A DNA stretch of 64,000 nt from Fistulifera solaris (lineage: Eukaryota), in contig AP026141.1 in the NCBI GenBank assembly GCA_030295235.1, positions 310,001 to 374,000 of the forward strand. Direction: 5' to 3'. The notes below the pieces were generated by a model, which was not told the DNA's origin, searched no databases, and saw only the letters and a program-made list of their open reading frames with translations. This document shows positions 1 through 64,000 of this stretch, one piece after another (the first letter of the stretch is position 1; each line of letters starts with the position of its first letter). Position numbers and translations under genes: made by a program.

Positions 1-2534
1 GCAACTCGGATGGATCGAAAATCGTCGGCCTGCGACAAGAAAGATTGAGTTGATTTGCACAATACAGTTTGACGTTTTCAGCTCACACAAATACTTACAT
101 GAGAATGGTGTTTCCGTCCAAAACAAGACGAAGACCCAGGGGCTCGTCCATACCGTCAATGCGGTGGGTCTCTCCTCCAAAGGTAGCAAGAAGAGCACCT
201 TCGGCAGTCACAGTGTAGGAAACGTCAATGGCGTTGGAACCAAGCGTGAGGCGGAACGATTCATCCGATGTTCGCTCGACATGGAACGGGTACTTAATGT
301 CTTTGTAGGCCACTTCCACATCGAACGAGTTGAGCGATGGGATGGCGGCAACCGAAACTTGACCTTTCTGGAACGACTCTTTAATTTCTGCAGATACAGT
401 CTCGACATGCTTGAACGCACGGTGCACGGCAGCCGAAACAACCACCAAATGAGGAGGCAACTCAATCTGAACCAACTTCTCGCGGATGATACCATCCAAC
501 CACGAGGTGTCAATCGTGTTCTCAATGAAAGCAGGCGTTTCCAACAGTTGAACCAAGTACTCCACCGTGGTGCGGATTTCACCACGCACTTCCATTTCTT
601 TCAACGCCAAGATAAGGGATCGGCGGGCCGCTTCACGGTTGGGTCCCTTGGCAAACAAGTGACCGAACTGACTGTCCGCAAACTCGTGAATTCCACCGTT
701 GGCGCCGACGCTAAAGTATCCCCAAACGTTGCTAGTGGACTGGAACTTGATGCGCTCAATCGATCCGGATGTGGGCTTGAAACCTTCATCGGGGTTCTCG
801 GCCGTGATACGCGCCGCAATGACGTGCGAGTCAATGGGCTGGTAGTCTTCTTCCATAAAGTCAATCTTATCCGTTCCCCACAAATCTTCGCGTCCGTAGA
901 GCTTGCGAATTTCGGGAATGTTGTACAGCGGAATACCCATGGCAACCTGCAATTGGGTGGCCGGCATGTTGACTCCCGTGATTCCTTCCGTCACCGGGTG
1001 CTCGACTTGCAAACGGGGGTTGAGTTCGAGGAAAAAGTACTTGTCCGTGTCGGCATTGTACAAGTATTCCACGGTACCGGCGCCAATGTAGCCAATGGAC
1101 TGCGTCAATCGTTGGGCGGCACGCTGCATCTCCTTGAAGGTGTCGGGCTTGGCAATGGTCGGAGGACCTTCTTCAAAAATCTTCTGGAAACGACGTTGCG
1201 TCGAGCAGTCACGACCGTTCAAGGCCACGGCGTTCCCATGCTGATCACCGACAATCTGGACTTCCAAGTGACGAGCATTCTTACAGAGCTGCATGACAAA
1301 GATGGGGGATCCAACGACTTCGTTTTGAACTTGAATGTAAGCGTTGCGAAGATCTTTCTCGTTGTCGACAAAACGAATACCCTTTCCACCACCTCCCTCG
1401 GAAGCCTTGATCATGAGACCGTTCTCGTATCCGATGCGTTCGGCGGCTTCCACGGCTTCCTCTACGGTACGGCAGGTAGCTTTCTCAAAAATAGCGTCGG
1501 GAATGGTTCCCTTTTCGTTGAGTTCGGCTTGCAACGGACCATCGTCGGGGCCCCCGTAACTTCCACTCCACGGAATGGAGGGCACATTGGCGGTTTGCGC
1601 CAAAATGTTGGCGGCAATCTTGTCTCCCAATACCGCCATGACCGGAGCGGTGGGTCCAATGAATTTAATGCCCAAAGCGCTCAGGGTTTCGGGCAATTCG
1701 GGCTTTTCGGACGCGTGTCCCCAACCGGGCCAGACGGCATCCACGCCTTGTTCTTGCGCAATCTTGCTAATGACCGCCACATTGGCGTAGTTGTTCAAGT
1801 TCTTGCCACCGGGAACTTCGACAAAGGAATCCGCGAGACGAATGAATTCGGCGTTGGCCTTCAAGTCTTCCGGGGTGGCCATGGCCACAAAGGTAATGGC
1901 GCGTTCGTCCCCGAGCGTCATGTAAGCCCACTGACGCATCGACAGAATCGATTTGGTGGCCGCCATACCGTTGTTCGCAATGAGGACTTTGCGAATGACG
2001 CGGTCACCGCCACGGCTCTTGACGTAATCTTCGAGGGATTTGATGGTCGAGACGCCGCTCGCACTGGTGGCGCTCGACGTTTCGACCGTCGAAAAGAGTG
2101 CGGTATCCATGGGATGAAGTGAGGATTTGTCGGCGCGGATAAGGCCATTCTTCAAAAATGCAGAGGGTGCTGAAAGAAACGAAAGAGGAACAAAGGAATA
2201 GGTTAAAGAGAGGGTCACAAAGAACAAAACAGAACGAACTCGAAACAGAAAAACAAGACAATGATCGACAAGATCCGTCGAGAGCGGCAGTAGAAGGATC
2301 CAGGAATTCTAGGGCACCCAGAGACACAGTCTGCAACAATATATACCTCTGTGTCGAATCAAGTCTGGGAAATCCGTACAAACAATGAGACTATGCCACA
2401 CGCGTCGCTCTCCGAACGTCCTCGGTTGCGACAACAAGGTGCGTCGACTTACAATTTTGCGTAAATGCTGATACACCACTCGCCGCACTCCACAATAAGT
2501 AGAGTGCCGCGGCAGCGTACCCTCGGTGAAACAT
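1..2534 (-). CDS. ACC1: Plastid homomeric acetyl-CoA carboxylase, 5' part (biotin carboxylase domain); runs off the left edge
   Basis: KVLIANNGMAATK, WPGWGHASE, RDCSTQRRFQK and ELNPRLQVEHPVTE motifs. Exon 1 (2534-2453) is MFHRGYAAAALYLLWSAASGVSA-F. GT-AG introns 2452-2170 and 98-30 splice in frame (..ILM|PTIFDPSEL). Confidence 0.95.
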
Positions 2535-2744
2535 GGTTTCGAACGTAATGTCAAACCTTTGGGTTGTTTTTATGCGACGACGACGATGATGGATTTGATG
2601 GGAAAAAGAGATGAATGGGAAAGATCTCCGAGGAGGAGTGGGAGAGTAGGAGTACGTATGTGGCAGAATTGCATCCATTGCGCCCATCATAGAGCCGTTG
2701 TCTCCGTACTCAACTCTACGTGGACCCTACGAAGGACGGAGAAG

Positions 2745-2945
2745 TGACGTATTCCGGTTCGAGATGTCATGTTGTGTGAGATCGCCGTCGCGGTTTACGT
2801 CACACTGTCGCGAGACGAGTTGAACGGATGATGTCACCGATTGCCGCGGGTGCGGGGGAGTTTTCGATGGGGGACGCCGACGGCGTCGCTCCGCGTCTCA
2901 AAGCAATAAGTAATCTAACGTCAGGCCACCATCAGTCTTACGTCA
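2745..2945. promoter_or_regulatory. Cluster of four TGACGT/ACGTCA (CRE-like bZIP) sites upstream of ACCase
   Basis: Exact hexamers at 2745, 2797, 2918 and 2940. Confidence 0.5.
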
Positions 2946-3095
2946 CTCTTTTCTGCTTCTGACAGTGACCACCAGCTTCACTCACGATCTAGTTCAGTCA
3001 TGTGTCATGGCTATTGTACCAGGTAGTTTTTTATCACTGTTGGATCACAAAAAACATCATGGCTAATGGCAATTGTTATTTTTAAAGCTCTTTTC

Positions 3096-6000
3096 CTAGT
3101 CACCAAAACCCTCTTCCTGCATTTTCTTGTACAATTCCTTGTAGTCCACCTGATTGCGTCGGCGCTTTCGGCTTGGTGCATCGGGATCTTCCGGTGCATC
3201 CATTCCTTCCGCCAGAGCGGAGAAATTGGCGCGTCGCGACACTTCCTCCATGGCTCGCAACTGATCGCGCTCGTGCTCCTTCTTTTTCTCCCGTTTCTCA
3301 AACAAATGATGCTCGAAGGTGCTCTCCCAATCGCAATCTTGCGCATCGTACAGTTCGCGAGACTTGCAGCCATCGACCAAGGCTCGCACGTGACTCGCGA
3401 CGGACCGTGCGAACGGTGATACGATGCCGCCGTGAATTTTGTAACCACCCTCGAGGACCGATACAATCCGTCCGTTGCAACAGGTATTGGCAATCTTGAC
3501 CAATTGCTCGGTAATCCATTCGTAATCTTCCTCGACCATGCCGACGTAACCGAAATTCATAGTGTCGCGTCGATGCGCGTCAAATCCGGCGCTGATGAAA
3601 ATAATGTCCGGATCGAATTCCCGCAAGTGCGGGAATATCTTCTGCGATAATTGTCCCGGAGCTCGAGGCGTTGTTTCATACTGCGGGACTGCGGATCACC
3701 GTCCGCCTCGGGGAGTTCCAAACCAATGTTGATAATCTTACAACAGTTGGACTTGGAGTCTTCGCCCATTCGTGTCCAGGTTTGACTGAGAATAAAGTCC
3801 GTCAGGTTGGGATGTTCCACCATGGCCGGATGTGCGATGGCATCTGAAGTGTGCGTCTTGCCCGAAGCTGGATAAAACCAACCGGGTTGATCAAAACCGC
3901 GGTTGCCGTATCCGTGCGTCGACGAGAAGAATACGTTCTGAATGTCCGTCTCATCGAGCCATGGTCGGTACGTACTCTGAGATAGCTCCCCGATCGCGTA
4001 AGGCGTTCGGAACGCGGTTCGTTCCGTGTTGGGAACAAGCTGTCGAATAATTTCCTCGGTTCCGTTCCCGTGGTGAACATCAAAATCGACAATGGCCACG
4101 CGCTGTATCCCTTCGTTCCGATACATACTGCGCGCGTACGCTGCTCCGATCGCCACATTATTGAGCAGACAGAATCCGTGTGAACCACCTTCGGGATCGT
4201 TGGCACATTTGACAATGCCTCTCGGTCCCGCATGATGACCCGGTGGTCGCACCGCACAAAAGGCGTTGCGCAAATCGCCGGCAATGACTTTATCCACCGC
4301 TTCGCACACACTTCCGGCCGCTCTCATGGCCGCCTCAAAACTCCAACGCGATATGGCCGTATCACCATCCAGATGCGCAATGGCGTTTGGATGGTCCGGA
4401 ATGGAAGATGCCAATCGGCTAATGGTCTCGACATAATTGTAATCGTGAACCTGCAACGCGTGGTTAGGAATGCACAACAGCCGATACGACAAATCATAAA
4501 TATATATACTGACCTTTAAAACATCGGATATGGCAACGCGTCGCGCATCTTTTTTCCACAAAAGTGAGCTGAATTCACTGCCCTGTAAAATACCAGTCTC
4601 GGCATCTACCAGCACGTGAAGACGCCGGACGTTTTCTGGCGGCGGGTCAGGGGAGTTTCGGCGAATAGGAGGACATGTCCTGTGCAAGAGACAAAGTTCA
4701 TGACACAAGACCATAGTTTGACCATCCGGGTCGACCAACAGGTCGCGTATAGGAGGAATCGTACCGGTCTCCGGCGGATCTCCGAGGGTTTCCACTAAAT
4801 CATTTGGAATGGACATGCCTTTCTTGTAGGCGACTTGCCCAGGTGTAAACCCCCTTCTATCGACAAGAGTGGTCGACGCGCCTGCTTGTATGAGAAGTCT
4901 AGCGACGGACCAGTTACCTCTCGAACAAGCAACATGCAGCGGAGTCCTGCCCATCACGTTTGTAGCGTCGATTTCGATTCCAGATGATCCCAAAAGAACT
5001 TGTGTCAATAAGGCCTCGGTCGAAGAGTGTGTAGCTGCGTCGCTGTCTTTTTTCAATGATACGGCGGCTGCATCAGTGTTTCCCACGACACCGGGTATTG
5101 TGTGCATGGAACTGACCACGCTACCGTCGGGGTGATGGTGGCTACGAACTTGTCCTGTGGCAAACGCAGACTTACTCAAAGCAGGGTTGTCGATCGTGTC
5201 GTAGCGCGCCGCGGCGTGTAATGCACGGTTGCCTGCCCTATCAGCGCGTGTGTTAAGCGTTGACAATCCTTCTTCGTCGGATAGGATGTAACTAGCTATT
5301 TGCGGCTGATTGAACATGCACGTGAGGTAGAGTGGAGTGTGCAAGGAATCGTCTTTCGCAGTTAAATCAGCTCCGTGTTCATGAAGAGTTACAACGCATT
5401 CATAAGAAAACTGACGATTGGCCAGGACGGCACCCATGCTGATAGCTGTGTGAATAGGCAAGCTCCCATCACAACGAAGACGAAAAGAAGCCCCAGCTTC
5501 GAGCAAGACTTTCACATGATCGAGCTTTCGGGAAAGAATTGCTATATGTAGAGCAGTATTCTCATCTTCGTCGCGCTCGTTTACGTGGACATCAAGATCC
5601 CTCTCCAGTTTCTTCTTAATCTGAACTTCTGTTTTTTCTTCCTTGGCTTTCTGCTGATCCGCCGTGTCATCGATGTCCATGCCGCTAGGGCCTTGACTCC
5701 TTTCTTCACTTTGTTTCTCTTCTGGCTCTTCCGTGTCGTTATTTTGCATTTCCGCATCTGCGCTGACAATGCCTCCTTTCTCGGTGTCCTCATGTTTCTC
5801 AGCTCCTTCGGCCGTCACATTAAGGCTTGGTTTAAAAGGCTGTGGAGAATGACCTATGGCCGCTGCATGCGCTGCAGCGGTCGAATCATTCTCGTCGGAC
5901 GAAGAATCATCGTCGTCTTCATCGTCCTCCTCTTTCCTTTCTCCATCGTCGTCTACTTCGACGTAAAGAAGTTTCTTGAATTTTGAAAATTTGAAAAAAT

Positions 6001-6246
6001 GAAACCGCGAAGAACACGTGTGAGAGGGTGCGACGGTCAGGCACTCTGGAGCTTTGTAAGCTAAACTTTTCGGTGGCATCGGCAGCGTGCGGCGCAACGC
6101 GTCGACAATGCACCGTTTGCACTTACTCGAAGTGTTTCAACGTCTTCAAATTCCACACAATCATGAAGAGGATATCTTCTCTCAATTGCATCGGCAACAT
6201 CTTCGAATGCGTCGTAATCTTCCTCGTCCGAAGAACCATCGCTCAT
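3096..6246 (-). CDS. Ankyrin-repeat histone deacetylase (Zn-dependent, class II/HOS3-like)
   Basis: Ankyrin motifs TALHIA, TPLYLTC, TPLHVAC. HDAC motifs RPPGHHA, GFCLLNNVA, DFDVHHGNGT, SAGFDAH, LEGGY. Introns 6126-5975 and 4513-4451; frame slip near 3640. Confidence 0.9.
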
Positions 6247-7019
6247 GGTCGCTGTCGTTCGCTCTCGACCGAATCGGTCCTTTGACAATCGGGGGGCGGA
6301 GTACTATTAACACCTATACACAATCCGATTCAGACGTCTCGACTACAATGTAACATATATTCGAAACGTGCTACGACGTGGAGGTCTTTCGAGGCGGAGA
6401 AATGACGCTTGAGACGGAGGACAGACGATGGTGCCTCAATTATCTCAACGCGGAGGAAAAATGAGTGGATTGGAGAATTCAAACAAATCAGAACCAGCGC
6501 GGAGTGCCACTTCACTATCAACGATATAGTACCTATATATTTTGGATCTCAAACGGAAACGTAAGTCAAAATTTTGTGTGGTCAGAAATCGACAATCGTT
6601 CGTCATCCTGACTGTCTTGCAAAGAGCACTATTGGCACCCTCTACAGTTGCGGCGATAGTGAGGTGATCGTTGCTTCGTCGGTCAGACATCTTACTTGTT
6701 ATCATATACACCGATTTTTGTCGACTAAGTAAAAAACTTGCTACGTTAAATACAGGCCAGCATCTCCCGGTTTCGCTTTTCCAAAGTTATTTCACAGATA
6801 TACTACCGGTATTCAAACAACCGTCACTTAGCAAACAAAGGCAAAGTCACGCCGGCCGTTCTAATTCTTCCCTCAAAACGACGCGTTTGGAACACAAAGA
6901 GACGAAGAACAACAACATTGTGATAGAGACTTGCTTTCTATGATTGTTTCTTGCAATCAAACTCTCAGACATTGGTTGAACGGAAAGAGTGGTTACGATC
7001 GTAAAATCAGTCGTTGAAG

Positions 7020-10000
7020 ATGAATTCGACGCCAGTCAAAGAGCACTACAGGAACACGCCCAAGAAAACACCACGGGTGGGGCCCGGATCGAAGGCGACC
7101 AGAGAGAACTTACCGAGAAAAGCAAAAGATACGCCTGTAATGGCAAGAAATCAAAATGACAAGGCTGAAGAGGGCATCCAAGGTGAGTCCAGAATGCTAT
7201 TCGTGAGAACGATAGCGAAAAACAATACTTACACTGAATATGTTCGTTCATCTTTGCAGTCGCAATTCGTATGCGCCCATTAAATAAGAAAGAAGCGCAG
7301 TCAAAGCCAATCTGGAAAGTGCTTCCACGTTTCGCTTCCGTCACGCAGATGACCCCCGACGGGCAACCCCTTTCTGAAAGAGTGACCGGTCGTACTTTTT
7401 TCACATACGACAAAGCGTTTCCCGAGACGGCCACGACTCGAGATGTGTACAATGCAATGGCAAAGGAGATCGTAGAGTCGGCAATCACTGGAGTCAACGG
7501 AACTGTATTCGCTTATGGTCAAACAAGCTCTGGTAAAACGTTTACAATGCAAGGATGTGGGACGATTGAGGAAGGACTCAATGGAAACGGCGGCGGTATC
7601 GTTCATATGGCTGCTGCAGATATTTTCCAGAACATTGCGAATCAGCCGAACCGAGTATTTCTTGTCAGAGCCAGCTTTCTAGAAATCTACAACGAAGACG
7701 TTCGCGACTTGCTTTCCAGTGACAACAAAACAATACCGATCAGAGAAGATCCACGTCGTGGAGTGTTTGTGCAGTGCGAAGAGGAAATTGTCAGCAATTT
7801 TGAAGACCTCCTTGGTGTGTTATTTCGTGGAGACAAGTCCCGAAGCTTTGCTTCCACTGCTATGAACGAGAGGTCGTCGCGAAGTCATACAATCCTTAGA
7901 ATCACTATCGAAAGTCGGGAGAAAACGGTAGACGATGCAAGTGGTGAAGACAGTGACGGTGGTGGAGCCGTTTTAGTTTCAACACTGAATCTCGTTGATT
8001 TAGCAGGATCTGAAAGTGTTCGTCACACAGGTGCTACCGGTGAAAGACAGAAAGAGGGTGGTATGATCAATCAAAGGTAAGCTATTTAACAGGCTCTGGC
8101 TTGTAGTGTTCGCCGTGGCATATTGCATTTATCTAATTTGTTTACGACTTGCAGTCTTTTGACCCTGTCGCGAGTGATTGTTGCGCTGGGATCGTCCAAT
8201 CAAACGCATATAAATTTCCGTGATTCGAAATTGACACGTATTCTGCAACCGTCGTTGTCAGGAAACTCGAGGATTTCCTTTATTTGTTGCGCTACGCCTA
8301 CCGAGATGTGTCTGGAAGAAACTCGATCGACTTTGCAATTTGCGGCCCGAGCTAAGCTTGTCAAAACTAATGCCAGAGTCAATGAAGTTCTTGATGATCG
8401 CTCCATCATCAAGAAACTTCAGCGTGAGCTTGAAGAGGCTCGGAGACAGGCGAATGGAGTTGGAGTTGAGCCGGAACATTTGAAAGCGTTGGAGAAAAAA
8501 GCCGCGTCGGCCGGATCGGCTGCACGTGAGGCGGAGGAGAAACTTAAACGTCTTCAAGCATCTATATTGAATAGCGGTTCACTGCTTGGGGAGAAAAAGG
8601 ACGAGAGAACGGTCATTGTTCAAAAACGACGACTCTCGGAGGGGTGTGTGGGCTTGGCTTCTAATCAGACTCCGCAGAAGGCTCTCAGTCAAATTCCCGA
8701 GTCGAATACCGCACCAAGATTGAACAAGAAGGCTCGTGCGCACCTTGTTCTCCGTGTCGAACCAGATACCGAACTGGGGCTTTACAAACAAGCTCTCCTA
8801 GCCAAAAGTTCGAGCTTAAGCAAGGAAAAGAAGGATCTTGCTATGGCTTTAGAGAGTGTCCAGCAAAGAGAAGCTGCACTCGCTGACGCGCTGGCAAAAC
8901 TTGACGTCGTGACGCTTGAGAGGGACGAGCTAAACGAGCAGCTTTCTGGTGCATCAGAGCGTATTGTGGAGTTCCAGCAGAGTATCTCCGAGAAAGAGAC
9001 CTTGCTCCAATCCGGTAACGACCAAATCGAGTCGTTATTTAATCAGCTACAGACTCAGCTTACCGATCGTCGCGACCTCGAACAAGTTGTGGACGTTCTT
9101 CAGTCGGAAAAACTTCAACTTAAGAAGGCCCTCCAAACCGCAATGGACGAGAAGAACCAAGCTGCCGATAGCTATGAGCACGAATGCTCCACATTGAAAA
9201 CTGACTTGGAGAAGCTGACATTCGCCTTTGAGGAAAAATCTGAGCTCGTTGAGACCCTGATGGAAAAGTCTGCAGAGTTGTCGACATGCCTTTCAAAGGA
9301 GGATCATAATCGATCTATCATGACGTTGGAACTGAGTAAATTGAAATCAATGCTTGTCAAGGCCGGGAAAGAGCGTGATGAGTTGCGGAAGCAGCTAGAG
9401 CAGACGAAAGAAGTCAATTTTGATTTGGATGATCGTTTAAACAAACAGTCATGCGATCACGAACAAACGAAGAGTGCCCTTGAGCATACTACAGCAGAGC
9501 TTTCAGATCAAAGAACTAAATGCGCTTCATTGGAGAGTCGCGTCATTAACTTTCAGAAAATCGTAAAAGAGCAAGAGGAGAAGCTTACCGAATCGTCAGT
9601 AACTTTAACCGCAATGTCGAGGGACCTGGATTGCCAAAAGAATCGAACGCCCTGCTTTCGGTGGAAAACAGTACATTAAATGACGAGCTTCGAAAGGTTC
9701 GAGAGGAGAACGGCGTTTTAAAAAGCGACTCTCTTCGACTAGAGCACGGCCTTGAAGAGGCGAATCTCAAGATAGAGAATCTACATGGGCAAGCTAGTGA
9801 CGCTGCACAACTTAAATTGAAATTGGATAGCTTGGTCGGGGATCTCGCTCAGCTGGAGACTGAGAAGACGGATGTTGAGAAGGAGCTTTTACTGGTCTCT
9901 GAAAAGGAGGCAAAGTTGACAGCTGAGTTGTCTCGACTATCCGAAGAAAATGGGTTGTTGCAGTCACAGATTGAAAACGGGAACGTATTGCTAGAAGAAT

Positions 10001-13000
10001 CACGCAATCAAACTTCCTCTCTTACCGACAAACTGACCAAATTGTGCGAAATTTTAGAAGAAAAGAAGAAAGAAAACGAAGATCATGTTAAACGCAAACA
10101 TGAATTGGAATCGCTTCTCGATAATAGTCTCCAGAGGGTTAGTGCCATGGAACGAGAGCAAGAAGATATGATTTCTAAGTCTAAGGCTGAAATTGAGGAG
10201 CTGAAATCGTGCGTAGCAATGCTCGAGACCAACACTTCCTTACTTGTTGAGGAGAAAGAACGCCTTAACAAACAGGTTGTCGATTTCGAAGAGGTGAAAA
10301 ACGAGCTGAAGAATCTAGGCGTTGAATGTGACGAGTACAAGAATCAGGTTTCGCTTCTACGCAACGTCATTTCGGGTCATGTTGCAACATGCCAAAACTC
10401 AGCGAAGACCATCGCTGGACTACAGCTAGAACTTTCGGAAACAAAACAACGCACCAGCGAGCTGCAACACTATGCAGAAACTGCCCACAAAGCAAAGCAG
10501 GAAGTCGACGACCTAACGATTCAGCTTGAAGAATCTAAAGCACTGGTAACGAACTTGGAGAATCAACTTCATGCAACCGACGAAGAAATCGCTCGCACAA
10601 AAGAAGAGCTTTGTACCAGTCAAGCTGAATCGGAGCAGTATCGAAGCGTCATAGCGACACTTGAAGAAGAAGTTTCGAATCGAGCCAAGGAGCTGGAATC
10701 AGTTCGCAATATTGGTGCGGATACTCTAAGATCGTACTCGGAGGAATCGGAAGACAGAATCAAATCGTTGACGATGCAGCTTTCGTCGATCGAGAGCAAC
10801 AAGAAAGAATTGGAGACGGAATTTCATGCCGCAAAAATTAGCCTTCAAGTTTATACTGAGGAAGTTTCAAAGCTTTCCACGGAAATCAATAACTTGAATG
10901 AGCAAATGCTTCAAAGAGATCGGGTGATTGATGATTTGACTCTTCAGGTGAAGTCTGGCGATGAAGCAAAGCAAAGGGTAGTCATCCTGAGTGAAGACTT
11001 AGCGACTTTACAGGATGATTTGGATAGATTGAAAAATCTGCATGCGGCAGCTGAGACGCGCTCCACAGAACTTGATCAAGCAATCAGCGCGAAAGATGAC
11101 GAGCTTATAAATCTCCATGAAATGCTTGAATCCTCAATCGATAGAGAAACGTCGTTTAAACAGAAGCTAAACGACTTGGAGGACGAACTAGCCACGAAAG
11201 AAACCATCCTGACGCAAAGCTTAGAGAGACATCAGCTCGATCGGCGGGAACTTGCCGAGGAGATTGCAAAGTATCAGTCCACTATTGACGAACTACGCGA
11301 AACGTTGAGTCAGAGCAAGTCTTCTTATGAGGACGGCTATTTGAAGGAAATCGAAGAGCTCAAAATGCTGCTGACAAGTTCTAATACAATAGCGGACGAA
11401 GCTCAAGAGAAAATGCGCCAGGCACTTGCCGAGGTGTCGCATAAAAACGAAGAAATTATCTATTTGACAAATAGAGCCGCTGATCTCGAAGAACGCCTTG
11501 AGCATGCTAAATCTATTTACCAAAGTGGCGTTCAACCCAGTAAGGCATTGGAAGAAGCACTGTCAAAGAAGGATGAGCTTCAAAGAGACATCGAACTTAT
11601 GCAAGCGAAGCACTCCAAATTCGAGTCAGACATGATATCCTTGATGAGCGAGGAAAAGCACAGAATTGTTACGGAGGCTGAAGAGAGGATGAAAGAAATC
11701 GAAGGAGAACTTCACACTACTCAAGAGCTTTTGCGACAGAGTGAGAGAGAAGCATATCTAGCGCGGCAGCGTTGTGACGAAATCCATGACCAACTCCATA
11801 CAGCAAGCTCATCATCCGCAGCACTTCTGGTGCAGGTTGGTCAATTGCAATCCGAGAATGAAAGTCTCAAAAAGTCACTTCAAGTTGAAGATGAGGCACG
11901 AAACAGCGAAAAGAAATCTTTGCTGGCAGAAGTGGAGCGTAGAGTGTTCGATTTGGAAACAGAAAAGCAAACCCTGCAAAGGGAGTTGGAACGAGCTGAG
12001 TTTACACGTCAATCCGAAGCGCTAAACTCGAAGGAGCTTCGAATTAAAGTATCAGAGATGGAGATACTTCTTCGAAACGCCACGGTTAAGGCGGAGGCGG
12101 TGAAGGATTTAGAAGCTCGTTTGTCGACTGCCGAAGCGGAGATACTATCCAAAGAGAAAGAACTTCGATCATTGTCGGAGGAGGTGCTGCTCTTGCAACA
12201 GTCTGGAAATGGCAAAGAAGCAGCGGCCGATGTGATTGCGGATCTGAACGAACAAATAAAACTAAAAGACGAACGAATCAAGAAGCTCAAGAAGAGCACA
12301 CTAACAAAAGAGCAGGTCGCAGCCATGAAGAAACTCAAGGTAGGTGCAATACGTAGTATCTGGCCTTTTCGCTAGCCTGGATAACCTCACGAATTGATTT
12401 TCAACCTCTCAGGAGAAGAGCAAGACGGATCAGGAGAGTTTAAAGGCTGCACAACAAAAGATTGCCGAGCTTGAAATGTCGCTTCGATCAACGTCGTCAG
12501 GGGGACGCGGAAAGCACCGAGCTCACTCGGCTGCGTTTCCACATTGAAGCCATTGAAAAGAAACTGCGAAAGTACGCATCGCACTGTCAGCAACTTGAAG
12601 AAGAGCGAGCGCGCTTGACACATGTGCTCCGCGGAGCTAAACTGTCTGATATTGATCCTGAGGATCTTTCGAGGTCGATTGTCAATTTATGCGACAAAGT
12701 TGCGTCGTTGGAAGAGAAATACAAAATGAGCGAGTCGAATCATCACGAGACTAAGATTATTAACCAGCTTCAAGCCCAAAACGCATCTCTTGAAAGTCGT
12801 TTGAAGGAGTCATTGTCGGAAATCAGCAGCGTTCGAGCAGTGGAGCAGCGCCTAAAGGTAGAACTATCCGTATTGCAGCAAGAACAGGAGAAGCTCCGTA
12901 AGTCGCTGAGTGAATCGCGTCACTCGGCCGACTCCCTCATGTCCGACAGTGCTCGAAAGCTACGATTTCTGGAAAAGGAGAATTTACAGCTCATGTCCGA

Positions 13001-13277
13001 CTTGAAGACGATGCGCAAGGATTTACAGAACGCCAATGCTAAGATCTCCATGCTCGAATTGAAACACGCGAATATCCCCACCCCAGCTCCTTCCAGTCTG
13101 CCGAGCCTCTTATCGTACAAATTACCTCCCAAAGCCGAGGTTGCGGCCATGGACAAGGAGAACGAGTCGACCCGCACCAACATCCACGCGCCCAGCCCTG
13201 CGGTCAGCAAACCCTTTAGCCGGCTCCACAATGCGCCAGTGGACGAAGAGAACACCCAAGAGTGTGCTCAGAGTTAG
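7020..13277 (+). CDS. Kinesin-7 / CENP-E-like motor with very long coiled coil
   Basis: AYGQTSSGKT, NERSSRSH, LVDLAGSE and HINFRDSKLTRIL motifs, followed by heptad-rich stalk. Introns near 7183-7259, 8077-8174 and 12340-12412; slips near 9637 and 12457. Ends in CAQS. Confidence 0.9.
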
Positions 13278-13547
13278 ATCTGTCTAGCCAAATGAAAGTA
13301 GCTTTATTTACTTTAGATAGTAATTTGTTTTACCACTCGTCGGCTATTACAAGTAGCTTATTTTGTCACGAGGATGACGCTTTGAATCCGTCACGATAGC
13401 TGACCGGTAACAATTTCGCGTAGGTACAGACGTTTTGATCACGACACCGCGTTTATTTATTCGATTGCATCAAAAAGATCTTTTTGCTATCATTCGTCTA
13501 CAATTTATCCTTTCGAGTGCCTTTCTCGTTTCCTTTTGTTTACAAAC

Positions 13548-14676
13548 ATGTCTTACGCTGAACCCGATATTGTTGTCGATTTCGCGGCGGGCGATGAAGT
13601 TGTACCGTTGACCCATAGCACCGTGACGGCCGATCCGTTGCAATCGGGCTTCCTTTGGTACACGCCGCCGATGGCCGCCATTCCGGAGACGCATCAAGAT
13701 TCGGGGGCGACCTGGAGTATTGCCGGACACGATTATCAAGTCTTGGCCATGACGTTGCCTCCGGGAGAACAAGTCGTGACCGAAATCGGGACGTTTGTGT
13801 TTGGGTCTCCCGAATTGCAAACCAAGGTCGATTTGACACTGTGTGCACGGGCGAGTGTGTGGGAAGGTTGTCAACGCATTCTCGGAGGCGAATCGTGTGT
13901 CAAAGTGTTGTTGGTGAATGGAGGTGCCACGGAAGGCTTCGTCGGCATTACTCCCAATTTTCCGGCCAAAATTATGCCTCTTCAAGTACGTATGGATGTA
14001 TATATCTCCTGCTCTGTTCTCGTTGTCGCTCACGCAGTCCGATATTTTTAGTTTGGCAAACATATATCACCCGACACGTCGCTGATTGCACAAAAAGGTG
14101 TTTACTTGTCTCATGTGGGTGACGTGACTGTTGGTACGAAGCATCAGAAGTGTTCCTTTTGAGCTCTGCTGGACTCAATGTCATTTCTTACACTATCTTT
14201 CTCTCACACTCTCTTTAGGCTGCGACATGGATACCTCCCCGATCACGTGCTGTTGTGCGGGCTTGGGTTGTTTTCGACAAAAGATTACCGGAACCACACC
14301 CAGTTTGGCCTTTTTGAATGCGGGCGGGACGATTGTGTACAAACAATTGCACGACCAGGAAACCATTACCGTCGATACGACTTCAATCATTGCCATGGAA
14401 GAGACGGTACAAATGGGCATTGTACCGAATGGACGATGTTGTACCATGGCGTTCGGTGGAGAATGTTGCTTCTCGACGACCTTGACCGGACCGGGAAAAG
14501 TCTTTTGCAGGTGCGTTGTCTGTGTGTGTTGAACTGTGCCGGTGCGCCTGTTCCCTTCTCTCTCACACACTCGAAAGAGCATGAGTTTTTACAAATTTCA
14601 ACAAGCGGTGCAACAAACGGTGGTGGAAGAAAAGGATCGCGGTGGCCCGAATACGGATCTTCTCAATAATTTGTAA
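13548..14676 (+). CDS. AIM24/TIGR00266-family protein, paralog 1
   Basis: IAGHDYQVL, TPNFPAKI, AFLNAGGT, VDTTSIIA, GGE..FSTTLTGPGKV..QSM. Introns 13986-14051, 14134-14218 and about 14511-14577; one slip near 14505. Confidence 0.85.
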
Positions 14677-14727
14677 GGAACGAAATGAGACGGGAAGAGG
14701 CACAGATGTGTAGCATTCTAATCAAAA

Positions 14728-15249
14728 TTACAAACTATTTATATACTTCCTTTTTGACCACAAAATTCGTGATAATAGCGTTGACACTGTTCTTGCAGAT
14801 TCGACCAGAATCGCCGGAGGCAATTCTTTCCAATTTCCATTTTCTTGCACAAAAGTAAACGGTGGAATGACGGTATCGGCCGGAATGTGCACCTGGGGTG
14901 CCACAATCACAGCATCTTTGAGAATGACGCGTTCCCCCAATCGCACATGATCCCCGATATGACAATAACTGCCAATGGCGGCCGCGTGCGATTGAACGTT
15001 CCGACCGATCCACGTATGCGCTCCGATCGTCACCGGAATGGCGTCTCCAGCGACCGAAGGTGCTTGTATTTGGGAGTGCGATTGAATGTGCGTGAACCGT
15101 CCGATCCGCGTGGCGTGCAACTGAACCCCTTCGTGAAGGATAGAACGTCCTTTCAATTCCATCTGTGCCGCATTCGCCAAGGTCGCTTGTCGACTGATAT
15201 AACAATGACTGGTAGTGGTGACAATGTAAGCGTCGTCATGTTCTGTCAT
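14728..15249 (-). CDS. DCTN5: Dynactin subunit 5 (p25)-like left-handed beta-helix protein
   Basis: YIVTTTSHCYISRQA start, hexapeptide repeats, AAAIGSYCHIG, VILKDAV, DTVIPPF. C-terminus uncertain. Confidence 0.75.
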   Translation of the reverse strand: MTEHDDAYIVTTTSHCYISRQATLANAAQMELKGRSILHEGVQLHATRIGRFTHIQSHSQIQAPSVAGDAIPVTIGAHTWIGRNVQSHAAAIGSYCHIGDHVRLGERVILKDAVIVAPQVHIPADTVIPPFTFVQENGNWKELPPAILVESARTVSTLLSRILWSKRKYINSL

Positions 15250-15282
15250 ACTGTAGATTGATAGGAAAAAAGGGACGAAGGA

Positions 15283-15322
15283 TGAATGAATAAAAATGAA
15301 TGAATGAATGAATGAATGAATG
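15283..15322. repeat. Interrupted (GAAT)n microsatellite
   Basis: gaatgaat..atgaatgaatgaatgaatgaatgaatg just upstream of the DCTN5 ATG. Confidence 0.85.
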
Positions 15323-15380
15323 ATTAACAAAAAGAAAACGGAGATTGCGTTGAAATAATAATATCCTGCCCTTTTTGGCA

Positions 15381-15510
15381 CGTGAAAACCCACACTTCCA
15401 GATTTTCTGGGTAAATGAAAACCCAAACTTCCAGATTTTCTGTAGGATTGAAAGACCCCATTCCCAGGTTTTCTGGGGACGTGATAACATCACATCCCCC
15501 GATTTTCTGG
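15381..15510. repeat. Four degenerate ~33-bp tandem units
   Basis: Consensus about TGAAAACCCA.ACTTCCAGATTTTCTGG; copies 1-2 near identical, copies 3-4 diverged. Confidence 0.8.
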
Positions 15511-15701
15511 CGGAGGAGTACCGCTGTGTGTCAAAAACTTGTCGATATTCTGCTTCGTATATAGCAAAAGAGATCGCACTATGACAAAACACGTTCTCGG
15601 GGCCCGAAAGATCCGCATCGCGATAGCGCAACGACGAAGCCGTAGGATAGCATTCATTCGAATAGCATCGTTGCTTTGCGAATACCTCTAATTATCAAAC
15701 A

Positions 15702-16460
15702 ATGTCTTACTCGAAAAAAGACGAACTCGTCTTGGCCACGACAGGATGGTCGCATTTGCAATTGCCCACCACGCCCGTCTACGCCATTGCCGGACACGAA
15801 AGTCAAATTGTGACGCTGCAATTGAACCAAGTCGGAGACGTCTGTCAGGGCGAACCCGGTACCATGATGTATTTATCGAGCGATATTACACAATCCACGA
15901 CATGTGAAGGATGTCTCGAACGGACGTGTGCGGGAGAAAGTTGTTGCGTCATGCATTTCACCAAATCGGCCGGCGATACGACCCCGAGTTATTGTGCCTT
16001 GACACCGAATTTCCCCACGGCCAAAGTCGTCCCCATTGATTTGAATCAAGTCCAAGGAGTCTTGATTTGTCAACAAGGCGCGTATATGGCATCGTCGGGC
16101 GATGTCCACGTCCAAATGTCGTTGGATTGTAATCTACTGCGATGCTGTTGCGGGGGGATGGGGTTGGTGCGTCAAAAATTGGTGGGGACGGGAACCGTCT
16201 TTTTGGCCGGTACCGGGACCATGCTGCAGAAAATTTTGGAGCCGGACGAAACCATTGTTGTGGATACCAACTGCATCATGGCGTTTGCGGGATCCTGTAC
16301 GATGGATTTGCGCCGGGTCGGCGGTGTCATGGGAATGATTGGTGGCGGGGAAGGGATCTTCAATACGACGATTACGGGTCCGGGACTCGTCGTGGTGCAG
16401 TCGATGAATGAACTCATGTTCAAACAAGCCCTGGTGGCCAATAAATTGTATCGGCGATGA
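15702..16460 (+). CDS. AIM24/TIGR00266-family protein, paralog 2 (intronless)
   Basis: Intact 252-aa ORF: IAGHESQIV, GEPGTMMY, TPNFPTAKV, GTGTVFLAGTGT, VDTNCIMAF, GGEGIFNTTITGPGLVVVQSM. Confidence 0.9.
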   Translation: MSYSKKDELVLATTGWSHLQLPTTPVYAIAGHESQIVTLQLNQVGDVCQGEPGTMMYLSSDITQSTTCEGCLERTCAGESCCVMHFTKSAGDTTPSYCALTPNFPTAKVVPIDLNQVQGVLICQQGAYMASSGDVHVQMSLDCNLLRCCCGGMGLVRQKLVGTGTVFLAGTGTMLQKILEPDETIVVDTNCIMAFAGSCTMDLRRVGGVMGMIGGGEGIFNTTITGPGLVVVQSMNELMFKQALVANKLYRR

Positions 16461-16928
16461 GGGGGTGTGTTGTTCAAGCCAAAGTACTGCAATCTTTCGT
16501 GGAGGAGAAACGTAGAATAGTTTGTTACTTACGGCAATCCTTTGTGCGAGAGGAAAGTCGTGCAGTGACTATAGTATTATACTACTACTCCGTAATGTTT
16601 TTTAAAAACTAAAAAAAACAAATCTGTACTACATCGAATCATTTCGAATGGTTGCGCCGTATTGTGGCGTAAAGAACGTTTCCTCCTTTAGGAATACTCG
16701 TGTGGGCACAAACGAATCATGAAAAAAAAAAAAAAAAAAAACAAGAGAGCCGAGCATTGCAAGCAGCGCATCCATCAACAACACAGGGTAGTTGGCAAAG
16801 CGTGTGCGGCTTTATGACTACAGTTATTCAGTCACGGGTCTGGTGACAGATAGTCCGTAATATGTTAGCGCTCCGTCGATCATTCGTTCTCGACGATTCA
16901 TAACGACTATTCTTAACATGCCAGTTAT

Positions 16929-18077
16929 CTAAGCATCCGTGGGTCCATCGACATTCCCACTATTATTGCTATCCTGTTGTATCACCTTGGGTGGGAACAA
17001 TTTTCGCATCTTGTCAATGCTGAGGGATTGAATCCAGATTTTGCCCGGTCCGGTCACTGCGCGAAAGAAAGAATAGCGTGTTATCACACGGATTACCAAC
17101 AACACTCCACACTACAGTATTCACTCACTCGTGGTGTTGAATATTCCTTCTCCCGCACAACAACACGCCATCCCCGATCCAATGAATTGCACATCCATCG
17201 TGACGGAGGATTCGAAACACAAGATACTATCGGTATCCACTAATATCTTTTCCCCCGCGGCTAAATTCTGAATACAGTGTAAGATACGATGAACCGTATA
17301 GATACGAGGATGACTCTTTCCTTCCTTACGTACTTTTTGTAAGACGGTCCCCATGGCCATCAAAAACGCCCATTCTCCATGACTGAGTGTTTGCACAATC
17401 AAATCGACACCACTGCAACAGACGCCGGCAATGCTTTCGGCGGGATTGAATCCGGCCCCCACATCCGTCACCAATTCCCCGATGGGCACCGTGGAACCGA
17501 GAAAGGAATCGCGCATGGCAATGATTTTTCCCGACGGACAGGAAGGCATATGAATGGGAACAATGACGCCGGGATAATCCGGTGTCAAGGCAACTGCCGA
17601 GAAAAGAGAAGAGTGAGTGAGTGAGTCAATGGATGAAAGGGAACGAAGGATCAAAGTCTCTCTTGTTACTCAACTGTAACCATCGTGCGTCGTGCTTTCA
17701 TTGGTGTAAGTGGCTTGAAACAAGGAACCCCCACCCGCCAATCGCCCAAACGTTTTCCCAAATCCTCCGAATTCGACTTTCATTTTGACGTCGTTGCTCA
17801 TATACGCCATGGCCCCGGCAAAGCACATGACTTGACGTCCCGGTCGTAAGGGAATTTGCACAAACGGTGCATCCGTCCCCAACAATTCGTACACCGGTAA
17901 GCCGTCTGAGTACGTGGGAGGAGGAGGAGGCGACCACAATTCAAATCCGGCCAAGAAGGGTTGCGTGTGGGGTTCTATTGCCGTAGCCAGGGGTACATTG
18001 TTGTTGTCATAATACGCAGAATCATCCTTCTTCGGATCGTTCAAGGCCATGGCAAAGGGAGAAGAATAGTCGGTCAT
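16929..18077 (-). CDS. AIM24/TIGR00266-family protein, paralog 3
   Basis: AGAMAYMS, GRLAGGGSLF, GYI|ALTPDYPG, VDTDSILCF, GEGIFNTT|.TGPGKIWIQSL. Three introns near 17676-17594, 17333-17268 and 17129-17057; stop at 16929-16931. Confidence 0.85.
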
Positions 18078-18511
18078 TTTTTATTGATAAATTAGTTGTT
18101 TTTGTATCCAATGTTGAGGGTGATTCTACAATTCCAGATGCTATGCTAGACAGATGCCGATATATGCAATGCAACAAGAGGCTTCTGCGATCTTTTGCGA
18201 AGTAGTGCCACACAAAGAGTAGTCGCACCGATGAATGCCAGTACTTCATACAAATAAATTTGGTACCGCTGCGCTTTGTCGGTACGTATGGTTGTACATC
18301 TTGTTTTATAGTAGAACCTAACACGTTTTACAAATTGAGTGTCGCACCACTACTGACTCCCTCTGCCTCTCGTCGTCCGCGCCGTTTTGTTGTATTGCAA
18401 TGCAACAGTTCATTCTTCTTGTCGAAGAGACCATCATCTTTCCTTTTCTCTTCTTGCATTCTTTATTTTCTCTTCTCTTTCTATTCATTTTACTTATTTT
18501 AGACAGCAAAT

Positions 18512-19016
18512 ATGGCAGAAGTCGCGGATGTTCCCATGGAAGATGCGGTACGTTAAAGAAAAGCGAGCGCTATCCCGTTGCTGCGGATCCATACTTACTC
18601 CATCTTTTTATTCCTTATAGTCCGAGCAACAACAAGTCCTTTCGAAACCGTCAGCTCCGCGCTTTGAAATTAAGAAATGGAATGCCGTCGCCATGTGGTC
18701 GTGGGATATTTGTGCGGATACGGTACGTGAAAGACTCGTTCTCGAATTCATTTCTCTCTTTCTTTTACTTACACTACTCGTTTAGTGCGCCATTTGTCGC
18801 AACTCGCTCAATGAACCATCCATTGAATATCAAGCGAATCCGTCCCCGACCAATGACAATGGCTTATCGATTGCCTTTGGAAATTGTGGACACGTCTTTC
18901 ACCTGGACTGCATCCAACGGTGGTTGAAAACACGTTCCGTTTGTCCTCTTTGCAACAAGGAATGGGATTTTGCCAAAATTGAACGCATTCCCGGGTACGG
19001 GCAGTTGGGCATTTAA
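18512..19016 (+). CDS. RBX1: RING-box protein 1 (cullin-RING E3 ligase subunit)
   Basis: Spliced product [39 protein letters not shown]...[27 protein letters not shown]; two introns. Confidence 0.95.
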
Positions 19017-19127
19017 TGAGAGAGCAGTCGGATGGATAGAGCTATCTTACAGTATGAAAATTGCAATAGCAAATAGTAGTGAGTCTACTCTCATAATAAT
19101 TATGATTCTAAATTTGAACGAATGATT

Positions 19128-20857
19128 TCATTCTGTAGAAGGAGACAGAATACAACGATGAACGGGTGTTCCTTTGATTAGACAAGCCACTTCGGTTTCC
19201 GTCATGGCAGTGCGTGGCAAAAGGGGACGACAAAACCAACCGGGACCTTGGGCACGTTCTCCACCCATGGCGATCCATTGTCGTGTTCGTTGTGTCAATG
19301 ATTCGGATGGGGCTGCAGATATTAGTTCGTCTGGTGATGACTCGTTTAGAACAGGAGTAAATCCGGCTTGTTGACACGCCGTTTGAAACATGTAGACGGC
19401 TACATCTTCACAATTCGATTGCAACCACAACGTTCCGTTGCTAGGAACGAGAACGGTCCGACACAATTGCAGGAGTTCCAAAGACACCATGAAACCATCG
19501 GTCGCGGAACGGGGCAATTGCGTATTACCACTACTGACTGCAAGTCGATAGGGAGTTGGAAATTGAATCAAGATGGTCGCAACATGTCCCGGATACGACT
19601 CCAACACTTGCTGCAAGGCGTGTTCGGCCGTATCGACGACAAACGCCAATCGATTCGATAAATTCCACCGTTTTGCCAATCCGGCCCCGTATCCAATAGT
19701 CACCGCATTGAGATCAATGCCCAAGAAATTACAGTTTTGCCAAGACGAATTGTCGTCTTGGGATGCCAATCCCAGCAAGCAGACCCCCATACCGCACCCC
19801 ACATCGATGACCAAGGGACGATGCGGATCCTCAAACAACTGGAACCAATCGAACTGGTAATGGGTGAGAGTTTCGTCCTGCAGTGCAGTCTCGGAGGATT
19901 TACCAAAATGCCGGGCGGCTTGATGCAAGAACGCCTTGGGTTTCTTTTGTCGAGTCGAAAATTCCCACAACAAAAGAGCACATCCATCGGAATGAAAGGA
20001 CACGACTTCATCGTTGTTGAAAGTCGCCTGTTTGGCCTCGAGACACTCTCGCAACACTTGATTCAGAACAGGATCGTCGCGGATTCCCGTCGCCGCCAAG
20101 CGTTTGGCGATACTCAACACATCTTTGAGACGACACGACGGTCGGGTCCCAAACCGTCGCAATTCTTTGCACACGACTTTGGTGAGCAAGACAAACAAAT
20201 TCTCGTCGGTGACGCCCGCCAAGGCGAACCAAAAGGCGGCATCGGCACCTTTGCGGCCTTGCAAGGCCGCTTCAATGGCGGCCCACGTGGACAAATCGTC
20301 GTGCTGTAACACGGTTGGCCATAGTTGCGTTCGATTTCCCTCTATGAGTGATTGGACGTTCGACCAGGCTTGTAATTGTGCTATCGCTTGTTGCGCCATT
20401 CGATCACGGGCCTCCTGATTTTTGTTAAAGGAAGCAACACTCCCCAAGGCTTGATGCGCCAATTGCAACACGGAAGTCGTCTCGTTGTGAGGAATGTGGT
20501 AAACGACGGACCATTGCGAAACGCCCTGCACCGTATCCGTGACACGGATGGAACAATTAATGGATGTGGGGAGCGATTGGAGGAGATGATCGGCGTACGT
20601 AAAATTTTGCATCTTACGTGCTTGATCGCGTTGTTGTAAAATGGCATCAATCTGTGCGACCGTCGTGGGTGACAAGACGGCTAACGGGTCTTCCAGTATC
20701 ACATCGACAGATTGTTGCAAATATGTAGTTGGCGGCGAAACCGAGAGTGGCGACAAAAGGCACCCGTCAGGCAAGCCGTCAGGAAGAAGCATGACACAAC
20801 GAAGCCAAAAAGCGCCAGTTTGCCTTCCCAAGTGTGACGGCTACGTAGAACTAGCAT
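19128..20857 (-). CDS. TrmB-like (tRNA m7G46) SAM methyltransferase with N-terminal extension, probably plastid-targeted
   Basis: VIDVGCGMG, NFLGIDL, IQFPTPY, LQSNCEDV, MTETE. Hydrophobic leader ending TGA-F after correcting a T-run slip near 20758. Confidence 0.7.
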
Positions 20858-21179
20858 GGGAATGGTGTCATGATCAAAAGGAATTAGAAATACGGAAGAT
20901 GATAGCAAATACAGAAGGATGTTTATTTTTTTGTTTTCCTTCATTTTTTCGACGGCTCTCGGCGAGTACCGAGTTCGTTATGTCATTCACGAATTGTGTC
21001 GTCTGACCATCGACCGTCTTTGCGCGCTCATACCGCGGCCATCAGTGTTCGCGTCATCGTCGGCATAGAAAGAAAACAGAGATAACGACGACGATGATGA
21101 GCTAGAATCACAAAGAGGAGACGGAAACTGCAAAAGTTCATTGTTTACTTTTCGTGAACCTACTAATATCCAGTCAACA

Positions 21180-22162
21180 ATGTTTTCTACAAGGTTCGTT
21201 CTGCTGTGGTGGGTTGTGGGTCGCACGACGGCGTTTTTAGCGCCCTATCGTCATCGTTCTTCAAAGACATCTCTCGCTTCCACGCCCCCACGCAAGAAGA
21301 AGAAAAACAATAAATACGAACAATTTTCCAAAGTAAAACAGGATACAGATCCTTTGCAAGAACTGTTGGCCGAATCGGAGCGCAAATTGGCGGCTTTGCA
21401 GTTGGAGCAGCAGCAACAACGCACTGTCCTCCCCATCACTGCAGCACCACCGAAACAATTCCCCGACACGGCCACCATTGATCCGTACGATCCCCGAACC
21501 TTTGGCTATGTCACACTAGGGACCATTCAAGGCGCCCATGGCGTCCAGGGATGGATCAAAGTGAAAATTGCGGACGCGGTGGACGCTGCGCTGATCGAAC
21601 ATAGTTTCACACAACCGGGATGGGTGCACGTGCGACTACCGAACAAACGGGCCCCGCGACCCATTTGGTTGCAACAAGGACGAGCAACGACAGAACAACA
21701 GTATTTGCTGCAATTGCACGATATTGTGGATCGTGAACAAGCCCAAACGTTGCGGGGGGCGACCCTCTATGTGCGGCACGAACAAATTGTGTCCGAAACG
21801 GACGAGGAAGAAGAAGAATACGATGTTTCCGAACTCGTGGGAATGGCAGTGTTTTTGGCCGAAAATTCCGACGCGTACGTGGGAAAAGTATCGGGAATTG
21901 TTTTTGTGAAGATATTTCGTCCATTCCCTTGGGACACGATTTCTTGGAACTCGAATTGCCACGAACCGATTCGGGAATGGCCTCCTATAAAGATGAGTTG
22001 GTCTTGATTCCGTTTGTACCACCCTTGGTGCCGATCGTGGATGTGCAGCAACGACGCATCCACATTGATCCTCCCACAGGATTGTTGGATTTGACCTACG
22101 TGCGGAGTGACAAAGTGCGCGTGAAAGGGTTTCTGCCGGCGAGTCGTACTGCCATGGATTGA
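21180..22162 (+). CDS. rimM: Ribosome maturation factor RimM, plastid-targeted
   Basis: LGTIQGAHGVQGWIKV, DREQAQTLRGATLYV, LVLIPFVPPLVP..IDPPTGLLDL. Leader TTA-F; slip near 21903. Confidence 0.9.
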
Positions 22163-22189
22163 AAAAAGAATGATTGGAATGATGATTAT

Positions 22190-25100
22190 TTACAATAAAC
22201 TCGTTTCCGGAATGTATCGAAAAAAGTCCACGATCGTGAGTGGCAGCGACGGTACCATCAACTGATCGACTTCTCGTTCCTGTTCCAAGCGAATCCAGGG
22301 CCGGCCGTCAAAGCCTTCTCTGCGGATACGCGATTCGTAAGCACGACGAGCCGTCTCCTCGGCTTCTTGGCGTTGGGACAACGCGGTGGTAATCGTGGTG
22401 TGGAGTGTACTGTAACGGGTAAAGAAAAATCCGAGCGAGGGTATTTGGCCATTGCGGAACAAGAAACAAATCGTGTCCCCAATGGTCTCGGCATAAAAAG
22501 GATCCAAGCAACTGGAACGGAGTGTTCCCACCAATTCATCTAACTCGGCTTGACTACCCGGTCGAACTTTAGTACTTCCTTTGGTTTTCCTCTTTTTCTT
22601 TTTCTTGAATCCTAGTTGATTGAATTTACTCTTGTGACGATAGTGTTCATCCGCACCCGACAACGAAAAGGTTGTCGTGGTTTTGACGCTGATGACGCTG
22701 GACAAGCTAGCCGAAGTGCCGGTACTGCGCATCGATGCGTTGGAGACGGTGGTCGATGCGGTAGAAAAGAGCGAGCCGTTCTCTTCGTTTTCGAGATTGT
22801 CGACTTCACCCGATGCCACTGCTTCACGACGAATTTGTACTACGGCACCATATCGCTCTAACGTTGTTGGAAATGTCGATGCCTTTTCTTCGAGATCTTC
22901 CATGGTCCTGTGAGCGTACGCTATGACGGCATCCATGACTCGGCGAAGATCGAGTGAATGCTTCACCGATAGTCTCTGTGCCTCCAACCACAATTCGGCT
23001 CGGAGAAGAAACTCAATGGCTCCCGAAACATCGTTACCGTAGTCATACAAAATGGTAGCCGCATCAGTAAGTTTCTGTCGGCGCATCGCTCCGGACTCAC
23101 TTTCCGACGCAAACGACAAATTTTCGGCCATCTCTCCTGCCAAAATCATCTTTCGCTCTTGAGAAAAATCCTCTTCGTTGATGGGTGATATAGAAAGAGA
23201 GTCTTCCAGTCTCGACAGGCCTTTGCCGCAGATTTGGCCCGTTCCACGTCCAGCGGAGTGACAGTGAGAAAGACATTCAGCGCCATGTCAAATTTCTTTT
23301 GTTTCATCAAATCGTCACCAAGTGCCAGCAAAATGGTGCGCGAACTGTGAGGGTCCTGAAAAAGTTCCAAACCTTGTCGATACAGGTCATGCTTTTCGAT
23401 TAATTGCATGCAATCTTCTACAGTGTTTCCCACTTCGGGACATTCGTCCTCGTGATATTTTGCGACTCCCTCCAGATTCTCACCCTCGTGGAGCGACTTT
23501 GCAAGGTTACGGAGCGCTGCATCGTATTTCTCCAATCGCACATCTACTTCATACCTGGCGTAATAAAGAGGAAGCTCGTTGTATCTTTTCAAAAGAGGAA
23601 GGTACACTTTGGGATCCATTTGCGAGTTGCGAGCCACCGCACGGGCCATATCATAGTCGTACAGCCCAAGTGCTCTGTCAAACAGAAGACTGTATTCGGC
23701 CATGAAGGCAAGGTACTGAATGGCGCTTTGAGCCTTATCAGAAAACAAAATTGGTTTGTTTTTGGGTAGTGTCTCACGCTGCCTTTCCGTGTTCTTCTTT
23801 ATAAGGTTCAACGCATCTTCAATTTGAGGCGGATCTTGCTTCGCAAACGTCGAAAGAGTGGGTAAGAGAAAATAGGCATCTTTCACAGGTTTCCCACTGA
23901 CGGTCTTCTCCTGAGCTTCCGCTGTCAACATAGCAGCACGCATGCTTTCGCAGATCAAGTTCACTTTTGAGTAAAATCAAATTCGTTGCAAGTAAATTGG
24001 TTCACGTTTTGAATCCATTTGGGCACCGGATAACGCTCCGATGTCGAATTCCAATTTTGAAGGGAAGATATGAAGAGGTTGAGGTGATCTATGTTGCGGA
24101 CTTGATCAATGAGAATGTGAACGCCCTCTTTCAGAAAAAATGGAGGATCAATGTCCACAATTAGATTGAGATCTACCTTGTGGCGACGCATGAGCTCATA
24201 GGCGGACTTGAACTCCCTCGCCAGCACATTTTTCATGCAGTATCCGAGTACTAATGCCCGCGGGTATATGGCCTCCAGGTTACCTCGGGGCATCTGTAAT
24301 ACGGCAGTCGGTTCTTCGGGTCGAACACAGACAAGACAGGCACCCCGCTCAACATCTCGGGGCTCGTACCCGGTCGAGAGCACGCGTTGGTGTTCTTCCG
24401 ATCCCAGCAGTGGATCAAATGAGGCCAACACCGACAGGTGAACAAACCGAAGTTGAAACTGCGAGTCCGCGGTGACGTAACACAAAAATCCTTGTGGTAC
24501 CGACAAAAGAAGGAAGAAACATTTTCGGCCAGTAGAACATCATGGCAGTACAAACGTCCCTTGAGTGTCTTGCCAACGACCAGCCGGTTGTGTCCATGAT
24601 CATTTTCAGGAACAACTTTACAACCTTCGATCCAATGACACGGTTCTAAGAACGGCTCCACCGTTGCGGGTACAACGTGCCCGTCATCGTATTCATAGAG
24701 GCTGCCATCAATGAGTTCCACCAGTGCACCTGACGCATCGGACCAGGCCGTGATCGTCAAAATGGGCTCGTCTAGAAACAGCAAATCTTGAATGACAGTT
24801 GCTGGAGTCAATCCACCCCAAGTGATCGTAAGTACCACCAAACATTCCTTTCCTTCTTCTTTGGTCACGCATGCTGCAACTACTTCAATCGTCTCCGCAT
24901 CGGCCGACGAAATCACTAAATTCCGCAGAGAACGTAAATCCACCGGACACTCGTCGCCGACGTGAACAGCGTCCGATACAATGGGCGGGTTCCAGCCCAC
25001 CATGGTCCGTCCCACTCCATTGATTTCGTCACGCACGACCATCCACGACCCGTCGACGAGCAACACGACCGCACAGAGCGTTCCGAGCGGACGATTTGCC

Positions 25101-26215
25101 GCGGCCAGTTCCTGAACCGGGTACGGAAACGATAGCGTTGCTTCACTCATCGGGGGTGGTGTGATCGCTCGATCCAAGGGTGTCACTTTCACAGAAGAGC
25201 CATCCACGACGAGAGCGGTACCCGGCCACGCCATCCTACTGGTACACCACTGGACCTGGTATTCCATCCATTGACCTCCCTGTAAAGCCACGAGCAAACG
25301 ACGAGGATTTTCGGGATGAAAGAGAGTTCGAGTGATCAACGATGGAGTGTGGATTTCGCGTTTGAGATACCAATGATAGTTACGGCGATGCCATAATTGT
25401 AGTTTGGACTCGAACACCACGGCCACGAGTTGGGAATCGGCATTCCAACACAGTTCGAGCACGGGACTGGTCCCGTCCGGCAATAGAAATTCTCCATGCC
25501 GCAGTCCATTGGGTTCAAAGAACGCAACCTGTACTTTGTTCCGTCCTTTCGTTTGCAAGGTCGCCAACAATTGCGAACACTGCATTCCGGCCCACGCCAG
25601 TGGTGCTGCCACCAAGCCGGTGACCAATTTGCCACTCCCATCTTCCGTCCGTCCCATTGCTTGAAAGGTGAGGTCCGATGTTTGATAGAACCGGATTTTC
25701 CGAGTCGTATCGTCGTCGCCGCGATCGACACTACTGACGGCACACAATGTCGCATCCGAAGGTCGGATCGCCACATAGACCGAAAAGGCGGGATCGTGCG
25801 GTTGTTCCAAATCCACTTCGGCCAAGACGTGCCATTCGGAATTCATTGTTAATAGGACGGTTCGATCGTCTTCGGTAGTTGTGACCAACACGAGCAATTC
25901 ACCATCCCACGCCGCCGCGCATATTCCGTATTCGAATTCTCCCACCAATTCTCCGCCCGCTGGATTGAGAGCGACGACGGCACCACTTCGACTCAGACAG
26001 ACATAACTGTCCTCTGCAGTCAACACCCGAAACCAATCGTGGTGCGGTGGAGTGACCAAATTTCCGACATCGCCTCGTAACTGACGGTCCGCGTCGTAGA
26101 GATGGCCATCGGCCGTCAAGACAACGACACCGTCCGATGTGTCGCACAAATCGACAATCTCCGCATCCGATGGGATTGAAAAACGTTGTTCTCCTTGTAT
26201 TACGAGATTTTGCAT
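22190..26215 (-). CDS. ELP1: Elongator complex protein 1 (IKI3)
   Basis: VAFFEPNGLRHGEF, RNYHWYLK, RDVERGA, LQMPRGNLEAIYPR, ALGLYD..ARNSQMDPKVYLP and a basic C-terminal stretch. Three slips near 24505, 23967 and 23165. Confidence 0.92.
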
Positions 26216-26845
26216 GATATGGTCGAAGGAAATGATGGAAGCAAAGGAATGAATGGATTTTGAGTTTTTTATTCTTTATTTCCGATGCACTTTTTTCGTC
26301 GCCGTGATGGATGGACGCGGTGAAGGTGCAGCATCTACGCTAGAGTTGAGGCTCACTGGTTTCCTCCCTAAACTTCTCCGTGTCGCAGGACGTTCCATTG
26401 ACAGTCACTTTTGCAGTGGGGCTTTACAAGGACGGTTTCACTATCTAACTCTTGACTATGGCTCAACCGAGTATCCTTAGTACTCATTGAGTTTATAGAA
26501 TCTTTCCGATATGCCTTCCTGGCGCAATACTTAGCTTAAGTAACCTAATTACCAACATAGGTAACAAAATTAGATACACGAAGAACGCCTAACTATCCCT
26601 GTAGTAGGGAATTTTTGGGAAACAAAGACACGGCAATCGTACTGTAAACTAACGAGTCGTATAGAGCTTGTTTTGAAAAATTCATTGTCTTCCATTGAAC
26701 GTCGATCCGTCCGATGCGGTGAAATTTTGGTGCACTTCGTCATCCTTCTTGCTGCTCATCTTTTGTTCCGAGTACTTTACCTTTGGGTGGACCGGATATT
26801 GTAGATTGTAACGAGCATTAAAGAGGATCAATCCATTTCAAAAGA

Positions 26846-28228
26846 ATGAAGAATCAGGCCGAACGGTCGTCACTGGTCGCGGGCCGCTTTTGGTTGTATT
26901 GCTTTGCGATTACCATTACCGTGGCCATGTTCACGGGGCATTATCTCTTGTCGAATTATCGCTTGCAACCGGTAGGGATCCTGTTGGAAGATAGTACGGC
27001 CGAAGAAGCGCCGGTTGTAGTCGAAGAAGCTCCAGAAGCAGCATTACCGGAAGACGCGGAAGTCGCCATTGCAACGCCACCCGCAAAGCCACTCCTCGTA
27101 TTGCACGTCGGACCCGGAAAAACGGCTACCACCACCTTGCAAGTCGATTTGACAAGACCCTCCTATGAGGCGTGTTTGGCGGAAGATGATTATCTGTACG
27201 GAGGACGCTTTTATCTGAAACCATCACAAAATTCGGACGGAAAATGGATGGAAGGACCGGAATCGTTCTCGCCGCCACTGGAGACCTTGCGCGATATCTT
27301 GATACCGGCCAAGGCTCGGAATACCGTTTCGGAATGCAGTCCGACTCGTCCCAAGTGTTGGAAAGCCTTGCAACAACAGATTGACGACTCTGCCGGGGAT
27401 CATCACATTATACTGTCGGATGAACCGTTGGCGCTCCGGTGGACACCAGAGAATGCTAAACTGATGAAAGATGCCTTTCGGGACGTACGGGATATTCTGG
27501 TAGTCATTGGTTATCGAAGGTTCTTTGATTGGTTGCCATCGAGTATCTTTCAACGCAATCGGAAGCGCCTCGTGGATAAACATTGGCCCAGTCGAGGAGA
27601 ACTTGCCATGTTGGATCCACTGTGGCCACTTTTGGGGACATCGGCCGAAGCCTGGAAGGAGCGGCATTATACATTTACCGATTCCTTGGTTCAAGCTACA
27701 CAAGCGGCATCTTTGCCGCATCGCATTCTCAATATGCACGATCCAACAATGACAGTTTCGAGCCAATTCTTTTGTCAAGTACTACCGAGTGCCTCGAGTT
27801 GTTGTCAGCTCGCCGCGAATGCCACTTCTTCCACAATTATGAACATGCGAACCGAAGAACAAGTGCATCAATTGTATTTTGATACCATCACGACGGCGGC
27901 GGCCGCCAAAGGCTGGATCCACAAATCCAAATACAGTCGTCCGCAAATCCGAGAAGCCTTGAAAGAATATTATCACGCTCGTCCATTGAAACAGTGGTCC
28001 TTGTATTGTCCCACGGAACAACAATTGCAACTGCTCTATGATCAATCCTGGCGCATGGAACAAGAACTCATTATTGGGCCGACGGTAGATCCCGAATTTC
28101 GGTATCATTTAGAAGAAGAACATCGTTCCTCCTTTGAAGGCCGCGTGCGGGAGGGCGCTTTTGTCAACTCGATCTCAAGGCGTCTCTCGAAACCTTTCGT
28201 GACTTTTTTTCGCAAATATTCCAAATGA
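26846..28228 (+). CDS. Type II membrane protein with sulfotransferase-like P-loop
   Basis: N-terminal TM segment; LHVGPGKTATTTLQ, IILSDE, VVIGYRRFFDWLPS. Confidence 0.65.
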   Translation: MKNQAERSSLVAGRFWLYCFAITITVAMFTGHYLLSNYRLQPVGILLEDSTAEEAPVVVEEAPEAALPEDAEVAIATPPAKPLLVLHVGPGKTATTTLQVDLTRPSYEACLAEDDYLYGGRFYLKPSQNSDGKWMEGPESFSPPLETLRDILIPAKARNTVSECSPTRPKCWKALQQQIDDSAGDHHIILSDEPLALRWTPENAKLMKDAFRDVRDILVVIGYRRFFDWLPSSIFQRNRKRLVDKHWPSRGELAMLDPLWPLLGTSAEAWKERHYTFTDSLVQATQAASLPHRILNMHDPTMTVSSQFFCQVLPSASSCCQLAANATSSTIMNMRTEEQVHQLYFDTITTAAAAKGWIHKSKYSRPQIREALKEYYHARPLKQWSLYCPTEQQLQLLYDQSWRMEQELIIGPTVDPEFRYHLEEEHRSSFEGRVREGAFVNSISRRLSKPFVTFFRKYSK

Positions 28229-28496
28229 GCGCTTGTATATATATACCGCTGGTTGTTATCCTTTATTTTGTTAAATGTTTTTATTAGAATTGCATATTTA
28301 TGTCTTGTTGACTGTCGAGATAGACTTTGAGACAACTAGATTAAAGTAATTATACTATTTTATTGACAACCCCTACGGAACGATTTTTCGAACATAACAA
28401 GAAGATCAAGCTACTGCATACGACAAAGATCACGATGGTAAAATTCGTTCATTCTGTGATTCCTCTATGAAAAACTTATTATCGAAAGGTGACTTA

Positions 28497-29282
28497 TTAT
28501 AACCAGCGTCCAAAATCAAGGGGGTTCGAGTTGACCGAGGCTAAAATCTGCTCCAACGAAATATGAGGGACGGGAGGAGCGTGGAGCTGTTGCAACAAGA
28601 GACGTCGCAATGCCACCTTTCGTTCAATCTCGTGTTTCAACAATAGATTCGCCGCATCCGAGTACGCCTGCAGTTCACTGAGCGCACTCAAATGCAGATT
28701 ATTGTTGGCGATATTGTTGGTCGGCACGGGAGAACCCAATTGCGCCAATCCACTCGCCGCGGCCTCCAAATCCAGTCGCATGCGTTTCTTGATCGGTGCG
28801 GGAGAATTTTCGCGAGAAGATTCCGCGGAGGAATATTCACGACGTTTGCTGTCACGCATCACTTCGTAATACGGCAACACGTCCGGAGTTCGTTCGCGCA
28901 AACACTGCGAGGCCTTCTCTTGCGCTTTCTTGTCACACACTTCAATCCAGTCCAATTTGCTTTCATCCGCGCGTTGCAAAAATCGTCCCGGTGGATCCAG
29001 TTGCTTCCACATGTGCACCAATTCCCGAGCGACCTTGGGTTTGTCGACTTTCGAGGAAGCCAAATAACGCATTTTGTGTTGGTTCACGAGCTTGCGGAAC
29101 TGAATGTTCCCCACGTGATTGTACGTTCCCAAACCGCGTCCCAAAATCACGTCATGTTCTCCGAGCGGACGCGTTCCGTTCAATACGCGGCCTTCGACCA
29201 AGAAACCACGACGGCTTTGCGATTTCATTCCGGCGTCGTCTTGCGGTGCTTGAGAAGACAGGATAGTGTTGGAATCGAGCAT
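28497..29282 (-). CDS. DUF6824-type domain protein A
   Basis: HDVILGRG..NHVGNIQFRKLV..PPGRFL..KAQEKASQCLRE. Confidence 0.8.
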   Translation of the reverse strand: MLDSNTILSSQAPQDDAGMKSQSRRGFLVEGRVLNGTRPLGEHDVILGRGLGTYNHVGNIQFRKLVNQHKMRYLASSKVDKPKVARELVHMWKQLDPPGRFLQRADESKLDWIEVCDKKAQEKASQCLRERTPDVLPYYEVMRDSKRREYSSAESSRENSPAPIKKRMRLDLEAAASGLAQLGSPVPTNNIANNNLHLSALSELQAYSDAANLLLKHEIERKVALRRLLLQQLHAPPVPHISLEQILASVNSNPLDFGRWL

Positions 29283-31271
29283 GTTTTGAAACCAAACGCC
29301 AAAGAGAAAACGGCTGCCAAAATGTAAGATCCGTTCGTTGAAAAAGCGGCGGTGATTGCTATCAAAAGGCCTTTTTGCGAACCCGCCATCCGAGCGAACG
29401 TCACCTCGCCGCCAACGGATTCACGCATCCGCTACTGACATTACTACTGACAACAACGCCCAGTCCTTCCGATGAGGGAATCCAAATTACTTCAATCGTT
29501 AAAGTAGTTAGACACGTTTTAGTACCAGACCCACATAAGACACACACGATTTACGATTCGACATGGCGACCTTAAACCGAATGACTACTTCTTGTATGAT
29601 ACCACAATCATCCCCATTTGAACTTTTAATTATTTATGTCTCTATGTACTTTATGCAAATCGTGAATCGTACGTACAACGTACATTCCTCAATGAAGAAA
29701 ATTTGAACAACAGAAAACAGAACAACGCGAAGAAGATATACTTTTCACTAATACTAAGATACTAACTACAGTTTCGAAATTCGAAATTCGAAATTCGAAA
29801 TGCAGAAGAGAACCGCTGTCGCTGAGCGCTGAGTAAATTTTTGTGGACTTTAAGACTCGATACGTAATGTACAACTGTTTCAAGTTTCAAAAGGATTCAC
29901 TACCTTGCCACTTGCCACTACGGCTCGGTGTCGCGTGCGTTGAACCCCGAGTGCCCGAGGCCCGAGGCCCGAGGTGTGTCGTCCAAAATCCAAAATCCGA
30001 ACAATCCAAATTTGAATCACTTGTTGCTTGTTGCTTTTGTTTTTGGAACGTAATTCCTGGCGCCGGGCGCCGGCCTTATTGCTACGTATGTCGGAATCGC
30101 GGATGGCGGATTGCGGAGAGCTTGGAGGTTATTGTATAGAGCGTTCCAGTAGAACTCCTTCTCGCATCGTTCCAGGAGCTACGACTACGAACGTACGAAG
30201 TACGAAGCAAGAATCAGATGAGTCGGTGACGTTGTATGTCGCTGCCACGGTCCATGTCGAACACTCGTCTTTGTACTGTCGTTGACCAGAGAAGCGGAAA
30301 AGCTTCTTCTGTGCCAGGTGACCTGTGCAACAGGCTCTTTTTTTCTCCGTGCGCGATTCAATCGGGATACAGGACTGAAACCCCTTTGCTATTCAGAACC
30401 TTATTGTAAAAAGCGCTGGGACGGAACAAGGACGGAACGTCAGACGAAAATGAAAACATAACACTAAGATTAGGATTAAAAACAAGGCTCTCGACCCCTC
30501 GCTTCGAATCTAGCTAGAGGTAATGCAATTTGAGTTTGGTTCTTCACTTATCGAGGACTAATCATCATTTACGATCTACCAAGAAAGAAGACGCATGTAA
30601 GCACGGATGTAAGGGCATTGATAAGCCGAACTATGATATAGATCGCCTTTTACCTCTAGCACCATCGACGCGTTTTCTTTTTACATTATAATCGTTCTCG
30701 TATTCATAGGCTCGTAGGAACAAAATAGAAAGGAAGCACAGTAACTCTCTAGTAGTCAGATTTGAAAAATAAATTTACCATTCCCGACAGCGCACTAAAG
30801 AAGAGATCATGGGTCGCCCCCCTTAGTTTATTCGCGGCAGCGCATCTTTCGCCTCTCCGTTGTACAGGCTATGCCACAGTACAATGTCCGAAGTCCCTCC
30901 GCTTAACGCAAACCAACGCCCAACGAAACACCGTGGCCGAAAAGTCCACCGCACCGGAACTCGACTATGATTGAAGTAGTAGGATGAGAAATCGACGCGG
31001 ATTTTGGGTACTTTTGCGTGAGAGCTTTCTCTTTGCAGATTTTCCATCCGAGAGAATGACCGTCGTTTCTGTGCGACCAAAACCATGTTGTTGACAAGAA
31101 ACGAACGAGCACCTGGATAATAACAATCAATAGTATTATCATTCATCTCCTTCGTTCCTCTTTCTCTCCTTCTATAATCTCCTCAAGAAAAGGCGACTTT
31201 CTCCTTGCGGTTAGAGAAAGGAGAGCCTGTACATGTCCGTGCAAATTGACGTTGCCAACTCGCAACGAAAG

Positions 31272-33199
31272 ATGAGCCGCCCATTGTCTCCGGAAGCGGA
31301 TTTATCGAACAATTCCGAAGACGAACTCGATTTGCACGGAGAGGCCATTGTTGCTCCTACATCTCATGATGTATTGCTCGGGAGGTACGTCGCGAGTGAA
31401 TGAAGCAAGAAGGAAACAAAACGACAAATTTGGACGCCTTCTTTTCCCCAATTGCACTTCAACAATTACTCACCCTGTATTTCTTCGCACCCTCCCTTCT
31501 TTCTCACTTTAATAACCCGTATCTTTCTCTCTTTATTCATTCACTAACTTCTTTACAGAGGCGGTGGAACCAACAATCACAGCGGCAACATTAAATTCCG
31601 TCAACTCGTTAACGAACACAAGATCCGGTATTTGGCCTGCAGTAAAGTCGATAAACCCAAAGTCGCCCGCGATGTCGTCGAATTGTGGAAGAAAATGACA
31701 CCACCGGGTCGATTCTTGGCCCGAGAAACAAAAAAGGGGTCGTCGATGAAAGCGCCCGACAATGTATGGTACGAAGTCGCCGATAAGAAGGCTCGAGAAA
31801 AGGCTTCGCAATGCTTACGAGAACGGACACCGGATGTGTTGCCGTATATCAAGCAACTGCGGGAACAGCAAGATGCGATTACGGAAAAGGGGGTTTCTAT
31901 GGTGCAGCATCAACTGCAGATGCAGCAACAACGACAAGAGCAGTATCCGGTGCAGATGGTGGGTTCCATGGGGAAATGGTGATGATGCAGCAGCTGCCCC
32001 AGCAGCAGTATTCCATGGACGGCATGACAGCCGTGCGACGGACCTCCTTGCCGGAACCGCAGCACCAGCAATCGCTGGCCATGGTAACTCCCAGCCCGAC
32101 TGGCTACTTGCAACAGCGTTCCGTGTCGATCGGACCGCCGTTGCAACAGCAACGTTCCATGTCCTTGGGACACGGAATACCATCTTCCAATGGTGCCACC
32201 GTTTATTTGAGTAACAACGGAGCTATACAACAGATGCCACCCGGTCGTTATCATGTTGTACAAAACGGGGAAGTGACCCCACAAACGGTCGTTTCTCAAG
32301 AATATCATCATCCACAAATGATGCCAGGACAACAAACCCATTTCGTGATACAGTCCGCGCCACCATCCCAGCAACAAGTCCTTTCGATGCAACAGATGCC
32401 CTTTCAACAACCGCAAATGATGGCGCGGATGTCGCAGCCGATGATGCCACAGCAAATGCAGCAACCCCAAATGCCACCACCATCTCAAATGATGATGACA
32501 TCCCAAATGCCGGGACAAATACTTCCCGGACAACAAAACGCGGTGACCGCCAATTCCTTATTTGCAGAAGAACCGGAACCGTATTCGGTACAAAGTGATC
32601 CTTTGTTCTCCATGCACATCGCGACGCCCAGTCGCCAGAAGGGTCCGGAAAAAACGACGGAAGAAACGAAAACGAAAGAATCACGAAGGAAAGGGAAGAG
32701 TCCTCCTTCTACCAAGACGGCATTGAAGTCCGAACGCCGCGCCCCCGATCGCACCGCCACCGCCGCTTCCCTCATGTCGATTGGGACCGATATCGATGCG
32801 GGTGGCGAACTGACCATTGAAGAATACCGCAAACAGTTGCAGCAGTATTTGGAAAACAATAATAATAATCAAGCGAATGACGACGATGACAACAATTCGG
32901 ATCTTGAAGATGATTGGGAAAAAGAACGGGAAAAGAATTTGCGGGAATCGCGGGGCGTCGGACGGAACGTGTCGGGCATGTCGTTTGTTTCCTCGAAAAC
33001 GGCCAAGAGTGGACAATCGATGGTGTCGGGGATTTCCAGTGGGATCTTTTCGACGGACCTTTCGGCCGACATGAGCGATGACAAGAATAAAGGAAATAGT
33101 TTGAACAATTCGAATCGATCCTTGTGCAGCAATCTGTCGCTGATGTCGGAATTGACGGATCTTTCGGAAAATATTGACAATTTGACACTGGATGATTGA
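31272..33199 (+). CDS. DUF6824-type domain protein B with Q/M/P-rich low-complexity region
   Basis: HDVLLGR|GGGTNNHSGNIKFRQLV..PPGRFL..KAREKASQCLRE. Intron near 31386-31558; slip near 31972. Confidence 0.8.
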
Positions 33200-33516
33200 G
33201 TTGTTTTGTTATTTGGAGGCTCTTTTATATGATTTGAATCAATTAGACACATCTTATTTTGATTTGGTTAAGTCTTTGTAAGAATGAATAGCGTCGCACT
33301 ATATTCAAAGCGTTCGTAGAAATCCTAGGCCTAACATAGCTAGCACGAGGACGGTCGACGGACGTGTCATTTTTATTGGCTTCTCGCTTCTCGCGCCGCC
33401 GTCCACGAGTCACGTTTGCACCGCATTATTGCTTGGCTGCATTGCATTGCATTGCATTGCAATACAGAGGAAGTCGTTTCCTTCACACAGCGCCCTGCTC
33501 TTCCTCTTATTGTATC

Positions 33517-35614
33517 ATGTCATTAACCACACGTCTTTTTTGTACTGGTCGCACCGGCCGTCCTTCCACCGGCGGATGCGGTCGACCGTGAATTTTATGA
33601 GATTTTGGGTCTACCGCGTCAAGCTACTTTGGAAGAAATTAAAAAAGCCTATCGACAGAAATCACTCGCATTGCATCCCGACAAAGTCGCCCAACGGCGC
33701 GACACGAATGCAGCCGCGGCCGCGGCGGAATATGAGCTCGTGCAAGAAGCGTACGCGGCGCTCCACGAGCATCGACCACTTTATCATGCCGTGCAGTGTT
33801 CCGTCGCACGGTATCGATTCTTCCAATCGGGGGCGTCGCACAATCCCGCCGCCTTGTACGAACAGTTGACGCAAGCGTCGTGTTGGAATCGGACCAAATT
33901 GGTGATGGTAGCGGTGTTATTTGGCTTCCTGCTGTTGTTGCAACCCATTTTAGTGGCGGCCAAAGTCAATGCGGTAGTCCGTCACGAAAATAATAAGCAA
34001 GACGAGGATCCCATTTTGGATGTGTCGTGGATGGTCTTGTTGATTCCGTGGTGGTTATTGAATGCAATCTATTGGCTCCTGATGGTCGCACTGTTGGTTT
34101 TGGAAAGCACCAAAGCCCTAGCGGCCGTCATCGGACAAACGTGTTGGATCGTGGGATGCATCTTACTGGCGTTGGCCTGGGATGATCCACCCACGAATAA
34201 CTGGCACAAAGTGGCGATTCCATTTTATTTGTGGCAAATTACTCACATTGTGACGGCTGTCTTTGACATTCGTGATATCCGAACGGACAATGATCGAATG
34301 ATTTCACCGGAGCAGTTACAAGAAGTGGCGGGCACTGACGCGACGGAAGAGGATTTGATGGAATTGGCGCAAGACTATATTGTTGTTACGGTCGATCATG
34401 CTGAAGTGGCGGCGGCCATTCATCTAATTAATACGACCAGCGAAGAATCCTTGACGAATGCCGAAATTGAAGAATTGAAGATTCACATGTCACCCGAGTA
34501 CCAAAGGAACGAACAAATCATTCAATATCATACGGAGCAGATCGCCAAACATTGTTTGGTCGACTTGCCCTTCATTGCGCTCGTAGCGAGTCAATTGGAT
34601 GGAAACATTGATACGTCCTGGTGGGTGGTCTTTTTGCCCCTTTTGATCTATTTGGGGGGCAAGTTGGTGCAGTCGTTTTGCACTTGTTGTTTCGCGTTGA
34701 GTCCGGATCCGGGGGTCATTTTGGTTGGTGATGATGAAGTTGCGAACCCAGAGGGTCCCGAAGACGAGAAGGCTAACGAGGACAAAGCCACAGCGGACGA
34801 TAATAACGAAAAAGCTGCTGCCAGTGCTTTGAACGACGGAACTATGCCCTCGCATCAAGATGCCCTGTCGAACGATCACGTAACGAATGGGGTCGCTACA
34901 TTGACGAAAACGGAAGAAAGCTTAGAAAAGATTGAGGATCTGCCAAAGAGCCTTGCCGAAGAAGAACCGTCCACGACATTCGCTGATGCATCCGGGGACA
35001 TTGAAGACTTTAACGTGCGAAGCGAGACACCAGCCGAGGGCGAGACCACGGCCGAGGAAAGCAAAGCGGATGGGCCGAAGATCGACGAGGAAACGTATCG
35101 CGCGTGGCAGTCGGCGTATGCGAGAGCCGAGGAAAGTGAACTGGAAAAGCAAGCCAAAGCACACTCGACATGTTGCCTTGTATCGTTTCAGCTCATTATG
35201 GTTTGTTTGGTGGTTGGCAAGTTAGACGAGGACTACGAAGCCGATGGCGACATTAGTTACAATTCATTTTGGATATTGTTCCCTATCTTCCTGATCGTTG
35301 GTCTGCTTCTGCTCTGCTTCTCATGCCTGATCTACGGCGCGGGGTCGGAAGGTGCCCACGCCGGTGGGGCTAAGCCAAACAATGTTGAAAGTGGAAATGC
35401 TGACACGAGTGGAAAGGAAGAAAACAAAAGCCCGACTATATTTGTACCTCCTCCGCCGCTTTCGGAAAACAGCACAGAAAACAAACGAGCCGATACTACA
35501 CTACATCCTGAGTCACTCGATAGCCAGGCAACTACGGATGAAACGACCAACGATGAGAACAAAACGAATCTTGGGGATGTAGAATCGAAAGAAGACATGA
35601 ACGATCTCGACTGA
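33517..35614 (+). CDS. DnaJ-domain multi-pass membrane protein (TMEM185-like repeats)
   Basis: FYEILGL..IKKAYRQKSLALHPDK J-domain; repeated SWMVLLIPWW, SWWVVFLPL and SFWILFPIF TM units. Slip near 33538. Confidence 0.75.
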
Positions 35615-36043
35615 TCGTTTTTGCTCCCGCCTGGATCCGCCGCTTTGTTTGATTGCCAATATTGCAACAAGAGGGCCTGTGCACATTGTACTTGCCGCTC
35701 ACGCGTACTGTTCGATCATCCTCTGATTGCTTCGCCACGACGAGCACAGGTCTTCTAAACCTTAGTATTTTCATTTGTATATTTCGCATGCCTTATTTGT
35801 CTAGAGCAAGAGACTCGCTAACTTGGTACTGTACGTTAGTCAAAGTAGCATGCGTAAGAATTCAAGCAAGTGAACTCGTGACAAAGTAATGTTGAATTAT
35901 CCAGTAGACAAGCTACACAGTTGCAAGCCTGGTCACGAATAATAATCGTGTCTATCTATAAGCTTAAAGAAGAAACGAGATGACCTGTATCTTTTGGAGC
36001 TATTCAAATGCAACTTCTTACAGAGAGATAACCTGGCCACCCC

Positions 36044-36708
36044 TTAGACAGTAGGGTATCCCAAAAAGGCGTTCAGAACGTAAGGCTCACCGGTCAAAGT
36101 TTCGTGAACCATGAGTCCCAAGATACCCATTTGAGCAGCACGTCCGTTGTTCAATTCGATAGCACGCTTCTCTAGCTTTTCTTCCTCCGAAGCATTCCAC
36201 TTGAACATACCGTTACGAAGATCACCAGGGAATTCCGCCTTACCCGCTCGATCTGTCATGATACCGACCTCCAACGCACCGACAATGGCGACTGTTACGG
36301 CCAAGCCGGCCGGAGGGATCGCCGTCAGTGCTTTCAGTCCCGACGGGTACTCTTCGCAGCCAGGGAAGCGGTATCCGGCCGTGGTGACCATGTGGCCGAC
36401 TATTGGGAAGAAACAAAATTGGATGAGGATCGATCGGCAAACAAGATTTGGAAAGTTCCTTCTTCAGGTTACTTACCAATAGCATTCATGGCAATGCGAC
36501 CATGCTTGATTTCAGCGTATCGAAGTTTGTTGAACTTTTCTTGATCCGCTTCATCCAAGAAACCCAACGGGTCCCAAAAGTCGAGGGGAGGCTGAACGCC
36601 AAGCTCGTTTTCGAAAGAAGCCGAAAGAGCAGACGCCTTAGTGGCTTGCTGAGCAGGAGCGAAGGCGGCAACGCCGGAAAGAGCAGCTAGGGCGGCAATG
36701 GTCTTCAT
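36044..36708 (-). CDS. Fucoxanthin-chlorophyll a/c binding protein (Lhcf-like)
   Basis: VAA-FAP leader, FWDPLG, LRYAEIKHGRIAM, ELNNGRAAQMG; one intron near 36476-36400. Confidence 0.95.
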
Positions 36709-37324
36709 GGTGGATCTTGGTTGAGAAAAAAGTGCGCATTCCATTATCACGGTATATCCATCGCGTGTTTTCTCGCTAAGGATACCCCTTCAACCAAGCA
36801 ATGAATAGTGGTACGACATAGTGATCAACAGGATTATGACTTATGACAACGGAGTACAAAGCGACGGATTTAGCTACTTGTAGCGGCATAGTCGTAATTC
36901 ACCTGGTATTCCAACTTTCAATCGTTTTTCCCAATTCCCGAATGAATAGGACCGAGGACCGAGGGTAACTTACAAGTTACAAGATAAACACTTCTAGCCT
37001 TCCAGCTTGGTCATCGATTAGTACTTTGTCTCCTCGGATGCAGTCAAGTTTGTCACAAGCATTACTGTCTACCAATTCGGCAGCTACATCATTCGAGATG
37101 GCAACCTAGATTGTTCTTTTTAAGCAAGTACGAATGCGATAAATCATTGCAAAGGGCTAATACACAACTGACCAAAAGAGCTTCAACTTAGAAACAGAAA
37201 TGCGTGCTGTATGAGATAACGTTGTCTTATGATGAGATGATCTCGTTCTATATAAACTATGGTACGACAGGAAGGCATTTAACGGCCCTTCCATTCTATG
37301 AAATTCTGTGTGGTATGTGTATGT

Positions 37325-38245
37325 TCAGGAGCATTGAGAGCTGGTAGCAACGGGCCATTTTCCGCCAAAACAACCAGATACTTCTTCGACTGTGCCGTCT
37401 CGGTAGGTCAGAGAAAAAGAAGTCGCCCCCGATTGTCCATCCAACTTGGTGCCCCAAGTGGCGCCATTGACCCGGCTCAAATTGTAGCGCTTTCCTCCCA
37501 GAGTCATGGAGACGGCTCGGACACCTTCGTGTCCACCGGCTACCAAAACTTTGGTGTAATACGCGTTGTCACCGGTCAGTACTACCACGGTGGGCGGTGT
37601 ATAAATGCAATCGACTCGTTTGAAGTAAACAGGAAAGATACCACCAACGGCGTTTCCCGTAATTTCCTCAAATACCTCCGGCTGGCAGTCAAAGCCCATA
37701 ATATCGCCATGGTTGATCACTTGGATGGTGGCTTTTCCGGCCCGGCCAACATTGGTGGCCTTTTCTCCCGTGTACGTTAATTCGTAGCAGCTGCCACAAT
37801 CGAGACCGTCTTGGAACATGGCGATCGGAACCGCACAGACTCGTGTGCCATTGAATGCGTACGGCTCTAACCAGCTACTGCCCTTGGCAATGGAGGGGTC
37901 CTGTGTCAGTTGACAAGAGCCTGGTGGTATGGCGTATCCGGGCGTCTGCCATCTTGTTAAGAGTCCTTTGGCTGAAGAGCAGAAGAATCATATGTCAGCG
38001 TCCAAAGTGCGCAGAAAGCTATGAAATGACCCGCGACCGAGAGACTTACTGGTACCAGCAGGAATACTGATTTCATCTTGTCCAGGGACGCTGTTGCCTG
38101 TATCGTTGTCGGAATTACTCGTATCGTCGTCGCGAGTGCTGGTCAACCCGCAGGCGCCTTGGAGCCATCGCTCCGCATGACATTGAGGCAAGCCGAACAG
38201 CAAGAAAGCCAAGGCTGCGTTTAAGAGTCGGTTTGTTCTCGTCAT
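37325..38245 (-). CDS. Secreted expansin-like protein (DPBB + CBM63-like)
   Basis: Signal peptide; intron 38049-37972 splices in frame. GSC, GLDCGSCYELT, GFDC..F..I, PVYFKRVDC and RVNGATW motifs. Confidence 0.75.
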
Positions 38246-39568
38246 GATGGAATATTAATGGAGAAGTTATGAAAGGATTGGAAGGATGGGATAATGATTA
38301 TTATTTTATGATGACGAAGGTCGATCATTGTTGCCGTGGGGGAAGAATCAGTCGAAAAAATGAAGGGTTGTGTTGGGCTTTTGTATTTCGTTAACAAGTG
38401 GCGGTCGAATGACCTCCCCGTAAACTTTCAAAGAGAAACAGTGCTTCGCGTTGTCCGGTTGTATGCGAAAAACAGTGCGAACAACGGTCGAATCAATCTT
38501 GAACTCGGTGTTGAATGGAGAGTTGATCGTGGTCCGACAAATAAGCCCACCGCCTTTTTACTTATGCCCTGCCAGCGGAAAACACTCTGGTTCGGAACCC
38601 GAATGCGGACCATAACCCCGCCGATCACGAATCACGAATGAGCCAGAACGTTTGCCTATGTTTTTTATTGATGGAAAGACACGGACTAAGTTATACTTTC
38701 TAGTTTTGACAACAGCAAGCCATTGCAGCTAGCAAATCGCAATGCATCCCATCTAGAGACAAAAATCAATAGAAGATCTTGTGAGAGAAAGTGAAGCGAA
38801 AATAGATGGTTTCCGTTGCAACCCACATTTTTCCCTTTCGTCCTAAACATCGCATTTGCAACTGCATCGATGAAAGTGATGAAACTTTTTGATTAAGTTC
38901 ATCAAGATCATTATTATTGAAAGTGACGATGCAGCGAACTCGCGGTGTCAGATGTTCGGAGTGCGATTTGTGACAATGCAAAAGCTTCGCATCCAAAAGA
39001 TAATAGTTGTTGGATTTTACAACGGACTGAAAAACCATTTATTACGCAAGGATTCGAACTCCCAGCAATAGAACAAAACCTGGTAAATGATTATTATTTG
39101 TGTTTACGACGGGTTATTTCCTTGGTTTACGATTGTTAGTTGCATCCGTGACAGGATTTTATGATGACTCCTCGGGTTCTCGGGTTTCATTGAGTACAGA
39201 ACGTGTTCTTTACTCAACACGTTATAAATACTACTGTCTACTGTATGTAATTGACAGTACTTTGACTGTGGTTCGGCTGCTTAAGTAGTTCAAAGCCTTT
39301 GCGACAGCCTTCGGACACACTCTTCGCCATACTCAACGCTCAACGCATTTACGACGCGCCGGTTGCACGGTCTGACGCACTTCTCGCGGCCCGAACATGT
39401 TCTTACTTCCATTTTACATTTTACTCGATCAACATTCTGTGGACTTCAAGCATCACTTGCTGCGTCTTGTCTTACCCTTTTTCAATTAGAATTCACACAC
39501 TCGAGAAAAGTTTAAATTCCAAAGTATATTAGCACCTCGGGATTGGGGCGCGAAACACCACAAATAAA

Positions 39569-40545
39569 ATGAGAACATTCAGCACAATATCAGTGATGCT
39601 CGCGATCGGCCTGCCGAGCGCGTACGCCTTCTCGCTAGGACGAGTGATAGTCAACTATTATTATTATTACAAGGCCTCGAAAGACGGCAAAACGCCATAC
39701 AACCGCTCTCGTCAACACCCAGCACAGAAAGTACAAACGTCCGAGGCGACACTGCCGGCAACCCGCAATTTCCTCAACCACAACCGGCGGATGTGGGGTT
39801 AGCCGACCGATCTCCGCCACCCGAGGTAGATGTGGAACCCACCAAAAAGATTTGGAATGTGGCATCACCCGTGACGGTTCAGGGACGATCCCTGAAAACG
39901 TGGGCGTTTCCCGATCGCGACATTGATAAGGTTCATTTGGTGATGAAAACCGACGGTCGACCGTTGCTCGCCAACGTAGATTTATGGCAGGGGCCACGGA
40001 ATACGCCGCAACGAATCAGTGTCTATACCGAAGACGGAGATGTTCGTCCCTTTTCGGCACTGATCGCTACGACGGGAATTGGGTCGAACGTCGTTCGCGT
40101 CGTGAATGCGGCCACATTGGAATTTCCCCTCAAAGCCTGCATAGTCCCCAGCACCGCTGGCGGACCGTTACCGGCGATGCAACTCCAATCACCGATCGTG
40201 ATCCAGGGAGGTTCCTTACGGACATGGTCGTTCGAGGCACCGACGAAAAGTGTCATGGTATTGATCAAAACCGATGGTCGACCGATGAATGCCCGCATCG
40301 AATTATTGCAGGGTCCCAATACCATCAAGCAAGTCATGGAGCTGTATACGGAGGATGGTGTCGAACGTCCATTTTTCGCGGTCATGGAGACTCCGGGAAC
40401 GGGGAACGTTGTGCGCGTTGTCAATACAGCTCCCATGGAATTTCCGCTCACCGCCAGCGTCGAGCCCTTCGAGACGGAAGTTCCCGGTGCCGGGCTTCCG
40501 CAAAACGGGATCTTGGGCGGGAATATTCCCAAAGTACAATGGTGA
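39569..40545 (+). CDS. Uncharacterised two-repeat algal protein with plastid-type leader
   Basis: Two ~105-aa repeats (QG.SL.TW.F..KTDGRP..L.QGP..YTEDG..RPF..NVVRVVN.A..EFPL). Leader AYA-F; slip near 39630. Confidence 0.8.
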
Positions 40546-40762
40546 TGAATGAAACTTTATTCAATGTTCGGGGATAGACTCGTTGCATGAAGATAGCGTG
40601 TGTCCAATATAAGTAGTAGTAATTATATATCTATGCGTTTCGGCTCAAGTTAGTTGCGGTTGTTGTTCGTTGAAGAAAATTGAGTCTACAAAAGGCTTGC
40701 TCTAAGTAAATACTTGAATGAATTGAAGTCTTACACTTTGTGTGATCTGTCAAAGAGGGCGC

Positions 40763-41311
40763 TCAAGGTAGTAATGTCAGGAGAAGATCCTTGATATCGT
40801 CCTTACTCAATCCTTGGAGCGAAATGATTTCCACGGCTTTCTCTTTGAGTTTCTCGTACGACAGTTTACCGGATGATAACGTTTCGTCCAACAACAAAAC
40901 TTCCATGGGAGGACGGTTGAAAAGTGACATTAAGTCTTTTTCGGTAGACGACCGGGTGATAGCTTGCAATCGTTTGTCTCCGCCTTTTTCGTTCCGTAGC
41001 TTTTCCCATTCCTCTTTGTCTTCCAATAGTCGATCCAATTCATTGGTAAAATGCGGATGCGTCGCCGTTGATTTGACGAGAACCGCCGCTTGATACGGAT
41101 TGGTTCTTCGTTTGACGGCTAAATACGTTTGGCAGCATTTTTGGCAGTCATTTGGCTGGGGTAACAAGTCACATGTCGAACACGCCAGCCGCATCGGATC
41201 AAATCCCTTGGAACGACATTCACGAACATCGAGCCTTCTGTCAGGGTCGGCGGCAGAGCCGAAGTGAATAGAAGTTGCCAAAACACAAAATAAAATCAGG
41301 AAAGTTAACAT
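40763..41311 (-). CDS. Selenoprotein F (Sep15)-like protein without the CxU motif
   Basis: Signal peptide, then ECRSKGF..LACSTCDLL..DCQKCCQ; C-terminal EIISL..LSKDDIKDLL. Confidence 0.65.
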   Translation of the reverse strand: MLTFLILFCVLATSIHFGSAADPDRRLDVRECRSKGFDPMRLACSTCDLLPQPNDCQKCCQTYLAVKRRTNPYQAAVLVKSTATHPHFTNELDRLLEDKEEWEKLRNEKGGDKRLQAITRSSTEKDLMSLFNRPPMEVLLLDETLSSGKLSYEKLKEKAVEIISLQGLSKDDIKDLLLTLLP

Positions 41312-41634
41312 TGCTGCAAGGCAATAATGATGCTTTGCGGTAAGATAGACTGATAGCAAGTTGATTGTCGATGAGAGAGCTGACTAATAATAAATAATGA
41401 TTGATGAAGTTATTCTTTTATTGTTGTTGCAAATGTCGTCTCCATGTTGTCTGTTACTCCGTATTATTCTTGATGATGTTGTTGAGGGCTAATATCAAGC
41501 AAAAAGTAGTCGATCTCCCGACTCAATCCGCTCTCAATCCCGCCACTGGTAAACAACAAAAATGCCATTATCTGCGCCCAAGACAAAGAACGCGTCAAGG
41601 CGTTTGTTTGTAATTTTTACAGTAGTCTAGCAAT

Positions 41635-43109
41635 CTAGCTTCTTTTGTCTGTTAAATCCTCGAGTTGTTGCTCAATTTCTTGGAGTCTCTTTTCTGCCGA
41701 AACCCGATACTCTTTCAAAACTTCTAATGACTCTTCTACGCTTTGACTTGGTGCCGTTTGTTGTTGAACCAAAATTGGTTTTTCCTTCTTCGGCTCAGGT
41801 CTCCAATCCGGATCCCATTTTACTTGACCATCAGATTCTTCTAATAAATAACCCACTGGCCGCTGCATCGCGCTTCAAATTATGATCTCGCGCCGCCTTT
41901 TCAATCGCATAAATGCAATCACCGAGTTGGCCCCCGGCCTCCAATGCATCCACGAGCGCATCGTACGCTGGTTTGTATTCGCGCATCATTAATGTGGCTT
42001 GTAACGCACCCCATCTCGCTTGATTCTTAATGGCGGCCGCATCCCACGTCGTTGTCCCTCGTTGGTTCCCATTCAGTCGACTCAAAAGGCTACCAACGCC
42101 ATTTCATCACCGGCGCCTCCATCGGCACGTCCAAATTGATCGGCTTCGGCGGCAATCCCGGCCATTACTATAATGGAGTAGCGATCAATCAAGGCACGCG
42201 TCAAGCGTTGACCGCCGCTATTGATGGCTTTGGACAATTCCGGATCAAAGAACGAAGTCCCCGCGGTCACTTGTCGGGACTCGAACCGCCGATCTTGCAA
42301 GGCCGCCCAGGCCGATAAGACGATACCTTCCACCGGGCATCCGAGCAAGTAGGCCGCAAACAAGTGATTGGCTTCGTGTTTTAGAATTTTTGTTGGACAC
42401 CCGGACTGAAGAGTTTGAGGTACGTTTCAAAGATTGCCCCATTCAGTAAGATGCGATCCAGGACGGCACCCAAGAGAGTCAGAAGCACCAAGGCATTGAA
42501 ATCGATGCCACTGGCGAGACTAGCCAAAGCCTCCACGGTCGCCGTCAAGACGCCCGCAATCCAGATCGTGTTGGTGGCTTGGGGAGTCAGTGCCTGCATC
42601 GGCAAACCCAGAATTTCTTCCATGACGGGCGGTGGTATACTGTGACTTCCTGCCGTCATGGTTGAAACCGCCCCGTAGAGTTGTAAATGATTCTGGTCAC
42701 GTAATGTTTGGTACATGGCCGTCATTTCATTCCGGGCCGCCGATTCGAGGGGAAAATCGGCCCTCAAATTTTCGGTATTTTCTTCCGCATTCCGCGTTCG
42801 TTCTTCAATGGCGGTGAATATTTTATTCCAGCGGTCTTTGGTTAAAAGTGTATCGGGATGTTGTTGTAGATACGTGACGGCTTCGCGTAGTTTGACCTGA
42901 TCTAACAGAGAATCGAAGTGACTGGCATCGTTGGTGCTTTGTAAGACGAATAGCGACGACGACGACGACGACGACGATATCCTCCTTGCATGTCCCGATC
43001 CACCCTGCTTACGCGATGATATTGTCGAGTAATAGTGCTTGCGACCGACAAAAGCAGAGGAACTATGCAGTAGTGAGAGTGAGAAAATTATGGTCGATGA
43101 ATATCGCAT
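41635..43109 (-). CDS. Plastid peptidase-M41-like protein without ATPase domain (VIR3-like)
   Basis: Leader SSA-F, two TM segments, [28 protein letters not shown]. Slips near 42387, 42085 and 41855. Confidence 0.7.
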
Positions 43110-43806
43110 GGTGAAAGAGTGGGTCGATGATAATTCGGTTTTGTTATTTGTGCGTTTGCTGTGCCGTCCACGACACAGAAGACTTCTGAATGAGGTTATG
43201 GAATGAATGCTGACTATCTTTCACGACAGAAAAGAAATGCATACATTTGTCAACAGCAACGCATTCCCTCTCCATTTTCATCGTCGCGAACGCGCATTTT
43301 CTCGTTGTATCGTGTGACGTGGTTTTAGTGTTTGCGTGGTTTCTGTGTCAGTCACGTTTCGCAACAGGACGAATGATAACTTACATGAAACATCATTCAT
43401 CATCATTCATCATCGTCATCATCATGATGTTAAAACACCGATCTCTTTCGTCAATAATTCTCGTCAAGAATATCTAGTCACTTTGAATGTGCTTACACAT
43501 TCAAATGACTCCGTGTACAGCATCGTGAAGTCGCTAGAGTTCAAAAGTGAAAAGTTGGTATTGACAATCATTTAGACCTATAGTAGATCACTATTATTTT
43601 TAGAGAGTATGATGGGGAGATCAGCTTGCACAATGAATTTTTCACTTTGCATATACATCGATAGCTTGTCATCATTTTATGAACGGCAGAATGAGACGGA
43701 AGAGATGGATAGACTTGTTCGTAATCGTGATAGGGCGGCCTGCACCTTTGTGTAATATGAAGCCACGCCATGTGTTGAAATACAGAAAGATCTTTTACTT
43801 TGTTCA

Positions 43807-44468
43807 TCATGACGACTCTTCCATGAGTCGGGCTCGAGCTTGCGCGTTTTCTTCGATATACGATTGATATTCTTCGTAAAAGTCTTCCCAGTTGTCGCGT
43901 TTCAAACATTCCTCGACCGTGTCTTGTAATTTGCGACGAAAATACGGTCCTCCTCCCGCAAAGGATGCCACACAATGCGATCCCCGATAAATGTGCAAAA
44001 GGGAAAACTCGTCACACCCAAGGACCGCAATTGGTCACTGGAAAAATCCTCCGTGGCCTCCAAACGCACAAATTGAATTTGCTCATAGGTTTTTCTCAAC
44101 AGTTTGAATGGAATACTCATGCGCTGACAGGTTTTACAATAATGGGCATGAAATTTGACGACCGTCAATTGTTGGGTGTCGCGTTGGGCGTCGATGATGC
44201 GACAAAACGACTCTCGTGTGTGGAGACTCCAGACGGGTCCTGTAATGAATTCTTTTTCTTTCAATGAGTCTTTTCGACTGTGTAACTCGTCCAATGTGAC
44301 GAGCGGTGTGCGCGTCTGTTTCTCAAAGGATACCGCGGTGGTATTGGTTCCGATGACCATTGTGGCGGCGAGTGCAGTAGTCCTTCGGGTCTGTGGTGTT
44401 GTTGCGAGCCATGAGACAACGTCCGGAATCATCCAACTTAGTAATAATACAATACGAGCAACAATCAT
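43807..44468 (-). CDS. Atypical thioredoxin (YCKTC), probably plastid
   Basis: VVKFHAHYCKTC, LGVTSFPF; leader VVS-W; slip near 43980. Confidence 0.75.
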
Positions 44469-44990
44469 TGTTGATTGTTGATGCCTTTGTCACTTTTTCC
44501 CTTATGCAGTAACTGCTAGTAGTGAAGGGCGCAGAGTATATAATACGACGTATGGGAAGAATGCGTTCGATTTTGCGGACGCTTTCATCGGCCATCGGCC
44601 CGCGTTTGATTGGCGACGATGGCGGCCACCAAAATCGGCGTTTCTCGTCTTCTTGTTCCTCGGCAGAATGCGGGTTCCAAGTACAGTTTACGGCTATACA
44701 GTGAAATCTCTTATGGTGTCGCTCCGAATTGAATCACTTATCAACTAAAAATGCTGCCTTTACTGAACAGAGCATATCTATCGTGTCCCGCCTACTTCGT
44801 GTCTCGAGCAAGTAGATTGTGACACAGATTTGACACGCAACGACAAAAAGACGCGAGGCACCTCGTCACCCGACAAAAGATGCGAGAAAGATAACGATGA
44901 TGATTCATTCAACCTGAAAGAGGACGAAACGAGACGACGTTGTAATCTAACAAAAACATAACTGTGAGAAAGAGAGAAGAAATACTCACA

Positions 44991-45692
44991 ATGAGATTCA
45001 CATTGTTTCATGTTGCCGTGCTCATCGGTGGTTCCTCCGTGACGACTTCCTTTGTACTCCACAACAACCACCCGGTTGTTACTTCTACGAGTCTATCGGC
45101 GTCTCGTCGTGACTTTCTCACGACCGCTTCGTCCCTACTACTTGTTAAAGGAGCCGTTCCCGCACACGCCGAATTGGATTTTGATCGGGTCCAAGATTTG
45201 CTCAAGGACACTCCGGCCGGTGCCGAAATTTACAAGCCCGCTCCGAAACGACCCACGTATTTGGCGGAACCGACGGAAGAATTCCGACAAAACGAAAAGA
45301 AAGCGAGTGATTTCAAGCGGGAACAACTGAAAGTGAAAGGACAATTCATGGCCTTGTTGCAAAAATTGCAAGACGATCCGAACGATGAAACGACCTTGGC
45401 GAATGATTTGGATGAATTGCGTCGTTTGGTTCGTAAAGGAGGTGGTTTGCCTTTGGGAATTACGAAAGAAGAAGTCGTCAAACAAGTGCGTCGTCGTAAG
45501 GCCCGCAAGTTCTGGCCCGTGAATGTGGAAATTGCGTAAGTTGTCCGGTCCGTGAATTTAGTAGCGAAAGGAAAAGGTTTCTCATTCTTGATCCTCTATT
45601 ACAGGTACCAGGATTTGCTAGCGGAAATTGCTTATCAACAGAGCCCCAACACGGATCCAGGAAGTGCCATGGGTGGGAAAACATTCATTTAA
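44991..45692 (+). CDS. Probable thylakoid-lumen protein of unknown function
   Basis: Signal peptide TTS-F, then SRRDFL + hydrophobic core + AHA cleavage; intron 45536-45604. Confidence 0.75.
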
Positions 45693-45813
45693 TGCTAATA
45701 GTAATAAGCTAGATGACTAAAAGGTTATAAAATGCTATTGGAGTAGCCTAATAGCTTTGGGAAAGGTGCTGATGTTACATTGTCAGGCATAACTTGCGTG
45801 AAAAGGATTGTCG

Positions 45814-47366
45814 TCATGTGATGAATGAATCGTTTTCTGGAACCGTGAAAAGAACCGAAGGAATTGTGGTCTCATCAGTTTCCTCCGGTGCTTCGGCATC
45901 GGCCATGGTGCGGCGCAAAGGTGCGTCGAAGAGCGAATAGTATCCCATAGTCAACAATGTAATGATCAACAACAAAATCGAATCACCACGAATATCACTC
46001 GCGGCCCACGGAATTTGGGGTACTAGTTCGTAATCTTGACGCGCCGCCAATTCGGCGATCGGAACCAACAACGCGGAGATTAGATTGCCCCCAATTTGTT
46101 GCACCGACTCGACGGCCGTCTCATCACCGGGATAGGTGACATCGACCGCCAGTTCGGCATTTATCGGTTGTATGGATCCAACGGTAAGACCCAATCCGAA
46201 TAAACTGAGAAGTAGCAGTATGGGTTCTTTCCCAATGGCATGTTCCGTCAAGCCCAAAGGAATCACAAACAACGATGACAATACCAAACACGCCATGGTC
46301 ACTTTCTTGTATTCTCGGGTCCGATCCACGTATCCACCGATTAATATACCACCTACAAGGATGGCCAATTCGAATCCAGCCCCCGCCAAATCGATTTGCA
46401 ATTGACCGGTAATGCCGCCGCGTTTCATGACTTCATCAATGAAGGCACCGACCACATTGGTGATACTGATCGAACAGATGAATGCGACGAGCGCGTGGGT
46501 GAAGCCTTTCGTGGCAAAAAAAGGTTTGGATCGATTCCAAAAGGGCGGCTCTTTTTCACCCTTTCGTTTCTTTTCCAATTCCGACAAGGATGGAGGAATG
46601 GGTGGATCATCGGCAAACTGCAGCAGGGTTCCGCCCGTGACCAACGTACACAAAACCGCAATCAAACCAAAGTAATTCTCTAATCCTACGGGACTGGTGG
46701 CCATCATTCCACCGACCAAGAATGCAGTGGCGATCCCGATTTGGTTAAAATTCAAAGCAATGGCGGTACTGGTGGCTCGTTCCGAGGAAGCAAACCATTT
46801 GGCCGACAACAATGGCGGCGTACATTGAAAGAAGGGTTGGGCGGCTCCCACCAGTACAGTGCCCGCCACAAAGAAAGAATAACTCATCAAGCTGTTGCCT
46901 TCCAAAAGGGCAAGAACGAAATACCACTCCGGCACCAACATCCTACGGTCATCAATAGCGCCGCACATTGAATGACACGTTGGAGACCGAATTTGGCCAC
47001 GGTATCGGTCACGAGAAAGGAACTGGCGACGTTGGTAAACAAGAAGATATCAATAATGGACGCGGCCGAATGATGAAAGGTTTCTTCGTAAATGCCGGGT
47101 GTAGCCGCCACGGAAAAACAAATCCAATCCGACAAGAGTGCCAAGGCCGCCAAGTATCCCAATTGAATCCATCGTTGGGGATAGACTCGTGGTTGTACGT
47201 CGTCGAGTTCTGGATGGTTGACGGCGAAGGACGGTCGCTGAAAATAAGGAACATGCGTCTTGCTACGCGGAACTTCTACGAGCTTTCGTTTGCCATTCAA
47301 AACAAAGCCATGCGAGTCGAAAAGCAACGCCACCAACGCCAAGAAACGCACTTGTTTGTGTCTCAT
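45814..47366 (-). CDS. MFS transporter, FLVCR/SLC49-like, with plastid-type leader
   Basis: VYPQRWIQL, AKWFASSERATSTA, ELAVDVTYPGDE; leader SHG-F; several slips. Confidence 0.8.
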
Positions 47367-47988
47367 TCCGTCAAAGCAACACGCGGCGAACAAAAGTGTC
47401 GACAGATCGTAACGTTCTAGCCTCTCTTTCGAGGCCTCTTTTTTCTATCGACTCCTCTACAAGAATACCCCACGGCAATGTACTACTTTGGTAATTCTGG
47501 GAGATATTGGCTGGACGATAGGAGAAGATAGAATAGTCGATTACTTATTGGCGTTTCTTGCTCCGCAATGGCATCCTTCGTTTTTTCTTTTTTCGTCACG
47601 GCAGGATTCTGACACGCGCGATGTTGCTGCGACAAACATAAGGCCTATTTATGACGTCACAAAGGGAAAGCGACGAATGAATCAACGAAAGGTAAAATGG
47701 CACAACGTGGACCATTGACAATAATTCATCGGCATGATTTAATAGTAATCTGTCTTTGTTCCGACAGCGCAAGCGCCAATTGTCGGAAGCTGACGAGCGG
47801 CTTTCGCCACACTGCTCCATCATGAGTGCGGATGATCGTGATGCGATCCTATCGCAATAAGTCCCGCAGTCTCGTTCGTCGCGTCCGAGTCGAATGAACT
47901 ACTAAAGATTAATGCATCAATCCTACCATAAATTTTACGACGGAAAAATAATGCTGTTGTTTCATTCAGAATGACTAATTTACCCCAG

Positions 47989-48608
47989 TTAGCTGTTTAG
48001 TCTCCTCGTTTGCGGAGGAGCTTCCCCTTGTTCGTCTTTTTTATTCTTTTTACCCTTCTTCGACTTCTTCTTGTCTTTCTTCGTTTTCTGTTTGTCCTTC
48101 TTCTTCTCTTGGGCATCTTCGATCAGTAGAGGTCCTTCTGTAACAAGGCAGTCAACCTCACGCACATGTTCAATGCGGTAATTGTATGCATCATGGATGT
48201 ATCGGGAGTCCAAATCCATGGACAAATATGTAGGATGAAAGAAACCGTCATCGTTCACCTCCATGGAACACGAGTTTGCTCCCTCGGTGGGGCAACCCTG
48301 GATGCATTTCTCTTTGTAAAGGTTCCAAAAGTCGTCGAGCGTCTGCAAGTCACCATAGCGTCCATCGTCGTACGAATACGGTTGGCCAAACAAAACGGTA
48401 CGGTTGTTGGGCGGTTCCATCACGAGCCCCACAAAAGTGAACGAAAATGTGTAACAGGGAGGAGGGCTCCATTGGGCATAGGCCTCGTCATACGCCACGG
48501 CGGTCGTTTCCCAATCGACACACGGTTCATGGACCCAGTCCTCGGCCTGTGCCACGAAGGCCATACTGAAAAAAGTGCAAAGAGCGACAAGAGGTTCATA
48601 CGGCTCAT
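47989..48608 (-). CDS. Secreted small protein, DUF6174-like domain plus Lys-rich tail
   Basis: Signal peptide ending AQA after a T-run correction near 48570; tail KKKDKQKTKKDKKKSKKGKKNKK..RRL. Confidence 0.65.
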
Positions 48609-49374
48609 GGTGTTTGGGAAAAACTTCAATTTCGGTTCGGTCGGATACTTGTGTTCACTCGAAGATCGGGAAAAATGAGAAGATCAAAATGTGAGGGGGG
48701 AGAAAACGTGCCAGCCATTTTTTCTTTTTTCTCACGTCATCAATGCTGTATGCGGCTTTCTTCATTCTTTTTATTCGCGTTTCGTGTCGGATCTGTACTA
48801 TATCGTCGTATAGTGAGGACTTATAAGTCGTGATTCATTCCTCGATTTACGGATCTTTATGGAGTCTGTTGTTACATAGGTCGGAGAACAATAATCTCGA
48901 GTCGTTGTTAGTTGTTATAAGTCGTTAGTCGTGACTCATGCTTCGAATTTATAGAAGAAGGGCGTTGCTACGAGGAGTGAGAAGTGAGAAGAGGGAGAGA
49001 ACACAGAATTGTATTCATCACTCGCCAACCCGACTCAATTGGTCGTCACAAGTTCAGTCGTGTCCGATCAGTTGCTATGTATGAATTATGAATCCTAGCT
49101 GTCAGTGCATCCTTCTATTCCCGGGGCCCTGTTTGCAAAATGGCAAAACGAGGACACCATCAAGCATTCCTTTTCTACTCGACACGATTCGTTCTGAAAC
49201 GCGCGACGATGTTGCGACCTGTACAGGATCGAGATGACGTCACAGAGTGTTTGAACAAAGTCAAACTATATGGCTAGGATGATTCATCTCAATGCAGTCC
49301 AGTTCCAAAACATAGACAAAATATTGATATAGAGTAGCAAAACTAATTCATTTCGTTATTCTCTCTAGTATTTG

Positions 49375-50523
49375 TTACTCCACCATGGCCGACTCTTTCG
49401 CTTCGACGAGTTTCTTGTTGCCATCCTTGCGAATGCGGTTGCGACTGAACATGGTCGTGTAGGGATCATATTCCTGACCTTCTTTCGCGATGCGATTGTA
49501 ATGCTCTTGCAACGTAATGGTTCCGTACTTTTCGGCGGGATCTGTCGTGAGCATATCTTCGACCGCATAGTATTTTCCGATGCGACCCGTTTCGGCCGCA
49601 TTTTCCAATTTTTCACTGCCGGTAATATCGGCCAAAAATTGCAACGTATTAATGACAACATCAAAGATCCATACGGGGGCAAACGCAAAATTGGGTTCCA
49701 TACCCGTCGCCTTGAACAACATTTCACCCTGCATTTTCATCGTCAAGGGTTCATCGGGGCCACCCAAATTGATGATCCGTTGGTGTCGTGATTTGTCCGT
49801 GACACAATCCAGCAGATAAGTCGCGAGATCGGATTCGGCAATGGGATTGCACCGGGTGACTTCGCCATCGCCAAAGGCCACGTAGGGAGCTCCACTTTGC
49901 ACGACTTCCAATTGACCCGACACGGACTTGAAAAAGGCCGTCGGTCGCACAATACTCCACGTCATATCGGTTTGTTCCTGTAGAGCGGCTTCAAACTTGA
50001 GTTTGGCCTGTTGGAATTGCAACCAGGGATTTTTGACGCAAAAGGCCGACAGCAGGACGAAATGGCCGGCCCCGACGGCCCGACCGGCTTCCAAACAATT
50101 GAGCGTGGCTTGATAATCAATCAAATAGGCGTCTTTCTTGATGCCGGAACGACTCGCGAGACAACTCACGATGGCATCAATTTTGTTGTGCTGGGAAGTA
50201 ATGTCGGCAAATACTTTTTGCAGATCGGCTTCGTCCGTCACATCGCATTTCACAATTTCGGCGCCTTCGAAGAACGGACCAAAGGACGCTTGTCCTTCTT
50301 TGGTTTCTAATTTTTGGGGATCTCTGACCAGGGCGTAGGTTTTGTATCCTTGACGAACCGCTTCGCGGACGCACGATTTGCCAATGTAACCCGTGGCGCC
50401 CGCAATGATGGCGGTTTTCTCGGCCGCCAATAATTGCGTAGGGAGACGACTGGTTGTTGTTGTGAGGGGAGCGAAACCTGCCGCCACCGAAAGGGAGAGA
50501 AATAACGTAATCAATCGCAACAT
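49375..50523 (-). CDS. DVR: NADPH-dependent divinyl chlorophyllide 8-vinyl reductase
   Basis: AAG-FAP leader, [53 protein letters not shown]. Confidence 0.93.
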
Positions 50524-50896
50524 GATGGAAGAAGAAGAGAAATACGAATGAATGATGCAAGCAATATCTCTTTCCTATTTGCCAACGTAGGCGATGCTAT
50601 GTTGCGAATGTGAAGGAGCGAAGAAAAAATAAGGCGCGGGCCGACGATCGATCCAAGTTCAACATGTCTCGTGACTCGTGACTGAATCTATGTCGATGTC
50701 CGATGTCATACTAATGCTAATTGACGCACTGGTAATACACTATGGTTAAGAGTGTTAACGGACCAAGGATGTTTTTTAGTTGAGAATCAAATGCGATGCG
50801 ACATTTGTTTTCGACAAGTAAGGTCTCGTTTGGATGATGCTTTTATTTTTGTTTCGCACGAGATGAATGATCTTCACATTGTAATCACAAGCAAGT

Positions 50897-53485
50897 ATGG
50901 CCACAATCACGCAGCGCAACTCAAGATGGAAACAAAAGAGAAAATTTCGGGCAATATTGTGTGTGCTAGCACTATTGGCGGTTTTTATGGTGCTGAAAAC
51001 CGACCCGGCGTCGCCTCGCATGATCCTTCTGTTGGAATATGATGAGACTCGAGTCACAGCCGCAGAGCCCGCAACCGTAGAATACCCCTCAACACCTTCT
51101 ACTCTACCAATCACGAAATCATCCATACTACAATTCACAAATGCCGGAGTGGATGTTTCTGACCCGACGTTATGGGACGGTGACGATTTGCAGGGCGACA
51201 GTGCGACGGCCACCGTCATGGGGATGGCGACGACCTATCCGTTGAGTGTGTATCAACAATTTGTCGGATCATTACGGAAAACCGGCTATAGGGGTCATAT
51301 CATTTTGGGGGTTTCGATGGATACGAATCAGACGATCTTGGACTATCTCGCGGTTCGCAATGTGACGGTGAAATTCATTCAACCGGGGCCTTGTACGTAT
51401 CTCCAACCCGCGGATGTCGCCGACGATATTTTCAAAAAGACCGTCTGTGATATCCATTATCCGGACATTAAAGTGCGATGGAGTCGTTTTCCGTTACAGG
51501 CGGATTGGTTGAAGGAGTGTACGACATGCACCGGTCCAGTATTGACCATGGACGTCCGTGATTCCATCTTCCAACAAGATCCCTTTGGTCCCGGTTCACC
51601 GGTCATACGAGGCTTGCACGTATTTGAAGAAGATCCGACGCAAACTACCTTGCATTGGTTGACCCGATGGCCCATTCAAGAATGTCAGGGACTCACATTC
51701 GAACAACCCATGCTCTGTTCCGGCACCACGGTAGGGACACGCCGAGCGATGCTCAAATATTTCGAAGTCATGTATGCGGAAATGAAAGTATGGATTGCCG
51801 ATGAAAAATGTCGTTTCAACATTGATGGAGATGATCAAAGGTAGGTGGTTGGCGCGTCGTTCCTTTCCATTAAGAATATCTATCTCACCTTCATCCAACA
51901 AAAGCATTCACAACTATTTATTTTACACGGGACAATTGCCGTTTGCCCAAGCCATCAAGAACCGATCGGGTGGTATTGTGAATACGGTGGGGAAAATTGG
52001 GGCCGATTTGCGCAAAAAGTACCTGCAGTATTTGCAAAATGTTCACCACCTGAGTCTTTCGGACGCCGCGCAACATCCCTACGAGGGTGCTTCCGAAACC
52101 ACCTGGATTTCGCCGGCCTTCCATTTGACAAACGAAAAAGGTCAATTCATTGAATATGATGGTTCTGTGTCTCGTGTCGTCCATCAGTTTGACCGCTTTG
52201 GACTTCCTTACTTAACGTGGCTCTATCAGCAAGACTTTGTTAAAGATGAGATACCGACGCACAATTCACAACTGAAGGGCAGTCAACAAGAACCGTTGAA
52301 TGTAGAAAGGGAAGCGAGCGCACACAGAACGGTGACGGAGACGGGCGTTGCTGTTTCAGATCCACAGCTCTGGGAGGGCGAGGATTTACAAGGAGATAGC
52401 TCTACGGCAACAGTGATGGGAATGGCGACTGGTTACCCGTTAAGTGTCTATCAGCGCTTTGTGGGTACACTTCGCAAGACCGGTTATAAAGGTAGAATCA
52501 TTCTAGGGGTGGCCCCGGATGTCTCGCCCGATATACTCGACTATTTCCAGACGCGGAATGTTACACCCAAAATCTTACACTGGTCAAACTGCACGTATCG
52601 GAAAATTGAGAGCAAGGAAGATATTTTTGGCAAGACCACTTGTGAAGAACACTATCCTGACATTAAGATCCGTTGGAGTCGCTTTCCGTTGCAGGCGGAT
52701 TGGTTACGGGAATGTATCGAGTGCACGGGTCCCGTGTTGGTAACCGATGTTCGGGACACGTATTTTCAACAAGATCCCTTTGGCCCCGGATCTCCCCTCG
52801 TCCAAGGCCTGCAAGTCTTTGAAGAGCATCCCAGTCAAACAACGGATCATTGGATCACCGATGGGCCTATTTCTAGATGCAAAGGAATGAAATTGAGGAA
52901 TAAGCCTATGCTTTGCTCCGGTACTTCCGTCGGCACACGGATCGCTATGTTAAAATATCTGGAGATCATGTACGAAGAAATGAAAGTATGGATCTCGGAC
53001 GAAAAGTGCCGTTTCGATATGGACGGCGATGATCAAAGGTAAGTCCTCGTGGTCGTTCGCATGCTTCGGCACTCCGCGCTGACCCTGTTCGTCTACCCAG
53101 CATTCACAATTACTTGTACTACACGGGGCAACTACCATTTGCGCAAGCCATGGCGTACCGTTCCGGTGGTATTGTGACGACGGTGGGCAAATTAGGTGCT
53201 ATGGTCGTCAAAGCGCACGCGAGTCATTTTTTGGAGACGAACGGATGGGAGAAAGGGCGTGCGATGTGGCAGCCCTTCCCCGGTGCGACCTCTACCAACT
53301 GGGTCGGGGACGCTTACAACTTGACCGAGAATTTGACGGACGCGCAAGGATTCTTTCTTGAGAACGATGGGTCACGGTCTCGAGTGATTCATCAATGGGA
53401 TCGATTTGGCCGACCACTGGTGAATCTCTGGATGGACAGGAATCCTTACTTTCGAGATGATGTTCCTGTGGCGGGAAAAAGATAG
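50897..53485 (+). CDS. Type II membrane protein with two tandem glycosyltransferase-like domains
   Basis: TM anchor; each repeat has FVG.LRKTGY, RWSRF, D(V)RD..FQ.DPF, LCSGT, GDDQSIHN and HQ.DRF. Introns 51841-51904 and 53039-53100. Confidence 0.75.
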
Positions 53486-53827
53486 TTAAAAAGTATTTTT
53501 CGCTACAGAATCCGCGCAGTAGACGGATAATGGAAATCGAATGTTGAATTACGCAGTTAAGTGTGTATTAGCTTGAACAGTGTATTTTATTGTGGGTAAA
53601 AATTGATAGCTCATGAGATACTAGCTAGTTTTTCTAGATCAAAGGCACAACGTCTCCTTAGTTTCGATGATGGTCTGTACTTGGTCGGTTTCACCTGCAT
53701 TTTGGAACGACAATAAAAAACACGTTGCAGTTTTGGCGTTCTGCTATTTTTCGTCATTCATTCGCATTATTCATTTTCCATAGTCAGGTTCTCTTGGTGC
53801 TAATCCTATTCACAATAGAAATTGATC

Positions 53828-54870
53828 ATGAGAAACCAAACAGGCGAAAAGGAGTCTTCTCGGCGGTGCCGACGGGCGAGCACTCTCGCAGTGATCGTTG
53901 CGCTTCTCTGTCATCAATGCCACGGCGAATCCTCCTCGGGTTTGCCCAAGGAACGTTCGCTCCCGAAAACGACAATCATTGCTCATGGAAATCATACTAC
54001 TACTCCACGCAACAAGAAAAAGAAATCATCCAAGTCGTTGAAATCGAGTTCCCAACGACAAGGTATTTTGCGTATACAGAGAGAATGGCGTGACGCCATC
54101 AAGAACGGCATGGCGTTTGATTGGATGCAAGGAACACCGCGCGGCAAGACGGCAGCAGCCTCGCATATATGGCTGGGTCCTCTCGGCTCGTCGTTGTTAA
54201 TTTGGCATTTTTCTATCACGGGCGTCCCCGGTTCTGTCTTTGAACGCGGTGTCTATCATGGTCGCATTGTCTTGCCACCCGATTATCCCAGTACACCGCC
54301 CCGCGTCATGATGTTGACGCCGTCGGGACGATTTTTGCCCGGTGTGGATATTTGTCTCTCGGCGTCGCATTATCATCCCGAAACGTGGCAACCGAATGCC
54401 TGGAATTTACGGACGTTGGTCGAGTCGTTGCGGTTGCACATGTGCACGACGGCCAAGGAAATTGGTGGATTGAATGATTCGTACGAGAAGCGATTGGAGT
54501 ATGCGCAGGCCAGTCGGGAATGGACATATGTCATGGAACACAAGCAACAACGAATTATTATTGATCATGGTCGGATGATAGAAAAGGGTATTTTCCCATG
54601 TCAGAAGAACGGAATGTTCTTGAAGACAATGACGATGGCAATGAACTTGATATCACTGACCTTCCAGAATTGGACATCGATGCAAAAGAAACTTTCGATC
54701 TGCTTTTGAAAGAACTTAGTGGTAAGCCGAACCGACGTGAAAAGACGGAGTACTTGGTGATCGATTCAAGTAAAGGCGTTCTGCATGTTATCCGTCGAAC
54801 TCTTACCAGTCCTTTGCGGATGGGCATATTGATCTTTCTCCTCATATTTTTCTATTTGAACCTGAAGTGA
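53828..54870 (+). CDS. Ubc6/UBE2J-type E2 with N-terminal signal-like leader and C-terminal TM
   Basis: WHFSITG..YHGRIVLPPDYP..TPSGRF..ICLSASHYHPETW; tail MGILIFLLIFFYL; slip near 54597. Confidence 0.85.
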
Positions 54871-55403
54871 CGAGTTGCAACACAAAGAATATCTGATGAA
54901 TAGAACGAATGACTTAGTCAGCTTTTGACTAGTTCGCGTAGACAACGTGCAGAAGTCGTAGGTTTCCTCTACACGATGAAGTCACATTCGATCGGAACTA
55001 ATAAGCGGCTATGCAGTCGGATTCGAAGTTTGATTGGCTTCTTGTTATTAAACTAAGCTCTAGCATTGAGCTCAAGAAAAGGCCGAAACGAAAAGGCCAT
55101 TCGCCAGTCGTAATCGTTGAGTCACAAATAACTTCAAACGTCACGTGAGTATCCGTTTTAAAGTAGTTCTCAATGGTATCTATATACTGTAGCCAAGAGT
55201 GTAGTAGCCATCACTTTTCCTCGCGCATGCCATCACCCATCACAAAAAAATGAAAAAGAACATCCGAAAATCGGAAGAATCGCAAAGCATCCATCGTCTT
55301 CTGATTGATGTCTTTGGCAGCATTTGAAGAATTCAATTGTGATTCTTATTCATTCCCTTGGTCTCATAATCCAGGACTTCATCGCGAAGCAACCACATTC
55401 ATC

Positions 55404-56312
55404 ATGAAACTTGCCTTTATCGTCATCTCCTTCTCTGCCTGCTTCGCCGAAGCCTTCTTGGTGCAGGTCAAACCGATGCCGGCCATTGCCGAAATTGTCA
55501 AGTCACAAGAAGGAAAGCATCTCGAGTTCAGCCTCACCATCGATAAGGGTTCCAAGAAGACGGATCGTGCGACTTCTATGTCTCTGCAAGGTCTCAAACT
55601 GACTCTGGGGCACGAAAAGGCAACAACGACGCGTCTCCCGGGGGCGAATGGTCCTACTCCTCAACTTTCCAGTGGGGCACGAAAGGCTGGCATCGATGAG
55701 CAGCCTTTCTTTGTCAACATGGATGGTACTCAGACTGTCACGGTAGAAGACGGGTGTTGGGAGGTCGTTTGGAAAGATACAAGTCCTCACGGATTTCTGT
55801 TCTGTGGCTTGAATTTGCCCACGAAGGTATGCGTTTAATGATGTTTGTCGAGTGATGACCCACTGATGACTTCTTTGCTCACAATTCAGTTTGTCTTAAC
55901 GGCCCTTTAGGTAGCTCGAAATGGAGTTTCGCTCCCGGTCGGGCATATTTATCTATGTCATCACATCTGGTCGCGTGACACTCTTCGAAAGGCTCAAGAA
56001 CGCCGACGAAAGGCAGAAGAAAAAGGCCAACGAGTGCCTCTATCAGAGAAAAGAAGCCGTTCTGAGAATGCAAGGAACCAACAATTTGTTTGAAAAGGCC
56101 AAGTTGTACCGGATTGCTCTTGCCGCTCTCGAAGATTACTCGACATCTGGGGTGACCATGTTGAACCATGTCCCATCCAGTGATGACGTAATTGATCTCG
56201 GCAATGATTTTGTCATGTCCAAAAAGGGAACAATACTCACCATGGGAAATGCATCTTTTCTAGAAGTTGACAAAAGATTGTGGGAAGTACATTCCTTCGT
56301 ATTCCGGTTTAG
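55404..56312 (+). CDS. Uncharacterised protein with plastid-type leader
   Basis: MKLAFIVISFSACFAEA-F; LPGANGP..LSSG, GCWEVVW. Intron near 55828-55910 and slips; 3' end approximate. Confidence 0.6.
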
Positions 56313-56598
56313 ACGAGTTCTTCGAGCACAATGCCAACGGGCCCCGCCATCTTGTCTTGTTCAAGTTTCATGTCTCTTAACAATTTCGCCCTTTGAGAGC
56401 GATCATCGACTCGTACAGTCCAACGAAGCAGCCATACCAATTCTCATGATTGTACGAAACATCACGAAAATTACCACAGTCGATTTCAGTGTTCATCATC
56501 AACGCAACGTCTCTAGAGTCAATCGCACTTCACTTCACACATTGCTAGAAATAATATAGCGTTTTTACTTACATTTACACTCCCATCTTGTTACATAG

Positions 56599-59500
56599 CT
56601 AACCATTAACTACTAGCATTCTCTCTTTCTCTTCCGCCGCCATCTTTTCGAACCTCTGTCTGACGTCGGCATCGCATTCCTTCCACATTGTGGCAATACG
56701 CTTCGACGCCTCCCCGAAAGGCAGTTTCTCGCCAGTTTTTTCGTCGATCATCTGAGGACGAACTTCTTTGCAAAAATAACATGTAGGCCGACGGAGATCT
56801 CACTGTTGCTATTTTGTTGTTTGCGAACTCTTCTGCTGTGGCACTCTTCGAATGCACCTCTTGTTGTAGAGCGGTGCGCTCACCAGTGCCGGATCTGTTT
56901 CCTTGACTGTGTTGCTGCATTTCGCGGTCGTACCTCTTTTGTCTTCTTCCGCTAGTTTTTCGTATTCCGAACGATCAGGTGTTACGGCCCAAAGTCGCGC
57001 CAACTCTTTGGAAATATCTCCGAGTTTACGGCCCTCTGTCGCGACTTCTGGTCGTTTCGCCGCACAAAAGTGCAGGTATGCTGAAAGTGGCCGCTTTGGC
57101 CCTTCATTAATTTTTGTTAATGACATCGTCATTCTCCTTGTTGGTTGCGAACCCTTTGATTCATTTAAAATCTTTTGACAGTCTTGTTCCCATCGCGCTC
57201 TCGCTTGAATGTATTCTTCCTTTGCCGTAGCGGCAAGCTCCAGATATATTTCTCTGTCGCTATCACCAAGCTCGGCCCACAATTTCGCCAGCTTTTTCGA
57301 TATCTCACCAAGCTTTGCCGTTGTCTCGGTGACTTCTCGTCTCTTTGCTGCACAAAAATGTAAATAAGCGGATAATGGTCGTTTCGGAGCTGTAGGCAGC
57401 ACAATACCCTTTGTCTTGCTGACTTTTGAAGATTTTCCGCCAGCACTTGTGCCATCCTTTTCTTTTATCAGATCCCAAGCCAAATCTAAAGGGATGCCCG
57501 ATGGATTTCCAGCATACTCAGCTGGTAGTTTGGCGTTAACTTTTTCCAATTTAGATAATTGCCGTATCGTCCTTTTTTGACTGCGACAACGTGCCCGTCC
57601 TTTTCGCCGAGCTCTGCAATTACTCCACGACTGCTTTTCGATTTTCCATTTATAATACCGTCCGTTACGACTCGAATTGCAACGTCGGTATCGACGGAAA
57701 GGACGTCGCCATCTTTTGGATCTAAAGAGACAAAAGAGTTGTTGTACTTGAGATAAGGTCCGTATGGTCCTATTGATGCCGTAATGGGCAAGTCCTCAAG
57801 TGTGCACACAGTTCGGGGTAGACTAACGTACCCCACCGCTTCTTCAAAAGTCAAACCAAGCATCTGGCTCAAATCCATATCTTCCGCGTCAGGATTCAAA
57901 TCGTCCAAGTCGCGCATTATTGCTTTTTGTCGAGGAAGTGAGTGCGTTGAGGAGTCCTCATCGTCGCCCAATTGCAGGTATGCCCCAAATCTGCCTGTTT
58001 TCAGGTAAATAGGTTTTCCGTTGTCAGGATGGTTGCCAAGTAAAAGTCCACCACCCTGACGTGCTGATAGAAGTGCTTTGAGAACCGAAGGGGTGATTGT
58101 CGACAAATCTGCGGCCATTCCTGCCGGTAGGGGCGCCGATGAAGGTTTGTCCGATCCATTTTGTGAAGCAAGCTGTACGTATGGACCCCATGGCCCAACA
58201 AATAAGCCCACGTCCTCTGTACCTTGCTCGCCATTGTCAACAAGAAGATTAGGTAAACGAGCTCTTCTTGCGTCATCCGCGGTCACCGTTTCGTCGATCC
58301 GCTTGACTTGGGCAGCCAGACCATTATCGCCGGCATAAAACTCATTTAAGTACTGTTTCCTATCCTCTTCTGAGTCAATCTCTCCTGAAGCAATCTGATC
58401 GAGCCGTTCCTCCATGCGCGCTGTGAAATCAGGATCGACATACGAAGGGCAGTGTTTTTCCAGAAGTGTGCACACAATAAAGGCTGTTAAGGACGGGACC
58501 ATGGGACCTCGAGCACCGCCACCAGTGAACTCATCTCCTCCAGCGGCCCTTACCGCACTGATGGCTGGGCCGCTGACCACCTTACGACTATTCCGAGGTG
58601 GCGAACTGGATGATGCAGGGCTGCCCACGTATGCACGATCACGCAAGATTTGAATAGTACTCGCGTAAGTACTTGGGCGGCCAACGCCGAGGGCCTCTAA
58701 TTCCTTTACGAAACTTGCTTCAGTATATCGTGGTGGAGGTTGAGTCTGATGATTGACAGCTGTCAAGTTGTGAGCTTGAATTTTTGACCCCTTTGAATTG
58801 GAGGCAATTGACCGTCGTCATCGTCATTGTTGTCGTCGACACGACCATAGGCTCGAGTGAATCCAGGATCCAACACAACGCTCCCGCTGGCACGAAAGTT
58901 AACGATCAAGCCGTCCTCCATGATACCTTCAATAATTGCAGTTGTTTGATTGGTTATTAGTGGAGGCATTCGACACGCAAGCGTTCTCCGATAAATAACT
59001 TGATAAAGTGAGCGTTCTACCTCTGACAGAGACAAATCGAGAAGGTCCGGTGCAATAAATCGTCCATCTGGTTGAATTGCGGGTCTGATTGCTTCATGGG
59101 CTTCCTGAGCAAACTTCGAGTCCTTTTTTCTTTTTCTTTGCAGCCTTATCGCTTCTGGAAACATGCTGATCAATTCCAAATTCATTAATGACGGTTTCTC
59201 TGATTACCGATTCAACGTCATCTGACAAGTGTGCAGAATCAGTGCGCATGTAAGATATTAAACCTTGTTCGTATAAACGTTGGGCTGCCCGCATCGTCTG
59301 CTGCACAGATAGCCCTAACCTTCTGACAGCGTCTTGTTGTAAAGTACTAGTTTTGTACGGCTCTGGTGGACTCGTTTGTCGAGGACGAGATTCGACCGTC
59401 TTAACTGCCCATTCGGAGGCATCCATCCATTCATGAACCCAGTTACTGGCGTTATCGATGTGAAGATGTATCCTTGACTCGTTTTCTAGATCTTTTGCAG

Positions 59501-60410
59501 AATTCGCAACTGGTGTTTCGCCGATCGACACTAGCTTTGCGTTGATTTGATTTTGGCTCTCATCAATGAATACGCCTGAAATGGATGCGTAATCTACAGA
59601 CTGAAACATCAAGCGTTCCCGCTCGCGCTGAACCGTCAATGCCATCCCAACGGACTGAACACGCCCAGCTGACAACCCAGGGGCGATCTTCTTCCATAGT
59701 ACTGGACTAACAGTGAAACCAGCGAGTCTGTCTAGTATTCTACGGGTCTCTTGAGCACGAACCAGGTGCGGATTGACATTTGTCGGCTTTTCTACTGCAG
59801 CAGAAATGGCGGTCGGCGTAATCTCTGTAAAGGTCACTCGTTCCATTTGCACATTCGGGTCCAGTACTTGTGTCAAATGCCACGCCATGGCTTCTCCCTC
59901 CCGATCAGGATCGGTGGCTAACAAAACCCTTTCTGCACTTGATGCGGCAGATCGCAATTGCGAAACAATTTTCTCTTTGCCCGGAATCAAAACATAGGAT
60001 GGTAAGTACGCTGCATTTCTCAAGTCAACCCCCGCCACCGGATACGGAAAATCGCCCTGATCATCGTTGACCTTTTTCTGTGACAAATCCCGAATGTGCC
60101 CCATACATGATAATACCTGGTAATCAAACGGCAAGCCTTTGTCTTCGACATACTTTGACAAGATCTTGGCTATCGTATTGCACTTGCTGGGTGACTCCAC
60201 AATAAGCAAACGGTACGGTCTCTCCTTTGTTCGCACAGAAGTGCTACTTTTACGGGCGTTTGCAAACAGAATAGTGACTGCATTACCAGGCAAACGGTAG
60301 GCCGTTCGGGCGAAAAATATTCTCGGCTGGTGAAAACTTGCTACCATGACAGCCGTATGTATCATCATGGTGAAGAAAAGGACGAATGCGCGGGAAATTA
60401 GGTATGCCAT
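56599..60410 (-). CDS. topA: Bacterial-type DNA topoisomerase IA with C-terminal repeats fused to three HMG boxes
   Basis: LIVESPSK, GHIRDL, ATDPDREGE, SAGRVQS, catalytic ISYMRTDS, AQEAHEAIRP, GRPSTY; G(P/R)(W/F/Y)G.Y repeats; then PKRPLSAYLHFC x2 and RSPSAYMLFC. Five slips near 59130, 58765, 57543, 56938 and 56773. Confidence 0.88.
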
Positions 60411-60678
60411 GAATTTAAATCGAGCGTGAAAGTCTAATAATTCGAATCAGGATTTGCCTTGGCTTTCAGTGATTTCATGGTCAAATTACTTGGGCATGGA
60501 ATGCAAAGGAAAATAATAATGGCTCGTCTCTTGCATAGCAATTATACTGCGCATCCGATGAACGCGATGATAACCGAGCGACGAGCGACGACAGGCGACG
60601 GGCCGCACGTCATCCGTCGAAAAGGTGATGTGCATCACTAAAACCTAGACTACAGCCTATAGCTCATTAAGCATGTAG

Positions 60679-61676
60679 AATGTAGACTAACATATAACAT
60701 ATAACATATAACATGTGAGATTACTTTTACATCCTATCTTTCTTAAGAGCCAGGTGATAACCGAGGATCGATCAGCACCAAAGCACCAAATTCGTTATAG
60801 AAAGTGGTTGCCTAAGGTGATTCAGATGTCCAGTGGGAGCTGGAAGTATCATTATTTTGAGCGCTGGGAAACGGGCAGGGATAATCTGTGAAGGAGTACA
60901 GTGCGGTAGTTACTGGGGGCTGTGGTGACTTGAGAATAGGTGGACTTGCTGGAATTGCTGTGCGTAAACACAGTGGTTGTTACTGGGGGCTGACATTGCT
61001 TTTTTATCTTGAGTAGTGCGGGGAAAGCATGCTAGGAAAATCGAGACTGGGGAGAGGCTGTGCGGAAACACAATGGTGTGTACTGGGGTCTGACAATGCT
61101 TTATTTCTTGAGTAAGTTGCAGGGGAAAGCGTGAACTAGGAGATCAATGGGAGAGTTATTTGTTCGGGAAACTGGGCTGGTGACAATCGTGGTGTTCTGG
61201 TGAAAGGGCGTAGAAAATGTACTGGAATCTGTGTAGAAACTTGACGGAATTTTGGTCATCTTGGGGGTGAAAGGGATTCTTGGGTAATCCTTCTCGGAGC
61301 ATATTCAGCATCAAAATATCAAGGGACAAATACACAATAACAATGGGGAAAAGAAGAGCAAGGGAAAATCGCTTGGAGGCGAAACTGGCGGAGAAACGGG
61401 CATTTGAATGGTTCGCCTTGGGTGCGGTCATTCTGCCGTAGAACATGTACTGGATTTTACGTGGACGACGAAAAATTTTCGTCAAAACTTGGGATGAAGA
61501 GAACTTGAGTAAACCCGTCCGGTCCGGGAAGCCAATGGAGTCAAAAGATCAGGAATTATAATGATTATAACATGCAAGTTAAAAATCGAAGCAGGAAGAT
61601 AGAACGTGGGTAAATAAAATGAACATGAGAAAACCGGCTCGGACGGGTGACTGACCAAAGTAAATGTAGACTAACA
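60679..61676. mobile_element. Putative non-autonomous insertion bounded by a 14-bp direct repeat
   Basis: AATGTAGACTAACA at 60679-60692 and 61663-61676; (CATATAA)x3 adjoins the left copy; internal ~100-bp tandem duplication. Confidence 0.5.
60958..61155. repeat. Two diverged ~100-bp tandem copies, with a partial third near 60900-60925
   Basis: ctgtgcg.aaacaca.tggt..tactgggg.ctgaca.tgcttt..tcttgagta..ggggaaagc..ctagga..gggagag repeated. Confidence 0.8.
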
Positions 61677-61993
61677 ATCTACCGAGTAAGAGCCTTTCTT
61701 TTTAAAAAGCTGCTAGCCAAAAGCGATAACGATTTGGCGGTTCTATAGCTTATTGTAAAATGTCTGTCTCACGATTTCTCAATTTTGCCGAGTTGCCCTC
61801 GAGATGAATGTCTCTCTAAAAGGATCAATTCAGTACACTCAGTGCTCGTTCCAGTTTAAAGTTGCAACCCTGTGGTATCGAGATCCTTTTTGGTGATAAA
61901 AACACTCCCTGTCCCTCCTTATTTGGGCACTTTCACAAAGATGCGCTGCCAAAGCTTTCGATCTATCACCCAGAACGTTAAGTAAAAGTCTCG

Positions 61994-62572
61994 CTAGCCT
62001 GAACCTCGTTTGCTTCTTTTCGTTCGTCGAGGGGCTGGGGTTGATTCCTCATTTTGAGGCTCTACTTCATCCGGGGGCCGTTCCTTTCGCTTCACACCTT
62101 TCGACTCCCTAGAATCATCTTTCGAATCGCCACCTCCTTCACCTCTTCTGACACTGCTCCTTCTGCTAGTCTCTTTTTCATCCGTTTGATCTTCGTTTTG
62201 CCGTTTCTTTTCCCGAGCATTATCCAAACTCACATACGGTATCGATTTGTACTGGGGTATCCCAACGCTACTACTCGACATCCATTTGTAATCCGCCGGC
62301 ATGCGCCGTACTTGCGTCACCGCGGCGGGTGCTTCGAGTCGCACATCCAAAAATGCATCCCAGCCTTTGAAAATGTTCGCGTGCGATGTGGTTTCCTCGA
62401 AATACGCTTCTTCTCCCTTGTGAATTTGTCGTTGAATTTCTTGCAGTGCCTTGCACGTCTGGATCAGAGTACCTTCAATATCTTCCCCGGGCCACGACGG
62501 TTCCGGAATTTGGTGCGCACGGCGCAGGACTTTGGGAAGGATCTTTCCCGAGCACGTGTTCTTGCGAGACAT
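61994..62572 (-). CDS. EAF6: NuA4 subunit Eaf6/MEAF6-like
   Basis: LQEIQRQIHKGEEAYFEET..NIFKGWDAFL..WMSSSS followed by a basic tail. Confidence 0.75.
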   Translation of the reverse strand: MSRKNTCSGKILPKVLRRAHQIPEPSWPGEDIEGTLIQTCKALQEIQRQIHKGEEAYFEETTSHANIFKGWDAFLDVRLEAPAAVTQVRRMPADYKWMSSSSVGIPQYKSIPYVSLDNAREKKRQNEDQTDEKETSRRSSVRRGEGGGDSKDDSRESKGVKRKERPPDEVEPQNEESTPAPRRTKRSKRGSG

Positions 62573-63126
62573 GCGATGATGATTGTTCTTGAGAAACACA
62601 GGCAACCAGCCGAAAACGTAGGAGATCGCACTCTTTGAGGTGTGAAAACGGTACTACTGAACGGGTTATTTGTGTGTTTAATATTCGGATCGGTGATAAC
62701 TTGTAGCAATAATGATGCTCTCCATTGCAAGCAAATAAAAGCGCATCGCGCGAGCAGAGCAGCGGAGAGTGAACCTCCGGGTTCCCTTCCAGTTTCATTG
62801 CTCGTTGGTCGTCCGTCGTCCGATCTCCAAGCTCCAAGCTCACCACAAACTTCCACGTGGAGAAATTTTCGTCTGCTGCATGCCAGTTAACATAACCCTT
62901 ACCGTAGAAGAAACAACGTAGAGAATGCGCGTCAAAGTTCAAGTGGAAGTTGTTCTTTTCCTCCGTTTGGGGCGTCAAACGTGATGTTGCGATTGATCGC
63001 ATCGAAGTCGAACGTAGAATAACAATCTTATCCATAAGAAGAGCATCACTGAACGAAGAAGTGAAGATAATTCTCGATAGAGACCTGGCAGTCGCATAGA
63101 ACGATAAAGTTGTTGAGAACCTTAGA

Positions 63127-64000
63127 ATGATGGATGCTTCCGACACGACAAAGCAGTCGGATGCAACTCCTGGATTGTGGCGACTTGCCTTTTGTGCTAC
63201 AGGGATCTGTGCTTGCTATCTATACTATGGACTCTTGTTTGAAAATCTCTTTCAGCCGGGAGAACACGCACTTGGTGCTACCTTTGTACTCATGACGCAA
63301 AAGTATTACAAACTCGATGGTAGCTTTTGGGTGGAAAAAGTTTAAAGACAGCTCCTCGGTCGCCTCTCCAGCGACGAAAGACGCCTTGCCGCATCGCTTT
63401 CTATTCGCAGCAACTGCCTGCTACGTTACCGCTATGGCGTGTAGTAATGAAGCGGTGCGATACGTTTCGTATCCCGTCGCTGTTTTGGCCAAATCTTGTA
63501 AACTGATTCCTACCATGGTCGTCGGACAGTTTGTCGAAGGTCGGCTATACAGTCAAACCGAGTGGATGGCGGCATTATCGATATCGGCCGGAATTGTTTT
63601 GTTTCATATGACGCGGATGGAAGTAGCAATCCATCATGATGATCAACCCAAACCAACCGCGACTTACGGCATGCTGTTGCTGTTCGTGAGTTTAACGGTA
63701 CGTGCCCAGCTGCATCGTAGTTAATAGTGCTTATCATAAAGACTCGACTCACGTTGTAGCTCCTGCAGATGGATGGTCTTTTAGCTTCGTGTCAGAACTT
63801 TCTCAAGAAAAAGAGACCCAATTTACGACCTCCCGATGCCATCGAGACGATGCTATGGATGAATCTATACGCGATTGTTTACTTGGTACCACTCACGGTA
63901 ATGTCCGGACAATTGGATATGGAAGCACTTCTATCTATGTGGTATAAGATTGCGGCGCTCAATATGACTGTAGCGGCGGGCCAAGTCTTTATTTTTCTTA
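63127..64000 (+). CDS. UAA-family nucleotide-sugar transporter (SLC35B1-like); runs off the right edge
   Basis: GICACYLYYGLLFE, SNEAVRYVSYPVAVLAKSCKLIPTM, |MDGL; slip near 63300 and intron near 63698. Confidence 0.85.

Follow-up and report, generated by a model that had tools for sequence, protein, structure and literature searches.

Introduction

To our knowledge, the only functional data on AIM24 proteins are genetic and cell-biological, and concern MICOS in yeast and ERAD and ER stress in plants. Yeast Aim24, the founding member of the Pfam family that also includes the three proteins described below, is a MICOS-associated protein of the mitochondrial inner membrane, as stated in the accessible text of Harner et al. 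(2014, PMC3975624). In the available part of Lin et al. (2019, PMC6677890), the AIM24 monomer is described as three TRAP-like beta-sandwich repeats and is modelled as a homotrimer, which agrees with the TRAP-like, trimerising fold cited in a first-pass annotation of our locus; the Arabidopsis AIM24-B proteins PAWH1 and PAWH2 are modelled there as flat rings of three subunits, which bind the partner protein EBS7 and stabilise Hrd1, an ERAD ligase. AIM24-A proteins of plants (Physcomitrium PpAIM24, Marchantia MpAIM24-A1/A2) localise to the ER and have a role in ER-stress tolerance, and this subfamily has relatives in a group that comprises bacteria and plastid-bearing eukaryotes, among them diatoms, according to the sections of Guan et al. 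(2022, PMC10203443) available to us. Solved structures exist for PA3696 (PDB 1YOX) and SpyM3_0169 (PDB 1PG6), both of which are single-gene bacterial proteins of the TIGR00266 type.

We analysed a 64-kb stretch of the genome of the diatom Fistulifera solaris (64,000 nucleotides, hereafter the window), which holds three linked AIM24 genes, g1, g2 and g3. As far as the cited texts describe the known systems, the yeast protein is mitochondrial and single-copy, whereas g1–g3 form a trio without a presequence and are likened to it by family membership. PAWH1 and PAWH2 have the AIM24 domain in common with g1–g3, but they carry C-terminal membrane helices that the diatom proteins lack and are closely related to each other, whereas g1–g3 are old paralogs. 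Plant AIM24-A proteins, likened here by description, resemble g1–g3 in having one AIM24 domain and no C-terminal membrane anchor; however, they occur in one or two copies and not as a linked trio of 30–37% pairwise identity.

Results

Gene models and transcript evidence

Gene models and Pfam searches place three PF01987 (AIM24) genes at 13548–18077 of the window, in the orientations + (g1), + (g2) and − (g3), the two outer positions being the ATGs of g1 and g3 (Table 1). This agrees with the first-pass annotation, which had described three such genes of low mutual similarity, with 3, 0 and 3 introns and with DCTN5 as the sole interruption. The DCTN5 ORF matches PF21711 with 63.6 bits (E 2.4e-17; cut-off 40), and this gene is no part of the AIM24 module. 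Every intron of the modelled g1 and g3 genes is of the GT-AG type. The g3 model reproduces the deposited protein P0126 exactly; the g1 model from the window differs from P0121 at residue 270 only, with 100% identity over exon 1, and its exon 4 reads 14580–14676 in the uncorrected sequence. An extra T behind 14502 was found at a depth of 18.8/18.8 in the DNA-like run X1, and it is also present in a contig of the RNA run X3 in which 14506 is followed by TGC and then by 14576. With T5 restored, g1 intron 3 reads CAG/GTGCGT...AAAG/AGC, exon 4 begins at 14578, and g1 encodes a protein of 303 aa equal to P0121. Introns 2 and 3 of g1 are spliced out in contigs of runs X2 and X3, and these runs also yielded contigs over DCTN5 and g2, DCTN5 being covered by X2 contigs.

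Table 1 Features of the AIM24 locus in the window and of the full trios on two other contigs
Feature	Position	Strand	Remarks
g1, AIM24 paralog 1 (FisN_19Hh144)	13548..14676	+	303 aa, 3 introns
g1 exons	13548-13985, 14052-14133, 14219-14510, 14578-14676	+	missing T restored
T-run one T short (T4 instead of T5)	14503..14506	+	inside g1 exon 3
DCTN5/p25 (dynactin subunit 5) gene	14728..15270	-	between g1 and g2; PF21711
g2, AIM24 paralog 2	15702..16460	+	252 aa, intronless
g3, AIM24 paralog 3 (FisN_19Hh147)	16929..18077	-	309 aa, 3 introns
g3 exons	18077-17675, 17593-17334, 17267-17129, 17056-16929	-	gene model
L010 trio	g1-like 5100-4048, g2-like 5594-6514, g3-like 7145-8199	-, +, +	eukaryotic metagenome contig
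L019 trio	g3-like 5434-4498, g2-like 5922-6854, g1-like 7297-8262	-, +, +	eukaryotic metagenome contig

Family membership, fold and conserved residues

A search with the AIM24 profile against every stop-to-stop ORF of 40 aa or more in the window matched six ORF pieces, all six of them inside 13404–18080. Among six exon translations from g1–g3, five exceed the PF01987 gathering score: g2 (165.3 bits against a cut-off of 25.7, E 2e-48, model positions 1–205 of 205), exons 1 and 3 of g1 (E 7.8e-11 and 3.1e-18; 42.5 and 66.7 bits), and exon 1 and exons 2–3 of g3 (E 6.9e-14 and 2e-13; 52.5 and 51.0 bits). No PF01987 match was obtained with the remaining one, the final exon of g3, whose 60 aa are too few for a hit. 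Identity amounts to 36.6% between g1 and g2 (90/246 aligned positions), 29.8% between g1 and g3 (86/289) and 30.2% between g2 and g3 (75/248), with BLASTP E values from 2e-31 to 4e-29. The three are single-domain AIM24 genes that diverged anciently.

The structure was predicted for g2 as the one member of the trio chosen. Its AlphaFold2 model (pLDDT 92.9, pTM 0.88) consists of three repeated strand blocks with a short helix each (H71-76, H145-150, H209-214), which is the fold of three beta-sandwich repeats seen in the solved members 1YOX and 1PG6. These two entries account for all seven PDB matches of the model at E ≤ 0.001 (six chains of 1YOX, with Foldseek E values of 1e-15 to 2e-13, and 1PG6 with 2e-13), and the g2 family profile likewise matches 1YOX (E 6e-41) and 1PG6 (E 1.5e-17). 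The diatom proteins are about 24–30% identical to PA3696 and SpyM3_0169, from which they differ by an N-terminal addition containing a conserved G-[FW] motif and by Cys-rich motifs (CCC) at the place of the bacterial FFGGEG. Many g2 orthologues of other diatoms are extended at the N-terminus by a long stretch rich in Lys and Ser, which is absent from g1 and g3.

An alignment of 143 sequences shows conservation of at least 90% at residues E51 and E79 of g2. The family's conserved Glu residues are retained in g1 and g2 and in all three paralogs of the bacterial trios, but g3 has lost two that are family-wide, with F in place of E51 and G in place of E79. The matching columns of the g3 family (F86 and G116) are invariant in 11 of 11 sequences, and the family as a whole has a mean column identity of 54% with many invariant positions. 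Loss of Glu together with strong conservation of g3 is a pattern typical of a dedicated, non-equivalent subunit, to judge from the alignments.

Targeting signals

In the first 30 residues, the ratio of K+R to D+E is 0/6 for g1, 2/2 for g2 and 2/5 for g3, and the highest 19-residue Kyte-Doolittle means (1.16–1.27) lie inside the beta domain. Residue composition and Kyte-Doolittle profiles of g1–g3 gave no sign of a membrane helix or of an N-terminus resembling a presequence or signal, no in-frame upstream ATG occurs in their stop-to-stop ORFs, and no conserved basic leader was seen in the aligned N-termini of the orthologues. An N-terminal mitochondrial targeting sequence of the yeast type is absent from g1–g3, and their C-terminal tails are hydrophilic, without transmembrane helices of the PAWH type; the tail-anchored proteins P0241 and P0264 fall outside the g1–g3 clade in the careful tree described below. 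The products are likely soluble and cytosolic, as predicted from these features.

The trio in other genomes

Beyond the window, the full trio was found on two independent contigs, L010 and L019 (L018 repeats L019). Both trios span about 4 kb in orientations unlike those of the window, and g2 is the central gene in all three genomes. Each gene on these contigs is 47–62% identical to its own F. solaris counterpart and 25–38% identical to the other two. Head-to-head pairs are formed by g1/g2 in L010 and by g3/g2 in L019, neither of which occurs in the window, and no common promoter has been kept. None of the 76 tblastx matches of L010 and none of the 36 of L019 (E ≤ 1e-6, at least 40 bits) lies outside 13400–18100; therefore, the trio is the sole content that the window has in common with these contigs. 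A DCTN5 match was absent from the 13 listed loci of at least 3 kb, including L010 and L019. The trio has been held within 4–5 kb in at least three genomes while its orientations flipped, DCTN5 entered in Fistulifera and the flanks all changed.

In Mayamaea, a g3-like gene (MPSEU_000499100) and a g2-like gene (MPSEU_000499200) have consecutive locus tags on one contig of 1,119,184 bp, and three further g2-like/g3-like pairs, whose members come from contigs of equal length (23166, 112087 and 4910), are only suggestive of linkage. One locus of 13.6 kb, L020, holds a g2 orthologue alone, neither g1 nor g3 being present in the 3 kb upstream of it or in the 9.6 kb downstream, so that the linkage is not universal or the partners were lost in that lineage. 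Apart from this exception, orthologues are not generally unlinked, in line with the earlier suggestion that the paralogs had been kept together. Conserved clusters of non-metabolic paralogs are uncommon among eukaryotic genomes, and we found no description of a cluster of this kind in the literature searched.

Phylogeny and prokaryotic operons

We retrieved 205 relatives of g2, which is 92% identical to FisN_19Lh146, and 39 relatives of g3. The g2 clade is present in seven named diatoms, among them Mayamaea, two Nitzschia, Fragilariopsis, Pseudo-nitzschia and Asterionellopsis, while proteins of Phaeodactylum tricornutum (XP_002179708.1) and Attheya septentrionalis fall into the g1 clusters. 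A careful IQ-TREE phylogeny of 58 rows and 251 columns, from which the plant AIM24-A and yeast Aim24 sequences were left out, places g1, g2 and g3 within one 34-row clade (support 100/99), and a quick tree of 78 rows agrees with it. The topology shows, as far as a tree of these sequences can, that the trio stems from two duplications within one eukaryote-type AIM24 clade, g3 having split off first and g1 and g2 thereafter; bacterial members may lie inside this clade. Tetraparma gracilis GMI20423.1 is sister to the g1 group (97/96), and if it is a true g1 orthologue, the g1/g2 split would be older than the divergence of diatoms and Parmales. Each copy has its own orthologue clade beyond Fistulifera and no recent species-specific clade was seen, as expected for the old paralogs that the first-pass annotation had proposed.

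The runs of tandem bacterial paralogs to which that annotation had pointed were also recovered, exactly three tandem AIM24 ORFs being present at 8 of 14 prokaryotic genome loci. A Peptidase_M48 ORF lies directly upstream in seven of the nine trio loci (L037, L044, L046-L048 and L050-L053). Like the diatom genes, these operons consist of three linked, anciently diverged AIM24 paralogs with an orthologue group each, which form clades a (100/99), b (100/99) and c (99/98). However, the prokaryotic genes are co-directional and tightly packed, whereas those of diatoms are each transcribed as a unit of their own, have introns and vary in orientation; M48 often adjoins the former and does not accompany the latter, since tblastn searches of the window, L010 and L019 with two M48 proteins of trio loci yielded no match at E ≤ 1. 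A 100/100 branch, which marks a separate origin, divides clades a, b and c together with three single-copy rows from the other 43 rows. An orthology in which each diatom gene corresponds to member a, b or c was rejected on account of this branch and of the grouping of g1–g3. As g1–g3 form one clade apart from the prokaryotic operons, the diatom trio is an independent triplication and not a transferred operon.

Discussion

We propose that the linkage of the diatom trio, itself an independent, old triplication, is selected and that its products jointly form a soluble hetero-oligomer that scaffolds a membrane quality-control machine, a tentative reading to which we assign a probability of about 40%. 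Selection would keep the genes linked because all three products are required jointly, most probably to build a single hetero-oligomer that is soluble and located in the cytosol. A hetero-oligomer of g1, g2 and g3, a possibility raised in the first-pass annotation, is plausible by analogy, and might take the shape of a 1:1:1 ring like the modelled AIM24 homotrimer, in which g3 would be a degenerate structural subunit and g1 and g2 would keep the conserved Glu. Such a complex could act as a flat scaffold that docks onto and stabilises a membrane-bound protein-quality-control machine, as suggested by plant AIM24 (ER-associated, with effects on Hrd1/ERAD stability and ER-stress tolerance), by yeast Aim24 at MICOS and by the bacterial trios that neighbour a membrane M48 protease, insofar as these are described in the texts available to us. 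The functional analogy is extended to the diatom trio because of its family membership and of the statements in the accessible part of Guan et al. (PMC10203443).

The cluster could instead be an unbroken old tandem triplication of functionally independent paralogs, each forming its own homo-oligomer with different partners or under different conditions, so that linkage would reflect inertia or at most shared chromatin regulation. We regard this explanation as a serious one, although at odds well short of even. The AIM24 assemblies solved or modelled to date are homomeric (the six identical chains of 1YOX; the homotrimer model in the available text of Lin et al., PMC6677890), g2 stands alone at L020, the arrangement of promoters differs between the window, L010 and L019, and the Lys/Ser-rich extension of g2 in many diatoms suggests roles specific to g2. 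Against independence, the cluster has outlived several inversions inside it and a full turnover of its flanks in three lineages with only 47–62% protein identity, sets of three paralogs arose separately in prokaryotes and were kept as operons, and g3 lacks two residues of at least 90% conservation yet is itself highly conserved.

A relic of a bacterial three-gene operon moved whole into the algal nucleus, with g1–g3 derived from members a, b and c, would account for three linked paralogs in both systems, and a bacterial ancestry of plant AIM24 subfamilies has been proposed in the available text of Guan et al. (2022, PMC10203443). This origin is close to refuted, and we give it almost no credence: the g1–g3 clade stands opposite a, b and c across the fully supported branch without pairing with any operon member, the closest prokaryotic identity to g2 that we found is 32%, and the M48 protease has no homologue in the window, L010 or L019. 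A mitochondrial function of the yeast kind, in support of the respiratory chain and MICOS, is suggested by membership in PF01987, the family named after yeast Aim24, but is very improbable in view of the acidic N-termini of the window proteins, which lack a presequence-like segment, and of the orthologues, which lack a conserved basic leader; other eukaryote-type proteins with arginine-rich, presequence-like leaders, P0260 and P0308, lie outside the g1–g3 clade. The sequences fit the non-mitochondrial location suggested earlier from the lack of a signal peptide or mitochondrial leader, since no hydrophobic segment is present either.

Our proposal of a hetero-oligomer can be widened, more doubtfully, to the family as a whole: AIM24 rings might be obligate assemblies of three different subunits that evolved separately as bacterial and archaeal operons and among ochrophyte algae, where selection would have held three nuclear genes as an operon-like cluster through all diatom history, with g3 as a catalytically dead or ligand-dead structural subunit. 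The prediction of hetero-subunits is testable in genetically tractable diatoms, and Phaeodactylum has at least a g1 orthologue. The reshuffled but unbroken diatom trio and the parallel prokaryotic operons argue that three non-identical subunits are a natural working unit of the AIM24 family.

Gene models and transcripts of the AIM24 locus

Five of the six translated exon pieces of the three AIM24 genes g1, g2 and g3 scored above the Pfam gathering score for PF01987, and the intronless g2 covered the whole model (E 2e-48). These matches, together with gene models using GT-AG introns only, confirmed that the first-pass annotation was correct in reporting three AIM24-like genes with 3, 0 and 3 introns, and in their coordinates. 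The ORF between g1 and g2 encodes dynactin subunit 5 (DCTN5; PF21711, 63.6 bits versus a cut-off of 40). With an AIM24 profile, the rest of the 64-kb window gave no additional copy: the six ORF pieces that matched all lie within 13404-18080. Pairwise protein identity was 36.6% for g1-g2, 29.8% for g1-g3 and 30.2% for g2-g3. Exon 1 of g1 and of g3 was 100% identical to the NCBI Fistulifera solaris entries FisN_19Hh144 and FisN_19Hh147, respectively, which are both encoded on one 704,126-bp contig; g2 was 92% identical to FisN_19Lh146, which we read, judging from the locus-tag style, as the g2 copy of the other subgenome. The g3 model equals the deposited protein, and the g1 model differs from its deposited counterpart solely at residue 270.

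An exon for a RING-H2 finger (zf-rbx1, PF12678, E 3e-21; also ANAPC11-like) is placed head-to-head with g3, its distance from the g3 ATG being about 700 bp. We weighed this RBX1/APC11-like neighbour as a possible functional tie to ubiquitin ligases and rejected it, since neither of the metagenome loci L010 and L019 shares it and its position is probably a coincidence.

Coordinates of the AIM24 genes and their neighbours in the window and in comparison loci
Locus	Feature	Coordinates	Strand	Introns
Window	g1 (exons, window as read)	13548-13985, 14052-14133, 14219-14510, 14580-14676	+	3
Window	DCTN5 ORF	14728-15270	-	
Window	g2	15702-16460	+	0
Window	g3 (exons)	18077-17675, 17593-17334, 17267-17129, 17056-16929	-	3
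Window	RING-H2 finger exon	18786-19016	+	
L010 (metagenome, 11.7 kb)	g1-like	5100-4048	-	
L010	g2-like	5594-6514	+	
L010	g3-like	7145-8199	+	
L010	ribosomal L28-family gene	3464-3766		
L019 (metagenome, 16.9 kb)	g1-like	7297-8262	+	
L019	g2-like	5922-6854	+	
L019	g3-like	5434-4498	-	
L019	ribosomal L28-family gene	8908-9210		
L037 (metagenome)	Peptidase_M48 and three AIM24	136-3291		
L044, L046, L047, L048, L050, L051 (prokaryotic genomes)	Peptidase_M48 and three AIM24			

The mismatch at residue 270 of g1 is caused by a T missing from the window in the run 14503-14506. The window is one T short here, because contigs of the DNA-like public run X1 carry one T inserted behind 14502 and in run X3 positions 14506 and 14576 are joined in a spliced contig, with TGC between. 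With five Ts restored, the g1 intron reads CAG/GTGCGT...AAAG/AGC and the protein is as deposited (303 aa). Intron 2 of g1 was spliced out in contigs of runs X2 and X3 (joint 14132 to 14218, GT..AG), and contigs of these runs also span DCTN5 and part of g2. Neither run is on record as RNA; both behave like RNA because spliced contigs are present, and from the spliced g1 contigs and those over DCTN5 and g2 it follows that they contain transcripts of g1, DCTN5 and g2. Hence, g1 and g2 are transcribed. That X2 and X3 gave no contig over g3 has no bearing either way on its expression, and depth in these runs cannot rank expression among the genes.

At position 14798, within the DCTN5 ORF, one base of the window is left out in the X1 and X2 contigs. 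It has the appearance of another assembly indel, similar to that in the g1 T-run, and the window may consequently give the last ~23 residues of DCTN5 out of frame. Other single-base differences were seen at 14156 and 15371.

Fold and conserved residues

The confident g2 model (pLDDT 92.9, pTM 0.88) showed three repeated strand blocks with a short helix in each. Its fold matches in the PDB at E ≤ 0.001 were solely six 1YOX chains and 1PG6, and the g2 family profile matched 1YOX with E 6e-41. The AIM24 monomer is described, in the relevant part of Lin et al. 2019 (PMC6677890), as three TRAP-like beta-sandwich repeats, with a flat homotrimeric ring modelled.

All three subfamilies have an N-terminal segment before the domain in which a G-[FW] motif is conserved: GF.WY.P in g1, [ST]GW in g2 and GFELW.PP in g3, where G44, L47, W48 and P51 are invariant (11 of 11 sequences). 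The g1-g3 subfamilies carry Cys-rich motifs, whereas bacterial proteins have FFGGEG at the same place. A 143-sequence alignment of the clade shows at least 90% conservation of the g2 residues E51 and E79, and all three operon members of locus L037 have Glu in these columns. Only in g3 are the two positions replaced, by F86 and G116, both invariant in the g3 family; even with both Glu lost, conservation among the three is highest in g3 (mean column identity 54%, versus 48% for g1).

No basic/hydrophobic N-terminus or membrane helix was found in g1, g2 or g3, which agrees with the initial observation that none has an obvious signal peptide or mitochondrial leader. In other diatoms, g2 orthologues (P0070, P0074, P0079, P0080, P0083, P0087, P0092, P0099, P0102, P0106 and P0117) carry a Lys/Ser-rich N-terminal extension of 60-130 residues with repeated P-Y-V motifs, which F. 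solaris g2 lacks. By its composition, this extension is neither a signal nor a transit peptide; it may act as a polybasic tail that binds membranes or nucleic acids.

Relatives of the three paralogs

For g2, 205 of 495 candidates were relatives at E ≤ 1e-3, the best 120 of these being 49-92% identical; named relatives came from Mayamaea, Nitzschia inconspicua, Nitzschia sp. Nitz4, Fragilariopsis cylindrus, Pseudo-nitzschia and Asterionellopsis. Exon searches, which were word-limited and thus give lower bounds, returned at least 39 longer proteins for the N-terminal exon of g3 and at least 5 for g1. Look-ups of 30 clusters, in which the taxon names were solely Tetraparma, Aureococcus, Phaeodactylum and Attheya, yielded g1-type proteins from Phaeodactylum tricornutum (XP_002179708.1) and Attheya septentrionalis, and members of the wider g1/g2 lineage from Tetraparma gracilis and Aureococcus anophagefferens. 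Among 1.84 billion representatives, a profile of the three subfamilies matched 5508 proteins at E ≤ 0.001, of which 535 reached E ≤ 1e-30. Overall, the three diatom paralogs are old.

In Aureococcus anophagefferens, two AIM24-like proteins of the P0185 cluster with consecutive accessions (KAH8071830.1 and KAH8071829.1) are encoded on one 382,260-bp contig and share a 90% cluster; one is labelled "high-affinity nickel-transport protein" by its source. Recent tandem duplication or an artefact of annotation may explain the pair. In the ESM Atlas, a look-up of deposited g3 (P0126) returned generic AIM24 clusters only; in one AIM24 cluster listed for it (95 members), 38% of the taxon-labelled members were Nucleocytoviricota (giant viruses).

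Linkage in other genomes

The g2-family alignment, used to scan metagenome contigs, yielded 40 loci, all of which were searched with the g1, g2, g3 and DCTN5 proteins, and the 13 of at least 3 kb were listed. L010 and L019 contain the whole trio, and L018 repeats the arrangement of L019 at shorter length. Their genes are 47-62% identical to their own F. solaris counterpart and 25-38% to the other two, and both loci have introns and eukaryote-like neighbours. The middle gene is g2 in all three cases (window, L010 and L019), with g1 on one side and g3 on the other; the orientations are different each time. DCTN5 was absent from L010 and L019 in the protein search, and, as a control, none of the tblastx matches to the whole window (E ≤ 1e-6; 76 for L010, 36 for L019) with at least 40 bits fell outside 13400-18100. 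Mayamaea pseudoterrestris has the g3-like MPSEU_000499100 and the g2-like MPSEU_000499200 on one contig; three further g2-like/g3-like pairs from equal-sized contigs (23166, 112087 and 4910) are suggestive only. Locus L021, at 4.2 kb, does not extend far enough for linkage to be judged.

A ribosomal L28-family gene (PF00830, E 9e-20) adjoins the g1-like gene in L010 and L019, the two copies being 72% identical; in the window there is none near the trio.

Prokaryotic loci and family tree

The g2-family alignment matched 14 loci in bacterial and archaeal genomes with at most 32% identity to g2, a maximum that is weak evidence against closer prokaryotic relatives because the search patterns were g2-specific. 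Exactly three tandem AIM24 ORFs were present in 8 of these loci (four Bacteroidota, three Gammaproteobacteria, one Cyanobacteriota) and a single copy in the other 6. When L037 is included, a Peptidase_M48 ORF lies directly upstream in seven of nine trio loci (E 4e-28 to 3e-35); L052 and L053 have none there. No M48 homologue was found in the window, L010 or L019.

A careful tree was calculated with IQ-TREE (LG+C20+F+G4; 58 rows, 251 columns). Of the rows in a 78-row quick tree, it omits 20, among them two redundant trios, two long-branch singles and several representatives; the quick tree and a 150-row FastTree concur with it. The prokaryotic operon members separated into the orthologue clades a (100/99), b (100/99) and c (99/98), and Cyanobacteriota, Pseudomonadota and Bacteroidota occur in every one of them. 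A 100/100 branch sets these clades and three single-copy rows apart from the remaining 43 rows. All of g1, g2 and g3 fell in one 34-row clade (100/99), with g3 in an 8-row group (97/90), g1 and g2 in a 21-row group (96/89), and Tetraparma as sister of the g1 group (97/96). Bacterial members may also occur in this clade, most of whose rows carry no taxon name.

Other eukaryote-type AIM24 subfamilies lie outside the g1-g3 clade. P0260, P0308 and P0265 have arginine-rich, presequence-like N-termini and are candidate mitochondrial forms; P0241 and P0264 have a hydrophobic, PAWH-like C-terminal tail.

Discussion

The diatom trio is, as judged from the phylogenies, an independent double duplication within the eukaryote-type clade, since g1-g3 share one clade across the 100/100 branch from the operon clades a-c. 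The comparison with bacterial paralogs proposed at the outset thus set the two kinds of trio apart, and transfer of a whole bacterial AIM24 operon as the origin of g1-g3 is rejected on the careful and quick trees. The trio is still linked in at least three genomes despite rearrangement and a complete turnover of its flanks. With own relatives and orthologues for each copy, and the g2-g3 pair in Mayamaea, the first-pass annotation's reading of old paralogs kept linked holds. Neither outcome that would speak against that reading, generally unlinked orthologues or a recent species-specific clade, was seen. Locus L020 (13.6 kb), however, carries a g2 orthologue by itself, its contig reaching 3 kb in one direction and 9.6 kb in the other, and so speaks against trio linkage as a universal rule. 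The main rival to joint action, namely that g1-g3 are linked by inertia and have independent functions, we regard as quite possible, if on the doubtful side.

The AIM24 family itself is already known, and its diatom members are mentioned in passing in the relevant part of Guan et al. 2022 (PMC10203443). Our literature search found no description of a linked AIM24 trio in any eukaryote or of an AIM24 gene cluster in algae, and no paper on the F. solaris locus tags of the trio; as far as we could find, the linked trio in a eukaryote is new.

Our preferred reading has two parts, a joint assembly and its function, and we tentatively assign a probability of about 0.4 to the two combined. In the first part, the products of g1, g2 and g3 would work jointly, in a hetero-oligomer that is most likely soluble and cytosolic. 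By analogy, the assembly would be a 1:1:1 ring, with g3 as a putative degenerate subunit. Plant AIM24 proteins are reported to be ER-localised and required for Hrd1 stability and ER-stress tolerance (parts of Guan et al. 2022, PMC10203443, and Lin et al. 2019, PMC6677890), and yeast Aim24 offers another analogue (part of PMC3975624). In the second part, by analogy with these proteins and with the bacterial M48 neighbourhood, the g1-g3 assembly may serve as a scaffold for a membrane-bound protein-quality-control machine.
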